NCBI GenBank assembly: GCA_963676415.1 | Contig: OY781097.1 | Location: forward strand, 4,732,555-4,796,554 | From: Bacteroidales bacterium | GTDB taxonomy: Bacteria > Bacteroidota > Bacteroidia > Bacteroidales > WRLA01 | Direction of reading: 5' to 3' | Length of the DNA: 64,000 bases | The notes under the pieces: generated by a model | The model's database searches: none | Told to the model about the DNA's origin: nothing | What the model saw: the letters and a program-made list of their open reading frames with translations, nothing else | Shown: positions 1 to 64,000 of the stretch, in pieces | How positions within the stretch are numbered: the first letter of the stretch is position 1 | Layout of the letters: each line of letters begins with the position of its first letter | Translations under genes and position numbers: made by a program

Positions 1-1
1 A

Positions 2-3000
2 TACACTTTCGCCAATTGGGGCATCCATCAAGTGGAACTCACCGTAACTGATGAAAATGGTTGCCTGGGCACAATACAACACAATGTTGTTGTGGACAGC
101 CTCCCCTTCCCGGGCTTTACATACGATAATCAATGCGTGGGCGAAGTCATCAATTTCACAGATACATCGCATGCTAATGGCTCACCAATTGTCAGCTGGT
201 ACTGGGATTTCGGTGATGGCCACTACAGTACACAACAAAACCCAACCCATATTTTTACAACACACAGCCCGTTTACTGTAAGTCTGACAGTAACTTCAGC
301 ACGCGGCTGCAGCGATTCTATCAGTCAGGTGGTTTTGATGAACCCTCCCTTTGATATTGACTTCTCAGCCGACAGCGTTTGCTTTGGACTGGAAACCCAT
401 TTCAATGACGAGCTTCTGACACCGGGAACTGTTATCGTAAGCCGTGAATGGGACTTTGGTGATGGCAATACCGGCAGTGGCGAAGACCCAACACACACCT
501 ACGCCCTTGCCGGAAATTACAATGTAATGCTCACTGCTATAGATGACTGGGGCTGCATAAAAATCGTAAACCACGTTATTCCGGTTTACCCTGCACCAGA
601 ACCCGATTTTGATTATACTACGCCCTGCGAAGGACTGGCCACAGAATTTACCGACCTCACTCCCGTAACGGGTTCAGGAATTGCCAGCAGATTATGGAAA
701 TTTGGCGACGGCACTACATCAACCGAACAAAACCCGAACCACACTTATCTGAATGACGATATCTATGAAGTTTGGCTGATTATCGAAAACGGCAACGGCT
801 GTATCGACTCCGTGAGCCAGAACGTGCCGGTTTATTCGGTTCCGGTGGCCGATTTCAATACCACACATAATTGCATCGGGCAACCGACACACTTTATCGA
901 TAATTCATCATCACCGGTAGGGAATATCATTAGCTGGGCATGGGATTTCGGCGATGGAAACACTTCCACAGACCAAAATCCAACACATTATTACGCGGCA
1001 GCAGGCGACTTCACCGTCGAGCTGATTGTAAGCAATATAAACAGCTGCACCGATACCATTAGCAAAACCGTCAGCATTTATCCGCCACCTACGGCAGATT
1101 TCTCTGCGGCACCGCTTTGCCTGAACAACCCAACACAGTTTACGGATCTCTCCTCTGCTCCCGGAGGAAATATTGTAAGCTGGTCCTGGGATTTCGGCGA
1201 CGGTTATTCCAGCAACGACCAAAGCCCGGCGCATACCTATGCCGCTTCCGGCGATTATGATGTACACCTGATCGTTACCGATGAAGAAGGCTGCACCAAT
1301 GATACCACAAAAACCATTACGGTTTATCATTTGCCGGCACCGAACTTCACCTACATCAATGCCTGTGAAAACGATACTACATATTTCTTCGATGCCTCAG
1401 CTCCCAATGGCGGCAGTATTGCATCACGTTTATGGAAATTTGGCGACGGGACAACATCTACCGATGAAAACCCTTGGCATATTTATAGCTTAGGAGGAAT
1501 TTATGATGTAACACTCATCATCAGCAACAGCAATGGCTGTACCGATTCCATTGTGAAGCAGGTAGAAGTCCTGCCTCCGCCAATGGCCGATTTTAATGCC
1601 GACAGCGTTTGCTTTGGTGAACCGACACACTTCTTCGACAATTCATCCAGCACCAGCGGAAATATCAATTCCTGGGTATGGACTTTTGGCGATGGAGATG
1701 GCTCCACCGATCAAAACCCAGTACACACATATGCTGCACAAGGCATTTATGACGTACAACTGATCGTAACCAACCTCAATGGCTGCCGCGATACTGTAGT
1801 CAAAGAAGTTGTTGTGCATCAATTGCCTGTAGTTGATTTCGAAAGCGATGAAGCCTGTTTGGGCGATTCCACGCATTTCACCGACCTCAGCACATCCGGC
1901 GGTAACCTCAGCAGCTGGTTCTGGGAATTTGGTGATGGAAATACTTCCACTGTTCAAAACCCAACTCATCTGTTTGCCTCAGCTGGAACTTTCAATACCA
2001 CACTGACAGTAAGCGACGAATTTGGCTGTCAGAGCGATCACAGCGAAAATGTAATTGTGCATCCGCTTCCTGTTGCAGCTTTCAGTTTCAATTCGGTGAC
2101 GTGCTCCAATGATACTATTTTCTTTACAGACGAGTCATCTTCTGCCGCAGGCATCAGCAGCTGGCTGTGGGATTTCGGAGATGGGGCAACATCCACAGCT
2201 CAAAACCCGTGGCACATCTTCCCGTCCGGTGGAAGCAATTTCGTAACACTCACTGTTACCGACGGAAATGGATGCGTGAACAGCATCACACATGAGCTCT
2301 ATATTGCTCCTCCACCTGAGGCAGATTTCGAATATTCAGGAACCTGCGCCTCCATGACCACACAGTTTACTGATCTTTCTTCAACCATTGAAGGAACACT
2401 CATATACTGGCATTGGAATTTCGGCGATCCGGCTTCCGGCATCTACAATACTTCGGAACTGCAAAACCCAACACATATCTACACCACGGAAGGTGATTAT
2501 CAGGTACAGCTCATTGTGCGCAATACGGCCGGATGTGAAGACACCCTGGTTCAAACGATCACTATTGATCCCGATCCGGATGCGGATTTCACTTTCAACA
2601 ATCCATGTGCGCACGATACCAGCTATTTTGCTGATGCATCTGCGCCGGCAACTGCGCCCATAAATTCATGGTTCTGGGAATTTGGCGATGGCCATACCAG
2701 CACGGATCAAAACCCATGGCACCTCTTCACTACCTCCGGGCAGTATATGGTCAGCCTAACGGTTACCGACGACAACGGATGTGCCAATACCGAAACCAAA
2801 ATGGTAGTCATTTATCCATTACCCACAGCTCTCTTCCAGGTAGAACCAAGCTGCGCCGGGCTGATCACACATTTTACAGATTACAGCAACGGCGGTGGCG
2901 CTGACATCACTAATTGGTATTGGGATTTCGGCGATCCCACTTCCGGGGCAAACAACTACAGTACAGCACAAAACCCAACGCATATTTTCAGCACAGCCGG

Positions 3001-6000
3001 GCTTTACAATGTAACACTCACGGTTGTCAATGCACACGGCTGCAGTAATGCCACTACCCTACCCATCGAAGTGCTCAACGCTCCTGTAGCTGATTTCGAA
3101 GCGGACACCGCTTGTAAAGGGACACCAACTTACTTCAATAACCTGTCCTATGATATCGACGATGTAATTGTAAGCTGGTACTGGGACTTTGGCGATGGCT
3201 CAACAAGCACGCTCCAATATCCGTATCACACCTACGACGAAGCAGGCACGTATATCGTTTCGCTGGTCGTAACCAATTCTATTGGCTGCACCGATAATAT
3301 TGCCAAAGAAGTTGTGGTTCATCACAATCCGGAAGTTGAATTCAGCTACACAGATCCAAGCTGTTTTGGCGATTCCATACAATTCTTTGATGAAACCTAT
3401 TTCACCGGAAGCAATATGGTGGACAGCTGGTTATGGTATTTTGGCGATGGCGATTCTTCCCTACTCGAAAACCCAAAACATTATTACGAATTGCCCGGCA
3501 TGTATGTGGTTACACTCCAGGTATATGATACCAGCGGGTGTTTCGGAAGCAAACAGGAAGAAATCTACATCCATGAACCACCGGCTGCCAATTTCAGCTG
3601 GATCGTTCAAAACTGTGATAGCGCTTACTTCACCGACCTGAGTTATGATTCTGACACCACAATCGTACATTGGCAATGGAATTTCGGTGATCCCGCATCG
3701 GGAAGCAATAATGTTTCCAATGACACAAATCCGGTGCATCAATATCTTGTTGGCGGCGATTATGAAGTCAACCTGATTGTCACCAGTGCGCACGGCTGCA
3801 TCGACAGCATCACCAAAACAGTTAATGTCAGTATGCCAGATGCAGGATTTACCGTTGATTCGGCCACACTCTGCAAGAATACGGCTACACAATTCTATGA
3901 CAACAGCAACCCCAATGGCGATTTTTTCGTAAGTTGGCTATGGGATTTCGGTGATGGCACAACCAGCACCCAAGAAAACCCAACACATAATTATGCCAAT
4001 GCAGGCAATTATTATGTCAGCCTGCTCGTCACCAATTCGCAGGGCTGTGAAGACACCGAAACGCACAGCGTACAAATCAATCACGGTCCGCTGGTTGATT
4101 TCGAATACAGCTACCCGAACTGCCTCGGCGACAGTATCCATTTCACCGACCTCACAAACACCTACGGTGGCGTACCGATCACCTCATGGTTCTGGGATTT
4201 CGGCGATGGCAACACCTCTACCGAGCAAAACCCGGGACACATTTACACCTCATCAGGCACCTACAATGTTTCCCTCAGGGTGAACGATGCCAGCAACTGC
4301 CCCGATTATCTGGTAAAACCGGTTTATGTCAGTCCGCTCCCAATGGCACATTTTGAGCACAACATCACCGGTTGCGACACGGTTCAGTTCACCGATCTTT
4401 CCACCGATATTGATACTACGATTGTCGCTTGGTACTGGAATTTTGACGATCCAACATCCGGCTACAACAACATCTCCACAAATCAACATCCTGTACACGT
4501 TTTCCACAACGCAGGCGATTATGATGTAAGCCTGATCGTAACCAACGCTTTGGGCTGCCAGGATACTATAAACCAAACAGTGAACATTTACCGCCCGGAA
4601 GCTGATTTCAGCATAAGCAGCGACAGCAGCTGTATGAATATTGAAGTCTATTTTACCGACGAAAGCGAAACCTATGGTGATGTGATCACTTCCTGGCTGT
4701 GGGAATTTGGCGACGGACAAACATCCACAGCACCGAATCCTTCGCATTCGTACAATGATTACGGTGTGTTTGACGTGAGTTTGACCATCACCACCGCTTA
4801 TGGCTGCTCCGATGTAAAAGTCCTCCCGCTTTATATTTATCCGGGACCGGATGCCGAGTTCTCCATGGAATACCCCAGTTGCCTCGATGATTCCATTCAG
4901 TTCACCAATGAATCCTCCGGCGCAGGCAATATGCCTCTTGTTGGCTTCTATTGGGAGTTTGGCGATGGCAGCACATCTACCGAAGAAAATCCAGCCCACG
5001 AATATGTTATGGCCGGAGAATATTTCGTAACACTGGAAGTTACCGACGAACGCGGCTGCACCAGCCAGATATCGCATCTGCTTACGGTCAGCGAACGTCC
5101 GATGGCCGGATTTAACTATGATGTACACCTTTGCGATACGGTATTCTTCGAAGATGCCTCCGAAGATAACGACACTACCATCGTAGCCTGGTTCTGGGAT
5201 TTCGGCGATCCGCTATCCATCTGGAACAACCAGTCCACACTGCAAAACCCAAGTCACGCCTACCATGAGGAAGGCGATTATACAGTAACCCTGATTGCAA
5301 CCAATGCCTATGGCTGCCGCGATACCGTTCAGGACATCATCACCATCATCAGGCCGGAAGCCGATTTTACTGTAAACGATGACTCTGTTTGCCTCGGAAC
5401 AGCCATTGCCTTTGAAGACATCTCCGATCCACATGGCGGCAATATTATTGACTGGTTCTGGGATTTCGACGACGGAAACACAGCCAACGTTCATAACATA
5501 TCGCATGTTTATGACGAGCCCGGCACTTATTACGTTAGCCTGACCATCACCAACTCACTGGGCTGCCAGGACAATAAAGTCAAGCCGGTTCATGTGTTCT
5601 ATCCTCCTGTAGCTCAGTTTACTTATGATGATGTTACCTGCCTCGGCGATTCCATACATTTTGAAAACGAATCATATACCACAGGCGTAAATTCTATTGT
5701 AAGCTATAACTGGAACTTTGGCGATGGCAGCACATCCACTGAAGAAAATCCGGTGCATTATTTTGATGATCCCGGTTCATATTTCATAACACTTACCATC
5801 ACTGATGATGCCGGTTGTATTGATGTTGCTTCGGAATATATTGAGATATATCCCGCACCATTTGGTAATTTCAACTTCCAGACGGTGGATTGCGACACAA
5901 CCTATTTTACAGACGAAACCATCGACAATAATGCAGCAATCACAAGCTGGTACTGGGATTTTGATGATCCTGCTTCGGGGTGGCAAAATTACAGTACGGC

Positions 6001-9000
6001 ACAAAACCCATCGCACCGCTTCCTCAATGCAGGCGATTATGAGGTACAGCTGATTGTTACCAATGCACTGGGCTGCGTGGACACTGTGTTGCGCACTGTC
6101 AGCATCCACCTGCCCACCGCAGAATTCAGCACCGATGTGGTTTGTGCAGGCTTACCTACCACGTTCACAGATGAATCAAGTGGCAACGGCAGCGCCATTG
6201 TAAGCTGGTTCTGGGAATTTGGTGATGGCGGAACATCAACAATACCAAGTCCTTCCCATACCTATACCAACAGCGGAATCTTCCTGGTGACCCTCACAGT
6301 AACCAATAATGCCGGCTGCATTAGTCAAAAAACCGAGCAAGTCGTTGTGAACCATTTGCCTATTGCCAATTTCACACATGATGCACCAAACTGTAACGGT
6401 TTGCCTGTTCAATTTACTGATGCATCGAGTATGGCCGGAGGAACAGCCATTACAAGCTGGAACTGGGATTTCGGTGACGGATTTACCAGCACCGAACAAA
6501 GCCCAAGTCATCTGTATGAGGCCGCAGGAAGCTACTTTGTTGTTCTGACGGTGGAAGGAGCCAATGGCTGTGCCGATGACACTACCATGACGGTTACCAT
6601 AAACCCAACACCTGATGCAAACTTTGTTTATAATATCGTAAACTGCGACACCTCTTATTTCACGGACATCAGTGCTCCGGGTGGTGCAAATATTATTTTC
6701 TGGGAATGGAATTTTGATGACCCGGCTTCGGGTTTCTTCAACACCTCCAATGAGCAAAACCCATGGCATGTGTACGAAACAGCCGGAACCTACAATGTTC
6801 AGCTCATCGTGACCAATACCAATTACTGTAAAGACACTATTGTTAAACCGCTGATTTTCGATCCTCCAGCAGTACCGGAATTCACCTACGATACTGTATG
6901 TTTTGGCGACAGCACGCATTTCACAAACCTTTCTACAGGTCCGAATATCCTGCTCTACGAATGGACATTCGGAGATGGATTCTTCTCCTACGACGAAAAT
7001 CCGGTACACAAATACACCGCTCCGGGCTCGTATAACGTAACTCTGCGTGTTACAAATTCAATGAGCTGTGTGGATTCCATCACACATGAGGTAATTGTTA
7101 ACCCATTGCCTGATGTGGCTTTCACAACTTCCGACAGTGTTTGCTTCGGAAATTCAGTCAATTTCTTCGATCAAACGATTCCAAATGCCGATAGTATCAG
7201 CGCATGGCTGTGGAATTTCGGCGATGGAAGCACTGCAACGGTACAAAACCCAACACACGATTACGCCAGTGGTGGCAGCTTTGTGGTAAGCCTCACCGTA
7301 ACCAACTCCAATGGCTGTGTTGATTCAGCTGTGCAGGCTGTCTTTGTCAATCCGCTGCCGGTTGCCGATTTCACTTTCGATTCGGCTTGCCTCGGCTACC
7401 CGACACAATTCTTCGATCAGTCCACATCACAATATAGCTATATCGTAAACTGGCAATGGGATTTCGGCGATGGCTCCGACACACTCGGCCTCCCGAACCC
7501 ACCGCACGTTTATGAAAACTATGGCGATTTTGATGTGACGCTTATTGTGGGCGACCTGCTCGGTTGCACCGATACAATTACAAAAGAAGTACATGTGCAT
7601 CAGCCACCAACCGCTGATTTCACGGTTTCTTCCGATACCATTTGTTTGGGCGACACCACTTTCTTCATCGACCAATCCATTGGCAACGAAGCCGGAATTG
7701 CAAGCTGGAACTGGTATTTCGGTGAGCCATCATCCGGCGCAGCCGACTCCAGCGAACTGCAAAACCCAATTCATGTCTATGATACCGCAGGAACATATTA
7801 TGTGCTGCTCATCGTAACCGACAGCAACGGCTGTGTGGGCGATATCCTGAAGCCCGTTGTGGTAAATCCAAAACCCATCGCCAACTTCACATATTCCGCA
7901 GCATGCTCCAATGAAGGTGTTGAGTTTATCGACTTATCGGCCATTAACCAGGACGAAATCGTAAGCTGGAACTGGAACTTTGGCGATGGAGAAACATCTA
8001 CGGAACAAAACCCAATACACTTTTACGACCCAACAAATGTGGATACAACATACAGCGTAACACTTACAGTACAGGCATTGAACGGATGTATCGACAGTGT
8101 AACGCAGGACGTGTCCATTACCGCGGCACCGGTTGCTGATTTCAGCTATGCCGATGCCTGCCTGGGCTATCTGGTAGATTTCACGGATCTGTCGTCCACC
8201 TACAGTGGAATGATTGTGGACTGGCAATGGGATTTCGGTGACGGGGCAACATCAAGCCAGCAGCACCCATACCATTTATATGCACTTGCCGATACTTTTG
8301 ATGTGCAGTTGATAGTGACCAATTCCTGGGGCTGCGTGGACACTACGGTGAAATCCGTCATCATCCACAATTTGCCACTGCCCGAGTTTGAAGCCGATAC
8401 CGTTTGCTTTGGCGATACCACACATTTCACTGATTTGTCCTTCTCGGAAGGCGAAGTAAGCGAATGGCTGTGGCATTTCGGTGATCCATATTCCGGCGAC
8501 AGCGACACCTCAACATTGCAGAACCCCGAGCACTGGTACACCCGTGCAGGAATTTTCAATGTAACACTGGAAGTTGCCGACACCAACGGATGCCGCACTT
8601 CAATAATGCAACAGGTACTGGTGAATCCACTGCCGGTTGCTGAATTCCATTTCGAATCAGCGACTTGCCAAAACCAGGCCATCGACTTCGAAGACCGCTC
8701 GTACAGTCCGGGAGGAGCCATACACGAATGGCACTGGGATTTCGGCGACGGAACCGTCATCACAATTTATCATCCCGGCAATCCGGATGTAAGCCATACC
8801 TACACCGAACAAGGCAACTTTACCGTTGGCCTTACCGTGGTCGATACTAACGGCTGTAGCGAATACACCGAACATTACATCACGGTATATCCGCTCCCAA
8901 CGGCCAATTTCACATTCTCGGATACCGCTTGCGAAGCCGCCCTGATTTACTTCCAGGATTCGTCCATAGCGCAAAACACTCAGCTAAAATCCTGGTTCTG

Positions 9001-10690
9001 GGACCTTAATTATCCAAACCAGTATTACAGCCCGCTGCAAAATCCATATTTTTATTATCCTGAAACCGACATGACCTACACTGTTATGCTGGCCGTTGAG
9101 GATCAGCACGGTTGTGTGGATACCATATTCAAACAGGTTTATGTGAAAAAAGGATTTGAAATCGACTTCCTTGCAGATACGGTTTGTTTTGGAACGCCGA
9201 CCAGCTTTACCGATTCGGTACTTTCGCCCACAGGTGATTCGCTGATTAACTGGAGCTGGAATTTTGGTGATGGAGCTACATCATCCGAAGAAAGCCCGCA
9301 AAACACTTTTGACAATCCCGGCATGCACTTCGTAAGCTTGCAGGCCAATAATCAGGATGGATGTCCGGCTACGGCCACCAAGGAAATCCTGGTTTATGCA
9401 TTGCCCGAACCGGCATTCCGTGCGGCGCCGGCAGGTTGCGAAGACAGCACTGTATTTGAAGACCTGAGCCTTTACCAGAGCGATTCGGTAAACAGCTGGA
9501 CATGGCGCTTTGGCGATGGAACGGACACTACCATTTTATGGCCCGACAGCCCGGATGTGTTCCATTTCTATCCACCGCAGGACAGCACTTATCTGGCAAC
9601 GCTCATCATCGAAAACAGCCGCGGCTGTATCGATTCCATCCAGCAGGATGTCGTGCGTTATCCATGCCTCTTTGTTGATTTTGGCGAAGAAGGCGTGCTC
9701 TGCGACGGTCAAACCGCTACTTTCCGCGATTACAGTTTCACAGGAAGTGAAGATGTGCAAATGCTCGACTGGGAATGGTTCTTCGGCGATGGCAATTCGG
9801 TTTATTATACCGAGCAGCAGGATACACTTTACCACACCTATGCCGCTCCGGGCACATACATGGTAGAACTGGTCATCCGTGCCGAAGGAAATAACGGCAT
9901 CGTACGCGATACTTCACGCCATGAAGTGACCGTTTACAACTCGCCCCAGTCTGAGTTTAATTTCGATAAGTTCTGCGTGAAAGCACCCACGGAGTTTACC
10001 GATTACTCCTTCGTTGACTTTGGCGAAATCGACCGCTGGTACTGGAATTTCGGTGATGGATTTACCAGCCGCCTGCAAAACCCGGAACATGTTTACTTCC
10101 AGGATTCGGTTTATGAAGTGCAACTCGTAACCCAAACCACCGACGGCTGTACCGATACGGTAAAACATAACTTAGAAATCCACGCACTGCCGGAAGTTTA
10201 TCTGGTACCTGATGAAAACAGGGGCTGCGGTGACTCGCTCCGCTTTACTTTCCGCGATACCAGCGCGCAGCAACATGAAGTTTATCGCTGGACTTTTGAT
10301 GATGACGAATTCGTCAATACGGATGAAGACTTCATTAGCAAACTGTTCTATTATGGCGAACACGAAGTAAAACTCAGGGTAACATCGCCATGGGGCTGTA
10401 TCAACAGGGATTCTGCCAGCATTGAGCTCACAAGAAAACCCATTGCCGGCTTCCATCTCTACTCCGACAGCATCAGCATTCTGAACCCACGAGTTCAGAT
10501 TACCGACGAATCGGAAAGCATGGACGCCCTGATCGAATACTGGCACTACAGCTTGGGCAACGGATACGATACCCTGACGCGCACTTTCGACTATATGTAC
10601 AGCGATACAGGACATTACCATATCGAACAAATTGTTCAGGATTATAACGGCTGCCGCGATTCCATCTCGCATAAAGTCTTTATTTATCCC
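2..10690 (+). repeat. Tandem array of PKD-module coding repeats (~260 nt unit), with a higher-order ~760-nt three-module unit between ~3320 and ~6870
   Basis: The GDG-TST-QNP-H-Y motif recurs about every 85-90 codons. Module subtypes recur in the fixed order A-B-C, starting near 3320, 4080, 4840, 5600 and 6350. Confidence 0.85.
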
Positions 10691-10972
10691 GAGCTCACTT
10701 TCCATATTGCAAATGCGTTTACACCCAACGGAGACGGAGTTAATGCCACCTTCAAGCCGCAAGGCAGATATTTTGAAGATAAAGCATATAACTTCCAGAT
10801 TTTCAACCGATGGGGACAGTCCATTTTTGAAACATTTGACTATAATGAAGCCTGGGACGGAACCTTCAATGGCGATCCGGCCCCGGTTGGACTGTACACA
10901 TGGGTAATTACGGTTACAGATACCTGGGGTGTGACCTATACGTACGATGGCTATGTAGTTCTCATTAGATAG
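2..10972 (+). CDS. Giant secreted PKD-repeat protein, 5'-truncated by the window edge, with a T9SS type-B (gliding-motility-associated) C-terminal sorting domain
   Basis: The reading frame is open from base 2; residues before the GTG at 32 read YTFANWGIHQ, the tail of another PKD module. There are roughly forty tandem ~85-90 aa modules with the signature W-x-W-(D/N)-F-G-D-G-x-T-S-x-x-Q-N-P-x-H-x-Y ... G-C-x-D. The last ~90 aa carry NAFTPNGDGVNATF...FNRWGQ...WDG, typical of type-B T9SS CTDs. Confidence 0.9.
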   Translation, partial: YTFANWGIHQVELTVTDENGCLGTIQHNVVVDSLPFPGFTYDNQCVGEVINFTDTSHANGSPIVSWYWDFGDGHYSTQQNPTHIFTTHSPFTVSLTVTSARGCSDSISQVVLMNPPFDIDFSADSVCFGLETHFNDELLTPGTVIVSREWDFGDGNTGSGEDPTHTYALAGNYNVMLTAIDDWGCIKIVNHVIPVYPAPEPDFDYTTPCEGLATEFTDLTPVTGSGIASRLWKFGDGTTSTEQNPNHTYLNDDIYEVWLIIENGNGCIDSVSQNVPVYSVPVADFNTTHNCIGQPTHFIDNSSSPVGNIISWAWDFGDGNTSTDQNPTHYYAAAGDFTVELIVSNINSCTDTISKTVSIYPPPTADFSAAPLCLNNPTQFTDLSSAPGGNIVSWSWDFGDGYSSNDQSPAHTYAASGDYDVHLIVTDEEGCTNDTTKTITVYHLPAPNFTYINACENDTTYFFDASAPNGGSIASRLWKFGDGTTSTDENPWHIYSLGGIYDVTLIISNSNGCTDSIVKQVEVLPPPMADFNADSVCFGEPTHFFDNSSSTSGNINSWVWTFGDGDGSTDQNPVHTYAAQGIYDVQLIVTNLNGCRDTVVKEVVVHQLPVVDFESDEACLGDSTHFTDLSTSGGNLSSWFWEFGDGNTSTVQNPTHLFASAGTFNTTLTVSDEFGCQSDHSENVIVHPLPVAAFSFNSVTCSNDTIFFTDESSSAAGISSWLWDFGDGATSTAQNPWHIFPSGGSNFVTLTVTDGNGCVNSITHELYIAPPPEADFEYSGTCASMTTQFTDLSSTIEGTLIYWHWNFGDPASGIYNTSELQNPTHIYTTEGDYQVQLIVRNTAGCEDTLVQTITIDPDPDADFTFNNPCAHDTSYFADASAPATAPINSWFWEFGDGHTSTDQNPWHLFTTSGQYMVSLTVTDDNGCANTETKMVVIYPLPTALFQVEPSCAGLITHFTDYSNGGGADITNWYWDFGDPTSGANNYSTAQNPTHIFSTAGLYNVTLTVVNAHGCSNATTLPIEVLNAPVADFEADTACKGTPTYFNNLSYDIDDVIVSWYWDFGDGSTSTLQYPYHTYDEAGTYIVSLVVTNSIGCTDNIAKEVVVHHNPEVEFSYTDPSCFGDSIQFFDETYFTGSNMVDSWLWYFGDGDSSLLENPKHYYELPGMYVVTLQVYDTSGCFGSKQEEIYIHEPPAANFSWIVQNCDSAYFTDLSYDSDTTIVHWQWNFGDPASGSNNVSNDTNPVHQYLVGGDYEVNLIVTSAHGCIDSITKTVNVSMPDAGFTVDSATLCKNTATQFYDNSNPNGDFFVSWLWDFGDGTTSTQENPTHNYANAGNYYVSLLVTNSQGCEDTETHSVQINHGPLVDFEYSYPNCLGDSIHFTDLTNTYGGVPITSWFWDFGDGNTSTEQNPGHIYTSSGTYNVSLRVNDASNCPDYLVKPVYVSPLPMAHFEHNITGCDTVQFTDLSTDIDTTIVAWYWNFDDPTSGYNNISTNQHPVHVFHNAGDYDVSLIVTNALGCQDTINQTVNIYRPEADFSISSDSSCMNIEVYFTDESETYGDVITSWLWEFGDGQTSTAPNPSHSYNDYGVFDVSLTITTAYGCSDVKVLPLYIYPGPDAEFSMEYPSCLDDSIQFTNESSGAGNMPLVGFYWEFGDGSTSTEENPAHEYVMAGEYFVTLEVTDERGCTSQISHLLTVSERPMAGFNYDVHLCDTVFFEDASEDNDTTIVAWFWDFGDPLSIWNNQSTLQNPSHAYHEEGDYTVTLIATNAYGCRDTVQDIITIIRPEADFTVNDDSVCLGTAIAFEDISDPHGGNIIDWFWDFDDGNTANVHNISHVYDEPGTYYVSLTITNSLGCQDNKVKPVHVFYPPVAQFTYDDVTCLGDSIHFENESYTTGVNSIVSYNWNFGDGSTSTEENPVHYFDDPGSYFITLTITDDAGCIDVASEYIEIYPAPFGNFNFQTVDCDTTYFTDETIDNNAAITSWYWDFDDPASGWQNYSTAQNPSHRFLNAGDYEVQLIVTNALGCVDTVLRTVSIHLPTAEFSTDVVCAGLPTTFTDESSGNGSAIVSWFWEFGDGGTSTIPSPSHTYTNSGIFLVTLTVTNNAGCISQKTEQVVVNHLPIANFTHDAPNCNGLPVQFTDASSMAGGTAITSWNWDFGDGFTSTEQSPSHLYEAAGSYFVVLTVEGANGCADDTTMTVTINPTPDANFVYNIVNCDTSYFTDISAPGGANIIFWEWNFDDPASGFFNTSNEQNPWHVYETAGTYNVQLIVTNTNYCKDTIVKPLIFDPPAVPEFTYDTVCFGDSTHFTNLSTGPNILLYEWTFGDGFFSYDENPVHKYTAPGSYNVTLRVTNSMSCVDSITHEVIVNPLPDVAFTTSDSVCFGNSVNFFDQTIPNADSISAWLWNFGDGSTATVQNPTHDYASGGSFVVSLTVTNSNGCVDSAVQAVFVNPLPVADFTFDSACLGYPTQFFDQSTSQYSYIVNWQWDFGDGSDTLGLPNPPHVYENYGDFDVTLIVGDLLGCTDTITKEVHVHQPPTADFTVSSDTICLGDTTFFIDQSIGNEAGIASWNWYFGEPSSGAADSSELQNPIHVYDTAGTYYVLLIVTDSNGCVGDILKPVVVNPKPIANFTYSAACSNEGVEFIDLSAINQDEIVSWNWNFGDGETSTEQNPIHFYDPTNVDTTYSVTLTVQALNGCIDSVTQDVSITAAPVADFSYADACLGYLVDFTDLSSTYSGMIVDWQWDFGDGATSSQQHPYHLYALADTFDVQLIVTNSWGCVDTTVKSVIIHNLPLPEFEADTVCFGDTTHFTDLSFSEGEVSEWLWHFGDPYSGDSDTSTLQNPEHWYTRAGIFNVTLEVADTNGCRTSIMQQVLVNPLPVAEFHFESATCQNQAIDFEDRSYSPGGAIHEWHWDFGDGTVITIYHPGNPDVSHTYTEQGNFTVGLTVVDTNGCSEYTEHYITVYPLPTANFTFSDTACEAALIYFQDSSIAQNTQLKSWFWDLNYPNQYYSPLQNPYFYYPETDMTYTVMLAVEDQHGCVDTIFKQVYVKKGFEIDFLADTVCFGTPTSFTDSVLSPTGDSLINWSWNFGDGATSSEESPQNTFDNPGMHFVSLQANNQDGCPATATKEILVYALPEPAFRAAPAGCEDSTVFEDLSLYQSDSVNSWTWRFGDGTDTTILWPDSPDVFHFYPPQDSTYLATLIIENSRGCIDSIQQDVVRYPCLFVDFGEEGVLCDGQTATFRDYSFTGSEDVQMLDWEWFFGDGNSVYYTEQQDTLYHTYAAPGTYMVELVIRAEGNNGIVRDTSRHEVTVYNSPQSEFNFDKFCVKAPTEFTDYSFVDFGEIDRWYWNFGDGFTSRLQNPEHVYFQDSVYEVQLVTQTTDGCTDTVKHNLEIHALPEVYLVPDENRGCGDSLRFTFRDTSAQQHEVYRWTFDDDEFVNTDEDFISKLFYYGEHEVKLRVTSPWGCINRDSASIELTRKPIAGFHLYSDSISILNPRVQITDESESMDALIEYWHYSLGNGYDTLTRTFDYMYSDTGHYHIEQIVQDYNGCRDSISHKVFIYPELTFHIANAFTPNGDGVNATFKPQGRYFEDKAYNFQIFNRWGQSIFETFDYNEAWDGTFNGDPAPVGLYTWVITVTDTWGVTYTYDGYVVLIR

Positions 10973-10990
10973 CAACAGGTTTAAGGTTAA

Positions 10991-11019
10991 AGCCCCGGAG
11001 AGGTCCGGGGCTTTTTTTG
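10991..11019 (+). terminator. Rho-independent terminator of the PKD gene
   Basis: Stem AGCCCCGGA / TCCGGGGCT followed by a T-run, 20 nt after the stop codon. Confidence 0.8.
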
Positions 11020-11252
11020 TTTTCAGGATATTCGCCTCGGGACTTACAGCTCGAAAACCCACAATAAAATTCAGGGAATCTTTCACTTTTACCATAATTT
11101 CGCATCTAATCGAAATAGATTGTTTATATTTGAGCATGAATTTTTTTAGAAGTTGATGCTGTAGGTGATGTAATAGTAATTGGGGTGGGTTTATAGGCAG
11201 GAGTTGTAGGAAAAAATAAGGGCTGACACACCAATGAAATTGAGAATTAGAA

Positions 11253-11945
11253 ATGGAAATAATTGACATAAATTTTGACTTTCGACAAGATAGCAAATGC
11301 GGCGACCCTGACACGGACAGCCAGAAACTATATGAAGCTCACAAGTTGTTATGGAGTAAAAAATTACCTAATGGGAAAGAATTTACATTGGAAATTAAAA
11401 GTGACAGTTATGGCAGGCTGCTCATTAAAAACAACTTGACTATGAATTTGTCAAGCGACAGAATGTGTCCACATTTTGATGGAAAATACAGTAATAAGTT
11501 TGACCGTTGGCTTTCAGACATTGATAGAGAAGAACTAAAACTTAAAGTACGGACAATTGGCGGACATATAATTTTTCCAGCTCACAAAAAGAATGGCTTC
11601 ACAATTAATCAAGCCAGAGGAGTTAGCAGAATAATTTGCGACCGGTTTGACTTGACATTGGAATGCATTAGGCGTTTTTATAGAAACGAAGAAAGCCCAC
11701 TTTCCAAGACCATGACAAATTACAAAGACTTTTTTGACTTGTTTATTGATTTTAAAGGTTATGCCGACTTCTTTCATTTACAAGACTTAATTGACCAACG
11801 TGGACAAATTGAATTTTCTTTGCCGTTTGACAATTTCAACAGACCGCCATTACCTCAGACAATTAATGAGTATAAAGAATACAAAGACCATACATTAGAT
11901 TTCATAAAAAAAAGAAATAAAAGGATTTTAGAAAGTTTATACTAA
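11253..11945 (+). CDS. Hypothetical protein, 230 aa, no family recognised with confidence
   Basis: Clean ORF in an AT-rich patch with no signal peptide or TM segment. Motif-like stretches: DPDTDSQKLYEAHKLLWSKKLPNG, TIGGHIIFP, TINQARG, DRFDLTLECIRRFY. Confidence 0.6.
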   Translation: MEIIDINFDFRQDSKCGDPDTDSQKLYEAHKLLWSKKLPNGKEFTLEIKSDSYGRLLIKNNLTMNLSSDRMCPHFDGKYSNKFDRWLSDIDREELKLKVRTIGGHIIFPAHKKNGFTINQARGVSRIICDRFDLTLECIRRFYRNEESPLSKTMTNYKDFFDLFIDFKGYADFFHLQDLIDQRGQIEFSLPFDNFNRPPLPQTINEYKEYKDHTLDFIKKRNKRILESLY

Positions 11946-12143
11946 CCCAATTAGAACTTTGAACGATAATGGAAACATCGGACAAGAGGAATGTCAGACT
12001 GTAACACGCGGTATATAATATTGCCGTGGTTAGTGCTACTACTCAGTTGAAGATTCTTGCACCAGATGGCAAAAACCGTTTAGCCAACCCTGCCATATAT
12101 TAAATGACCAATAGTCACAATTCAAAAAATCAAAATCAAAAAA

Positions 12144-13052
12144 ATGAAAAACTTAATAACCACCACCCTGGCAATCTTATTGACAATAAGCATTTACGGA
12201 CAGTCGTACATTCCATTGCCCGACTCCAACGCAAAATGGTGTATTCTGCACAATAACGGAACAATCCCCCCACCCGTTCATGGATACACAAACTACTATG
12301 AAACATATTATTCCGGTGATACTACAATTGCGAACCGGCATTACAAGAAAATTGAAAAGACAGAATATGATATTTTCTGTTTGAACACCAAAATCCAGGG
12401 GTCGGATTATCTGGGTGCTATCCGCGATGATTCCATTAAAAGACAAGTATTTTATATTCCAAAAGGCGCGACAGAAGAAAACCTAATCTATGACTTCAAC
12501 TTAGAAGTTGGAGACACCCTTTTTAGCTATCTCAACTGGAACCAGCCCTTAATTGTTGCCTTCATTGATTCCGTTTTAATCAATAACAACCAACATAAAA
12601 AGCTGGTATTCCAATACGGTGAAGCAGAGATAATTGAAGGAATTGGAAGCATAACGGGCATCGTTGAAGAATTAACAGCTTTTGAAGGCGGAAGCAACTT
12701 ATGTGCTTTATATATTGACACTAATCTTGCTTTCCCGGAATATCCCTGCAATTTGTCAGCAACCGACAGCTGTTTAACATTGAGCATTGATTATCATCTT
12801 AATAGCTCCGAAATACGGATTTACCCGAATCCGGCAAAATACAAGTTTCAAATCACCGTCCCGAAAGAAATCCTATTAAAAAAGCCAAATCTCAAAATAA
12901 TGTCGGCTTTAGGCAAGCTATACAGAAGCCAAATGTTAACGACTGAAATTACAAACATTGACGTATGCGATTTAATGTCTGGAATGTACATTATTCAAAT
13001 AATAAGCGGGAACGTATGTATTTTGAGCAAAAAAATTGTAATCGAAAAATAA
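12144..13052 (+). CDS. Secreted protein with a T9SS type-A (Por_Secre_tail-like) C-terminal domain
   Basis: N-terminal signal peptide MKNLITTTLAILLTISIYGQ. C-terminal ~80 aa read IRIYPNPAKYKFQI...GMYIIQIISGN...KKIVIEK, typical of the type-A sorting domain. Confidence 0.75.
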   Translation: MKNLITTTLAILLTISIYGQSYIPLPDSNAKWCILHNNGTIPPPVHGYTNYYETYYSGDTTIANRHYKKIEKTEYDIFCLNTKIQGSDYLGAIRDDSIKRQVFYIPKGATEENLIYDFNLEVGDTLFSYLNWNQPLIVAFIDSVLINNNQHKKLVFQYGEAEIIEGIGSITGIVEELTAFEGGSNLCALYIDTNLAFPEYPCNLSATDSCLTLSIDYHLNSSEIRIYPNPAKYKFQITVPKEILLKKPNLKIMSALGKLYRSQMLTTEITNIDVCDLMSGMYIIQIISGNVCILSKKIVIEK

Positions 13053-13137
13053 GGACATCAATTAATCTGGCCAAACTATTGAGGTTTAGATCAGCTGTAT
13101 AGAAATTTAGCTCGGAAAAATTTGGAAAATGGTATAA

Positions 13138-13157
13138 AAGTACTTATTTTTGTACTT
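13138..13157 (+). promoter_or_regulatory. Candidate YefM-YoeB operator
   Basis: AAGTAC-N8-GTACTT inverted repeat ~25 nt upstream of the yefM ATG. The two GTAC cores (13140-13143, 13152-13155) lie 12 bp centre to centre, which resembles the TGTACA-core operators described for yefM-yoeB. Confidence 0.35.
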
Positions 13158-13182
13158 AAGAAAGAACGTAAAAAAGAAAATT

Positions 13183-13434
13183 ATGATTGCGGCCAATTAT
13201 TCAGAGTTTAGGGCAGAATTAAAAAAATATTTGGATAGTGTTGAAGACAACAATGAAACACTGATCATTAAGCGTAAAAGCGGCAAAGGAACTGTTTTAA
13301 TTTCATTGGATGAATATAACTCCCTAATGGAAACAATTCATTTATTGAGCTCAAGGAAAAATGCTGACCGGCTTTATGAGTCAATTCAACAAATGAAAAC
13401 GGGCAAAACTGTAAAACCAAAAGAGCAAGAATAA
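13183..13434 (+). CDS. yefM: Type II antitoxin, Phd/YefM family
   Basis: MIAANYSEFRAELKKYLDSVEDNNETLIIKRKSGKGTVLISLDEYNSLMETIHLLSS is a classic YefM N-terminal fold sequence. The ATG at 13183 is preferred over the upstream TTG at 13150. The stop lies 2 nt before yoeB. Confidence 0.85.
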   Translation: MIAANYSEFRAELKKYLDSVEDNNETLIIKRKSGKGTVLISLDEYNSLMETIHLLSSRKNADRLYESIQQMKTGKTVKPKEQE

Positions 13435-13436
13435 AT

Positions 13437-13694
13437 ATGCTTATTACATTCTCCGAAAATGCCTGGCAAGACTATTTGTATTGGCAAAAAGCAGATAAAA
13501 GGGTCTTGAAAAAAATAAACGGTTTAATAAAAGACATAAAACGAGAGCCGTTTGAAGGCAAAGGAAAGCCTGAGCCATTAAAGTATGATCTGTCCGGTTA
13601 TTGGTCCAGAAGGATTGACCTTGAACACAGACTTGTTTATCAAGTAATTGAGAATGAACTCCTGATTTATGCATGTAGATTTCATTATGATTAA
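13437..13694 (+). CDS. yoeB: Type II toxin, Txe/YoeB family mRNA interferase
   Basis: 85 aa: FSENAWQDYLYWQKADKRVLKKINGLIKDIKREPFEGKGKPEPLKYDLSGYWSRRIDLEHRLVYQV...CRFHY matches the YoeB family along its whole length. Confidence 0.9.
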   Translation: MLITFSENAWQDYLYWQKADKRVLKKINGLIKDIKREPFEGKGKPEPLKYDLSGYWSRRIDLEHRLVYQVIENELLIYACRFHYD

Positions 13695-13900
13695 AACATA
13701 CCAAGCCTAATCAATTAAATGGCAAAAAGCCAATTGGCTGCCATTACACCACTTTTAAAAATCTCAGGCTTTGCTTTTAAGTCCTTCCGGCTTTAATATT
13801 TTGTTAATTGCTCCTTTAGGGTACTGAGCCCTTTGCATTTTGCACATATTCCCTACATTTGCCCTTGAAACACTAATTAACATACAATAGAACATTCATT

Positions 13901-14806
13901 ATGAAACCAACCTTACTGATACTCGCCGCCGGAATGGGCAGCCGCTATGGTGGCCTAAAGCAAACTGATAAGCTGGGGCCTTCGGGCGAGACCATTATCG
14001 ACTATTCCATTTATGATGCGATTCACGCCGGATTTGGCCGCGTGGTATTCATCATCCGCGAAGCCATACGTGAAGAGTTTGTGGAAGTGGTGATGCGCAA
14101 ATTTGAAGATAAAATCCCCTGCTCTTACGTGATGCAGGAACTTGACAAACTACCGGAAGGCTACGAGCTGCCTGCAGAACGCAAAAAGCCCTGGGGAACA
14201 GGTCATGCCGTTTTAATGGCCGCGCAGGAAATCAAAGAACCTTTTGCCGTAATCAATGCCGACGATTTCTATGGGCGCGATTCTTTTGAGCAAATTGCCC
14301 GTTTCCTGAAACAACAGGATACCGAAAGCCACAATTTTGCTATGGTGGGCTATAGGCTTAAAAACACGCTTTCGGAATTTGGTTATGTATCGCGCGGTAT
14401 CTGCGAAAGCAATGACGAAATGCTACTGACCACTGTTACCGAGCTTACAAAGATCAAGCGCGAAGAAAAGGGCATCCAATATCTTGATGAACAGGAAAAA
14501 CCACATCCGCTCAAAGAAGAGGATATCGTTTCCATGAATTTCTGGGGCTTCACGCCAAAATTTTTCCAGCATCTCAAAACAGGGTTCAAGAATTTCCTGG
14601 ATGAAAGCATAAACAAAGAAAAGTCAGAATATTACATCCCTACCGAAGCAAATAACCTGATCAATAAAGGCACAGCAACAGTTAAGGTTTTACCTACCTC
14701 ATCAAGCTGGTTTGGCATTACTTTTAAAGAAGACAAGCAATTGGCGATGGACAATATCAAGAAGTTGGTTGGGGAGGGTGTTTATCCGGAGAATCTATGG
14801 CCATAA
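13901..14806 (+). CDS. Sugar-1-phosphate nucleotidyltransferase (NTP_transferase fold)
   Basis: N-terminal LILAAGMGSRYGGLKQ nucleotide-binding loop (GxGxR type). It sits next to a NahK-like anomeric sugar kinase. Confidence 0.75.
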   Translation: MKPTLLILAAGMGSRYGGLKQTDKLGPSGETIIDYSIYDAIHAGFGRVVFIIREAIREEFVEVVMRKFEDKIPCSYVMQELDKLPEGYELPAERKKPWGTGHAVLMAAQEIKEPFAVINADDFYGRDSFEQIARFLKQQDTESHNFAMVGYRLKNTLSEFGYVSRGICESNDEMLLTTVTELTKIKREEKGIQYLDEQEKPHPLKEEDIVSMNFWGFTPKFFQHLKTGFKNFLDESINKEKSEYYIPTEANNLINKGTATVKVLPTSSSWFGITFKEDKQLAMDNIKKLVGEGVYPENLWP

Positions 14807-15003
14807 TTAGTTTCTGTCCATAATGCCTCCCGAAGCTTCGGGATTATTCTTGGAGTTGAAACCAGTCATCCCGTACTATTATAATACCAGGAATGCACTT
14901 CGGCTGCGCTTACTTCGGCAAGCTCAGCACATCGCAGCATAACACCTTGACCTCGAACTTTCTGAAACAGAAACATGACTTCATAGACATGCACTAATTA
15001 CAT

Positions 15004-16089
15004 ATGATGATTGACAGTCTGAAATATTTTCAAATAGAAGGAAAAATACAGAAGCTGGAGCCTGTGGGCAATGGGCATATCAACCGCTCCTGGCATTGTG
15101 TCAATGCGGATGCACAGGCTCCGGATTATTTTTTGCAGCAGGTCAATCATCATGTTTTCCCCAATATTCCCGCACTGACTTCCAATGTGGTGCGTGCAGC
15201 TTTTCGGCTGATTGAAAGCCAGGAAAAATCATCGAACCCGGGCAAAGCGGCAAAATTTCCGCGGCCTATCCCCACCTGGGACAAGCAATATTATGCCGTG
15301 GACGGGCAGGGCAGCTATTGGCGGATGTTCACCTTCACAAAAAATGCCCGCTCCTACGAGCGAACCGATTTTGAAGACATTGCCATGGAAGGCGGAAAGG
15401 CGGTTGGGCAATTCCAGAAATATATGCTGGGGCTGAATCTCAAAGGATTTCATGAGCCCATCCCCGATTTTCATAATCTGAAATTCCGCCTTAACAATTT
15501 TGACAAAGCATTGGCCAAAGCCGATGAATCACGAAAAGAAGAAGCCGCTCAAAACATCACATTTGTGCATCAGCGCAGGAAGGAGATGGAGGCGTATTTT
15601 CAGGATCTTGGCTCAGGCGACATCCCATTGCGCATCACGCACAACGACACCAAATTCAACAACATCCTTTTTGATGAGCACGATTTTTCTTTGTGCATGA
15701 TTGATCTGGACACGGTCATGCCTGGCTTTGTGCAGTACGACTTTGGGGATGCGGCAAGGGTTTTATGCAATACTGCCAATGAAGATGAAAAAGACACCAG
15801 CAAAATTTCCTTCCGTATGGATTTGTTCCGGAGCTTTTGTTTTGGTTATAAAATCTATGCCGGAAATTTCCTGACGAAAAAAGAAAAGGCACTCCTGCCC
15901 TTCTCGCCCTTCCTGATGACTTTTATTATGGGCCTGCGTTTTCTAACCGATTACCTGGAAAACGACCGCTATTATAAAATTTCCTGTCCGGGACATAATC
16001 TTGTGCGCAGCAAAGCCCAATTTGCCTTTATTGCTGCGATGGACAAAGTCCGCGATGAAATTGAAAGCTGCACAAAATCTTATTTTTAG
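15004..16089 (+). CDS. APH-fold phosphotransferase, N-acetylhexosamine 1-kinase (NahK)-like
   Basis: GNGHINRSW N-terminal loop. Catalytic HNDTKFNNILFD and IDLDTVMPG...DFGD motifs typical of the NahK/aminoglycoside-phosphotransferase superfamily. Confidence 0.7.
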   Translation: MMIDSLKYFQIEGKIQKLEPVGNGHINRSWHCVNADAQAPDYFLQQVNHHVFPNIPALTSNVVRAAFRLIESQEKSSNPGKAAKFPRPIPTWDKQYYAVDGQGSYWRMFTFTKNARSYERTDFEDIAMEGGKAVGQFQKYMLGLNLKGFHEPIPDFHNLKFRLNNFDKALAKADESRKEEAAQNITFVHQRRKEMEAYFQDLGSGDIPLRITHNDTKFNNILFDEHDFSLCMIDLDTVMPGFVQYDFGDAARVLCNTANEDEKDTSKISFRMDLFRSFCFGYKIYAGNFLTKKEKALLPFSPFLMTFIMGLRFLTDYLENDRYYKISCPGHNLVRSKAQFAFIAAMDKVRDEIESCTKSYF

Positions 16090-16890
16090 ATGAAGGAATT
16101 TCGCCACAGAGCCAATGGAATAGAATTTGAATGCCGCGAAAGCGGAAGTGGCCCCTTACTGCTCATGGCTGGCGGATTTCGTTTTACGATGGATTTATGG
16201 CCCCAAAAACTGATTGAATGCTTATCCGGGCAGTTCAGGCTGGTGCAGTTTAACTTCAGGGGTGTTGCCGGAAGCGGTGATGATGACGTGCAGCATTCTA
16301 TTGCGCTTTATGCTGATGATATAGCTTCTTTGGCGCAATCGCTCAGCCGGGAAAAAGCCATTGTTTTTGGCTGGTCGATGGGCAGTTATGCCGCACAGGA
16401 AGCCCTGATCCGCCATCCTGGATTATTCAGCCATGCCGTTTTGAGCTGCACCAATTGCGGTGGAAAGGAGTTTATCCCAGCAGAAGAAGATGCTTACAAA
16501 CAACTGACACGCCCGTCAAAAAGCCCGGAAGAATCTGCAGAAAGCATGTTCCAATTGCTTTTTGGCCATGACTGGCCCACACAAAACCGCTGGTACTACC
16601 GCGAAATTCCCCGCCCAAAAACTTTTTGCAACGAAATAACAGCTCAAAAGCAGGATCGGGCAATTTTGGATTGGGACGGCACTTTTGAACGCCTTCCCGA
16701 AATCAAAACGCCTGTATTGATCATCAATGGGGAAAAAGACATCATCAACCCCAAAGAGAATGGTGTTTTGATGCAAAAACAGCTCCCTCATTCAGAACTC
16801 GTCCAAATTAGCGATGGAGGACATGGTTTGCTGTATCAGTATCCCGAAAAAGTTGCTAATTTTGTTGCTGGATTTATTGGCAAGGATTAA
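16090..16890 (+). CDS. Alpha/beta-fold hydrolase
   Basis: G-x-S-x-G nucleophile elbow (GWSMGS), a late GGHG with the His region, and length ~266 aa. The start abuts the stop of the kinase gene. Confidence 0.75.
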   Translation: MKEFRHRANGIEFECRESGSGPLLLMAGGFRFTMDLWPQKLIECLSGQFRLVQFNFRGVAGSGDDDVQHSIALYADDIASLAQSLSREKAIVFGWSMGSYAAQEALIRHPGLFSHAVLSCTNCGGKEFIPAEEDAYKQLTRPSKSPEESAESMFQLLFGHDWPTQNRWYYREIPRPKTFCNEITAQKQDRAILDWDGTFERLPEIKTPVLIINGEKDIINPKENGVLMQKQLPHSELVQISDGGHGLLYQYPEKVANFVAGFIGKD

Positions 16891-16965
16891 GCTAAATACT
16901 GCCGAATACTGCCAGATATTTGAAGATGAATTAATTGGGAAATCGTCTCTCAGAAAAACTCTATA

Positions 16966-17691
16966 ATGAAAAAATCAGATATTTTTTTCACACTCGGCCT
17001 TATCGTATTTTTCGGGCCGTTTTTTATTTTCGACAGTTTATTCCAGTTTTACAAAGATGCCAATGCACTGCATCCTTACCTACTGAGTTACATTAAGTTT
17101 GCGCTTCTGGCCTCACTAGGCGAAGTGATCGGTCTGCGTATCCGCGAAGGCGTTTACAACCGAAAAGGCTTCGGTATTTTGCCCCGGGCTTTTGTTTGGG
17201 GTTTTCTGGGCATCCTCATTAAAATGGGCTTCACCATTTTTGGAAGCGGTGCTCCGGTAATGCTGGCCAGTATGGGCGTTGATTTTCCTGCACAATTTGG
17301 CGGAACCGGCGGCATCCTCAAGCACAGCATACTCGAAACCACATCGTGGCTGCATGTTTTGGCCGCATTCTCGGTCAGCACCACACTCAACTTCTTTTTT
17401 GCGCCCTTCTTCATGACCTTGCACAAAATTACTGATGAGCACATCAACAATACAGGTGGCAGCTTATGGAAATTCATTTCCACTCCGATGCCATTCGGAC
17501 ATTATATGGAAACACTCAACTGGGGCGTGATGTGGAATTTTGTTTTCAAGAAGACCATCATCCTCTTTTGGATACCTGCCCAGACCATTACCTTTATGCT
17601 CAATCCGGAATACCGCATACTATTTGCCGCATTCCTCGGAATTGTGTTGGGCGTTTTTATGGCAATTGCTGCTTTAAAAAGCAAATCGTAA
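16966..17691 (+). CDS. Polytopic membrane protein of unknown function
   Basis: Five to six hydrophobic helices by eye; no recognised motif. Confidence 0.6.
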   Translation: MKKSDIFFTLGLIVFFGPFFIFDSLFQFYKDANALHPYLLSYIKFALLASLGEVIGLRIREGVYNRKGFGILPRAFVWGFLGILIKMGFTIFGSGAPVMLASMGVDFPAQFGGTGGILKHSILETTSWLHVLAAFSVSTTLNFFFAPFFMTLHKITDEHINNTGGSLWKFISTPMPFGHYMETLNWGVMWNFVFKKTIILFWIPAQTITFMLNPEYRILFAAFLGIVLGVFMAIAALKSKS

Positions 17692-17753
17692 GAAGACCCC
17701 CAGCAGTTCAACTGAAAACATTATCTTTATATCCAAAATAAAGACGCGATAAA

Positions 17754-19079
17754 ATGAATAGAAAAGACACACCCATCAACTACGAAATTGTAACACAAAA
17801 AATCGCAGAAAGCGGATTGGAAAATGTAGGAAAATCCTCCATCCGTGAAGTAAAAAGACTCGTTGACAACATTGAAAATGCCACGGGGGAAAAATTTGTT
17901 CGCATGGAAATGGGCATTCCGGGCCTGCCTCCTGTACAAAAAGGCGTTGAAGCCCAGATTGACGCCCTCAAAAAGGGAATCGCCGCACTATATCCTGACA
18001 TCCAGGGCATCCCGCAACTCAAAAATGAAATTGCACGCTTTGTTAAGCTGTTTTTGGATGTAGATGTGAATCCTGCTGGTTGCTTGCCAACTGTAGGCTC
18101 TATGCAGGGCGGTTTTGCAGCATTTATGACCGTAAACCGCATGCACGCCGAACGTGAAGGAACACTCTTCCTTGATCCCGGTTTTCCGGTACACAAGCAG
18201 CAAATTAAAATCCTGGGCCAAGATTACCGATCATTCGATGTATATGATTACCGTGGCGAAAAACTGCGCGACAAGCTGGAAGAAATGCTCAGCGACGGGA
18301 AGGTTTCGTCCATTCTGTATTCCAACCCCAATAATCCATCCTGGATTTGCTTCACTGATACTGAACTGCAAATTATCGGTGAAATGGCCAATAAATACAA
18401 TGTGGTTATATTTGAAGACCTGGCTTATTTTGGCATGGATTTCCGCAAGGATTACAGCATCCCTGGAGAAGCGCCTTATCAGCCAACGGTAGCCAAATAC
18501 ACCGACAATTATATCTTTTTCATTTCCAGCTCAAAAGCATTTAGTTATGCCGGTGAACGCATTGGTATGATGGTGATCAGCGACAAACTCTGGAACACCA
18601 CTGCACCGGACCTGAAACGCTATTACGCCAGCGACAGCCTTGGCCATGCCATGGTTTTTGGCGCACTTTATGCGCTAAGCTCCGGAACCAGCCATTCGGC
18701 ACAATATGCGCTTACTGCAATTCTGAAAGCCGTGAACAACAAAGAATTCAACTACCGTGAAGGCGTGCTGGAATATGGCGAAAAAGCCAAAATCATGAAA
18801 AAACTTTTTACTGATAATGGCTTTAAAATCGTGTACGACAAAGACGAAGACAAGCCTGTTGCGGACGGGTTTTACTTCACATTCAGCTATCCGGGTTTCT
18901 CCGGTGCCGATTTGCTGCACGAACTGACCTATTACGGCATCAGCGCGATATCATTGGCGATAACGGGCAGCACACGCCTCGAAGGCATCCGGGCCTGCAC
19001 ATCACTGGTGCAACGCAGCCAGTTTCCTGATTTGGAAGCACGCCTGAAAAAATTCCATGAAAACCATCCGGTTGATTAA
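17754..19079 (+). CDS. Class I/II PLP-dependent aminotransferase
   Basis: 441 aa. The motif SSSKAFSYAGERIG holds the PLP-lysine, with YSNPNNPS upstream. Confidence 0.7.
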   Translation: MNRKDTPINYEIVTQKIAESGLENVGKSSIREVKRLVDNIENATGEKFVRMEMGIPGLPPVQKGVEAQIDALKKGIAALYPDIQGIPQLKNEIARFVKLFLDVDVNPAGCLPTVGSMQGGFAAFMTVNRMHAEREGTLFLDPGFPVHKQQIKILGQDYRSFDVYDYRGEKLRDKLEEMLSDGKVSSILYSNPNNPSWICFTDTELQIIGEMANKYNVVIFEDLAYFGMDFRKDYSIPGEAPYQPTVAKYTDNYIFFISSSKAFSYAGERIGMMVISDKLWNTTAPDLKRYYASDSLGHAMVFGALYALSSGTSHSAQYALTAILKAVNNKEFNYREGVLEYGEKAKIMKKLFTDNGFKIVYDKDEDKPVADGFYFTFSYPGFSGADLLHELTYYGISAISLAITGSTRLEGIRACTSLVQRSQFPDLEARLKKFHENHPVD

Positions 19080-19100
19080 GCGGATCGAATAATTAAAAAA

Positions 19101-19129
19101 GGGTCGAATGAAAATTCGACCCTTTTTTT
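19101..19129 (+). terminator. Rho-independent terminator of the aminotransferase gene
   Basis: GGGTCGAAT-GAAA-ATTCGACCC followed by T7. Confidence 0.8.
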
Positions 19130-19217
19130 ATCGTGCATGCAATCCGCATTCTTTCAATTCGGGGTTTTCCCACCACCATCTTCCGGCGCGGACATCCTCT
19201 CCGGGTTCAATGGCACG
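19126..19217 (-). repeat. Orphan duplicate of the last ~90 nt of cysH (left copy of a 92-bp direct repeat)
   Basis: 89 of 92 positions are identical to 20159-20250, which holds the real cysH 3' end and stop. Confidence 0.9.
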
Positions 19218-19249
19218 AAAATTATCATTCGCTCATTTTTGAATCCATA

Positions 19250-19552
19250 TCATGTCACTGACAATCCAAGATTTTTACCCAGTCCTTCCTCGAAAATCTT
19301 AAACAAGGTAGATATTTGAATATCAATCTTCCCGTTTTCCAATCTTGAAATATAGCTTTTCTTTGTCCCCGTTTTATGCGCAAGATCCTCCTGAGTCATT
19401 CTGGCTTCTCTTCTTGCTTCCCGCACCATTTCACCAATAATAAATGATTTAGCCCGTGCTTCAAAAGCATCTCTTTTTTCTGTGCCTACAGCACCATATT
19501 TTATATTCAGTAGCTCATCAAATGTTTTTGCCTCTCTAATACTTTTCATCAT
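19250..19552 (-). CDS. XRE-family HTH antitoxin (HigA-like)
   Basis: EARMTQEDLAHKTGTKKSYISRLENGK helix-turn-helix. It overlaps the 3' end of the upstream toxin-like ORF, a toxin-first arrangement. Confidence 0.8.
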   Translation of the reverse strand: MMKSIREAKTFDELLNIKYGAVGTEKRDAFEARAKSFIIGEMVREARREARMTQEDLAHKTGTKKSYISRLENGKIDIQISTLFKIFEEGLGKNLGLSVT

Positions 19553-20066
19553 TCAACCCTTTCTTTTTAAAATATTCTTCCTTCAATCTTAAGGCATTAA
19601 TAATCTCACGTTTAGGAGTTTTTCTGCTCTTTTTTTGAAACCCTTGAAACAGAATCACAAGTTTTCCTTCATCAAAGCAACTAAAAATCCGATAACTATT
19701 ATTCCCTTTGCTAATCCGAATTTCATACAATCCTTGTGTTCCTTCAATGTGTTTTAAAAACCTTTGCGAAATCCTATCCACTGTTCTTACAATCTTAACC
19801 TGCTTTATTCATGAAATTTCGTCATGAGCGTTCAAACCGCAATAAGAGAAAGGAAGCGCAGGTTTTTGGCGCACAGGAATAGCCGTAGCTATTTTGAGCA
19901 CCAAAAAGATAGCATTCCTTTCTATTGCAGCGGTTTGGTCGCGTAATAGAATATTTTGTGAATAATGCAGGTTAAAGACATACTCAATTTTTTCCTGAGT
20001 CTGCTCATCAAGAGTAAGATAAAAGTCAATAAAATAATTCTCATAAAAACAGATCTCCCTAAGCAT
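19536..20066 (-). pseudogene. RelE/ParE-superfamily (phage Gp49-like) toxin gene interrupted by a MITE
   Basis: The N-terminal part MLREICFYENYFIDFYLTLDEQTQEKIEYVF (20066 downward) and the C-terminal part KIVRTVDRISQRFLKHIEGTQGLYEIRISKGNNSYRIFSCFDEGKLVILFQGFQKKSRKTP are in the same frame. They are separated by a 173-bp element plus a 4-bp duplication (177 nt), and the element contains a TGA. Confidence 0.75.
19799..19971. mobile_element. 173-bp MITE with imperfect terminal inverted repeats and a TTAA target duplication
   Basis: The ends CCTGCTTTATTCATGAAATTTCG (19799 onward) and CCTGCATTATTCACAAAATATTC (reverse complement of the other end) match at 12 of the first 13 positions. It is flanked by TTAA at 19795-19798 and 19972-19975. 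A second copy lies at 63861-63996. Confidence 0.75.
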
Positions 20067-20102
20067 ACCACAAAGTTAACAAATTTGTTAACTATATCAA
20101 AG

Positions 20103-20136
20103 AAAAAAAACCTGCTCCAAATTTTGTTGAGCAGGT
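20103..20136 (-). terminator. Hairpin terminator just downstream of cysH, located inside the inserted cassette
   Basis: CCTGCTC...GAGCAGG stem flanked by an A-run and a T-run, so it could act in both directions. On the minus strand it follows the cysH stop by ~25 nt. Confidence 0.6.
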
Positions 20137-20158
20137 TTTCAGGAATATTTTGAAAATC

Positions 20159-20250
20159 TTTTATCGCGCATGCAATCCACATTCTTTCAATTCGGGGTTT
20201 TCCCACCACCACCTTCCGGCGCGGACATCCTCTCCGGGTTCAATGGCACG
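20159..20250 (-). repeat. Right copy of the 92-bp direct repeat (functional cysH 3' end)
   Basis: See 19126-19217. Confidence 0.9.
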
Positions 20251-20862
20251 GGTGCAGGGCTGGCAGCCAATGCTCGGAAAACCTTTGTCGTGCAAGCGGT
20301 GATAAGGCACATTATTTTCGTGTATGTAATCCCAAACATCTTCTTCTGACCAATCGATCAGCGGATTGAACTTTACAAGGCCGTTGTTTTCGTCCCATTC
20401 GATCATCTGTCCGTTGGTACGTGTAACCGACTGGCTGCGGCGCAAACCGGTAATCCAAACATCCAAAGAAGATAAGGCACGCTGCAAAGGCTCAATCTTG
20501 CGGATATGACAACAAAGTTTCCGGTTTTCCACGCTATCGTAAAAGAGGTTGATCCCTTTGGTGTTCACCATTTCTTCAATGCGCTTGTAATCCGGGAACA
20601 TCACCCGGATATTGATACCATAACGGCTGTTTGTTCGTTGAATCAGATCATAGGTCTCCGGGAAGACCCTCCCTGTATCGAGGGTAAAAATATCAGCATT
20701 TTTATCTGCAGTAAGCACCATATCGGTTAAAACCTGATCTTCGGCACCCATGCTCGATGACAATGCAATTTTTCCCTTAAAACGCTCATGCATTACCTTG
20801 ATGACCTTTTCAGGAGCTTGACCACGAAACTCTTTGTTCAGTTCTTCTGCTATCTCTTTCAT
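20161..20862 (-). CDS. cysH: Phosphoadenylyl/adenylyl-sulfate reductase (thioredoxin-dependent)
   Basis: PAPS-reductase fold with the C-terminal KECGLH motif, and a CC...CxxC-like cysteine set (LCCH, GCQPC) suggestive of the Fe-S APS-reductase type. Confidence 0.85.
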   Translation of the reverse strand: MKEIAEELNKEFRGQAPEKVIKVMHERFKGKIALSSSMGAEDQVLTDMVLTADKNADIFTLDTGRVFPETYDLIQRTNSRYGINIRVMFPDYKRIEEMVNTKGINLFYDSVENRKLCCHIRKIEPLQRALSSLDVWITGLRRSQSVTRTNGQMIEWDENNGLVKFNPLIDWSEEDVWDYIHENNVPYHRLHDKGFPSIGCQPCTRAIEPGEDVRAGRWWWENPELKECGLHAR

Positions 20863-20983
20863 CTATTTAATGTTCTTTTTTCAGATTTTACGCGGCAGCC
20901 TTCATCATTAAAAGACTGGCCTCCAACTATGTCCACGGCAGCGCATCAAACAAAACGCATAAACCTGCTCAAGGATTATTCGC

Positions 20984-21012
20984 CAAAAGTACAAAAAAGC
21001 TAATAATTCAAA
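20984..21012 (-). promoter_or_regulatory. Candidate Bacteroidetes sigma-A promoter for cysH
   Basis: On the minus strand, TTTG (21012-21009), a 17-nt spacer, then TACTTTTG (20991-20984), which matches the -7 consensus TAnnTTTG exactly. It lies ~120 nt upstream of the ATG. Confidence 0.35.
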
Positions 21013-21026
21013 TTTCGTAGAAACCC

Positions 21027-21626
21027 TTATTTTTTTACCTTTATGGTGCAGCCAATGGCTTTGGTAGTAGCCGGATCGGGCATTTCACCTTTTTCGATTG
21101 CGGCAATTGCGTTTTCGAGGAATTTTTCTTCTACTGCAGAAGCATCTTTATAATTATCATCAATGGCTCCGATATAGCGCACAATAAATTTTTTGCCTTC
21201 GTTCTGTATCAGGAAAATATGCGGTGTGCGTGTAGCTCCGTATTGCGGAAAAACTCTCTGGCCTTCGTCAAAAAGATAAGGAAAATCAAAGTCCTTTTCA
21301 TTAGCACGTTCCTGCATATTCTCAAAAGAATCTTCGGGCACTAATGCCGGGTCATTTGGATTGATGGCCACAACGGGATAGCCTTTGGGCGCATATTTAT
21401 CGTTCAGATCAATAATACGGTCTTCATAGGCAACCGCATACGGGCAATGGTTGCAGGTAAATATCAGGATGACGCCTTTTTCGCTGGTAAAATCATCAAG
21501 TGAAATCATTTTACCGTCGATATTTTTCAGTTTAAAACCGGGTGCTTCATCACCGGGAGAAAGTTGTGCCATGAGGGGAATGTTAAAAAAAACAGCCAGG
21601 ATAAAATTTAAGAATGTTGTCGTCAT
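21027..21626 (-). CDS. Thioredoxin-fold (AhpC/TSA/redoxin-like) secreted protein
   Basis: Signal peptide and a CNHCP CxxC motif. Confidence 0.7.
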   Translation of the reverse strand: MTTTFLNFILAVFFNIPLMAQLSPGDEAPGFKLKNIDGKMISLDDFTSEKGVILIFTCNHCPYAVAYEDRIIDLNDKYAPKGYPVVAINPNDPALVPEDSFENMQERANEKDFDFPYLFDEGQRVFPQYGATRTPHIFLIQNEGKKFIVRYIGAIDDNYKDASAVEEKFLENAIAAIEKGEMPDPATTKAIGCTIKVKK

Positions 21627-21636
21627 TGTTTTGAAT

Positions 21637-22140
21637 TTATGGTTTGATTAAATAATCCAGTTCGGTCATTAATTCCTCAAAATTAAAGCCCTGCTCATAA
21701 AACCGTCGCTGTTCAGCATTATAGATCAATGTGGCCGGAATGGCTCCGCTCCAGTTTTTGTTCACCTGATCAATCCAGATGTGTGCTTTTGGATCATCGA
21801 GCAAAACCACATGGCCATTGATTGGATTTTCTTTAAGGAATGGTTTTACGCGCTTCTCAATATGATGCGCAAAATCAAGGCTCACAAATAAAAACTGAAC
21901 AGGCTGGCCTTCCAAAAGTTCTGCTGCCTGATTGAATGCCGGCAATTCTTCCACACAAGGCTTGCACCATGTCGCCCAGAAATTCACGACATAAACTGTA
22001 TCGTTTTGTTGGTGCAGGAATGGTTTTAAGCCATCAAAATCAAGCACAGAAATTTTTTCCTGAGCAAAACTTTTGGCAGAAAAAATCATTAAAACGAAAA
22101 AAAATATAAGGCTGAGCTTCTTCATTTGATTGTTTTTCAA
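21637..22140 (-). CDS. TlpA-family thiol:disulfide oxidoreductase
   Basis: Signal peptide and the FWATWCKPC active-site motif. Confidence 0.8.
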   Translation of the reverse strand: MKNNQMKKLSLIFFFVLMIFSAKSFAQEKISVLDFDGLKPFLHQQNDTVYVVNFWATWCKPCVEELPAFNQAAELLEGQPVQFLFVSLDFAHHIEKRVKPFLKENPINGHVVLLDDPKAHIWIDQVNKNWSGAIPATLIYNAEQRRFYEQGFNFEELMTELDYLIKP

Positions 22141-22229
22141 TGAAGTAAACAGTCTAATCGGCTTTTTGTTGCCACCGGATTGTTAAGAAATACATAAAGC
22201 TTATGAAAAGTCAATAATGGAACCTCCAT

Positions 22230-23411
22230 CTATTTCTTTTCCCAGGCCGATTTCATTTGCCATGCACCATCCTTATCAGAGATTTGCGCTTCCCATTCCA
22301 TTTTCTTCATCCAGGCTTTTCCGGGAACCGGCGAATAACCTTCTTTGGGTTCGATTTCCAGATAGATGTTCCCGTCAATTTTTTCCAGTTCATATTCTCC
22401 TGCGATGATCCCACCGATTTCATCAACACCTAAAGTAAACCGACCCTCGACTCCAAGATCACCGGCAAGGCAGTTCAATTGTGGGATTGGCGGTGAAAAA
22501 CGGATACGCAGTTCATGGCCATCCTGCCGCCCGATCAATGATGTTATTTCATAAAAACCCTGATTTTCAATAATTTTTAACTCAAAACCCTGATCCGCTA
22601 TACCCCCTATATTAACCGGTATTTCTGCTAAAACGCCTTTAAAATTTTTGTTCCAGCTCAAAGAAACCATATCCATGCTGTACTTGGTTTGCAAGCCTTT
22701 AATTCCGTTGACCTTAACCGGAAGTTTGATCAATTCGGCCGGCTGGCCGTTAATGTCCACAGAAACTTTTTCCTCATCAGCAGCCACGAATCGAAAATGC
22801 TTCATAAAAACCAAAGTCATAAATTCCGGTTCTTTTGCTTCGCCTCCAATGGGTGCTAAGAGGGATGCCGGTTCCATTTGCGGGTTTTGCTCATCAACAT
22901 CCATAAGGATTTTATTTCCAAAACGATCTGTTAAGGATAAATGAATTTTCAGGCAGCCGTTCTTTTCTTCAAAACCATATTCAAAATCAGATGCCGTTAG
23001 CTCCACATCATTGAGTACCGGCGCATACATTTCATGGGTAAGTGCGAGATGCGGGCTGAAATAAATATCTGCTTTGCTTTCACCATCATAATACAAAATG
23101 ACCATGGCTCCCTCATTTCCATCCTTTTCAATAATCTGCAATTCAATAGAACGATAATTGGCCAAAGGCTTAAATTCCACCAGCATCAGGCGCTCAATAA
23201 CCCCGGCATCCCAGTTATTGGTATTCAAACGAAACGGGTTCAAAAGGACATCGCTTTTAGCCGCTCCATAAATACGAATATCATTTTGGCGGTTTCCCAG
23301 ATATTCATTTTCATCAACAACCGAATCCTTAAGCTGGATACAGGCCGCAAAACCCAAGAGAACCAAGAGCACAACAAACTGAACAACAATGAAGTGAAGC
23401 CTGTTTTTCAT
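22230..23411 (-). CDS. Hypothetical lipoprotein
   Basis: The N-terminus ends in LLGFAAC, a lipobox-like cysteine. No recognised domain. Confidence 0.55.
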   Translation of the reverse strand: MKNRLHFIVVQFVVLLVLLGFAACIQLKDSVVDENEYLGNRQNDIRIYGAAKSDVLLNPFRLNTNNWDAGVIERLMLVEFKPLANYRSIELQIIEKDGNEGAMVILYYDGESKADIYFSPHLALTHEMYAPVLNDVELTASDFEYGFEEKNGCLKIHLSLTDRFGNKILMDVDEQNPQMEPASLLAPIGGEAKEPEFMTLVFMKHFRFVAADEEKVSVDINGQPAELIKLPVKVNGIKGLQTKYSMDMVSLSWNKNFKGVLAEIPVNIGGIADQGFELKIIENQGFYEITSLIGRQDGHELRIRFSPPIPQLNCLAGDLGVEGRFTLGVDEIGGIIAGEYELEKIDGNIYLEIEPKEGYSPVPGKAWMKKMEWEAQISDKDGAWQMKSAWEKK

Positions 23412-23518
23412 AATTTACTTTGATTTGCTTTGAGCATCAAATATAGGAATTCAGAAGAAAACAGCATAAAAAAAGGGAATACCAAAGCATTCCCTTTTTT
23501 CAATATTTTAAACCAATT

Positions 23519-25672
23519 TTATTTCAGATTATCATTCATATGATCCGTAATTTTTTGGATCAGATGAGCACGGTCTTTGCCGCGCACGTTATGTTCGTGT
23601 CCGGGATAAATGAAATAATCCAGCTGTATTCCTTTTTCGATACACGCCTGTATGAAACTGAGGCTGTTTTGCCACACCACAACCGGGTCGGTAGTACAGT
23701 GCATCACCAGAAGATCGGTTTTCAGTTCACCGGCTTTATCGCTTAGACGAGCCTGATCATATCCTTCCGGATTTTCTTCAGGCGTATCCATATAGCGTTC
23801 ACCATACATAATTTCATAGTATTTCCAATCGATTACCGGGCCGCCACAACTGGCTGCTTTAAACACATCCGGATGGTTCAGCACCATGCTGATTGTCATA
23901 AAACCACCATAGCTCCAGCCATCTATTCCCATACGGTCGGCATCAATAAAATCAAGGCTTTTGAGGTACTCTACACCTACCATCTGATCCTTCATTTCCT
24001 GCTGGCCCAGATTACGGTGAATCATGCTTTCAAATTCAAAGCCACGGTTTGCTGTTCCGTGATTATCCAGTGTAAACACTACATAACCTTGCTGTGCCAT
24101 ATAATTTAAGAAGATGCCTGCTCCGCCCAGCCAGGTATCATTAACCAGCTGCGAATGAGGCCCACCATAAACATAAAGGAAAACCGGATACTTTTTGCCT
24201 TCTTCAAAATCAGCAGGTTTAATCAAACGGTAATACAAATCATCGCCATTATCGGCTTTGAGTGTTGCTATTTCCATTTCGCCCAGTTTATAATCCTCAA
24301 GCGGATTGGGTGCAGTAAGGATGTTCTGAACGATTTTTCCTTTGTTGCTCAGCACATTAATTATGCGTGGAACATCTGTACTGCTATATGAATCAATCAA
24401 ATATTTCCCAGAGTATGCCACCTGTGCCGAATGCGTACCATGTGCTTGTGTCAGTTTCTCAAGGCTTCCTTTTTTGATATTGAGCTTATAAATCTGTTGC
24501 TGAATCGGGCTGTCTTTTGTAGTGGCAATGAATAAATTCTCGCCTTTGGCATCCTGGCCGGCAATTTCCGTAACCACCCATTCACCTGTTGTCAGCTGCT
24601 TTTTCAGTTCACCTTCCTGGTTGTAAAGGTAAAGATGATTGTAGCCATTGCGCTCGCTGAACCACACAAAATCTTTTGCTTTATTGTTCAGGAAATAGGG
24701 TCCGTGCTCGGGTTCCACCCATGTTTCGGCTTTTTCCTCGAAAAGGGTATTTACCAATGCACCGCTTACCGCATCATAACGGTTTAGCTTCAGATGATCC
24801 TGACCACGGTTCAAAACCGCAATATAGATATATTTTCCATCGGGCGACCATGTAATATTGGTCAGATACTGTTCTTTGGGTTCTCCGGTTTTTAAGTAAA
24901 CCGTTTTTGCAGTGGCCACATCGTACACGCCTAAAGTCACCTGATGGCTTTTCATGCCCGCCATGGGATAGCGAATAGGTTTTTCTTCGGCAATACGGGT
25001 TGTAATATCTACCAGCGGATATTCAGCTACCATGCTTTCGTCCATACGGTAAAAAGCCAGTTTCTGTCCATTGGGCGACCAGAAGGTTCCTTTTGTAATA
25101 CCAAATTCATTACGGTGCACATCGCTGTGGCCATAAACAACGCCTTTGTTATCATCATTGCTTACGGCAAATTCTTCCCCGTCTTTTGATATAAAAAGGT
25201 TGTTTTCGCGCGTAAAAGCCGCAATATATGATTTCGGTGAAACATCAACATTTTCTACATCCTCAGGCCATGAGTTCAACTTTTCCATCTGATTGTTCTC
25301 CAGGTCATAAAGCATCACACTGTTGTTGGCTGTCAGGCGTGCATGTTTGATATCGTTCCAGCGGACACCGGCAATATAGCGCAGGGAATCCAGGCCGGCT
25401 TTGTTCAGCGCGCTGTTTACATCGTCCAAAGTAAAAAGCGTATCGCGGCTCTCTCTTTTAGCTGTACCTTTTATAATTGCGCTGTAATTGGAAGCCAGGT
25501 AAGTAAAATTATCCGATTCGGCCTGCCATTGCAGATTAGGCAAACGCTCAGGATAGAGCGAATAGTTCAGAAATGCGGCATCCGCTGCCGTAAAAACTTT
25601 GTCCTGCGCCATACCTGCGATACTCAGGAATGATAGCAGGAGCGCAAATGATAGTGCACGTAAAATATTCAT
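23519..25672 (-). CDS. S9-family serine peptidase, dipeptidyl-peptidase IV-like
   Basis: 717 aa with a signal peptide, a long beta-propeller-type N-terminal region, the GWSYGG nucleophile motif, and a C-terminal D/H region (HCTTDPVV, YPGHEH). Confidence 0.85.
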   Translation of the reverse strand: MNILRALSFALLLSFLSIAGMAQDKVFTAADAAFLNYSLYPERLPNLQWQAESDNFTYLASNYSAIIKGTAKRESRDTLFTLDDVNSALNKAGLDSLRYIAGVRWNDIKHARLTANNSVMLYDLENNQMEKLNSWPEDVENVDVSPKSYIAAFTRENNLFISKDGEEFAVSNDDNKGVVYGHSDVHRNEFGITKGTFWSPNGQKLAFYRMDESMVAEYPLVDITTRIAEEKPIRYPMAGMKSHQVTLGVYDVATAKTVYLKTGEPKEQYLTNITWSPDGKYIYIAVLNRGQDHLKLNRYDAVSGALVNTLFEEKAETWVEPEHGPYFLNNKAKDFVWFSERNGYNHLYLYNQEGELKKQLTTGEWVVTEIAGQDAKGENLFIATTKDSPIQQQIYKLNIKKGSLEKLTQAHGTHSAQVAYSGKYLIDSYSSTDVPRIINVLSNKGKIVQNILTAPNPLEDYKLGEMEIATLKADNGDDLYYRLIKPADFEEGKKYPVFLYVYGGPHSQLVNDTWLGGAGIFLNYMAQQGYVVFTLDNHGTANRGFEFESMIHRNLGQQEMKDQMVGVEYLKSLDFIDADRMGIDGWSYGGFMTISMVLNHPDVFKAASCGGPVIDWKYYEIMYGERYMDTPEENPEGYDQARLSDKAGELKTDLLVMHCTTDPVVVWQNSLSFIQACIEKGIQLDYFIYPGHEHNVRGKDRAHLIQKITDHMNDNLK

Positions 25673-25689
25673 ATTAAATTATTTGGGGT

Positions 25690-26664
25690 TTAAAAATTTC
25701 GTTCAATCAATTTGTTGGCAAAAGCGCGGAGGATTGCTTTCCGCCCATTGGGCTGATGGATATCGTCAAGCTCTTGCAAAGCCTTTTTGTGGTATATCAG
25801 CATTTCATTTTTTGTAATCCGATCAATGCCCAGTTCTAAAAATAATCCGGTAACGGCAGGCACTTTTTCTTCGCCTTCAAAATCATCAGCAGAATAATAT
25901 TGTTCCAGTTTTTTTCTTTGATCTTCATTGGCCAATTGCAAGGCGCTCAGGTAGAGAAAGGTTTTTTTATTGGTCATGATGTCGTTTCCGGGGCGCTTGC
26001 CGAAGGTTTTTTCATCACCAAAAGTATCGAGATAATCATCCATCAACTGAAAAGCCAGGCCGGTATTGATTCCAAAGCGGTAAATTGCCTCGGCATTTTC
26101 TTCGGATGCATTTGCCACCATGGCACCTATTTTCAGGCTTGCCGCCAGCAAAACGGCCGTTTTCAGGCGGATCATCTCCATATAATCTGCTACGGCAACA
26201 TCATCCATTCTCTCAAAATCCATATCCAGTTGCTGGCCTTCACAAACCTCAATCGCGGTTTTATTAAAGGTTTTCATGATATCCGCAGCTGCATAATGGT
26301 CTAAGCTCAGAAAATGCTGATAAGCCAATGCAAACATCACATCACCGGAAAGGATTGCGGTATTGGCATCCCACTTTCGGTAAACTGTTGTTTTTCCCCT
26401 GCGCACCGGCGATTGATCAAGGATATCATCGTGCACCAGGGTGAAATTATGAAAAGTCTCCAATCCCAATGCCGCGGGCAAAGCTGCTGAAGGCTCACCA
26501 CGGAAAAGATCGCAGGCAGCCAGCATCAGCACAGGACGTATGCGTTTCCCGCCCTGCTGCATGGTATAGTCAATTGGTTCGTAGAGGTTTTTGGGCTCCT
26601 GCAGGAAGATGGCTCTTTCGAGTTCCTTCTGAAAAAGATTGCGTAATTCATCAAGTGTGTACAT
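25690..26664 (-). CDS. Polyprenyl diphosphate synthase (trans-isoprenyl type)
   Basis: First and second Asp-rich motifs: LVHDDILD and MDDYLD. Confidence 0.85.
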   Translation of the reverse strand: MYTLDELRNLFQKELERAIFLQEPKNLYEPIDYTMQQGGKRIRPVLMLAACDLFRGEPSAALPAALGLETFHNFTLVHDDILDQSPVRRGKTTVYRKWDANTAILSGDVMFALAYQHFLSLDHYAAADIMKTFNKTAIEVCEGQQLDMDFERMDDVAVADYMEMIRLKTAVLLAASLKIGAMVANASEENAEAIYRFGINTGLAFQLMDDYLDTFGDEKTFGKRPGNDIMTNKKTFLYLSALQLANEDQRKKLEQYYSADDFEGEEKVPAVTGLFLELGIDRITKNEMLIYHKKALQELDDIHQPNGRKAILRAFANKLIERNF

Positions 26665-26890
26665 GTTGCGAAATTATAAAATATGAGTTATAAAATCCGG
26701 AAAATCTTTTTGAAATGGGTCTGCATTAACAATCCATGATCTTTGGCAAGGACAAATTTATGGATGACAATCCAATTTCCAAAGCCAAGTGATTTGCATT
26801 GCAGCGGGAGTCACAAGGATTCAACGAATGCGAACATTTTTTGGAGAGTGAAAGTTTTGCGTTACTTTCGTAAGCTCAAATGTGCAGTTT

Positions 26891-27685
26891 ATGATGACAA
26901 GTAGTATCGTATGGGATCCGGATCCTGCTATTTTCTCGATTTTCGGACATGAAGTCCGCTGGTATGGTTTACTTTTTGCTTTGGCTTTTGTAGCTGGTTA
27001 TCAAATCATGACATGGATTTACAAAAGCGAAAAGCGCAATTTAAAAGAGCTCGATAAGCTGGCCACTTATGTCATTGTGGGTACTGTTATTGGAGCGAGG
27101 CTGGGTCATTGCCTATTTTATGAGCCCTCCTATTATCTGAGCAATCCCATTAAAATACTTTTTATTTGGGAAGGCGGCCTTGCCAGTCATGGTGCAGCGA
27201 TTGGAATCCTGATTTCACTTTGGCTTTATGCACGCAAAACGGACTGGAATTACCTAAGCCTGGTTGACCGACTGGTTGTGCCCGTTGCTCTTGGAGGCGC
27301 TTTTATCCGCTTGGGCAACCTGATGAACAGTGAAATTATCGGCAGTCCAACGGATATGCCCTGGGGTTTTGTATTTCCATCGGCTATTTATCCGGGCGAC
27401 CTCACACTGGCGCGCCATCCGGCACAGCTTTATGAAGCACTCTGCTATTTTGCCATCTTTGGAATTTTGTTCCTGATCTACAAAAAATATAAAACCCAAA
27501 CTCCACAGGGGCTGATACTCGGCTGGTTTCTGATTTTGGTTTTTGGCGTACGCATACTGATTGAGTTTGTGAAAGAAAACCAGGTTGCTTTTGAAGCCGG
27601 CTTGCCCCTAAATATGGGACAACTGTTGAGTATTCCTTTTGTTTTGGCCGGGATAATTTTCGTGCTACGGAGTATAAAAAGCTGA
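26891..27685 (+). CDS. lgt: Prolipoprotein diacylglyceryl transferase
   Basis: The Lgt family pattern (RWYGLLFALAF, GARLGHC, EGGLASHGAAIG, RLGNLMN.E..G, HPAQLYE) runs throughout. The ATG at 26891 is preferred to the GTG at 26882. Confidence 0.85.
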   Translation: MMTSSIVWDPDPAIFSIFGHEVRWYGLLFALAFVAGYQIMTWIYKSEKRNLKELDKLATYVIVGTVIGARLGHCLFYEPSYYLSNPIKILFIWEGGLASHGAAIGILISLWLYARKTDWNYLSLVDRLVVPVALGGAFIRLGNLMNSEIIGSPTDMPWGFVFPSAIYPGDLTLARHPAQLYEALCYFAIFGILFLIYKKYKTQTPQGLILGWFLILVFGVRILIEFVKENQVAFEAGLPLNMGQLLSIPFVLAGIIFVLRSIKS

Positions 27686-27830
27686 TGATCGCCATTATAA
27701 GCGAAAATCCGGTTTATTATAACATCGGACAGTTCGTAAGTATTGGAACTCTGGCAGCTCAAATAAACCAAGCTTTGGAAAGCTGCGCGGGTTTAAGCTG
27801 AATAACTTGATATTCAATAATCAAAAAAAA

Positions 27831-27862
27831 GGAGGCATTGACCAGATGCCTCCTGTACTTTT
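27831..27862 (+). terminator. Hairpin terminator downstream of lgt
   Basis: GGAGGCAT-N7-ATGCCTCC followed by a T-rich tract, ~145 nt after the lgt stop. Confidence 0.5.
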
Positions 27863-28368
27863 AAAACCAAAAAACAATGTTAATTTACTGCATTATATCT
27901 TATTAAATTTATGGCAGTAGAAAAACATATTATCTGCCACAAAGAAACGAAGATTACAATTCACAAAAAAAAACGGGCTGAAAAGCATGGATTACGGAAT
28001 GAAATGCCGGTATTTTGGAATTATCGTTAAAAGCACGAAAAAAAACGGTAAAGCTTTCCGCCATTTTTCAGGAATCACAATATTTATCCAAGTGTCATTG
28101 GCTGTTTAAATAAAAAAAATTTATCGCCTTTGAATCCATCCGATCTTCTATAACAAATATATATAGCTACAAATGTGGTCATTATAATGTTATTTATACT
28201 TAGTTTAAATTATTTTCTATTATTACCACTTAAATATTAAATTTATATATATTCTCAGATAGGCGGTCATTTTTTAAATATCACACAAAAAAATAGCCAG
28301 GTACACTAATGGCATACATAAAAAAAGGGAGCTGTTTAGCCCCCTTAATAAAAATTCACAAAGTAGTT

Positions 28369-31300
28369 TTATAGTTTTCGCTTGATTTCGTATTCTTCAT
28401 AACCCTCGATAATATCACCAACTTTGATATCATTGAAATTCTCGATGTTCATACCGCAATCCTGACCGGCAATAACTTCTTTCACATCATCTTTAAAGCG
28501 ACGCAGTGAACCAAGCAATCCGGTATAAACAACAATACCGTCACGGATAACACGAACTTTGGAAGTGCGTTGTACTTTACCGTCAATAGCAAAGCAGCCG
28601 GCAATTGTACCCACTTTGGATATTTTAAATATCTCTCGTACTTCGAGGTTACCGATAATTTTTTCTTCAATTTTTGGTGCGAGCAGACCCTCAATAGCCG
28701 ATTTAAGCTCTTCGAGTGCCTGATAAATAATTGAGTACAGTCGTATATCGATTTGTTCTGCTTCAGCCAGCCTGCGTGCCTGAACAGAAGGCCTTACCTG
28801 GAATCCGATAATAACCGCATTGGATGCTGAAGCCAGCAACACATCCGATTCAACAATCTGTCCAACAGCCTGATGTACAACATTAACCTGCACTTCATCG
28901 GTTGATAATTTCAGGATTGCATCTGTAAGTGCTTCAACAGAACCCTGAACATCACCTTTCACAATAACATTCAATTCTTGGAAATCGCCAATGGCAATAC
29001 GGCGGCCAATTTCGTCGAGTGTAATATGTTTTTGCGTACGCAGACCCTGTTCGCGCTGCAACTGAAGACGCTTTGTAGCAATATTTTTTGCTTCGCGTTC
29101 CTCTTTCATCACATTAAAAGCATCACCTGCCCCCGGCGCACCATTCAGTCCCAGCATTAAAACAGGCGTTGATGGCCCAGCTTCTTTTATCTGTTCGTTA
29201 AACTGATTGTACATGGCCTTCACTTTTCCAAAATACGATCCTGCCAAAACAGTATCTCCAATATGCATGGTTCCACTCTGGACCAGCATTTTAGAAACAT
29301 AGCCACGTCCCTTATCGAGTGATGACTCAATAATGGCCCCTTTTGCCAGTCGGTTTGGGTTTGCTTTAAGGTCGAGCATCTCAGATTCGAGCAGTACTTT
29401 TTCAAGCAGTTCATCAATATTGATACCGGCTTTTGCAGAAATTTCCTGACTTTGATATTTACCACCCCAATCTTCAACAAGGTAGTTCATATTTGCCAGT
29501 TGTTCTTTAATCCGCTCAACATTAGCTGTGGGTTTATCAATTTTATTGATAGCAAAAACAATTGGCACACCCGCAGCCGAAGCATGGTTAATAGCCTCTT
29601 TTGTTTGGGGCATCACGCTATCGTCAGCAGCAATCACAATAATTGCCACATCGGTCACCTGGGCACCACGCGCACGCATTGCGGTAAAAGCTTCGTGACC
29701 CGGTGTATCAAGGAAAGTGATTTTTCTTCCATCATCCAGGGTTACTTCATAGGCACCAATGTGCTGTGTAATACCTCCGGCCTCACCGGCAACTACGTTT
29801 GCATTACGGATATAATCGAGTAATTTGGTTTTACCATGATCCACATGCCCCATAACAGTAACGATAGGCGCACGGGATTCCAATTTACTTTCGTCCTCCT
29901 CTTCTTCAATGCCGTCAATGGCTTCAAGAACCTCCACACTAACAAACTCAACTGTATAGCCAAATTCTTCTGCTACAACAGTAATTGTTTCAGCATCAAG
30001 CCTTTGATTAATAGAAACGAAAAGTCCAAGTGACATGCAGGCGCTAATAATATTATTCACCTGTACATCCATCATTGTAGCAAGTTCATTTGCTGTAACA
30101 AATTCAGTTACCTTCAGTACTTTCTTTTCTTCTTCCTGACGGATCATTTCCTCATGACGTACCTGACTGGCCTGTTCACGTTTTGCACGGCGGTGCTTTG
30201 ATCCTTTTGATTTGGATGAGGAAGTAAGTTTTGTTAAAGTTTCACGCACCTTTTGCTGGATTTCTTCAGCAGTTGGTTCCACTTTAGGCTGCTCCTTTTT
30301 CCTTCCACGTGCTGGTTTGTTGCGCTGATTTCGGCGGTCCTGATTACGTTGTTGTCCACCACCTTGTTGTTGGCCGCCCTGCTGTTGACCACCCTGTTGC
30401 TGGTTTTGATTTACAGGGCCGTTTGGACGGATACGTTTCCGCTTTTTCTTACGGTTTTTATTCATCTCACCTGAAGAAGAAGCTACAGGTTTTTTCTTTT
30501 CCGGTTTCTTTTTCTCAGGCAATACTATTTTATCCAAAATCTTTGGCCCAGTAAGTTTCTTAACCTCAGTAGGGATAAAGTTCTCGTCTATTTCTTCTTT
30601 CTTTTCTACTGCTTTTGGTTCCTCTTTGGGCTTTACAGCTTCTTTCTTATCAGGTCCTTGGGTTGCCGGCTTTTTCGTATTTTCGGCGGGCTTTTGCGGT
30701 TTGTGCTGGCTTTTATTCTTCTCCTGTTCCAGACGGCGCTCTTTTCTGCTTTTCTTGGCAGGTTTTGTTTTTTGATTAATTGATGATAGATCAATTGTAC
30801 CAAGAACCTTTGGGCCGCTTTCTTCGGCTACTTCTGCCTGTTGCACTACTTTGCTTTCTTTGGCAGGTTCCTCTTCAACAGGAACTTTTTTCTCTGACTT
30901 TGGTTTCTGCGCTTTCGTTTCCGTCTTCTTCTTTTCAGGAGATTCTTCTACAGCTGCTTTCTTTTCAGTCTTTTCGGCCTTCGGCTCAACAATCAGGTCT
31001 TCTTTTACTGCAGTCACTTCCTTTTCTTCTTTTGCCACTTCTTTTTTCTTTGTTGGCTGCTCTTTAGGCACCTCTTTTGTAGAAGTTTCGGGCTTCTGCT
31101 GTTCAGCAACATCCACTTTTGTTGTTGGTTTCTCTGATTCCTTTTTCTGCTCCTCAGGGCGGCTATCGGGTTTCGGCTCCGTAATAGGATTATCCTTAGA
31201 CTCGTTTGGAGCAGGGGAAGCCATGGTGGTCTTTTTGATCATCAGATCTTCTGAGACCGGAGCATCTGTAGCCTTTTCCTGATTTTTATGGTGAACTGTA

Positions 31301-31560
31301 TCATCGGCAGGCTTAACATCTTCTTTTTCAGCATTTTTACTTTTCAATGCTGCAAGTTCAATGCTTTCGGCCTTTTCTTTGACTTTCCTATCAGACTCGT
31401 ATTCATTAGCCAGCATTCCATATTGTTCGGGACTCAGTTTCGCATTCAAACCGCCATCAATATCATGACCTTTTTTTGCCAAAAAAGCTATGATTGTTTG
31501 CGCACTGATATTGAACTCTCTTGCTGCTTTACCTATTCTTATCGGTCTTCCTTCTGACAT
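28369..31560 (-). CDS. infB: Translation initiation factor IF-2
   Basis: Long K/E/Q-rich N-terminal region, then the GTPase core ([17 protein letters not shown]) and C-terminal IF-2 domains. Confidence 0.95.
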
Positions 31561-31727
31561 ATTTAACTCTTAGTGACTGCTTGTATTAACCAGCCGATTT
31601 TTCTGCACGGCCAAACATTAATTTCAGGCAAAATTATAATAATAAATCTATATTTCTAAAAATCTGAAGTATGAAATACCCTTAGGCCTGTTGTAATATG
31701 ATATTTCATAAGATACTGATTCTGATA

Positions 31728-32963
31728 TTAATCAAATTCAGCTTGCAGAATTTTCACTACTTCCCGCACTGTTTCTTCTTCAAGATCAGTACGTTTTACC
31801 AAATCCGAAACAGGTAATGCAAGTATGCTTTTGGCCGTATCGCAGCCGATAGCTTTGAACTCATCAATGATCCACTGATCGATTTCATCACTAAATTCTT
31901 GTATATCAACATCTTCATTATCATTATCCGCATCACGGTACACGTCAATTTCATAACCTGTCAATTTACCGGCAAGCTTGATATTGTAACCGCCTTTACC
32001 AATTGCAAGCGACACCTGATCGGGTTTCATATACACATCGGCACGGCTGTTTTCGTCATCGATTGTGATTGTAGAAATTTTTGCCGGGCTGAGCGCACGC
32101 TGAATGTACAGGCTCGGATTGGCTGTAAAATTAATCACGTCGATATTCTCATTTTTCAATTCACGGACAATTCCATGGATACGCGAACCTTTCATCCCCA
32201 CGCATGCACCTACCGGGTCGATACGGTCATCGTAGGATTCCACAGAAATTTTGGCACGCTCACCAGGAACACGAACAATTTTTTTAATGGTAATCAATCC
32301 ATCAAAAACTTCAGGCACTTCCTGCTCAAACAATCGTTCCAGGAATATTGGTGATGTGCGCGATAACACAATAATCGGATTTTGGTTGCGCAATTCGACA
32401 CGTGCAACCACCGCGCGGATCGTATCTCCTTTACGGTAATAATCGGAAGGAATCTGCTCGGGCTTTGGCAGCGTGAGCTCAATGCCTTCATCATCAATAA
32501 CCAGGATTTCCCTTTTCCAAACCTGATATACTTCACCGGTTATGATTTCACCAACACGTTCTTCATACTTTTTGAAGATATTGGCTTTTTCATACTCCAT
32601 AATTTTGGACTTCAGGTTTTGGCTGATGGATAAAATTTCACGCCTGCCAAAATCCTTCAATTCAAATTTCTCGGAAACTTCTTCACCCACTTCAAAGTCG
32701 GGTTCAATTTTAATGGCATCAGAAAGGGCAATCTGAAGGTTATCATCCTCAAGTTCGTCGTCGTCAACAATTTCCCGGTAACGGATAATTTCCAGGTCAC
32801 CTTTATCGATATTCACAATGACATCAAAATTTTCGTCGGTACCAAACCTTTTTTCGAGCATATGGCGAAAAACCTCCTCGAGGATCTTCATCATTGTTTC
32901 CCGGTCAATATTTTTGAACTCCTTAAATTCTGCAAAAATCGGAGCCAAATCTCTTGTATCCAT
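31728..32963 (-). CDS. nusA: Transcription termination/antitermination factor NusA
   Basis: NusA N-terminal, S1 and tandem KH regions (ACVGMKGSRI, LAIGKGGYNIKLA). It sits between rimP and infB. Confidence 0.95.
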   Translation of the reverse strand: MDTRDLAPIFAEFKEFKNIDRETMMKILEEVFRHMLEKRFGTDENFDVIVNIDKGDLEIIRYREIVDDDELEDDNLQIALSDAIKIEPDFEVGEEVSEKFELKDFGRREILSISQNLKSKIMEYEKANIFKKYEERVGEIITGEVYQVWKREILVIDDEGIELTLPKPEQIPSDYYRKGDTIRAVVARVELRNQNPIIVLSRTSPIFLERLFEQEVPEVFDGLITIKKIVRVPGERAKISVESYDDRIDPVGACVGMKGSRIHGIVRELKNENIDVINFTANPSLYIQRALSPAKISTITIDDENSRADVYMKPDQVSLAIGKGGYNIKLAGKLTGYEIDVYRDADNDNEDVDIQEFSDEIDQWIIDEFKAIGCDTAKSILALPVSDLVKRTDLEEETVREVVKILQAEFD

Positions 32964-32987
32964 GGCTATTGCATTATATTAAAAACA

Positions 32988-33458
32988 TTATTTAAAGCTA
33001 ATCACGCATTTTGCTGTTTTAATTTCTTCAAAAGCCAAAACCTGCGCTTGTTTTTCTTCATCGCTCATTTTTTTCAGCTTGGTTTTTGAAGATGGCAGTT
33101 CGGGTTGCAGCCTGATGTTGTCATCATTTACTGCCAGCAATTCCCCTTTAAATTTCCGACCGTCTTCCATTTCTACTTTTACTGCACGGCCAATATATTT
33201 TCGGTATTGCCTGAGAGTAAGAAGCGGCTGGTCAATGCCATATGTTGTAACATTGAGTTCATAATCCTCTACATCACGGTCGAATTTCCCCTCAACACAG
33301 CGGCTGATCCGAACACAATCGTCAATGGTAAGCCCTTCATCGCTGTCGAGTACAACAAAAATTTTATTGGAAGCACTTACACGGACATCAACCAGATAGT
33401 GCGCACTGCCTTCCAGTTCGTCCGTTACAAGCTTCTCTATGGTATCTTTATGTATCAT
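32988..33458 (-). CDS. rimP: Ribosome maturation factor RimP
   Basis: 156 aa, conserved position upstream of nusA, RimP-like sequence. Confidence 0.85.
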   Translation of the reverse strand: MIHKDTIEKLVTDELEGSAHYLVDVRVSASNKIFVVLDSDEGLTIDDCVRISRCVEGKFDRDVEDYELNVTTYGIDQPLLTLRQYRKYIGRAVKVEMEDGRKFKGELLAVNDDNIRLQPELPSSKTKLKKMSDEEKQAQVLAFEEIKTAKCVISFK

Positions 33459-33641
33459 TCGTAATCAATAAAGAAGGGGACTCTGTCCCCTCCGCCAATA
33501 TCCTTCATACAAAGAAATCCGGTTCTCACCGGATTTCAGGCTGCAAATATAGAAATAATACTAATCTAAGGCAAATAATTTTGAAGAAAACTCCAAAAAA
33601 CCAAAAAGATACTATAAAAAGAAGCTTTCTTCAGGCAAAAA

Positions 33642-36143
33642 CTAATCCTGTTCCGCTTTTTTCTCTTCTTCCAGTACTTTCTCAATATTCAGTGCATCGG
33701 CAACAGGCTTACTCATTAAAGCATAATCAAGTACATCAATCATATTGCGTACATAATGAAACTCAAGCCCTTTTATGTAGTCTTCCCTGATATCAAGTAT
33801 ATCTTTCTGATTATCAATAGAAATAACGATATCTGATACTTTTACCCGCTTTGCTGCCAAAATTTTTTCTTTAATTCCGCCTACAGGCAAAACCCTACCC
33901 CGCAAGGTAATTTCTCCTGTCATAGCGTATTTGGGATTCACTTTGCGCTGTGTAAACACGGAAGCGAGTGCCGTAAACATAGTAATTCCTGCCGAAGGGC
34001 CATCTTTTGGGGTAGCCCCTTCCGGCACATGGATATGCACATTCCAGTAACGGAAAACCTTAGGGTTGACCCCAACAGCTTCTGCATTGCTTTTCAGGTA
34101 TTCATACGCCAAAGTAGCAGATTCTTTCATCACATCTCCCAAATTTCCTGTAATGCTCAGGCGGCCATTGCCTCTGCTCAAACTGGCCTCAACATAAAGG
34201 ATTTCACCTCCAACCTGAGTCCATGCCAAACCCGTAACCACTCCGGGGCGGTCATAGGCAACAGAGCTGTCACGCTGAAAACGTGGCACACCCAGTATAT
34301 CCTGAAGGCTCTTGGCCGAAACTTTTTGTTCATAATCCTCCCCCTCAGCAATAAAACGCGCATTGTACCGGATAATTTTTGCAATGGCCTTATCCAGCGA
34401 GCGTACACCACTTTCGCGTGTATAGTCTTCAATCACCTTGGAAAGCGTTGCTTTTGGGATACTCAACTGCTTTTTGTCCACACCGTGATATTCCAATTGA
34501 CGCGGAATGAGGTGGCGACGTGCAATTTCGAGTTTTTCTTCCATCAGGTAACCACTAATGTCGATAATTTCCATGCGGTCGCGCAAAGCGGGATGAATGG
34601 TTGAAAGCGTATTGGCTGTGGCCACAAACATGATACGCGACAGGTCGTACTCAATTTCAAGAAAATTATCGTAAAAAGTATTGTTTTGTTCCGGATCAAG
34701 CACTTCGAGCAAAGCAGATGCCGGATCGCCATTAATATTGGAACCGATAATTTTATCTACTTCATCGAGCACAAAGACCGGATTGGATGTTTTGACTTTT
34801 TTCAGGTTTTGGATAATCCTGCCCGGCATGGCACCGATATAGGTTTTACGGTGTCCACGAATTTCCGCTTCATCGCGCAAACCGCCCAGTGACATGCGTA
34901 CATATTTCCGGCCGATGCTGCGCGCCAGGGATTTTCCCAAACTGGTTTTACCCACACCCGGAGGTCCCACCAAACACAGGATTGGCGAGCGCATATCGCC
35001 CTTAAGCTTTAAAACAGCAAGATATTCCAGTATGCGTTCTTTCACTTTTTCAAGCCCGTAGTGATCTTCATCCAGCACTTTACGGGCATGTTTCAGATCC
35101 AGATTATCTTTGGAACATTCGTTCCAGGGCAAACTGACCAATGTATCAAGATAATTAAGCTGGATAGAATATTCGGCGGCAATGGGGTTCATTCGCTGCA
35201 GCTTTTTAAGCTCCCGTTCAAAAACTTCCTGCACCGGTTTTCCCCATTTCTTTTTGGCAGCTTTTTCTTCGAACTCATGAACTGCCTGCTCATGCGGATT
35301 ATCGCCCAGCTCTTCCTGAATAGTTTTCATTTGCTGATGGAGCATATAATCGCGTTGCTGCTTGTCCATCTCCACTTTTACCTTGCTCTGTATTTTATTC
35401 TGCAGCTCAAGCATCTGCATCTCCTGCACCAAAAGCGAAAGCACTTCCCTGCCCCGTTCCAGCATATCGGTCATTTCCAGTAATTTTTGCTTCACGGGAA
35501 CTTCAGATTTCAGATTAGAGGAAATAAAATTAATCAGGAAATGAGGGCTATCGATATTTTTAATTGCAAATTCCGCCTCGGATGGCATATTTGGCGATTT
35601 TTTTATGATCTGTATTGATGTATCCTTCAGGCTGCTAATCAATACATCCGTATCAATATCAGTCATATACAATTCTGTAGAATCTACAGGACTAATATTG
35701 GACATCATGTATGGTTCATTGGAAACCAAATAGTTCATGCGGAAATTGCGTTTCCCTTGCAGGATTACGGTTGTGTTTCCATCCGGCATTTGAAGCGTAC
35801 GCAGGATTTGCGCCATAGTGCCCACTTTGTAGAGGTCCTCAAAATTTGGCTCTTCTTCCGAAGAATCCAATTGTGTAACCACACCAATACGCCGGTTTCC
35901 GTTGTAATAATCACGGATCAGACGGATAGATTTGTCGCGGCCAACAGTTATCGGCAGTACAACACCGGGAAATAAAACAGTATTGCGCAGGGGAAGTATC
36001 GGCAATTCTTCCGGGACTTCTTCATTGCGCATATTTTTTTCGTCATCCGAGGACATCAAGGGAATAAAATCCGTGTCCCCATCTGCAATATTTGTCATCT
36101 TAATTATCAAATTTTCAGATTTATTTTGAAGAAAATCAGCCAT
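33642..36143 (-). CDS. lon: ATP-dependent Lon protease
   Basis: Walker A GPPGVGKTS, and protease Ser/Lys region PKDGPSAG ... GGIKEK. Confidence 0.95.
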   Translation of the reverse strand: MADFLQNKSENLIIKMTNIADGDTDFIPLMSSDDEKNMRNEEVPEELPILPLRNTVLFPGVVLPITVGRDKSIRLIRDYYNGNRRIGVVTQLDSSEEEPNFEDLYKVGTMAQILRTLQMPDGNTTVILQGKRNFRMNYLVSNEPYMMSNISPVDSTELYMTDIDTDVLISSLKDTSIQIIKKSPNMPSEAEFAIKNIDSPHFLINFISSNLKSEVPVKQKLLEMTDMLERGREVLSLLVQEMQMLELQNKIQSKVKVEMDKQQRDYMLHQQMKTIQEELGDNPHEQAVHEFEEKAAKKKWGKPVQEVFERELKKLQRMNPIAAEYSIQLNYLDTLVSLPWNECSKDNLDLKHARKVLDEDHYGLEKVKERILEYLAVLKLKGDMRSPILCLVGPPGVGKTSLGKSLARSIGRKYVRMSLGGLRDEAEIRGHRKTYIGAMPGRIIQNLKKVKTSNPVFVLDEVDKIIGSNINGDPASALLEVLDPEQNNTFYDNFLEIEYDLSRIMFVATANTLSTIHPALRDRMEIIDISGYLMEEKLEIARRHLIPRQLEYHGVDKKQLSIPKATLSKVIEDYTRESGVRSLDKAIAKIIRYNARFIAEGEDYEQKVSAKSLQDILGVPRFQRDSSVAYDRPGVVTGLAWTQVGGEILYVEASLSRGNGRLSITGNLGDVMKESATLAYEYLKSNAEAVGVNPKVFRYWNVHIHVPEGATPKDGPSAGITMFTALASVFTQRKVNPKYAMTGEITLRGRVLPVGGIKEKILAAKRVKVSDIVISIDNQKDILDIREDYIKGLEFHYVRNMIDVLDYALMSKPVADALNIEKVLEEEKKAEQD

Positions 36144-36324
36144 TCTGTCAGTTTAATTTAGAGCCAAAAACGAATCGGGCTTTTAAAGCCTCTTAAATCA
36201 GTATTTTACAATACATTAGAGAAAGCCGACTAATACAGGTAAAATTAATTTTCAAAAGCTGTGCCACAAAAAAACAGACCTGCTTTCAGAAACAGATCTG
36301 TTCTTCATCTTCAGAAAAACCTAA

Positions 36325-37509
36325 TTAAATCCTGCTATTGTGGTATGTGAGGTGATAAACTTCTTTTAAAATTGCTTTTTCAACCTCATCAAATTCTTTA
36401 TTTCGTCTTTTATAAACGATTTCCGCCACATCAATGGCACGCTTGATATCATAGCCCTGATAGCCGGCAGTACTTCCCCAGATAAAGCTGGATACATAAT
36501 TCCGGTGGTATCCGGCTCCATAAAGGTTTGAGCTTATACCCACAACCGTTCCGGTATTGAACATAGTATCAATGCCGCTCTTGCTGTGATCGCCCATAAT
36601 CAAACCGAGAAACTGGAGGCCGGTATCTACGAAACGTTCTTTGGTATAGCACCAGGCTTTCACGTTTTTGTAATTATTGTTCAGGTTGGATGTATTGGTA
36701 CCTGCTGCAAGGTTGCACCATTCGGCAATAACCGAGCTTCCGAGGTAGCCTCCATGGGGTTTATTGGCATAACTGAACAATATTGAGTTTTCGATTTCAC
36801 CGCCTACTTTACAATACGGACCAATGGTTGTACCGCCATAAATGACCGTTTGCATTTTCACGGTGGCGTTTTCACCCAATGCAACTGGCCCGCGCAGCAA
36901 TGAGCCTTCCATCACAGTAGCATTTTTGCCAATATAAACAGCGCCGGTTTTACTGTTCAGGCTGGCATGGCCTATATCAGCCCCTTCCTCAATAAAAATC
37001 CGGTCGCCGATTGCCATAACACCTTCCGGGATGGCAGCCGATTTACGCCCCTTAGTAATTAAATCGAAATCATCTTCAATAGCACGGGCATTTTGGGCCA
37101 CAATCTCCCATGCATAGCTGATGCGCATAATTTCTGATTGTGTACCGACCTCTTTGATGCCGCCCGTATCGCCTTCACCGATTTTGTCCAGATCTTTGGC
37201 ATCAACCTGAAGTGCGATAATCACATCATCACTGACCAATGCTTCACCCGCTTTTAGGTTTTTAATTTCTTCAACCAAGGTCGGGTTGGGCAATACAGAA
37301 CCATTTATAAGAATATTATGCTCGCCTTTGACTATAGGATATTTAACATTCAGATATTCTTCTGTAAGTGTGGATGTTTTTTCATCCAGATACTTCTCCC
37401 ATTTTTCACGGATTGTCAGTATGCCGACACGCATATCCGCGACCGGGCGCATAAATGTCAATGGCAAAAGTTGGTTTCTTGCATAATCATCAAATAATAT
37501 GTAGTTCAT
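36325..37509 (-). CDS. GlmU-like sugar nucleotidyltransferase / left-handed beta-helix protein
   Basis: The N-terminal MNYILFDD...LPLTF...P is typical of the alternative GlmU-like family, and the C-terminal half has hexapeptide-repeat character. Start placed at MNYILFDD rather than the upstream alternative start. Confidence 0.6.
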   Translation of the reverse strand: MNYILFDDYARNQLLPLTFMRPVADMRVGILTIREKWEKYLDEKTSTLTEEYLNVKYPIVKGEHNILINGSVLPNPTLVEEIKNLKAGEALVSDDVIIALQVDAKDLDKIGEGDTGGIKEVGTQSEIMRISYAWEIVAQNARAIEDDFDLITKGRKSAAIPEGVMAIGDRIFIEEGADIGHASLNSKTGAVYIGKNATVMEGSLLRGPVALGENATVKMQTVIYGGTTIGPYCKVGGEIENSILFSYANKPHGGYLGSSVIAEWCNLAAGTNTSNLNNNYKNVKAWCYTKERFVDTGLQFLGLIMGDHSKSGIDTMFNTGTVVGISSNLYGAGYHRNYVSSFIWGSTAGYQGYDIKRAIDVAEIVYKRRNKEFDEVEKAILKEVYHLTYHNSRI

Positions 37510-37949
37510 GCCTGTAGTTTTTGGTTCAACAATTAGGTTTCGCATGCTAAAAAAGCCCTTATACACTGCATAAGAGCTTTTTTAGTGAGATTGTTCAAAT
37601 ATAGGAAAGATTCTCTGTTCCGACAAATAAGAGCCAAAGTTTTTCATTAAATCTTCATAAACAATTTTAGAGGTCAGTAGACAAATACATAGTTTATGAA
37701 CACCCGTTTATGAATAAATTTTCCTCTACCGAAGCTTCGGTATCTTCGAAATGACTTTTTAATCAGTTGTTTAGGCAAAGGCAGCGCATTTCGGCTTAAT
37801 CCAAATAATTCGCTTAATATGAGATTATTGCAAATTGCAATCATTTATAACAACAGGTCATCTTGATATACGCTTACCTACTTACCCCTAAACATTTTCC
37901 TACACCAAAAAAATCACGAAGAAAAAGGGGCTTCGCTTATCCACAAACA

Positions 37950-37976
37950 AAAAAACTCCCATTGAAAAACGGGAGT
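37950..37976 (-). terminator. Terminator downstream of rpmE2
   Basis: CTCCC...GGGAG stem with a T-run on the minus strand, ~25 nt after the stop. Confidence 0.55.
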
Positions 37977-38001
37977 CAGAAAAATATTTTTGACTAAAAA
38001 T

Positions 38002-38268
38002 CTATTGATTCTTTTTGTCGAAATGCTTTTTGTAGCGGTTCTTGAACTTATCAACACGTCCGGCGCTATCCACAAGTTTGATTTTACCAGTATAAAACGG
38101 GTGAGATGTATGGGAAATCTCCAGCTTTACCAAAGGATATTCGTTACCATCCTCCCACTCGATTGTTTCTTTTGTGTTTACGGTTGAACGTGTTACAAAG
38201 CTATAACCGTTCGACATATCTTTAAAAACAACTTTTCTGTACTCCTTCGGATGTATGTCCTTTTTCAT
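38002..38268 (-). CDS. rpmE2: 50S ribosomal protein L31, type B
   Basis: [10 protein letters not shown]...SHPFYTG without the CxxC zinc motif, which marks type B. Confidence 0.9.
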
Positions 38269-38375
38269 TATAATATTGTCTTAAAAAATTTAGGACTGCA
38301 AAAGTACTTAATTTCCTTGAATGCGCAAACCTAATCTTATTTTTTTTGAAAATTCTTTTTAACCTTTAGTCCTTA

Positions 38376-39470
38376 TTATAAGCCCATCAAAAATCCCATC
38401 GTATCCACCCCATCGGCATAATCCTCAATATTAGGATTTTGCGCATCACCGAAATGAACAGCGCCGGCCAAAAAAGCATGATTGGCAACAATACACTGAA
38501 TTTGATCTGCCTGCAATGCAAGTTGATTTTTGAGCTGATCCAAATCCTGATAAACCTCATAGTGCAAAACTGAAACCGGACTGTTGATGGCCGTATTTTC
38601 CTGCACCAAAAGGAATCCGTTATCAAAATGCGTTTCCTTGTTTACCAAAAAAATGGATTTACGGTAATCGTAATTGTTCTTGTATTTATGATGATTAATA
38701 ATCTCCGCAAAAGGCTCTAAATGAGGGAACAAATCCATTAAAAAATTCTGGTCGGGAATATATATTTTTGAGACCGAACGGCATCCCAAACCGAAAAAAC
38801 TGAAAATGTCGCTGCCCAGGGAATGCAGTTGTTCCGGACTTTCATCACCTTTGAGCACAGCAATGGCATTACGGTTTTTTCGAATGATGTGCGGATATTT
38901 CCCGAAATAATAGTCAAAATAGCGCGCGCTGTTGTTGCTGCCCGTAGCGATGTAAGCTCCGGCGTTTTTGAGCGTGGCGTCCGTAAAGCTGATTTCTTCC
39001 TTCAGACCAGGCAGGACGGCACAGAGCATATCGGACAAAGCCGGGATTAATTCATCGTCGGAAGACGACAATTTTCCCCGAAAACGGTGTCCGCTCATCA
39101 AAACGCACATAAAATCGTGAAAGCCCACGGCAGGAAGGTTGCCCGCCATAATCACGCCGACTTCTTTCGGATTTGCGCTCACTTCCGGATAATTTCCGCG
39201 CCATGCCGCTATTTTTCTTTTATCGGAAAGCATAAAAACCAAAGCGTCCAAAGCCTGACGCACAGATTTTTCCGTAAACCAGGCATTATGGTAATAACTT
39301 TCTGTAATTAAATCTTTTAGCTTCTCAGCAGATGCCTGAAAAGCAAAATCCAGGCTTTCAGTTTCATCAAGCAAAACAGCCCGGATATGCTGACCCAGCT
39401 GATAAAACGCATCAATTCTTTCTTCGGTTCCCGGCTTCATATTCTTTTTTGTAATTTTATGCCGCTTCAT
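38376..39470 (-). CDS. Acyl-CoA reductase (LuxC-like) family protein
   Basis: Length and N-terminal EERIDAFYQLG pattern resemble the Bacteroidetes LuxC-like family. The start could instead be the ATG at 39440. Confidence 0.5.
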   Translation of the reverse strand: MKRHKITKKNMKPGTEERIDAFYQLGQHIRAVLLDETESLDFAFQASAEKLKDLITESYYHNAWFTEKSVRQALDALVFMLSDKRKIAAWRGNYPEVSANPKEVGVIMAGNLPAVGFHDFMCVLMSGHRFRGKLSSSDDELIPALSDMLCAVLPGLKEEISFTDATLKNAGAYIATGSNNSARYFDYYFGKYPHIIRKNRNAIAVLKGDESPEQLHSLGSDIFSFFGLGCRSVSKIYIPDQNFLMDLFPHLEPFAEIINHHKYKNNYDYRKSIFLVNKETHFDNGFLLVQENTAINSPVSVLHYEVYQDLDQLKNQLALQADQIQCIVANHAFLAGAVHFGDAQNPNIEDYADGVDTMGFLMGL

Positions 39471-39535
39471 TCAAAGCAGACGAAAAAATAAATTGCAAAT
39501 TTAGTACGTTTCATAAAACAAACGGGATAACAGCA

Positions 39536-40531
39536 ATGCCTTTAAATATGACGCATAATTATATCAATAAACGAAAAACAAAATATTCCATTCTAAAGAT
39601 ACTGATTTTCAGCTTACTGACACTTATCTCACCGATGCTGTTGCCGGCGCAAAACAGTTTATCTGATGAAAGACTAAGCACTTTGAAAAAAGAAGGGCAA
39701 ATAATTATTGGCAGTCAGGATGCAGGCGAACGCGCAGCAGCCAATCAAAAATTCAAAGCAGAACTTCAAAACCTGCTTAAAGATGCAAAAAGTTACGGGC
39801 TGACTTTCGACAGTATTAGCAATTTGTCCGTTTTATCTCCGCCCGACAATAGTTTCCGTATTTTCAACTGGATGCTTCCCGAAAAGTGGGGCGAAATGGA
39901 ATTTTTAGGCATCATTCAAATTGCGCCGAAAAATGGCAGCGACAAATGCCACATCATTGAACTTCACGACAAATCGCAGGAAATTGATGAAGCAGAATTC
40001 AAACAGCTCAATAATTCGAATTGGTTTGGTGCATTATACTATGCGATGATCCCACATGAAACTGACGAAGGAATCAATTACACCCTTCTGGGCTGGAACG
40101 GCAACAACAACACATCGAATAAAAAAGTGATTGAAATCATGCAATTTGATGATAAAGGAAATGTTGTTTTCGGGAAAAACTGCTTTCGGGACCAACCTAT
40201 GATCATGCGCCGGATTTTTGAATATCATGAACAAACCAGTATGTCGTTGAAATATGAAGAGCAAAGCTATTTTGAAAGCGACAAAGACCGCATGAAAGGC
40301 AAATCGAAGAGTGAACAAATGATTGTTTTCACCCGTTTGTATCCCTTGTCGCCACAACTCAAAGGCCAGTACGAATATTATTATCCATCGGCCAATGTGG
40401 TGGATGGATATGTTTTTCGAGACGGACAATGGACATTATACGAACATATTGACGCGCGCAATGCCGCATCGCCCGGCGACATGAAAAAACTGGATGAAAG
40501 TAAAATGGATCTTTTTCAACAACCTAAATAA
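39536..40531 (+). CDS. Hypothetical secreted protein
   Basis: Signal-peptide-like hydrophobic stretch ILKILIFSLLTLISPMLLPAQ; no recognised domain. Confidence 0.55.
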   Translation: MPLNMTHNYINKRKTKYSILKILIFSLLTLISPMLLPAQNSLSDERLSTLKKEGQIIIGSQDAGERAAANQKFKAELQNLLKDAKSYGLTFDSISNLSVLSPPDNSFRIFNWMLPEKWGEMEFLGIIQIAPKNGSDKCHIIELHDKSQEIDEAEFKQLNNSNWFGALYYAMIPHETDEGINYTLLGWNGNNNTSNKKVIEIMQFDDKGNVVFGKNCFRDQPMIMRRIFEYHEQTSMSLKYEEQSYFESDKDRMKGKSKSEQMIVFTRLYPLSPQLKGQYEYYYPSANVVDGYVFRDGQWTLYEHIDARNAASPGDMKKLDESKMDLFQQPK

Positions 40532-40537
40532 AACTAA

Positions 40538-41275
40538 ATGTACCGCATTACTGCCGTTTCCTACCTCAACACTTACCCACTCATTTACGGACTGAAAAAT
40601 TTCCTGCCCGATGAAAATGGATTGCATTTTGAAACTGCCGTACCTTCGGAAGTGGCGCGCAGACTCAAAAATCAGGAAACGCAAATCGGACTGATTCCCG
40701 TGGCCGCATTTCCCGGAATCCCACAGGGCAACATCATCAGCAAGTATTGTATTGGGGCTGAAGGAGCCGTAAGAACCGTAATGCTCTATTCGAAAAAGCC
40801 GCTGAATGAGATCAAAAGCATTGCACTCGACAGCGATTCGCGCACATCGGTAATGCTTGCTCGCGTTTTGGCCAAACATTACTGGAAAATCAGTCCCGAA
40901 TGGGAAAAAATGAAGTCAAACAGTTTAAATCAGGCAGAGGCAATGGTTTTGATCGGCGATAAGACTTTCGGTGCATTTCCCGAACACCATTTTGTTTATG
41001 ACCTGGCCGAAAGCTGGAAGGAATTTACCGGCCTGCCTTTCGTTTTCGCCGTATGGGCAGCCAATTGTCCCATTCCCGGAGATTTTAAGGATCAGTTTGA
41101 CATGGCGCAGTCAGAAGGACTGAAACGAATTGCCGAAAGCATCCTCCGCCTTCCGGAAAATGTGAGCATGGCCCGGGCGGTGGATTATTTGCAATGCTCC
41201 ATCAGTTTTGATCTGGATGATGCAAAAAAAGAAGCAATGGCTTTGTTCTTAAACTATTGCGATTCCTTATCCTGA
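40538..41275 (+). CDS. mqnA: Chorismate dehydratase (futalosine pathway step 1)
   Basis: YRITAVSYLNTYPLIYGL N-terminus and ~245 aa periplasmic-binding-protein-like fold typical of MqnA. Confidence 0.6.
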   Translation: MYRITAVSYLNTYPLIYGLKNFLPDENGLHFETAVPSEVARRLKNQETQIGLIPVAAFPGIPQGNIISKYCIGAEGAVRTVMLYSKKPLNEIKSIALDSDSRTSVMLARVLAKHYWKISPEWEKMKSNSLNQAEAMVLIGDKTFGAFPEHHFVYDLAESWKEFTGLPFVFAVWAANCPIPGDFKDQFDMAQSEGLKRIAESILRLPENVSMARAVDYLQCSISFDLDDAKKEAMALFLNYCDSLS

Positions 41276-41949
41276 TTTTCTTTTTTGATTTGCATGGTGT
41301 AGATGTACTTGGCAATCATTAAAGCAATAACGATGGCCACATAAAACTGCCCGAAAATCCCAAAAAGGATAGACAACATCCGTGAAGCCGAAAGCTGTGG
41401 CAAAATATCCCCATAACCGATTGTAATCAGCGTGGTAAAGCTGTAATAAGTCAAATCGACCAAAACATTTTCACCGCTACCGCTGATATTAAATGCGTGG
41501 GGGTAGAGAATAAAGATCAAGTGGTTCAGTATCGCAAAAATAAAGCCCAACAATAAATATCCTGAGGCCACTCCGGCGATGGCATCTTCATCCACTTCCG
41601 GAATGCGAAAAAGCTGCTTCATCAGGTTAACAAAAACCCCAATTAAGAAAAGAGCACTAAAAGCTGTCCCTGCGATATCAAGCTTTGAATCAGCATACTG
41701 CACCTGAACCCAATGCAGCAGAAGAGCGCCAATGGCCAGAAATACAATCCCCTGCAATAATGCACGGAACTGCCGGATAAAATTCACACAAGCCAAAAGA
41801 AATAAAGTAAACACAAAAGCCCTTAAACTTTTCAATGCTAAGGTATTCTGATATAAAACTACCGGCAAGACTATTTGCAGAATCAAGGTAATCAGCAGCA
41901 GCCAGAAACGCTGTTTGAGAAGGCTTTTTAGATAGTGGATCTTTTTCAT
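41254..41949 (-). CDS. Small potassium-channel family protein
   Basis: Selectivity filter TTLITIGYGD preceded by several TM helices. Start placed at MKKIHYLK; the longer ORF would run into the recF promoter region. Confidence 0.75.
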   Translation of the reverse strand: MKKIHYLKSLLKQRFWLLLITLILQIVLPVVLYQNTLALKSLRAFVFTLFLLACVNFIRQFRALLQGIVFLAIGALLLHWVQVQYADSKLDIAGTAFSALFLIGVFVNLMKQLFRIPEVDEDAIAGVASGYLLLGFIFAILNHLIFILYPHAFNISGSGENVLVDLTYYSFTTLITIGYGDILPQLSASRMLSILFGIFGQFYVAIVIALMIAKYIYTMQIKKENQDKESQ

Positions 41950-42013
41950 AGTTTTCAAAAATAAGAAATTCATCAAAACCAAGGGAAAATGTATTTTTGC
42001 ACAAAGCTTTGCC

Positions 42014-43123
42014 ATGCACTTAAAAAAACTCAAACTGGCCCAATTTAAAAACTGCTTGGAAGCAGATCTGGAATTATCAGAAAAAATCAATTGCTTTGTG
42101 GGATACAATGGCGCAGGCAAAACCAATATCCTCGATGCCATTTATTACCTTTCTTTTTGCAAAAGCTATTTCAATCCTTCCGACAGCCAGAACATCAAGC
42201 ATGGGGAAGATTTTTTTGCCATTCATGGCTATTACGAAAACAGCGCGGGCGAGGAAGACCTGGTGCAGTGCATACAGAAAAAAGGCCAGCCCAAGCAGTT
42301 CCGCAAAAACAAAAAAGACTACCAGCGCCTGGCCGATCATATCGGGCTTATCCCTTTGGTAATGATCAGCCCTTACGACCGCGACCTCATCAACGATGGC
42401 TCGGAGCTGCGCCGGAAATATATGGACAGCGTTATCGCACAATTTGATAAAGATTATCTGGACAATCTTATCCGCTATAATAAAAGTGTACAGCAAAGAA
42501 ATATCTTACTGAAACATTTTGCCACACAGCAGCAATTCGACCAAAACCTGCTTGAGCCCTGGGATCAGCAACTGATTGTGCTGGGAGAAAAAATCCATGA
42601 AGTGCGCAAGAAATTTATTGAAGAATTCGCGCCGGTTTTTCAGGATTATTACCGCTTTATTTCCGGGCAACAGGAGGAAGTAAGCATAGAATACAGTTCA
42701 CAGCTTTTGCAGCACAGCACCGAAGAACTGCTGCGCAAAAACCTGGAGCGCGACCGCATATTGAAATTTACCGGAAGCGGCGTACACCGCGACGACCTGA
42801 ATTTCAGGATTTCGGGATATCCTCTCAAAAAATTCGGCTCCCAGGGCCAGCAAAAATCCTTTGTTATTGCCATTAAGCTGGCACAATACAAGCACACCCG
42901 GATCATCAAAAATTTCAAACCGATTATTTTACTGGATGATATTTTTGACAAACTGGACGACAAACGGGTGGACCAGATTATTGAAATGGTGAGCAATGAC
43001 GGTTTTGGCCAGATTTTCATCAGCGACACACAGCGCGAACGCGTAGAACGGATTTTCCAACACCACAAAGTAGCGCACAGGATATTTTCGGTGGATGGAG
43101 GAATAATTCAGAATGAAAAATAG
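42014..43123 (+). CDS. recF: DNA replication and repair protein RecF
   Basis: Walker A GYNGAGKTNILDAIY, SMC-like signature GSQGQQKS, and Walker B ILLDDIFDKLD. Confidence 0.9.
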   Translation: MHLKKLKLAQFKNCLEADLELSEKINCFVGYNGAGKTNILDAIYYLSFCKSYFNPSDSQNIKHGEDFFAIHGYYENSAGEEDLVQCIQKKGQPKQFRKNKKDYQRLADHIGLIPLVMISPYDRDLINDGSELRRKYMDSVIAQFDKDYLDNLIRYNKSVQQRNILLKHFATQQQFDQNLLEPWDQQLIVLGEKIHEVRKKFIEEFAPVFQDYYRFISGQQEEVSIEYSSQLLQHSTEELLRKNLERDRILKFTGSGVHRDDLNFRISGYPLKKFGSQGQQKSFVIAIKLAQYKHTRIIKNFKPIILLDDIFDKLDDKRVDQIIEMVSNDGFGQIFISDTQRERVERIFQHHKVAHRIFSVDGGIIQNEK

Positions 43124-43194
43124 AATTAGGCCTCCACATACCAAACAAAGATGCCGGAGCGTTGTTATTTCTCAAACAAGAAACGCGTAAAAAA

Positions 43195-43425
43195 ATGCTC
43201 AAATTACTCCTTCTGACTACAGTTCTTCTCGGAATTGCCTTTGCCGGCATTGCCATTAAGATGTTTGTGTTTAAAAACGGTGTTTTTACCAAGTCATGCA
43301 GCTCTCACGACGACAGTGCAGGGAAACATGGCGGTTGTGTGTGCGGCGGCACGGATAAATCGAAATGCAAAAACAAGAACAAGCATAAAGAGTTCAACAT
43401 TAAGGTGGAGCCCTATCGCGGATAA
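43195..43425 (+). CDS. Small membrane protein with a Cys-rich tail
   Basis: One N-terminal TM helix (LLLLTTVLLGIAFAGIAI), then CSSHDD...GGCVCGG...KC. The ATG at 43195 is preferred to the TTG at 43162. Confidence 0.45.
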   Translation: MLKLLLLTTVLLGIAFAGIAIKMFVFKNGVFTKSCSSHDDSAGKHGGCVCGGTDKSKCKNKNKHKEFNIKVEPYRG

Positions 43426-43553
43426 ACCTTGCCTAAGAAGTATCTGCTGTTTTTAAGCTGTTTTCTCATTTAGAAAAACCTTTGTATTGGCGTTGCAATG
43501 CCGTTGCAACACCGTTTCAACAGCATTGCAAGGCCAATGCAGATTATATAAAC

Positions 43554-43592
43554 GAAAGATTTACACCCATTCTTCCTTTAGCAATTCTCCCT
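43554..43592. repeat. Left copy of a 39-bp direct repeat (orphan copy of the 3' end, including the stop, of the 4Fe-4S gene)
   Basis: 37 of 39 positions are identical to 44119-44157. The reverse complement encodes GELLKEEWV-stop. Confidence 0.85.
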
Positions 43593-44118
43593 CCTGTTTT
43601 CCAGATAAGACACCAGTTTTTAACTTTAGGCATCTGTAAACTCTAAAAATATTGAATATAAAGCATGTCTTCGACCACTGTTTTTATTCCTTTTGTCTTG
43701 GCACAAAAGGAACCAAAAAGCCAAGTCAAAACAATGCTTCCCCCCGCTCTTCCCGATACCAAGAATTTCCAATCAAAGTAGTGCCTCGTGCCTCGGCAAA
43801 GCTGTTGCCCTTTGATGGAAATTCTAAGCATCGGGAATTCACCCTCATCCGGCCCGCTGTTTTGACAGGCCGCCCCACTGTCTAAACGAGGATGATTCTT
43901 GTTTTAAAAACAATTGGATTAAAATTTTCGTCTAACGTAAAATCAATAGACGTATGCGCATAACAGGAGAATAATCCTGATTGCACAAATATCTTTATTG
44001 CCAACAAATAGCTATTAAAATGAAATCAAGACGCCCAAACTCAAAGCATTAGCCTCATTAAAATATTGATATTAAGATAATTAACTTTTTGACTATTTAT
44101 TATCCAAAAAACAGAAAA
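43593..44118. mobile_element. Element E1: 526-bp non-coding insert (conserved core plus AT-rich arm)
   Basis: Homologous along its whole length to 45897-46397: the core is nearly identical and the arm roughly two-thirds identical by eye. It is bracketed by the 39-bp direct repeat. Confidence 0.7.
43665..43905 (-). ncRNA. Candidate structured RNA (conserved core of E1); strand tentative
   Basis: ~241 nt are nearly identical to 45969-46209, with a 1-nt indel that breaks any common reading frame. There is a 26-27-nt imperfect hairpin (43752-43778 with 43810-43835) and a 9-bp hairpin (TCCTTTTGT/ACAAAAGGA). Two plus-strand A.C/C.A mismatches become G.U on the minus strand. Confidence 0.35.
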
Positions 44119-44157
44119 GAAAGATTTACACCCATTCTTCCTTCAGCAATTCCCCCT
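44119..44157. repeat. Right copy of the 39-bp direct repeat (functional 3' end of the 4Fe-4S gene)
   Basis: See 43554-43592. Confidence 0.85.
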
Positions 44158-45028
44158 GCAAGCCAACAATAATGGATTTCACCGGCACTTTTCGGTTGGC
44201 ATTGGCCTGTGCAGCTTTCACGATATGGAGCAAACCGCTGCAACAAGGCACCTGCATCATCATCACTGTGATGGTATTCACTTTTGCGTCATCAATCATC
44301 ATGCGCACTTTTTCGATATAAGAATCTATGCCCTGATCCAGCTTGGGGCAAAGCACGGCCAGACTTTTGCCTTTAAGGTAATCCTGATGGAAATTTCCCA
44401 TAGAAAACGCAACACAATCGGCTGCAAGCAAAAGGTCGGAGTTTTGAAAATAGCTGGCATTGGGCTGCACGAGATGCATTTGCACCGGCCACTGCTTTAG
44501 TTGGCTAGGCTGCGTTCCCAAGGCAGCAGCCGGCACATCCGGATCAATATTTCCAAAGTCCATACTTTTTGAGCCCGGACATCCCCCTCCTTGGTGATGA
44601 TGCATTTGAGCGACTTGCTGAACGGCTTGTGGTTTTTTGCCACTGTTATGCACCTCACGGATGACTTCTTTTACATCAAAATCAATTTTTCCTTCATTTT
44701 CGAGCAAATAATTTACGGCCTCTTTGAGATAAACCGTTTCATTATGATCTTTCAGGTGCTTCATATGTGCCAAGACCGTATTGCGGCCTTTTTGGATCAT
44801 CAAGGCAATTACCTCTGTTTCGCTATAGGGCTGTGCTTCACGCTTTTCAATACTGATGGCGTCCTGCGGACAATGTCCCAGGCAGGCACCCAACCCATCG
44901 CACATCAAATCACTAACTAAGCGCGCTTTTCCATCAATGATCTGCAAAGCACCTTCATGGCATCCGGGCACACAAAGTCCGCAACCATTACATTTTTCTT
45001 CGTCGATATGAACAATTTCTCTTTCCAT
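44126..45028 (-). CDS. 4Fe-4S dicluster (ferredoxin-type) domain protein
   Basis: The N-terminal CNGCGLCVPGC ... CDGLGACLGHCP gives two CxxCxxCxxxCP-type clusters. The C-terminal domain has additional cysteines (VPCCSG). Confidence 0.75.
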   Translation of the reverse strand: MEREIVHIDEEKCNGCGLCVPGCHEGALQIIDGKARLVSDLMCDGLGACLGHCPQDAISIEKREAQPYSETEVIALMIQKGRNTVLAHMKHLKDHNETVYLKEAVNYLLENEGKIDFDVKEVIREVHNSGKKPQAVQQVAQMHHHQGGGCPGSKSMDFGNIDPDVPAAALGTQPSQLKQWPVQMHLVQPNASYFQNSDLLLAADCVAFSMGNFHQDYLKGKSLAVLCPKLDQGIDSYIEKVRMMIDDAKVNTITVMMMQVPCCSGLLHIVKAAQANANRKVPVKSIIVGLQGELLKEEWV

Positions 45029-45083
45029 GGCGTATCATTTTTTTAATTTTGAGACAAATATATTGTGCCCCAGAATTAAAAAC

Positions 45084-45099
45084 TGTAACCTAAGTTACA
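45084..45099. promoter_or_regulatory. Candidate Crp/Fnr-family operator, TGTAAC-N4-GTTACA
   Basis: Perfect 6-4-6 palindrome in the 106-bp divergent region between the 4Fe-4S gene and the Crp/Fnr gene. A second palindrome, GGTAT-TTTG-ATACC, lies at 45104-45117. Confidence 0.45.
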
Positions 45100-45134
45100 A
45101 TTTGGTATTTTGATACCGAAATTAACAAAATATT

Positions 45135-45812
45135 ATGACAACTGCCGCATATCTCAGCCAATGCATTCTTTTTAAGGGATTAAAGGAGCATGAAATCGAA
45201 CTCCTTTTAAATCAAATCCATTATCAGGAAAAGAGTTTTAAAAGGGAATCTCTCATCGCACAAAGCGGAGATGAAACCACCGCCCAACTGATTCTTTTGA
45301 GCGGCAGTGTACGCGGTGAAATGATGGACTTCAATGGAAAAGCCATTAAAATTGAAGATATAAAAGCCGTACGTATGCTTGCTCCTGCATTTTTGTTTGG
45401 GAAGCAGAATCATTATCCGGTTTCCATTATTGCCAACGAAGAAAGCCGGGTTCTCCACATCCCCAAAAATGATTTCCTGAAATTGCTTGGCTCCAACGAG
45501 CTGATTTTAAGGAATTACTTAGATAATATTTCCAGCCGGGCCCAATTTTTATCTGAAAAAATTAAATTCCTGTTTTTCCAGGACATCAAGGGGAAACTGG
45601 CACATTATTACATGACAAAACTCAGGGAAAGCAGTTCTCAAACCATTAGAATGGAAAGTTCGCAGGAACAATTGGCGGTACTTTTTGGCGTTAGCCGTCC
45701 GGCATTGGCGCGGAGTATCAAAGAGTTGCGCGAAGATAAAATCATTGAAACACATGGAAAAGAAATCCGGATCCTGAATGTTCAGGCCTTAAAAGCCTTG
45801 GTCAGGGAATAG
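45135..45812 (+). CDS. Crp/Fnr-family transcriptional regulator
   Basis: N-terminal cNMP-binding-like beta-roll and a C-terminal HTH (SQEQLAVLFGVSRPALARSIKELRED). Confidence 0.85.
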   Translation: MTTAAYLSQCILFKGLKEHEIELLLNQIHYQEKSFKRESLIAQSGDETTAQLILLSGSVRGEMMDFNGKAIKIEDIKAVRMLAPAFLFGKQNHYPVSIIANEESRVLHIPKNDFLKLLGSNELILRNYLDNISSRAQFLSEKIKFLFFQDIKGKLAHYYMTKLRESSSQTIRMESSQEQLAVLFGVSRPALARSIKELREDKIIETHGKEIRILNVQALKALVRE

Positions 45813-45896
45813 TCCTAACCGCCAATTTTATAAGTCAATACAATACCCGAACCTCCACCGGGCATAATTGCCGGGGCAAAACTGAATTTCCTCTTT
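45740..45896. repeat. Left copy of a 157-bp direct repeat (functional Crp/Fnr 3' end plus an orphan PAP2 3' end)
   Basis: 154 of 157 positions are identical to 46398-46554. Confidence 0.9.
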
Positions 45897-46397
45897 CCAA
45901 ATTTCCTTATAAGACAGCCATTTGTAAAATAGAGTGTTAGTATTTCATATGGATACTGGATATCAATTATGCCTTCGACCGCTGTTTTATTCCTTTTGTC
46001 TTGGCACAAAAGGAAGCAAAAAGCCAAGTCAAAACAAAGCTTCCCCCCCGCTCTTCCCGATGCCAAGAATTTCCAATCAAAGTAGTGCCTCGTGCCTCGG
46101 CAAAGCTTTAGCCCTTTGATGGAAATTCTAAGCATCGGGAATTCACCCTCATCCGGCCCGCTGTTTTGACAGGCCGCCCCGCGGTCTAAACGAGGATGAT
46201 TTTTGTTTTGCAAACATTTTGACAAGATAAAAAATAATAGAAGTGATCTGATTTAAAACCCTTCATTATTAATACGTATGGCTGACAATTATCACTTAAG
46301 ATGAAATCAAAAACCATATTCTTACAGTTTAGAGCTATAAAATATTAATAATGAACAACTAATTTTATAATTGTATCAAATACAGAAAACACAAAAG
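45897..46397. mobile_element. Element E2: 501-bp non-coding insert, sibling of E1
   Basis: Same architecture and orientation as E1, bracketed by the 157-bp direct repeat. Confidence 0.7.
45969..46209 (-). ncRNA. Candidate structured RNA (conserved core of E2); strand tentative
   Basis: See 43665-43905. In this copy the A.C position of the long hairpin is a G-C pair. Confidence 0.35.
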
Positions 46398-46554
46398 AAT
46401 CATCGAAACACATGGAAAAGAAATCCGGGTCCTGAATGTTCAGGCCTTAAAAGCCTTGATCAGGGAATAGTCCTAACCGCCAATTTTATAAGTCAATACA
46501 ATACCCGAACCTCCACCGGGCATAATTGCCGGGGCAAAACTGAATTTCCTCTTT
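46398..46554. repeat. Right copy of the 157-bp direct repeat (orphan Crp/Fnr 3' end plus the functional PAP2 3' end)
   Basis: See 45740-45896. Confidence 0.9.
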
Positions 46555-47324
46555 TCGGCATCCATTCTTCCCGAAGCACGCTTATGAACAAAACGGCCAA
46601 TAGCATAGCCCAGAACAGAACCTGCAAGCACATCGGAAGCCCAGTGTTTGTTTCCGTATATGCGCGAGATGGCCGTAAGCCCTGCCAGACCGTAGGCGAT
46701 CCCTCCTACCCATTTATTTTCAGAATATTCGGAGGCTACAACCGCAGCCACAGCAAACGAAAGCGAAGAATGCCCGGAAGGAAAGGACAAAAAATCCGTA
46801 CTCAATGAAGGACCGCCCCAGATATAGGCATCCGGAGGCTCATGCTCGTTGGGGCGGTGACGATGAAAAAACATTTTGAAGCCTCCTGTAAAAACCGTGG
46901 TAACCATAAAAGCCCGAAAAGCAGTGAGGCTGGTAAAAGCAAGGCGGTCATTTTTCCCGATTCGGGCAGCGGTATAAGTCAGCCCCATCGCAGGCAGCAC
47001 ATATTGAAACGACCACATATCATTCAATAAATTCTCACTTTGCTGTGTGATAAAGGGCGAATCATGATCAAGCAAAAAAGTATGGATATCTTCATCAAAA
47101 ACCATCAATCCGCCGGTTACCGCTGCAAAGCCACCAAATTTTATCCATGATTTGCCGTCCCATTTCAGGGGAGCCAGACCCGTTTGAATAAAATCACCCC
47201 CAAAATCCTGAAACCATTGCCCGTTAATTCGTACCGGATAATGTACAGCACTGTCCTGAGCTTTTGCAGTTGTACGTGTTAGTCCCAGCAAAAGGATCAA
47301 AAAAAACAAATTCCTTAACCTCAT
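46473..47324 (-). CDS. PAP2-superfamily phosphatase
   Basis: Signal peptide plus the tripartite PAP2 signature (HRHRP, PSGHS, SRIYGNKHWASD). Confidence 0.85.
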   Translation of the reverse strand: MRLRNLFFLILLLGLTRTTAKAQDSAVHYPVRINGQWFQDFGGDFIQTGLAPLKWDGKSWIKFGGFAAVTGGLMVFDEDIHTFLLDHDSPFITQQSENLLNDMWSFQYVLPAMGLTYTAARIGKNDRLAFTSLTAFRAFMVTTVFTGGFKMFFHRHRPNEHEPPDAYIWGGPSLSTDFLSFPSGHSSLSFAVAAVVASEYSENKWVGGIAYGLAGLTAISRIYGNKHWASDVLAGSVLGYAIGRFVHKRASGRMDAEKRKFSFAPAIMPGGGSGIVLTYKIGG

Positions 47325-47632
47325 TTACTGACTTTCCCTATTTTTTCTTCAATGCTGGCCGGCTTTTTTTCCATGCGGTTTTCAGCACCTTTTCGGATAT
47401 CGAATTTCAGGCTGGAATACACGCGTTCGCAATCTTCTTCCAGCTGTGCATAGGATTCCCTGACCACTTCCAAAGCTTCATCCAGTGTATCGGTTTCAAC
47501 GATGGTTCCCATTGCAGTGAGTTGGTAGTTATAACCTTTATCACGGATATGGGCAATGATGCGCTTCACATAATCGCTTACGCTTGCTCCCTTATCGGTT
47601 GGGAACATAGCAAATTCGAGCAATACTGACAT
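47321..47632 (-). CDS. MTH1187/YkoF-like thiamine-binding family protein (DUF77)
   Basis: ~100 aa. MSVLLEFAMFPTDKG.SVS.YV...I..I...G..Y.LT.MGT..E is typical of the family. A 4-nt overlap with the downstream PAP2 gene suggests an operon. Confidence 0.6.
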   Translation of the reverse strand: MSVLLEFAMFPTDKGASVSDYVKRIIAHIRDKGYNYQLTAMGTIVETDTLDEALEVVRESYAQLEEDCERVYSSLKFDIRKGAENRMEKKPASIEEKIGKVSK

Positions 47633-47691
47633 ATTTTATAAAATCATTGATGTTTGTGCCTCCAAAAATAACCCTAAAAGCCGAATAACGT

Positions 47692-48435
47692 TCAAAGCTG
47701 CGATTTATTCCATATCTCCCATGATGCATCTGCTTGCAATTCCAGCATTTTCAGGCCATTTTCGGTTTGCGCTCCCCTTGCAGCAGCTTTTTGGAGAAAT
47801 GCGGTCTGCTCCGGATTATACACCAGGTCAAAAAATAACTGGTGACTGCCCGCCCCATCCCAAGGTAGATCAGGACAGCTTTCCACATTGGGATACATTC
47901 CCAAAGGCGTGGTATTGATGATCAAATCAAAAGCGGTAAAAGCAGCCTCATCCAAAGTTTTGTAGCACAAGATATTTGCTGCAGGATTTCGGGAAACCAA
48001 ATGGCAGGAAATACCCAGTTTTTGCAAAACATAAACCACAGCTTTTGATGCACCGCCTGTACCCAATACCAAAGCATTTTTTCGTTGATGACCGTTTTTC
48101 AGGCGCAAAGCTTTTTCAAAACCATAAGCATCGGTATTGTAGCCCTTGAATTTCCCTTCCGGGCTTTTCAGGATGCAGTTTACTGCGCCAATAGCTGATG
48201 CTGCATCATCAAGCAAATCCATGAAAGGGATTACCGATTGTTTATAAGGAACCGTCACGTTCAGCCCCATGAGCCGGGGATAAGTTTTCCAGAGTTCGGG
48301 AAATCCTTGTATGTTTTCTATAGGAAATAGCCGGTAAGCATGATCATCAAGTTCCAAATGGCGGAACTTTTCAGCAAAATAAACAGCCGACCATGAATGT
48401 CCCAGCGGATATCCGATCAGGCCGAAAGTTTTCAT
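47692..48435 (-). CDS. aroE: Shikimate dehydrogenase
   Basis: GLIGYPLGHSWS N-terminal motif, NVTVPYK, and the NAD(P) loop LGTGGASKAV. Confidence 0.85.
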   Translation of the reverse strand: MKTFGLIGYPLGHSWSAVYFAEKFRHLELDDHAYRLFPIENIQGFPELWKTYPRLMGLNVTVPYKQSVIPFMDLLDDAASAIGAVNCILKSPEGKFKGYNTDAYGFEKALRLKNGHQRKNALVLGTGGASKAVVYVLQKLGISCHLVSRNPAANILCYKTLDEAAFTAFDLIINTTPLGMYPNVESCPDLPWDGAGSHQLFFDLVYNPEQTAFLQKAAARGAQTENGLKMLELQADASWEIWNKSQL

Positions 48436-48437
48436 GC

Positions 48438-49052
48438 TTAAAAAAGATATTTGATCGCCACAAAACCACCAATTAGAAGAACAGTAAAGAGGATGGCGAG
48501 CAGGTTAAAGTATTTGTCGATGAACGCTTTAATGGATTTTCCGTATTTCCAGATGAGCCATGCCACGAGGAAGAACCTTCCGGCTCGTGACACCAAAGAA
48601 GCAATGACCACCATAAAAATGTTCACGTTGAAGGCCCCTGCTGCGATGGTAAATACTTTAAACGGAATGGGTGTAAATCCGGCGGTGAAAACCACCCAGA
48701 AATTCCACTGTTCGTACAATGCCTGTACTCGGTCGAAAACTACTGTCGTAAATCCGGGAATATTATCGAAGAAGAAATTGGCCACGGAAGAGAAGGAACC
48801 ATCGGCGCCCCACCAAATGGCATAGCCGATATAATATCCGAAAATGGCTCCGGTAGCCGAGCCAATGGTTGCATTGAGTGCATAGCGGAAGGCTTTGTTT
48901 TGCGCGCCCAGCACCAGCGCAATCAACAGAGGATCGGGAGGAACGGGGAAAAAGGATGCTTCGGCAAAAGACAAAACAAAAAGCGCCACAGCCCCGTAAG
49001 GACTTTCTGCCCAGTGCAATACCCAATCGTATAATTTTCGGAAAATATTCAT
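48438..49052 (-). CDS. YqaA/DedA-like (SNARE-associated) membrane protein
   Basis: Four to five TM helices with FPVPPDPLL, typical of the family. Confidence 0.6.
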   Translation of the reverse strand: MNIFRKLYDWVLHWAESPYGAVALFVLSFAEASFFPVPPDPLLIALVLGAQNKAFRYALNATIGSATGAIFGYYIGYAIWWGADGSFSSVANFFFDNIPGFTTVVFDRVQALYEQWNFWVVFTAGFTPIPFKVFTIAAGAFNVNIFMVVIASLVSRAGRFFLVAWLIWKYGKSIKAFIDKYFNLLAILFTVLLIGGFVAIKYLF

Positions 49053-49156
49053 CAGCTTTTATTTTTGGTCGGCAAATTATGATTAAGCAGCCTTTTTATA
49101 CTATTCTGTTTTAATAATTTTTCCTTTCGGAAAGTAGAAATCCTGCTTTCAGATAC

Positions 49157-50581
49157 TTATTGTTCGTCGGTAAAATCATCACCTGCATATTGATCCAGCA
49201 AATCAAGAAATGCTTCATTCTCAACCAGACCGGCATCATAAACATAGGTTTCATGAAAAAGCCGGGCGTTGATTTGCAGTCCTTTTTCAAATTCTGCAAG
49301 AGCTGTTGGGACATCACCACTTAAAGCCAAAATGCCGGCCAGTCGAAAATGCAGTACTGCATGTGCCGGAATATGGATCAAAGCCTCCTGCAGTGATGCA
49401 ATAGCTTCTTGTGTATTTTCGAGTTCGAGATAGGCAGCAGCACGTTCCAACCAGGCGTCCGCATTTTCTTTTTCCAGAAAAATAACCCGGTTATAGGCTT
49501 CGACTGCTTTATCAAAACGATTCAGGCGCATTTGCAGGTCGCCCATCACAAACCAGTTATCGCCGGTATTGGGTTCCAGCTCAATAGCTTTTTCCACATA
49601 AGGCAAAGCCTCTGACGGACGCTCCATTTCTGCCAGACAAACACCGATACCCAGCCAGGTATCTGATGAAAAGCTGTCGAGTTCGAGCGATTTGCGGTAA
49701 TTTTCCAGCGCATTGGCATAATCGCCCAGCTTTTCAAAACACTCGCCCATATAGAAATAAGTAAGGTAGTCGCCGGGTTCGTATTTTGCAGAATCCCTGT
49801 ACGATTCTATGGCCTCCTGAAAACGGCCCAGATTGGCCAGGCTGTTTGCACGGTTGAAAATGGATGAAGCATGTTCTTCATCAATGGCCAAAGCAAAATC
49901 ATATGCTTCAATGGCTTCTTCCTGCTGGTCGAGGGCACTATAAGCCAAACCCAGATTAAACCAGCCAATGGTAGAAAAAGGGCGTTCATCGAGATAGGCC
50001 TTGTAAAAACCAATAGCATCGCTGTGCTTTTGCGCCATTTCGTAGCAAAAAGCCAGCTCAGTCAGTACAGATTCATTATCATAATCCAGCGCCAGTGATT
50101 TCTTCAGGTAATCGATTGCTTGTCCGTATTCGCCCAGCTTTTCATATTCGAGGGCAATGCTCGAAAAAGCTTCTTCCTGCACGTCTTCATCGCTGAGCGA
50201 TTTCATAAATTCAGCAATAGAAGCTTCATTACGGTTGAGCTTACTGTATATAGCGCCTTTGGTAAGGAATATTTCGGAATTTCCGGGTTCCAGCTGTTCT
50301 GCCTGAGAAAGGATGTTCAAAGCCTTGTCCTCTTTGTTCTCAGCAGAAAAAAGTTGTGCCTGCTTAATTTTCAGGCTAACATGAGAAGGATAAATCTGCA
50401 ATGCAAATCGCAATGCCTGATTGGCGCGCGAAAGCATGTCATTATCAAGGTAATAGTTAATGATGCTCTCGAAATCTTCCACATCAAAGAAGTAAGATTC
50501 CTTCCGGTTCAGCATATCTTCATAGCGACCCAGAAGCCCCCCGAATTCCTCCTCATCTATTGGACCAAATTGTGTATTCAT
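49157..50581 (-). CDS. Tetratricopeptide-repeat protein
   Basis: Repeated 34-aa A/Y/L/G/P patterns run through 474 aa (e.g. AIEAYDFALAIDEEHA, ALENYRKSLELD). Confidence 0.8.
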   Translation of the reverse strand: MNTQFGPIDEEEFGGLLGRYEDMLNRKESYFFDVEDFESIINYYLDNDMLSRANQALRFALQIYPSHVSLKIKQAQLFSAENKEDKALNILSQAEQLEPGNSEIFLTKGAIYSKLNRNEASIAEFMKSLSDEDVQEEAFSSIALEYEKLGEYGQAIDYLKKSLALDYDNESVLTELAFCYEMAQKHSDAIGFYKAYLDERPFSTIGWFNLGLAYSALDQQEEAIEAYDFALAIDEEHASSIFNRANSLANLGRFQEAIESYRDSAKYEPGDYLTYFYMGECFEKLGDYANALENYRKSLELDSFSSDTWLGIGVCLAEMERPSEALPYVEKAIELEPNTGDNWFVMGDLQMRLNRFDKAVEAYNRVIFLEKENADAWLERAAAYLELENTQEAIASLQEALIHIPAHAVLHFRLAGILALSGDVPTALAEFEKGLQINARLFHETYVYDAGLVENEAFLDLLDQYAGDDFTDEQ

Positions 50582-50863
50582 TCAGTGCTTTTAGCATGTT
50601 CACTCTGCAAAATTAATAAAATTGGTTTGCAAAGCGCTTCTGTGAATAACTTTGGGATAAGTTAAAAAGACTTAAAGCTTTGGATTGCAGGTATTGAAAG
50701 CCCATAATTATCGGCCCAGGCAACATTCCATAAAGAAGCAAGTCCTGAACTGCCTTTCCTGGCCGCGCAGCATCAAGCTTGCCCTAATTCCTAATTGTGC
50801 ATTTTTTTAGTTCAACTCTATGTGCATTAGGAATGCTTATTGGAAAGTTTCTCAAAAGCTGCT

Positions 50864-50900
50864 CCCCGTTCCCGCGCGTGTCCTCACGCGCGGCTTAACG
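50864..50900. repeat. REP-like hairpin unit upstream of the transposase fragment
   Basis: CCGCGCGTG-TCCT-CACGCGCGG (50872-50893). A related unit lies at 56406-56442, and related inverted units lie at 51123-51148 and 57113-57159. Confidence 0.65.
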
Positions 50901-50922
50901 GATAAACCGCTATCTTTAGCCC

Positions 50923-51111
50923 ATGAGTCGCAACTATAAATTTCATAATCCAGAGGCTGTGTATTTTATTGGCTTTGCTGTTGTTGCGTGGATAGATGTT
51001 TTTACGAGGATCGAAGTTTCCCAAAATCCAGTCGAAGAAGGCCTGATGTTTTCAGTAGTGCATAGGATTATGCAGAAAGAAAGGGATACCCAAAGATGTT
51101 ATTGTGGTTGA
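50923..51111 (+). pseudogene. Fragment of an IS200-like Y1 transposase of the REP-associated (RAYT) type
   Basis: MSRNYKFHNPEAVYFIGFAVVAWIDVFTR matches the conserved N-terminus of Bacteroidetes Y1/RAYT-like transposases. The ORF then degenerates and stops at 62 aa, before the HUH and catalytic Tyr regions. Confidence 0.6.
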
Positions 51112-51154
51112 CCTTTGTGCAGTACCGCGCTTGAGGACATGCGCGGTAGCTGGG
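51065..51154. repeat. Left copy of a ~90-bp diverged direct repeat (transposase-fragment tail plus REP-like hairpin)
   Basis: Roughly 87% identical by eye to 57055-57144. Contains the hairpin TACCGCGC-N10-GCGCGGTA (51123-51148). Confidence 0.7.
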
Positions 51155-51631
51155 GAAGAAATTGCAGAAACACGAATGAACATTGTAGTGGGATTTTGCA
51201 CCCACTGTGGGGCCAGGATGCGGCTCGTGGAAATCATCCCCGAATCATTCCATCAGCGCATCCGGGCGCCGGATGCAAGCTGAGAAAATCCGCATGCTTT
51301 ATTGTTTTCCTTCTGCCCCTGCAATGCAGGACTGATATGGTTATGCCAAAGCCCCACAAAATGGACTGTGGCAGGCATCATATCTTGACAAAACGTTCAT
51401 TTGAATTATTGCAAACCAAAGCTTTTCGGCTGAAAATGGCCTGTTTTCCCTGCCCTTAAGGTATTTGGCAGAAAATACCGCAAAAATTGATTCCCCAATA
51501 TATTTGTAACCCGGATTTCCCGAATGGCTCGGGACAGGCTCTTCAACACAAAGCACACCCGCCCCGAGTAATTCGTGGGTATTCCGGCTTAGGCCGGAAA
51601 ACGTTGCTTAATTGTTAGCTGTTAGGGCTTT

Positions 51632-52204
51632 TTACAATTCATATCCAATACCTATGTAATTACTCAAATTAAATTTATCAAGCATCAAAAAAAAACCATT
51701 GTATGAACCAATTCCAGTGCCTACAAATAAATTCAATTTATTATTAATAAATTTATAATTCATTCCAATTGTTGCTGTATTTTCAACAACAAATTCTTGA
51801 CGTGTTTCCTTAAAAGGATATCCATGCTGATATTCTTCAAATTCTATTCGAAACACAGAAAAGTTAAATTGTCCGTATATTTGTAAATTATTAATTAATT
51901 CTTTTGTGTAGTATCTATAACCGAAATTAATACCAAATGCATTATTCTCATAAATTTCATTTGCAACTGGAGTAGGCTGGAAAATATATGAATATTGAGG
52001 CCCCACATAAAAATCATGACTATTTAACCTGTATGAGCAAACAAGAATATGATGTATAACCCTGAAATTATAATCACGTTTTACTTCAAAATCATAAGAA
52101 AATGTATAGCGTAAACCAAAACCTGATTTTTTTGTTTCCTGACAATATGTATCGGTAAATGAAATGAATACAATTAAAAAGACAATGATTTTTCTTATTT
52201 CCAT
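51632..52204 (-). CDS. Hypothetical secreted protein, possibly a small outer-membrane beta-barrel
   Basis: Signal peptide, then alternating aromatic/hydrophobic strand-like segments rich in Y, F, N and G. There is a 1-nt overlap with the upstream GH16 reading frame. Confidence 0.5.
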   Translation of the reverse strand: MEIRKIIVFLIVFISFTDTYCQETKKSGFGLRYTFSYDFEVKRDYNFRVIHHILVCSYRLNSHDFYVGPQYSYIFQPTPVANEIYENNAFGINFGYRYYTKELINNLQIYGQFNFSVFRIEFEEYQHGYPFKETRQEFVVENTATIGMNYKFINNKLNLFVGTGIGSYNGFFLMLDKFNLSNYIGIGYEL

Positions 52205-53595
52205 TATTTTAAAATTATTTTTTCCAAAACTGAATTATCACCAAAGAATCCTGTTAGAATATATACTCCTTTTGCAAGATTAGAAATATCTATATTTATT
52301 CTATTCTCAGTAATATTGTCCTTAATAAAGACAACAATTCCTGTTGAACTGGTTAATGTTATTTTAATTTTTCTATCAATTTTACCAACAAATTCAATAT
52401 CAATTTTTCCATCAGTAGGGTTTGGGTAAATTTTCGTATATAATAAAGGTGGATTATCTATGTTTGCTTTTGTTTGTGATTGCTGCAAACTATCTGGAAC
52501 AACTTCGGAAATAATATGCAATATGCTATCGTGGGTTTCTTGAATTTTAAGGCTTTTATTTGGGCTAGGACAATCAACAATTTTGGCACTAAAATTACTT
52601 CCTGCTTCAGCTACAAACCCAGGTTTTAATTCAATTTTATCAGTAGCAATTAATTCAAGATATTGGCCACTTTGTAAATTTGCATTTCCATTATTACCTC
52701 CCACAGTAATTTGACTGCCTGTAATAACTGTAGGGTCAGTGTTGCTTTGAGAATAATTCTCCATTGTTATATTCTGTTCACAATCAAGTCTTGTCCATAT
52801 ACGAATATAATCAATTTCAAAAATTGAAGGAAATGGGGTTGTATTATCAGGTCCAGGGGAAAATGGTCCATTATCATTTGCTATTGCTAAATTTGCAATA
52901 ACTTTTTCTTGATAATCTAAATTGCCCAACCAAATTGCAAATTCTTGACCATTTAAATACCAAAAAGCTACATTTGGCCCCCATTCACCCATCATTACAT
53001 TATAACTATCTGAAAAATTCCCTGAAGCCGTTACCCATTCACCAAAATTATCACATTCATTGCCCGGACAGTGCATATCTATGTGAATTATGTTAGGTAT
53101 TTCTCCTTTATATTCAAAGATGTCAAATTCTTCATTAGGGTTTCCACCATAAAGCCAGAAAGCAGGCCAAAGCCCTCTTCCTTCAGGTAGTTTAAAACGA
53201 ATTTCAAAAAGCCCATACTTAAATTTCTTTTTTGTTTAAATCCAACCAGATGTGTATTCAAAATATTTTTGCTCAATATGTGCTCCTCCGTCAAACCTCC
53301 AAACATCATAATACCCTGGTTCTTCTTTAGCAATCAGTTTCAATATTCCATTATCTAATACAATATTATAATCTAAGTAATACTGTAATTCATTTCCATG
53401 TTCTCTATTCCAACCATCCTCACAAGTATACCATTTAGTATTATCTAACTCTATTCCATTAAATTCGTCTCCACCTGAATATGCCCACCGAATAATTGAG
53501 CCATCCATTAATAATTGCCAAATTGTTTCTGGCTGTCCTTTTACATTGCTGATTATTGTTAGCATTGCTGTCATAATGATTATTGTTCTTTTCAT
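52204..53595 (-). pseudogene. Glycoside hydrolase family 16 protein with a T9SS type-A CTD, interrupted by one in-frame TAA
   Basis: ORFs 53236-53688 and 52204-53076 are in the same frame. Read across the TAA at 53236-53238, the sequence is ...YTSGWI*TKKKFKYGLFEIRFKLPEGRGLWPAFWLYGG..EEFDIFE..., which holds the GH16 E-x-D-x-x-E catalytic motif (EFDIFE). The N-terminal signal peptide starts at MKRTIIIMTAML, and the C-terminus reads KIYPNPTDGKIDIEF...GVYILTG. Confidence 0.75.
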
Positions 53596-53804
53596 AGTAT
53601 TTTGTTTTTTCAGCCTTACCGCTAACGGTTTGGCTATGTGGAGTGCGGGACTTTGAAACGCTTCACTGTCAGGCTGCCACTGAGCCAATTCGTTTATTCA
53701 TATTTTAGTTTTTATAGCCAAATCGTCAAAGACGAATTGGCGTTGCCGCTGCGAAGAACTGCGTTTGATTTACCCGCTGTACCCCGCATTACATATAGCT
53801 TTTG

Positions 53805-55865
53805 TTACCTGCTGGGTTTTATTTCTTTTAGTTCTTCTGGTATTTCTAGTAATTCAATAAATGCCTTGATATTTGACATGTTTCGATATTTATTAAATAA
53901 TGTCCGAATAATTATTGCAGAAAAAATCGTAGCACCCACGAATACAATAAAGCTGACTATAATGTTACCTTTTAAACTGATAAACAATTCGGTGGCAACG
54001 CTCAAATTCCAATTTGACTTGAATAACAGAATTATAAGAACTATTAAAGCGATTAGTATAGAAATTCCCAATTCAATCCAAGATTTTTTCCTCCATTTTG
54101 CGAGTTCCTTTTCAATGTATTTTTCTCTCTTAAGTTCTAGGATTTTGTTTTCTTTTTGAAAGTCTTTTGACTTAAGTTTTGTCAATTCATCTTGCAATTT
54201 GCCATTTTCAATTTTTTTCGCATCAAGGCTTGCTTTCTCCTTCTTAATATTTTCAGATTCCTTCTTTAGGTCAACAACAATTTTTTCAATCTGTGCAACA
54301 CGTTTTTCTTCAATCTTTCTCTGTTTTTCTGCTTCATCTTCTAATCGTTTTACAAATTTTCCCTTATTCTCATGGGCAAGTTTATTTAGGTTTTCAACTC
54401 TTGAAATTTGTTTGTTAGCAATTCTTGTAGCAACTCTTACAATTTGCTCGTCGCTTAACTTGTCTTTTGCATATTTCTGAATGTTATCGTCTAACTCTCT
54501 GATAATTGCATTTTTGGGCAGAGACTCATTTAAAGTGCTTGAAATTAGTGCTGGCAATCCAACATTAATAATTTCTTCGCTATTTAGATTATTGCCAATA
54601 TTGGGATTACTTAGCCATAAAATATTTAATAAAACATCAGCTTTAATTATTTCTGGTTGATATCCATTTCCAAATACTTCTTCACATTGTGAAAAGTCAT
54701 CGTACTCCGTATTAAAAGCATTGTTTACAAACCAACAGTTTACTTTTTCAAAGGCTTTGAATTTTTTGTTTCCTCTTTTCCCACGAACATAATAAATGGC
54801 AGTTGCATCGTGTAGAGCTGCTGCTTTGTTGTTCCGATATTTTTGAAGGTTTCTATACTCCTTGCTAAATTTTGCAATATTTGAATATTTCGTTGTTACA
54901 GGGACAGTTATAATTCCAAAATTGTCATTGAGGATTTTAGGGATGTTGTCTGCAATGTTTTCTAAATCTGTCTTTGTTAATCCTCTTCGGTCACAGGCGT
55001 TATATATATCCTCTGGGTTTACTTTTTTAGTTAAGAAAGATTCATGGAAATGTTCAGCACGTCTTAAAATTAACCTTTGAATTTCATCAATTGTGTCATT
55101 CAAAATTGAAATTTTATATCCATTGTGTTTGGCAATTTTTACAAGCTTTTTGCAAGTGTCAGTTGATTCAGGGGTGTTTAAATCAATGAGACTGATTATG
55201 AAATTTGTATCAAACAGGAGTTCAACCTCTAGTTCAATAGGGTTGGTTGAATACTCAATGTATGATGAAAGAATTGAACCTAGATATAACTCTTTAATTG
55301 TATTATAAACTTGGGGTATTTGTTTAAAAAAACTAACAAATTGCGCCTCAATTGTGTAATCTTCTTTTTTGTCAGATTTGTGTTTTTCTGCCAAGTATTT
55401 GGAGATTGTTGTTTTGTTGATTTCTAAAAAGTTGAATATTGAAGTATATTCCTTTTTATCAATATTGTTTAGACCGCAAAATTCTTGAAATAATCGCTCG
55501 ATGTTTTCAATCAGCACCTTTTTTTCATCAATCAGGGATTCAAATTCATTAAAAACATAATTATTTATAGAAAATGCTCCGTCTTTGTAGATTGTGAATT
55601 TTACTTCATTGTCAGTGTTTACTTCATTAGCAATTTGATGAAGGATATTTATTAAGACTGGAATTGGTATGTCTATGGAATAGAAATCCAGAATTACCCT
55701 TTTTATCTCCGAAATATTCTTTCCACTATAAATCCCTTCAGAGTTCATTTCTGCCAAGGCACTTTTTGCCAAAGGGACGAAAATGTCAATAAGTCCTTTT
55801 GTCAATGTCCCTGTGTTATTTATGTGGGCAAGTAAACTGTATGTAACTAATCTCGTTTTATTCAT
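53805..55865 (-). CDS. Hypothetical 686-aa protein: N-terminal domain of unknown function, predicted PIN-like nuclease core, long coiled coil, two C-terminal TM helices
   Basis: Residues ~213-385 carry hydrophobic-strand-plus-Asp motifs (ELLFDTNFIISL with D219, TIDEI with E261, ALHDATAIYYV with D353). Residues ~490-595 are K/E-rich with heptad character. Residues ~596-616 and ~634-655 are strongly hydrophobic. The gene is very AT-rich. Confidence 0.6.
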   Translation of the reverse strand: MNKTRLVTYSLLAHINNTGTLTKGLIDIFVPLAKSALAEMNSEGIYSGKNISEIKRVILDFYSIDIPIPVLINILHQIANEVNTDNEVKFTIYKDGAFSINNYVFNEFESLIDEKKVLIENIERLFQEFCGLNNIDKKEYTSIFNFLEINKTTISKYLAEKHKSDKKEDYTIEAQFVSFFKQIPQVYNTIKELYLGSILSSYIEYSTNPIELEVELLFDTNFIISLIDLNTPESTDTCKKLVKIAKHNGYKISILNDTIDEIQRLILRRAEHFHESFLTKKVNPEDIYNACDRRGLTKTDLENIADNIPKILNDNFGIITVPVTTKYSNIAKFSKEYRNLQKYRNNKAAALHDATAIYYVRGKRGNKKFKAFEKVNCWFVNNAFNTEYDDFSQCEEVFGNGYQPEIIKADVLLNILWLSNPNIGNNLNSEEIINVGLPALISSTLNESLPKNAIIRELDDNIQKYAKDKLSDEQIVRVATRIANKQISRVENLNKLAHENKGKFVKRLEDEAEKQRKIEEKRVAQIEKIVVDLKKESENIKKEKASLDAKKIENGKLQDELTKLKSKDFQKENKILELKREKYIEKELAKWRKKSWIELGISILIALIVLIILLFKSNWNLSVATELFISLKGNIIVSFIVFVGATIFSAIIIRTLFNKYRNMSNIKAFIELLEIPEELKEIKPSR

Positions 55866-56405
55866 GGTGTTTGTTTTTTTAACCTTGCAGGTAACTCCCG
55901 CATATAAGAACCCCCAATTACCATTACATCGCCTTTGTCCGCAGCTGGTATTTGCCTATCAGGCTTTATTTCAACAAAATTAGTATGGGCGCATGCCGGT
56001 TTCATATGCTTTTTCTTTGTTTCTCAACAAATTTAGATAATATTGTCTAATTTCCAAGGATGATTTCTGCAAATCTTTCATTTTTTCCACGCAAAATATT
56101 TTGCTTTGACACATTAATAAGCTGCACTTTTGGCTTCTTCCCTGCCCGAACCGAAACGAAATGAAATGAAGCCTAAACCATGCTGCTTGTGAAACGAACA
56201 TATTTCATAAAAATGCCACGATCCTGTTGTGCTTAGCCCATGTGCATTATAAAATGTTCGTAAGCTAAAAAACCTTAACCTAAATTTATCCAAAATCGCT
56301 TTCGTAGCCGTTTTAATAAACGGTTATAACCGGATATAAGCGTTTATTAAAACGGATAAGCCCGCCTGTTTTTGGCAAAAATGCCGGATTCCGGCTAAGC
56401 AAACC

Positions 56406-56442
56406 CCGTTCCCGCTCGTGTCCTCACGCGTGGCTTAGCAAG
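56406..56442. repeat. 37-nt REP-like unit flanked by a 16-bp direct repeat
   Basis: CCGTTCCCGCTCGTGTCCTCACGCGTGGCTTAGCAAG lies between two copies of TCCGGCTAAGCAAACC (56390-56405 and 56443-56458). Confidence 0.7.
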
Positions 56443-57054
56443 TCCGGCTAAGCAAACCAATACCTTCCGCAAGGCACAAAAGCAGCTTTCTTTCAACAGC
56501 TCTTGTTGCCTTGATATTTTCATGCGCATCAAAAATTATTTCTACGACTATGATCATCAATCTAAATACTTGAAGTAAATCCAACAAGACCTTAGCAATT
56601 ATTAAAAGCATGCGGGATTACGGCAATTTTGTAAGGCAAATTTTTACCGATTTTTTCGGTAATTTCCCGCAAAACCCTGATTATCCCTACAGGGGTTTTC
56701 CTGCTACCATCGCTATACCATCGCGCTACCAAGACGCTGCAAATACTTTGCGGGCAGCCGGCTGCTGCGGGCTTGCTTCGGGCAGATATTCTGTAAATAT
56801 ACTAATTAGAGTTTGTCCACAGAGTCGAGAGTTTGCTCTATAAAGTTCAAATTCAAGGCGTGTGAAAAATCCAAACCGGATAATACTCAAGTATTTGAGG
56901 ATTTGGATTTTGAGCAACAACGCAGAAGTTGGACTTTATAGACGAACTCCAATTAAGGCAAATTAGACCTACTCATCGGATGACTGGGAGTCATCCGATG
57001 AGTAGCGTTATCCGATGGGTGCTATGAATCATATGAGGTATCACGGAATATCAG

Positions 57055-57159
57055 GGATTATGCAGAAAAAAAGCGATACACGAAGATGTTATTGTGGTTG
57101 ATATTTAAGCAGTACCACGCGTGAGGACACGCGCGGTAGCTGGGACACGCGCGGTAGCT
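57055..57159. repeat. Right copy of the ~90-bp diverged repeat plus a duplicated REP half-site
   Basis: 57055-57144 matches 51065-51154. GGACACGCGCGGTAGCT occurs twice in tandem (57124-57140 and 57143-57159). Confidence 0.7.
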
Positions 57160-57220
57160 TTGTCCGTTAAAGCGGAAGCTTGATGGCTGGGCTATAGAGG
57201 GCGCCAATATATCCAAAGTT

Positions 57221-57430
57221 TCACTCTTCCATGAACCAATGGATATAGCCGCACTGCTCACATATATAATTGGTGGCTTTTTTATTGGCCCAATCAATAT
57301 TCAGGAAACTGAAAGCCACCGTATTCATCAAAGTTTTGCGGGTATAAAAACGTTTATGGCCACATATTTGGCAGGTCAGCCTGATGTTGCGGCCAACAAT
57401 AAATTCCTTAGATGTTTTGTCTTTACTCAT
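57221..57430 (-). CDS. Small zinc-ribbon protein
   Basis: Two CxxC pairs (CQICGH, CEQCGY). It is probably translationally coupled to the upstream HTH gene. Start placed at MSKDK. Confidence 0.5.
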   Translation of the reverse strand: MSKDKTSKEFIVGRNIRLTCQICGHKRFYTRKTLMNTVAFSFLNIDWANKKATNYICEQCGYIHWFMEE

Positions 57431-57647
57431 TTTGAAAGTCATTTTGAGGTTCATATTCCAGGATATCGCCGGGCTGGCATTCCAATACTTCGCAAATAGC
57501 TTCCAGCGTGCTGAAGCGCACGGCTTTGGCTTTTCCTTTTTTTAGGATGCTGAGATTGGCCATAGTGATCCCAATGCGACCGCTCAATTCGGTGAGGCTC
57601 ATCTTTCGTTTGGCCAGCATCACGTCAAGGTTAACTATTATACCCAT
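57423..57647 (-). CDS. YozG-like Cro/C1-type HTH transcriptional regulator
   Basis: IIVNLDVMLAKRKMSLTELSGRIGITMANLSILKKGKAKAVRFSTLEAICEVLECQPGDILEY is a near-canonical member of this small regulator family. Confidence 0.85.
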   Translation of the reverse strand: MGIIVNLDVMLAKRKMSLTELSGRIGITMANLSILKKGKAKAVRFSTLEAICEVLECQPGDILEYEPQNDFQNE

Positions 57648-57649
57648 AA

Positions 57650-58279
57650 TTAAATAGTTAAATCGTTATTTTCCTGTAATTCGACGCCTTTTACAAATAC
57701 ATGCGAGAGCACCCAAATAAAAAGGGCTGCAAGCAAAACAGCAGGATAGAACTGCAAATCTGCGGCACTGTCGAGTACCGGATAATCGAGGCGCTGCACA
57801 ATGTAGAAATACTGAAAATAAGCATAAAACAGCATAAACAACCAGCCAAGAGCAACAGCATAGGCAATCCTTTTAAGAAGGCCGATATTTCTTTTATTGA
57901 AATAATCGCCTTTATAAATTGTGCCGATGAAGTTTTTAAAGGTGTAAAAGACGTAGAAAAACAATGCAATGGCCAGCAGCATAAAAACACCGTATATGCG
58001 CCCTATAAACTGAGGTGTTCCATCGCTAAAGCGCATCCTGCCCTGCATCTCAACAAAACGCACTGCAATATCGTGACCATCAATTTGAAGCAGGCCGTTT
58101 TGTGCCAGATCCAAACCAACAGGAACACCTACAGCGAGATTATCCGGTCGGATGAAGCCATAAATAAAGCCTACAGACAGATAAACGCCCACAAGCAAAG
58201 AGGCACAAAAGAGCCAAAAAGTAATTTGAGTGCCCCAATAAATTAATTTGATACTCAAGGATTGATTTTGTGTTTCCAT
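57650..58279 (-). CDS. DUF2975-like membrane protein
   Basis: Four TM helices and the conserved genomic pairing with the YozG-like HTH. Start placed at METQNQ. Confidence 0.6.
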   Translation of the reverse strand: METQNQSLSIKLIYWGTQITFWLFCASLLVGVYLSVGFIYGFIRPDNLAVGVPVGLDLAQNGLLQIDGHDIAVRFVEMQGRMRFSDGTPQFIGRIYGVFMLLAIALFFYVFYTFKNFIGTIYKGDYFNKRNIGLLKRIAYAVALGWLFMLFYAYFQYFYIVQRLDYPVLDSAADLQFYPAVLLAALFIWVLSHVFVKGVELQENNDLTI

Positions 58280-58437
58280 AGCAATTGATTTTTGATGCAG
58301 CAAAGATAGGCAAGAATTATTAAAAAGCAAGAAAAATTTATTGTTAAACAATAATTTTATTTTGAATAACAATAATTACTCCTTATATTAGAGGTTCTAC
58401 ACTGTATTTCGTGGAAAGAAACTTGAATGCTATTCCA

Positions 58438-58649
58438 AACAGATTCCTCCAAAGTTTCCTCATACTTCGGAAAACTTTGTCGGAATGACGCGTTTTTATG
58501 AAGTCAGGAGGCAAATGCGGCGAGGACACAGTAGTATATTTTAAATACGTCCTCGCCGCATTTGCCTTAAACACCTAATAAACAGCGTCATTCCGACCGG
58601 AACAAAGCTAAACGAAATGATTAAAGCTTTGTGTAGGGAGGAATCTGTT
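58438..58649. repeat. 212-bp nested-palindrome element
   Basis: Three concentric perfect inverted repeats: AACAGATTCCTCC (58438-58450 with 58637-58649), GTCGGAATGACGC (58479-58491 with 58585-58597), and GGCAAATGCGGCGAGGAC (58510-58527 with 58549-58566). Confidence 0.8.
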
Positions 58650-58808
58650 AGGGATACCATAGGTCATTAATAAATATCTGCATATTTTTTTTCAAACATT
58701 ATTGTAACCCACGAAATTCCTAGTAGAACCATTTAGAATACAGCCTGGAAAGATAATTGTGCAAGCACTATTTTCCAGAATGCGCCGTTTATAAAGAAAG
58801 CCCATTTT

Positions 58809-59066
58809 ATGAAATTCACGAAACTGCTCCCATATCTTTTTGGTTTGGCGCTCCTGCTGACCGGCTTAGGTTATTTGATTGATTCGGATGAAGCTTATGC
58901 GAATTTTTGGCATACTGTCCTCGAATTTTCCGTAATCACCTTAATTGTATTTTCGGCCTTGTCGTTGATGGGATTACTGTTTATGGGATTGAGGATTTTG
59001 GTACGCACAGTATGCAGGCGCAAAATGGCCGGGCAGGGATCAGATAAATGCCGCATAATATTTTAA
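58809..59066 (+). CDS. Small hypothetical membrane protein
   Basis: Two hydrophobic helices; no recognised family. Confidence 0.4.
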   Translation: MKFTKLLPYLFGLALLLTGLGYLIDSDEAYANFWHTVLEFSVITLIVFSALSLMGLLFMGLRILVRTVCRRKMAGQGSDKCRIIF

Positions 59067-59477
59067 AATAGCAGCATCCCAAAAGGCCTGATATTCAAAG
59101 ATTATTTTAAAGGAAAGCTCATTAGTCTTATGGGCAGCAAGCATTTTAGTTGCTGATAAAGACAATATCAACCCAAAAAAATCCAATTAAAATAAATTTA
59201 ATGTTGAGCGTATTGAAAAGTAATCTACTTTTGCACCCTCAAATTTTCAGAAGAAAAATTCATTTTAAGCTACTGAGAATAAGAAATTTAATTTTAAATT
59301 AAGAAGAAATTAACGTTCATACAGCCTAAAGCAATTAGTGAGATCAAGAGAAATTGGACCTTTAGCAAAGCCGGGATGAACATAATATGCTTTGCAGCGG
59401 TTCAATTTTTTTATGTTTTCATCTGAGAGCAGGCACTTTATAGAAGAAAGTACTAATCATTATAAATAAATTTTAAA

Positions 59478-61556
59478 ATGTCTTTAAGTCGTTTGAGGAA
59501 CATCGGAATAGCAGCCCATATTGATGCGGGAAAAACCACAACAACAGAACGCATACTGTTTTTCACGGGTGTAAACCGAAAGTTGGGCGAAGTCCATGAT
59601 GGCCAAGCCACCATGGACTTCATGAAACAGGAACAGGAACGCGGGATTACCATTGCATCAGCTGCGATCAGCGCAAAATGGAACGATCACAATATCAATA
59701 TCATAGATACTCCCGGCCACGTTGACTTCACTATTGAGGTAGAACGTTCGCTGCGTGTAATCGACGGTATGGTTGCCCTTTTCTGCGCCGTAAGCGGTGT
59801 TGAACCTCAAAGTGAAACCGTTTGGAACCAGGCCGACCGTTACAAAGTGCCACGCATTGCATTCATCAATAAAATGGACCGTACCGGTGCTGATTTTGCA
59901 CAGGCGGTTGGCTCAATGGACGAATATCTGGATGCCAATGCAACTCCATTCCAGCTTCCAATTGGTGCTGAAGACGATTTTAAAGGCATTATCGACCTGA
60001 TCGAAGAGAAAGCGCATATTTTTGATGAAGACGGAAGCCGCCAGATTGTTGAAATTCCTGCAGATATGAAAGATGCAGCAGAAGAAGCACGCAACAACCT
60101 GATCGAAAAACTAGCAGAATTCGATGAAAAAATGATGGAACTTTTCTTAGAAGAGCAACCCATCTCCAATGAAATGATTAAAGAAGCGGCTCGCGAAGCA
60201 GCTTTAAAAATGTACATCACTCCGGTTTTCTGCGGTTCTGCCTATAAAAACAAAGGTGTCCAGATGCTGCTTGACGCGGTAATTGACTATCTGCCAAGCC
60301 CGCTGGATGTTGAAGCCGTTGTAGGAACAGATGTAGATGATGAAGAAAAAACACATACACGCGGCCCGAGCTGCAAAGAGCCTTTTGCTGCACTGGCATT
60401 TAAACTGATCAACGACCCTTATGTTGGCCAGCAGACTTTTATCCGCATGTATTCCGGCACCCTGAAAAGCGGCATGCAGGTGTATAACAGCACAAAAGGC
60501 AAGATGGAACGTATTGGCCGCATTATGAAAATCCGCGCGAAAGACCGTGAGGAGATTGAAGAAGCAATGCCCGGCGATATCGTTGCGCTCATTGGCATGA
60601 AAGTCACTAAAACCGGTGATACACTTTGTGCTCCGGATGCTCCGGTCTATCTCGAATCAATTAATGTACCGCCATCAGTAGTTGAGCTGCGCATCGAACC
60701 CAAAACCCGCAAAGATCAGGGCAAACTGGGCGAAGCATTGCACAAGCTCTCTATTGAAGACCCTTCTTTCAATGTGCATTTTGATGATGAAACAGAAGAA
60801 ACCCTCATCGCAGGTATGGGCGAGCTGCACCTTGAAATCATGGTTGACCGCCTCAAAGACGAGTTCAAAATTGAAGTAAACGTGGGCGAGCCTGCCGTTG
60901 CGTACCGCGAAACGATCCAATCTGAAATCAGGGCAGAACACCGTCACTCCAAGCAAACCGGTGGTAAAGGACAGTTTGCACAAACTACATTCCGCATGGA
61001 ACCCAACGGCGGCAACGGATACGAGTTTATCGACAATATCAAAGGCGGTGTTATTCCTAACGAATTCATCCCATCGGTTGATAAAGGAATCAGAAAAACC
61101 ATGGAACGCGGTGTTTTGGCCGAATTCCCTGTTGTGGATGTTAAAATCGTACTTGTTGACGGCAAGCACCATCCGGTAGATTCTTCGGATATGGCCTTCC
61201 AAACCTGTGCCTCCATTGCTTTTAAAGAAGCCTTTATGAAAGCCAACCCTGTACTGCTGGAGCCGGTGATGAAAGTAGAAGTTAACACTCCTGATGAATA
61301 TATCGGCGACATTGTAGGCAACCTCAACCGTCGTCGCGGCAAGGTAGAATCCATGCGCCGTTTCCGCAAGGGATCGCAAAAACTGCTTGCTTTTGTTCCG
61401 CTGAGCGGGATGTTTGGCTATGCCAGCACATTGCGCAACCTTTCCAGCGGCCGCGCCAGCTATTCTATGGACTTCCACCAGTATATGCCGGTTTCACCAT
61501 CGGTACAGGAAGAAATCCTGAAGAAACTTGCTGACAAGAAAAATGACAACAAATAA
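59478..61556 (+). CDS. Elongation factor G family GTPase, stand-alone paralogue
   Basis: [25 protein letters not shown] and all five EF-G domains are recognisable. It is not adjacent to rpsL/rpsG. Confidence 0.9.
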
Positions 61557-61601
61557 TTTTGTTTGAGTACATGTAAACCTTCGATAACCTTTTTGTTAAA
61601 G

Positions 61602-61632
61602 GCCGGTCTTTTTTTTTGACCGGCTTTTTTTT
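61602..61632 (+). terminator. Rho-independent terminator of the EF-G paralogue
   Basis: GCCGGTC-T9-GACCGGC followed by T8. Confidence 0.75.
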
Positions 61633-61770
61633 ATGCGCGGAGGTTACGCTTCTTTGCTTCGACCGGGTATCAGGGGGGGATTTTTTCGTGCAGATTTCTT
61701 CTAAACTAACCAAGACTTTACAAAAAGCTTGTTAAGCGAATTAAGGGAGAATCAGTAACCGCCAAATCCA

Positions 61771-62256
61771 CTAATAAAAAGCTTCTACCTCCAATTGCCT
61801 GCCTTCGCGTGCAGCCTTCTTATCCATGGAAGCACCGATAGCTATTCCAATGGACATCCCGATAGGCAAACCAATGCCAATAAAAGCCATTTGATCGAGT
61901 ATTGTGGCGAAAATAAAACCGAGAGGCACGCCAAAAACCAGCCCCAAAGCCAGGTATTTATTCTGATAATGGTTTTTGGGCACAAGCTGCACGTCCCTTT
62001 CAAGCATATCAATAATCTGCACCAAAGCCGAACGCAAGTACTTTCCGAACCTATTGTCATCATTGGGCACAGCAATAAGAAAATCCGTTTTTTGGTTGAT
62101 AAAGCCGCGGATGCTATCCGGCAATTCCCGCTGATTAAGTTCGGCTATAAGTTTTTGGTATTGGGCAAATCTTTTTGTAAGCAATCTTCGGCCCTGCAAA
62201 TCAGACCTGTCATTTAAACTTTTGAGTTTCATGCTTCGAAAGTACAATTTTCTCAA
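61771..62256 (-). CDS. Hypothetical membrane protein with a glycine-zipper-like C-terminal helices
   Basis: The C-terminal half reads LALGLVFGVPLGFIF...FIGIGLPIGMSIGIAIGASM. The start is uncertain (62256 or 62232). Confidence 0.5.
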   Translation of the reverse strand: MRKLYFRSMKLKSLNDRSDLQGRRLLTKRFAQYQKLIAELNQRELPDSIRGFINQKTDFLIAVPNDDNRFGKYLRSALVQIIDMLERDVQLVPKNHYQNKYLALGLVFGVPLGFIFATILDQMAFIGIGLPIGMSIGIAIGASMDKKAAREGRQLEVEAFY

Positions 62257-62726
62257 AAAAAAGGTTCGACACGGAATTTCGTCAGGGCAAACGCATCATA
62301 AATATTATACCATTCTTTCACAATCCTATTCCTATGCATTTCAAATCCATTGATAATAAAGCTGTTAGCTGCCTAAATCCATTTCGGCTTCAATCCCAAA
62401 GGGGTTGCATATCTATAAAAGGAAATGTTAATTAAAGGTTCGACCCCGGACGGGGTCGTATGTGGCGTTCTGTGGTAACTCTTTATACATATTTGACCGC
62501 TCTGCGGTCTAAGCCGATTTATTTTTTTGCGGCATTTTCAGGCTGTTGAGGGTTCTTGTTAAGCTTATAACCCTCTGGTTTTCGTAAATGAGGCAATTTG
62601 CTGCTTTGTGCTTTCAAACAGAAAAACTGTAATATATCAATCTGAAACAAGACGTAAGTTTTTTTCAACCACAACAAATATCCAGCCTGACAAATATAGC
62701 TTGATCAAGATGCGTTTGCCCTGGGA

Positions 62727-62817
62727 ATTTCGTGGAAAGTCAAAAGTTAAATCTCCAACAGATTTCCCCTTCCGGAGGCTATCGGAATTCCTCATGCTTC
62801 GGAAAACTTTGTCGGAA
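62727..62817. repeat. Partial relative of the left arm of the 58.4-kb palindromic element
   Basis: ATTTCGTGGAAAG ... TTCCTCATGCTTCGGAAAACTTTGTCGGAA matches 58406-58486, with one ~12-nt indel. Confidence 0.6.
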
Positions 62818-62913
62818 CTGAAAATAAAGGAGTCTGCGCAGCTTCGGGATGCCTGTGCTGAGCTAGCCGAAGTGACTGTTTTCAATACCAGGAACAACAA
62901 AGTGCTAATAACA

Positions 62914-63822
62914 TTACTGCCTTTTGAACCGTATCCGGTATTTTGCAGGTGTAATATTTACCGATTTTTTAAAACATTTAGTAAAATAGTTGCTATCGGA
63001 AAAACCACATTGAAAGGCTATCTCAGAAATCGATCTTGACGATTCACGAAGCAAGCCACAAGCCTTTTTGATCCGGAGCTGGCAGAGGTAATTTCCCGGC
63101 GAAAGCCCAATAGTCATTTTGAAGCTGCGCATAAAATTCCTTTTCGACATATTGGCCATTCCTGCCAGTCCCTCAAGTTTCAGGCTTTCGGAAATATTGT
63201 TTTCCATATAGTCCATTACCCTGCTTAACTGCACCAAACTTTGAGCTTTATTTGAGGGGATATTGCTGAAATGCCGCGAAAGATGGATAATGAGTTCCTG
63301 AAAGCGGTTGGACAGGATAAGGGCGCTGCCCTCCAGCATTTGTTCTTGTTCAAAAAACATTACACTCAAAATCAATTCAATAGCGGCAAGATCCTTAGGA
63401 TGTAGCCGAAGCATATTCCGGAAATTGTTCCGTGCCCTGTAGGACGGCTCCAGAATAAACAAGGCTTTGTAACCGTCCATTTGCCTGATTTCCACTGGAA
63501 TCAACTCAGGTTTTTGTTTTGCATCGAACATTACATTTACAATTTCCAGTTTTTGCGCATCCCTGAAATAATGCCTTTGATTGCCCTGCAGCACAAAAAC
63601 ATCGCCCATGCTCACGGGGTATTCCCTTCCTTCCAACATCTGTATTCCTTGTCCGTTGAGGATAAAAACGATTTCAATAAAATCGTGGAAGTGCTCTGTT
63701 TCGGTCAGGTCATGATCATGCGAGAGCTGTTTCTGCCGGCATACCCTCTTCAGGTTTACCGGGCAGCCAGGAATAGAAAAATAATTTTGCCCCAGTGCTT
63801 GCTTGGTCATATCCATACTCAT
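62914..63822 (-). CDS. AraC-family transcriptional regulator with an N-terminal cupin-type sensor domain
   Basis: The C-terminal double HTH ends with ISEIAFQCGFSDSNYFTKCFKK. The N-terminus has a cupin-like region (HFHDFIEIVFILNG). Confidence 0.85.
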   Translation of the reverse strand: MSMDMTKQALGQNYFSIPGCPVNLKRVCRQKQLSHDHDLTETEHFHDFIEIVFILNGQGIQMLEGREYPVSMGDVFVLQGNQRHYFRDAQKLEIVNVMFDAKQKPELIPVEIRQMDGYKALFILEPSYRARNNFRNMLRLHPKDLAAIELILSVMFFEQEQMLEGSALILSNRFQELIIHLSRHFSNIPSNKAQSLVQLSRVMDYMENNISESLKLEGLAGMANMSKRNFMRSFKMTIGLSPGNYLCQLRIKKACGLLRESSRSISEIAFQCGFSDSNYFTKCFKKSVNITPAKYRIRFKRQ

Positions 63823-63860
63823 AATTCAGCATTAATATTAAAGCTTTTTTTTGAGTTAAG

Positions 63861-63996
63861 CCTGAATAATTCACAAAATATCTATTACGGGCACAAACCG
63901 CTGCAATAGAAAGGAATGCTATCTTTTATTGCGTTTTGTACTTGGTCACTGAGCTTGTCGAATGTGCTCATGACGAAATTTCATGAATTAATCAGG
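63861..63996. mobile_element. Second, shorter copy (136 bp) of the MITE seen at 19799-19971
   Basis: Shares the left ~55 nt (CCTGAATAATTCACAAAATATCTATTACG..CAAACCGCTGCAATAGAAAGGAATGCTATCTTTT) and the right ~33 nt (GCTCATGACGAAATTTCATGAAT.A..CAGG), in the opposite orientation to the first copy. TTAA lies 1 nt before its left end. The right flank is cut by the window end. Confidence 0.65.
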
Positions 63997-64000
63997 CAAG

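Follow-up and report, generated by a model that had tools for sequence, protein, structure and literature searches.

The window analysed here, a stretch of 64,000 nucleotides from a Bacteroidales genome, carries a gene for a protein of 686 amino acids that the original prediction described as an orphan joining a PIN-like nuclease core to a coiled coil and a membrane anchor. The question raised by this locus is what such a nuclease does at the membrane, and whether it may serve in defence. The gene and the parts of its product are listed below, together with the evidence for each.

53805..55865, minus strand: complete open reading frame of 686 amino acids plus stop codon (ATG start, ORF listing)
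55251..55865, minus strand: N-terminal domain, residues 1–205 (winged-helix-like topology and then a helical bundle in the AlphaFold model)
54606..55250, minus strand: PIN-like nuclease domain, residues ~206–420 (two AlphaFold models and Foldseek)
55209..55211, minus strand: codon of D219, which closes strand 1 (LLFDTN) and is predicted to bind metal (invariant)
55083..55085, minus strand: codon of E261 at a helix start (T258-x-x-E261), predicted catalytic residue (at least 90% conserved)
54807..54809, minus strand: codon of D353 (LHDATAI), predicted catalytic residue (invariant)
54720..54725, minus strand: codons of N381-N382 (WFVNN), the fourth PIN acidic position (invariant in the window's clade)
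54366..54605, minus strand: conserved helical segment, residues 421–500 (LPK..IxRELDDNIxKYA, RVATRIxNKQ; lowest dN)
54081..54365, minus strand: coiled coil, residues ~501–595 (continuous AlphaFold helix H501–616, periodicity, heptad-stepped lengths)
53901..54080, minus strand: membrane hairpin with TM1 (~596–616), periplasmic loop 617–633 containing W619-N620, and TM2 (~634–655) (hydropathy, hhalign)
53808..53900, minus strand: cytoplasmic tail, residues 656–686, with the juxtamembrane motif K659-Y660-R-N662-x-S-N665-I (conservation)

The 686-residue frame at 53805–55865 is real, as judged by the ORF listing and by a dN/dS of about 0.02–0.03 against its two closest orthologues, which indicates strong purifying selection. 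The reading of the gene as a spurious frame or a pseudogene was dropped because the protein is strongly conserved. The protein is 100% identical to database cluster P0001, and a search of sequencing runs matched the sequence only in genomic runs of the same organism. The gene is also AT-rich as had been claimed, with a GC content of 31.1% compared to 42.4% for the window.

The term orphan was wrong, since the protein has homologues in at least 980 clusters at 90% identity and 539 at 50% identity, the majority from Bacteroidota and the majority with the same full-length architecture. Full-length homologues are 47–86% identical to it, and exactly two hydrophobic segments, both C-terminal and with none elsewhere, are found in 29 of 38 diverse family members. 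The distribution is sporadic, a relative being encoded in 91 of 185,579 species genomes. Carriers of the family include the fish pathogen Flavobacterium psychrophilum and gut Prevotella, Alistipes, Odoribacter and Parabacteroides. Judged from its sequence, the protein is a member of a large, deep, conserved, uncharacterised and horizontally moving Bacteroidota family. Searches of the window protein against Pfam, NCBIfam, PHROGs and PDB sequences gave no match or only noise. Nor did PADLOC-DB v2.0.0 contain a family matching it at E ≤ 1, in line with the earlier statement that no described system has this architecture. In collections of sequenced plasmids and phages, tblastn found no homologue of the protein, and a phage or plasmid gene was rejected as an explanation.

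To assign the middle of the protein, two AlphaFold models were searched with Foldseek, and residues ~206–420 were placed in the PIN fold, as had been predicted from the letters alone. The models show a three-layer alpha/beta/alpha fold with a parallel sheet, resembling solved PIN domains, and a helical insertion of ~75 residues (272–346). In the PDB the top matches were almost all PIN proteins (VapC 7vwo, PAE0151 2fe1, VapC20 5wzf, VapBC2 3zvk, FitB 2bsq, VapC11 6a7v and VapC30 4xgr), with probabilities of 0.96–1.00 and target-normalised TM-scores of 0.50–0.69; the E-values were only 0.03–0.3 because of insertions. The best match in the viral library was a phage protein named 'PIN like domain' (E 1.5e-3), and no E-value for PIN fell below 1e-3. 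Weak Pfam matches were seen among 38 homologues to PIN_3 (10/38), PIN (4/38) and PIN_12 (2/38), while the window protein itself gave no Pfam PIN match.

All three motifs that had been pointed out (LLFD219TN, TIDE261I and LHD353ATAIYYV) are present, and the proposed conservation check on their acidic residues came out positive: in sets of 38–52 homologues, the most distant at 23% identity, D219 and D353 never vary and the conservation of E261 is 90% or more. For D219 this covers 52 homologues reaching down to 25% identity. T258 is likewise invariant and H352 at least 90% conserved. At the fourth acidic position, usually a T-x-D type motif, the window's clade has Asn (WFVNN), whereas a distant clade of the family, here called MCU-like for reasons given below, has the canonical T-D (WFVTD). 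On the basis of the models, the domain is predicted to be an enzyme, namely a PIN-type metal-dependent nuclease keeping three of the four canonical acidic residues. The VapC-type PIN nucleases (VapC20, VapC11 and VapC30 of M. tuberculosis, Pyrobaculum PAE0151, Neisseria FitB) and the larger 'PIN like domain' proteins share with it the fold (TM-score up to 0.69), the Asp ending strand 1, the T-x-x-E at a helix start and the h-h-D-A-x-x-h pattern. The window protein differs from them in being five times longer and membrane-embedded, in its ~75-residue PIN insertion, its additional N-terminal and central domains and its Asn in place of the fourth acid, and in having no adjacent antitoxin gene.

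The flanking domains are less readily named. In the AlphaFold model of residues 1–420 (pLDDT 82, pTM 0.77), the N-terminal elements run H25–42, E46–47, H52–62, H68–82, E90–92 and E98–100, followed by a helical bundle; this order of secondary structure is what suggests a winged-helix-like domain. Foldseek on an AlphaFold model had been proposed as a means of naming the domain, and no match from it explains residues 1–205, nor does any in Pfam or PDB sequences cover them. Y9, P67 and G196 are invariant throughout the family, and the domain probably binds nucleic acid. On the other side of the nuclease, residues 421–500 have the lowest dN of all segments (0.035–0.038), and the window's clade shows no variation at E457, L458, D459, D460, N461, I462, K464 and Y465. 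AlphaFold confidence is low in this segment (pLDDT 30–45).

The K/E-rich, heptad-like coiled coil of ~100 residues was borne out by the AlphaFold helix, by a hydrophobic periodicity of residues ~501–595 that peaks at 3.5 residues, and by the lengths of the spacer, which in 33 of 35 homologues fall into two series with 7-residue steps (77/84/91/98 and 87/94/101). Residues ~500–595 consist to 52% of K, E, R and D. The heptad-stepped lengths support an oligomerising coiled coil. Its sequence drifts freely among the 35 homologues, unlike the juxtamembrane residues that follow: W591, R592, W596, W619, K659, Y660, N662 and N665 are invariant across 48–83% identity, and in the tail K659, Y660, N662, N665 and P676 are so in 35 homologues. 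The two predicted hydrophobic helices are conserved across the family; in the window protein they have Kyte-Doolittle values of 3.07 (~597–615) and 2.81 (~634–654), with positive charges flanking their cytoplasmic side.

These helices had been described as a membrane anchor. The two-helix part of that description stands, but the hairpin appears to be more than an anchor, in that it carries invariant juxtamembrane motifs and is related to the pore module of MCU, the calcium uniporter of mitochondria. Three distant full-length relatives (P0164, P0166 and P0195) match Pfam MCU (PF04678) with scores of 68, 55.7 and 32.6 bits, above the gathering threshold of 30.8 bits, and their matches start within the coiled coil, the positional equivalent of MCU coiled-coil 1. 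A profile of the C-termini of these MCU-like relatives retrieved only MCU chains from the PDB (E 5.7e-12 to 3e-9), and in the alignment GWNVMEPvvYf of the MCU-like clade stands opposite GWDTMEPVTYL of MCU. The filter motif of this clade is W-[NDS]-x-x-E-P, with Trp and Glu invariant. When the C-terminus of the window's clade was compared with that of the MCU-like clade by hhalign (probability 91.3%, E 9.5e-7), W619 aligned with the Trp of W-x-x-x-E-P, the loop of the window's clade being 12 residues longer.

The window's clade thus keeps the filter Trp and the adjacent Asn/Asp and has lost the Glu-Pro, positions +4/+5 in the window protein being V623 and A624. Both helices and W619-N620 are present, but a W-D-x-x-E-P loop as found between the two helices of MCU is not. 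The window protein gave no Pfam hit at E ≤ 1, hence no MCU match above threshold, and the C-terminal profile of its clade found only coiled-coil noise in the PDB without retrieving MCU. Against a large database, the MCU-like C-terminus found one fragment as a single sequence and nothing as a profile. Other clades of the family carry quite different hairpin sequences. By sequence comparison, the C-terminal hairpin is a diverged counterpart of the MCU-type pore module, which is clearly recognisable in the distant relatives. A literature search, with most subscription journals outside it, found no paper linking a PIN nuclease to an MCU-type pore module.

Like MCU (PF04678; 6d7w, 6dnf, 6wdn, 6k7x and 6o58), the window protein has a coiled coil, TM1, a short outward loop started by Trp, and TM2; in both proteins the two ends face the same side, that of the matrix or cytoplasm. 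Its hairpin is the positional homologue of the module in the MCU-like relatives. It differs from MCU in the missing filter Glu-Pro, the 12-residue loop insertion and the short tail of just 31 residues beyond TM2 in place of coiled-coil 2; MCU in turn has a different N-terminal domain and no nuclease. A published MCU tree includes bacterial sequences (PMC7423614).

With regard to the locus, the borders of the region are as follows.

50864..51154, plus strand: left border with a GC-rich palindrome (CCGCGCGTGTCCTCACGCGCGG), the Y1-transposase remnant ORF 50923–51111 and one copy of the 90-nt repeat (repeats D1, D3)
56404..57159, plus strand: right border with the second copies of the 34-nt and 90-nt repeats and a tandem 17-nt unit (repeats D1, D2, D3; inverted repeats I2, I3)

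The claim that transposase and REP debris borders the island was correct: on its flanks are direct repeats of 34 nt and 90 nt with GC-rich palindromes, and ORF 50923–51111 is the remnant of a Y1 (IS200/RAYT-like) transposase, its first 29 amino acids being 72% identical to the N-terminus of a 185-residue protein that passes Pfam Y1_Tnp. As for the gene sitting alone in an island, a low-GC tract does extend over ~51.5–56.0 kb, but it also contains three other ORFs on the same strand (51632–53688), none of which is conserved beside homologues. A reading of the downstream fragments at 53236–53688 as a family-16 glycoside hydrolase found no Pfam support. Rfam and tRNA scans of the window returned nothing, and hence no tRNA integration site is seen there. 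DNA similarity to the closest loci stops ~30 nt upstream of the gene and ~100–180 nt downstream of it. The window locus and those of its closest relatives have nothing but this gene in common, which demonstrates that it was transferred on its own.

The surroundings of 55 homologue loci were equally variable. Even the most frequent neighbour family was seen in just 8 of the 55, at varying positions, and the upstream gene lies at a median distance of 170 nt. The commonest neighbours were genes for subunits of type I restriction-modification (R-M) systems, namely HsdM-like (8/55), HsdR-like (7/55) and HsdS (3/55), an R-M enrichment that is judged against general expectation only, together with integrases (5/55), AAA_21 and PDC-S14; toxin-antitoxin and conjugative-element genes are also common. 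Individual loci lie between HsdR/GmrSD and a Schlafen/AlbA_2 ATPase gene, in a conjugative element (TraG coupling protein, relaxase-like DUF5712, SSB, integrase), between HipA and ArdC with an integrase as well, with topoisomerase III, Toprim_Crpt and ThiF, and next to RelE-like genes. Several are flanked by ordinary housekeeping genes, many have no mobile-element marker within four genes, and no CRISPR genes were found near the family loci examined. The R-M, integrase and conjugative-element neighbours agree with the predicted placement in a variable region and, inferred from this genomic context, a stand-alone defence gene is plausible. A VapBC toxin-antitoxin pair was rejected because there is no conserved partner gene in the 55 loci, the protein moreover having 686 residues.

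Two described systems bear on how such a protein could act. SNIPE is a membrane-bound single-gene anti-phage nuclease in which anchoring prevents self-cleavage and phage DNA is cut on entry (bioRxiv 10.1101/2025.11.03.685801). Like the window protein it joins a membrane anchor, a middle part (DNA-binding in SNIPE) and a cytoplasmic nuclease in a single polypeptide, and by analogy it is a possible model for how the window protein could work. The parts themselves differ: in SNIPE a single membrane helix at the N-terminus is joined to DUF4041 and a GIY-YIG nuclease, in the window protein a PIN domain to a coiled coil and a hairpin at the C-terminus. Pfam found neither DUF4041 nor GIY-YIG in the window protein, which is unrelated to SNIPE in sequence and fold, and there was no PADLOC overlap. 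The second system is the CorA-family membrane effector of type III CRISPR, a precedent in Bacteroidota for the use of a member of a divalent-cation-channel family against invaders (PMC10600005). It belongs to another channel family, is activated by Cas10-made SAM-AMP, has its gene in a CRISPR locus and carries no fused nuclease.

We give an even chance to the reading that the gene encodes a stand-alone inner-membrane PIN nuclease with an MCU-related hairpin, acting in a defence or abortive response against phages or conjugative elements. The protein would lie in the inner membrane with its N- and C-termini both cytoplasmic. Its domain order is established and conserved: N-terminal domain, PIN nuclease, conserved helical segment, coiled coil of ~95 residues and two-helix hairpin, the hairpin sharing its origin with the module from which the mitochondrial calcium uniporter builds its pore. 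Through coiled coil and hairpin the protein would assemble into an oligomer, probably a tetramer as in MCU, and the nuclease would be kept at the site of entry of foreign DNA, the membrane, and apart from most of the host's nucleic acid. A cue from an invader, picked up by the N-terminal or central segments, would then unleash the nuclease on RNA or DNA of the invader or the host. Where a clade has kept W-x-x-x-E-P intact, its hairpin may in addition act as a cation pore whose opening depolarises the cell; as the window's clade has lost the Glu-Pro, its hairpin would more likely serve assembly, anchoring and regulation. A stronger version, in which the PIN and sensor domains gate a cation-conducting tetramer on sensing an invader, or the pore gates the nuclease, with the window protein as a derived member whose filter is altered or lost, we consider unlikely.

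How much of the pore is left can be disputed without touching defence. That the hairpin of the window's clade is a mere anchor and oligomerisation device, its link to MCU being historical, is a serious possibility that we rate a little short of even. It would account for the absent Glu-Pro, the 12-residue loop insertion, the failure of this clade alone to match MCU in Pfam or the PDB and the quite different hairpins of other clades, and SNIPE shows that anchoring alone can give discrimination between self and non-self; the eight invariant residues from W591 to N665, however, represent more constraint than a passive anchor needs. The opposite view takes the protein for a bacterial cation channel, a prokaryotic relative of MCU in ion homeostasis or signalling whose PIN-like and N-terminal domains have regulatory or ligand-binding roles instead of forming an active nuclease. 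Bick, Calvo and Mootha (Science 2012) reportedly pointed to bacterial MCU homologues as candidates for calcium channels of prokaryotes. The strong MCU homology of the relatives' C-terminal module with its invariant filter Trp and Glu, the invariant juxtamembrane motifs and the loss of the fourth PIN acid in the window's clade fit a channel. We nevertheless regard it as improbable, as D219, E261 and D353 are invariant or nearly so family-wide, as expected of an active enzyme, the window's clade lacks the filter Glu-Pro, and a homeostatic channel would not usually be so scattered (91 of 185,579 species), so low in GC or in such variable surroundings.

The nuclease could also serve the mobile elements themselves, as a cargo gene for entry exclusion, addiction or killing of competitors that attacks rival elements or the DNA or RNA of cells losing the element. 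Several homologues do lie in or beside conjugative or integrative elements, with integrases at the 5 of 55 loci, and the PIN fold is typical of toxins of toxin-antitoxin pairs. We doubt this explanation, since the gene has no conserved antitoxin-like partner, moves alone and not with an element, has no homologue on sequenced plasmids or phages, and in many loci stands without a mobile-element marker within four genes. RNase Y likewise has a nuclease with a coiled coil and a tether to the membrane, and this shared layout is what would suggest that the protein is a ribonuclease of the same kind, associated with the membrane and turning over RNA as a housekeeping enzyme; given the sporadic distribution, the foreign composition, the lone transfer and the lack of conserved synteny, we find such a role highly improbable.

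If the preferred reading of a membrane-held defence nuclease is right, the family would be a widespread single-gene system of Bacteroidota that current detection tools miss, and a second, unrelated case of a nuclease held at the membrane. Regardless of its role, the family is a bacterial case in which a PIN nuclease is joined to a genuine pore module of the MCU type, and so provides a set of prokaryotic proteins for testing the origin of the uniporter pore and what an MCU-like hairpin does outside mitochondria. Should the nuclease part gate the pore, or the pore the nuclease, an effector from bacterial conflict systems and the uniporter's pore module would have a common ancestor.

The reading frame at 53805–55865 (minus strand, 686 aa, ATG start) stood in the ORF listing where it had been noted, and the motifs and residue numbers quoted for its product were correct. 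Compared with its two nearest orthologues, the gene has a dN of 0.08–0.10 and a saturated dS, giving a dN/dS of about 0.02–0.03, and it is therefore a genuine, strongly constrained gene. The gene has 31.1% GC and the window as a whole 42.4%, in agreement with the AT-richness first noticed, and the low-GC tract extends over approximately 51.5–56.0 kb. TAATTTTG (55975–55982, minus strand) stands some 110 nt ahead of the start codon, and we take it to fit the Bacteroidota −7 promoter element TAnnTTTG; a sigma-70 scan gave a number of sites no higher than in shuffled sequence.

The original prediction regarded the protein as an orphan, which it is not: at least 980 homologous clusters were found at E ≤ 1e-3 in a large protein database, and the best 120 of them are nearly all 663–711 aa long and cover the whole query at 47–83% identity. 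When 1.84 billion cluster representatives were scanned exhaustively with HMMER, 539 clusters at 50% identity matched, of which 181 lie below 1e-30, and the full-length architecture is retained down to 26–30% identity. Counted with one genome per species, relatives are encoded in 91 of 185,579 species. The carriers are mostly Bacteroidota (Flavobacteriales, Cytophagales, Chitinophagales and Bacteroidales, with gut Prevotella, Alistipes, Odoribacter and Parabacteroides among them), together with a few Campylobacterota (Sulfurimonas, Arcobacter) and one Melioribacteraceae genome; the closest relatives belong to a Mariniphaga MAG (86%) and Sunxiuqinia indica (83%), from which the window is probably part of a Prolixibacteraceae-like genome. 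Three loci (L017, L042 and L087, with 81%, 49% and 44% identity) lie on short MAG contigs labelled Candidatus Paceibacterota, Methanobacteriaceae archaeon and Holosporaceae, respectively, and are most likely misbinned Bacteroidota contigs rather than evidence of true hosts. The databases name the homologues 'hypothetical protein', the exceptions being one UniRef 'PIN like domain-containing protein' and one JGI 'predicted nucleic acid-binding protein'.

The window protein itself had no match in Pfam, NCBIfam, PADLOC v2, PHROGs or PDB sequences. The PIN-like fold proposed for its central region was recovered with Foldseek from both a full-length AlphaFold model (35 sequences, pLDDT 68.6) and a model of residues 1–420 (52 diverse sequences, pLDDT 82.1, pTM 0.77), the top PDB matches being almost entirely of the PIN superfamily. 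They include the VapC toxins 7vwo, 5wzf, 6a7v and 4xgr as well as PAE2754, PAE0151, AF1683, FitB, VapBC2 and Nmd4, with FEN1/Exo1 and protein-only RNase P lower in the ranking. The PIN matches reached probabilities up to 1.00 and target-normalised TM-scores of 0.50–0.69 at E-values of 0.03–0.3, none being below 1e-3. The top match in a viral structure library, at E 1.5e-3 and probability 1.00, was a phage protein that bears the name 'PIN like domain', and scanning 38 homologues singly gave weak Pfam matches to PIN_3 in ten, PIN in four and PIN_12 in two. The proposed acidic residues proved conserved: in alignments reaching 23–25% identity D219 and D353 are invariant, and E261 is invariant or at least 90% conserved, as are T220, T258 and H352. 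In the predicted secondary structure D219 ends strand 215–218, T258-x-x-E261 opens helix 256–271 and D353 stands near the beginning of helix 347–363, modelled positions that fit a PIN active site; a helical insertion of about 75 residues (272–346) lies within the core. PIN domains usually have T-x-D after the strand equivalent to 377–381. Here N381-N382 is invariant in the window's clade (the closer homologues sharing its loop and tail type), and a distant clade has the canonical T-D. Both the fold and the active site, in which one catalytic position is substituted, give good support to the modelled PIN assignment, making the protein a predicted nuclease.

A second homology concerns the C-terminal module. 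The Pfam family of the mitochondrial calcium uniporter (MCU, PF04678) matched 9 of 38 diverse homologues scanned singly (best E-value 1.4e-18), and three distant full-length relatives, P0164, P0166 and P0195, scored above the curated threshold of 30.8 bits (68, 55.7 and 32.6 bits). The match spans model positions 26–177 of 177, i.e. the coiled coil, the first membrane helix, the loop, the second membrane helix and the helix that follows. With HMMER, the same three proteins align in one stretch to residues 1 to about 650 of the window protein (E 1e-105 to 1e-108). The loops of such MCU-like members read GWNVMEPWTYF, GWNIMEPVVYF and GWDSIEPKAYW, the Trp and Glu of W-x-x-x-E-P being invariant in eight members. 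Their C-terminal profile retrieved 13 distinct PDB sequences at E ≤ 0.01, every one an MCU (fungal, human or nematode; E 5.7e-12 to 3e-9), with gWnvmEPvvYfiglvp aligned to GWDTMEPVTYLVSLST. Judged from these alignments, the module of the MCU-like members is specifically homologous to MCU. A composition effect as the cause of the matches is out, since 13 of 13 were MCU.

The C-terminal profile of the window's clade on its own retrieved no MCU from the PDB. In a profile–profile comparison its hairpin aligned to that of the MCU-like clade (91.3% probability, E 9.5e-7), placing W619 on the filter Trp, with a 12-residue loop insertion and V623-A624 in place of Glu-Pro; the residue after W619 is Asn or Asp across the window's clade. 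The hairpin of the window protein is thus a diverged descendant of the MCU-type hairpin, with weaker support than for the MCU-like clade. In MCU structures the filter Glu forms a high-affinity calcium site, whereas the window protein has lost the equivalent residue. W591, R592, W596, W619, K659, Y660, N662 and N665 stay unchanged across 48–83% identity, in contrast to the drifting coiled coil. Of the 'membrane anchor' first described, the two helices stand, but with these invariant residues and the diverged MCU-type hairpin it is no loose anchor. Throughout the family, members with W-x-x-x-E-P have WFVTD and those with the loop and KYRNxSN tail of the window type have WFVNN, a co-variation which suggests that nuclease site and membrane module evolve together.

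One relative, P0171 (924 aa), has behind the hairpin an extra domain of about 250 residues with an LVEGKSDE motif and weak, sub-threshold Pfam matches to Toprim_2 and OLD-like TOPRIM (E 0.003–0.005). OLD-type Toprim nucleases are frequent in defence systems.

The two membrane helices appear in the hydropathy profile as segments at about 597–615 (Kyte-Doolittle mean 3.07) and 634–654 (2.81), with no third candidate in the window protein. WRKKS stands before the first helix and R..NKYRN after the second, from which a cytoplasmic location is expected for both termini and a periplasmic one for the 17-residue loop. At a stringent threshold, 29 of the 38 diverse members show two such C-terminal segments, the remainder mostly having one above it. 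The coiled coil was likewise upheld: residues 500–595 are 52% charged, AlphaFold predicts one unbroken helix (501–616), and hydrophobic residues recur in heptad register with a periodicity peak at 3.5 residues (p = 0.07, shuffling). The spacing between the invariant F504 and W591 is 77, 84, 91 or 98, or else 87, 94 or 101, in 33 of 35 homologues, i.e. two series of seven-residue steps. As a coiled coil imposes length change in heptad units, these steps point to a coiled coil, and they are stronger evidence than the periodicity.

Residues 1–205 gave no match in Pfam, PDB sequences or Foldseek. The 1–420 model predicts helix 25–42, strand 46–47, helices 52–62 and 68–82 and hairpin 90–92/98–100, and from this topology alone we infer a winged helix-turn-helix order followed by a helical bundle. 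Residues 421–500 (54366–54605, minus strand) are the best-conserved stretch (dN 0.035–0.038), with an invariant RELDDNIxKYA motif, and have the lowest AlphaFold confidence (pLDDT 30–45); they may fold only within the oligomer or upon a partner.

Clustering of four genes on either side of 55 loci with a recognisable focal gene revealed no conserved partner. The largest neighbour families, HsdM-like methylase (8), HsdR-like helicase-nuclease (7), tyrosine integrase (5), restriction-type helicase (4) and HsdS (3), occupy varying positions. Among 150 genes within two positions at 38 loci, the commonest Pfam families were N6_Mtase, HSDR_N, ResIII, SWI2_SNF2, Methylase_S, AAA_21 and DUF4357, and the commonest PADLOC models type I and IIG restriction-modification (R-M) components, mad2 and PDC-S14; housekeeping families (RF-1, Redoxin) also occurred. 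Because type I R-M genes are a small part of any genome, about a dozen in 150 neighbours looks like a clear enrichment, judged against general expectation. Individual loci were as follows.

Surroundings of homologues
F. psychrophilum: HsdR with two GmrSD genes on one side, a Schlafen/AlbA_2 ATPase gene on the other
Thalassobellus: within a conjugative element with TraG, relaxase-like protein, SSB, integrase and an IS3 element
Carboxylicivirga: flanked by HipA and ArdC, with an adjoining integrase
Bacteroidales MAG: followed by an HTH gene, type I/IIG methylase, HsdS and AAA_15/21 ATPase
Polaribacter: behind a RelE-like gene, in a tract bounded by an integrase
One further homologue: surrounded by IS elements
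Chitinophagaceae: ordinary genes on either side
A member of the MCU-like clade: adjoining ThiF and topoisomerase III with Toprim_Crpt

At the DNA level the window resembles its closest relatives only as far as about 30 nt upstream and 100–180 nt downstream of the coding region, and hence the gene moves alone. The transposase/REP debris reported around it was found as direct repeats with GC-rich palindromes and a truncated transposase start.

Features of the low-GC tract and its surroundings
50864–50897 and 56404–56437: 34-nt direct repeat (94%), bracketing the tract
51065–51154 and 57055–57144: 90-nt direct repeat (88%), bracketing the tract
51632–52204, minus: 190-aa ORF
52204–53076, minus: 290-aa ORF with a type IX secretion sorting domain at its end
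53088–53333, minus: 81-aa ORF
53236–53688, minus: 150-aa ORF with a signal-peptide-like start
57221–58372, minus: three small genes in succession, for a Zn-ribbon protein (Zn_ribbon_13, just under threshold), for an HTH_26 regulator and for a DUF2975 membrane protein
58509–58567, intergenic, upstream of the DUF2975 gene: perfect 19-bp inverted repeat with a 21-nt spacer

Both repeat pairs hold GC-rich palindromes (CCGCGCGTGTCCTCACGCGCGG), a tandem 17-nt unit occurs within the repeat regions (50864–51154 and 56404–57159), and the 64-kb window contains no further copies of either repeat. At the left border the first 29 residues of a 62-aa ORF share 72% identity with the beginning of a 185-aa protein passing Pfam Y1_Tnp; this ORF looks like a truncated Y1 (IS200/RAYT-like) transposase start. 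The island is thus bordered by debris as predicted, but the gene does not sit alone in it, as the tract holds the same-strand ORFs at 51632–53688, which are not conserved beside homologues. Those at 53236–53688, 53088–53333 and 52204–53076 look like fragments of one disrupted secreted protein; we take the product of 53236–53688 to resemble a family-16 glycoside hydrolase, unconfirmed by Pfam. The genes at 57221–58372 are probably unrelated to the PIN/MCU gene.

The architecture, the topology signal, the conservation, both homologies and the stand-alone, mobile character of the gene are results of the analysis; how the protein might work is a proposal going beyond them. The coiled coil together with the hairpin most likely brings about oligomerisation, which would keep the predicted nuclease at the inner membrane. 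Since MCU is a tetramer and PIN toxins work as dimers, a dimer of dimers is attractive by analogy. The N-terminal and central domains would detect a cue, and the PIN domain would cleave RNA or DNA. The hairpin may conduct cations as well in the W-x-x-x-E-P clade; in the window's clade, assembly, anchoring and regulation are more likely. A defence role is a reasonable proposal in view of two precedents. One is SNIPE, a lone membrane-bound nuclease which cleaves phage DNA at injection and whose anchoring prevents self-damage (bioRxiv 10.1101/2025.11.03.685801); the other is a CorA-family cation-channel protein that acts as the effector of a type III CRISPR system in Bacteroides (PMC10600005). 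Our preferred reading is that the window protein is a stand-alone anti-invader protein, and we give a defence or conflict role about even chances.

A function in service of mobile elements would suit the integrases and the conjugative element near some homologues, and plasmid and phage collections contained no homologue; we consider it improbable. A physiological channel whose PIN module is non-catalytic has a similarly small chance, the MCU homology standing beside the conserved acidic site and the lost calcium-site residue. The more radical reading, a nuclease coupled to a pore, has about the same chance as these two. A housekeeping RNase, for a family with few carrier species, would be very surprising.

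Pfam, NCBIfam, PADLOC v2 and PHROGs contain no model of this family. No relevant paper emerged from full-text literature searches that paired MCU or the calcium uniporter with PIN or with anti-phage, prokaryotic or conflict systems, and MCU goes unmentioned in two large surveys of conflict systems in bacteria. Bacterial MCU-like sequences were reportedly named as putative prokaryotic channels by Bick et al. 2012. Such sequences also figure in the PMC7423614 tree. The apparent novelty is that bacterial MCU-like modules terminate a large PIN-nuclease family of mobile and R-M-rich regions, in which the window protein would be a membrane-tethered predicted nuclease of PIN and MCU-derived parts.
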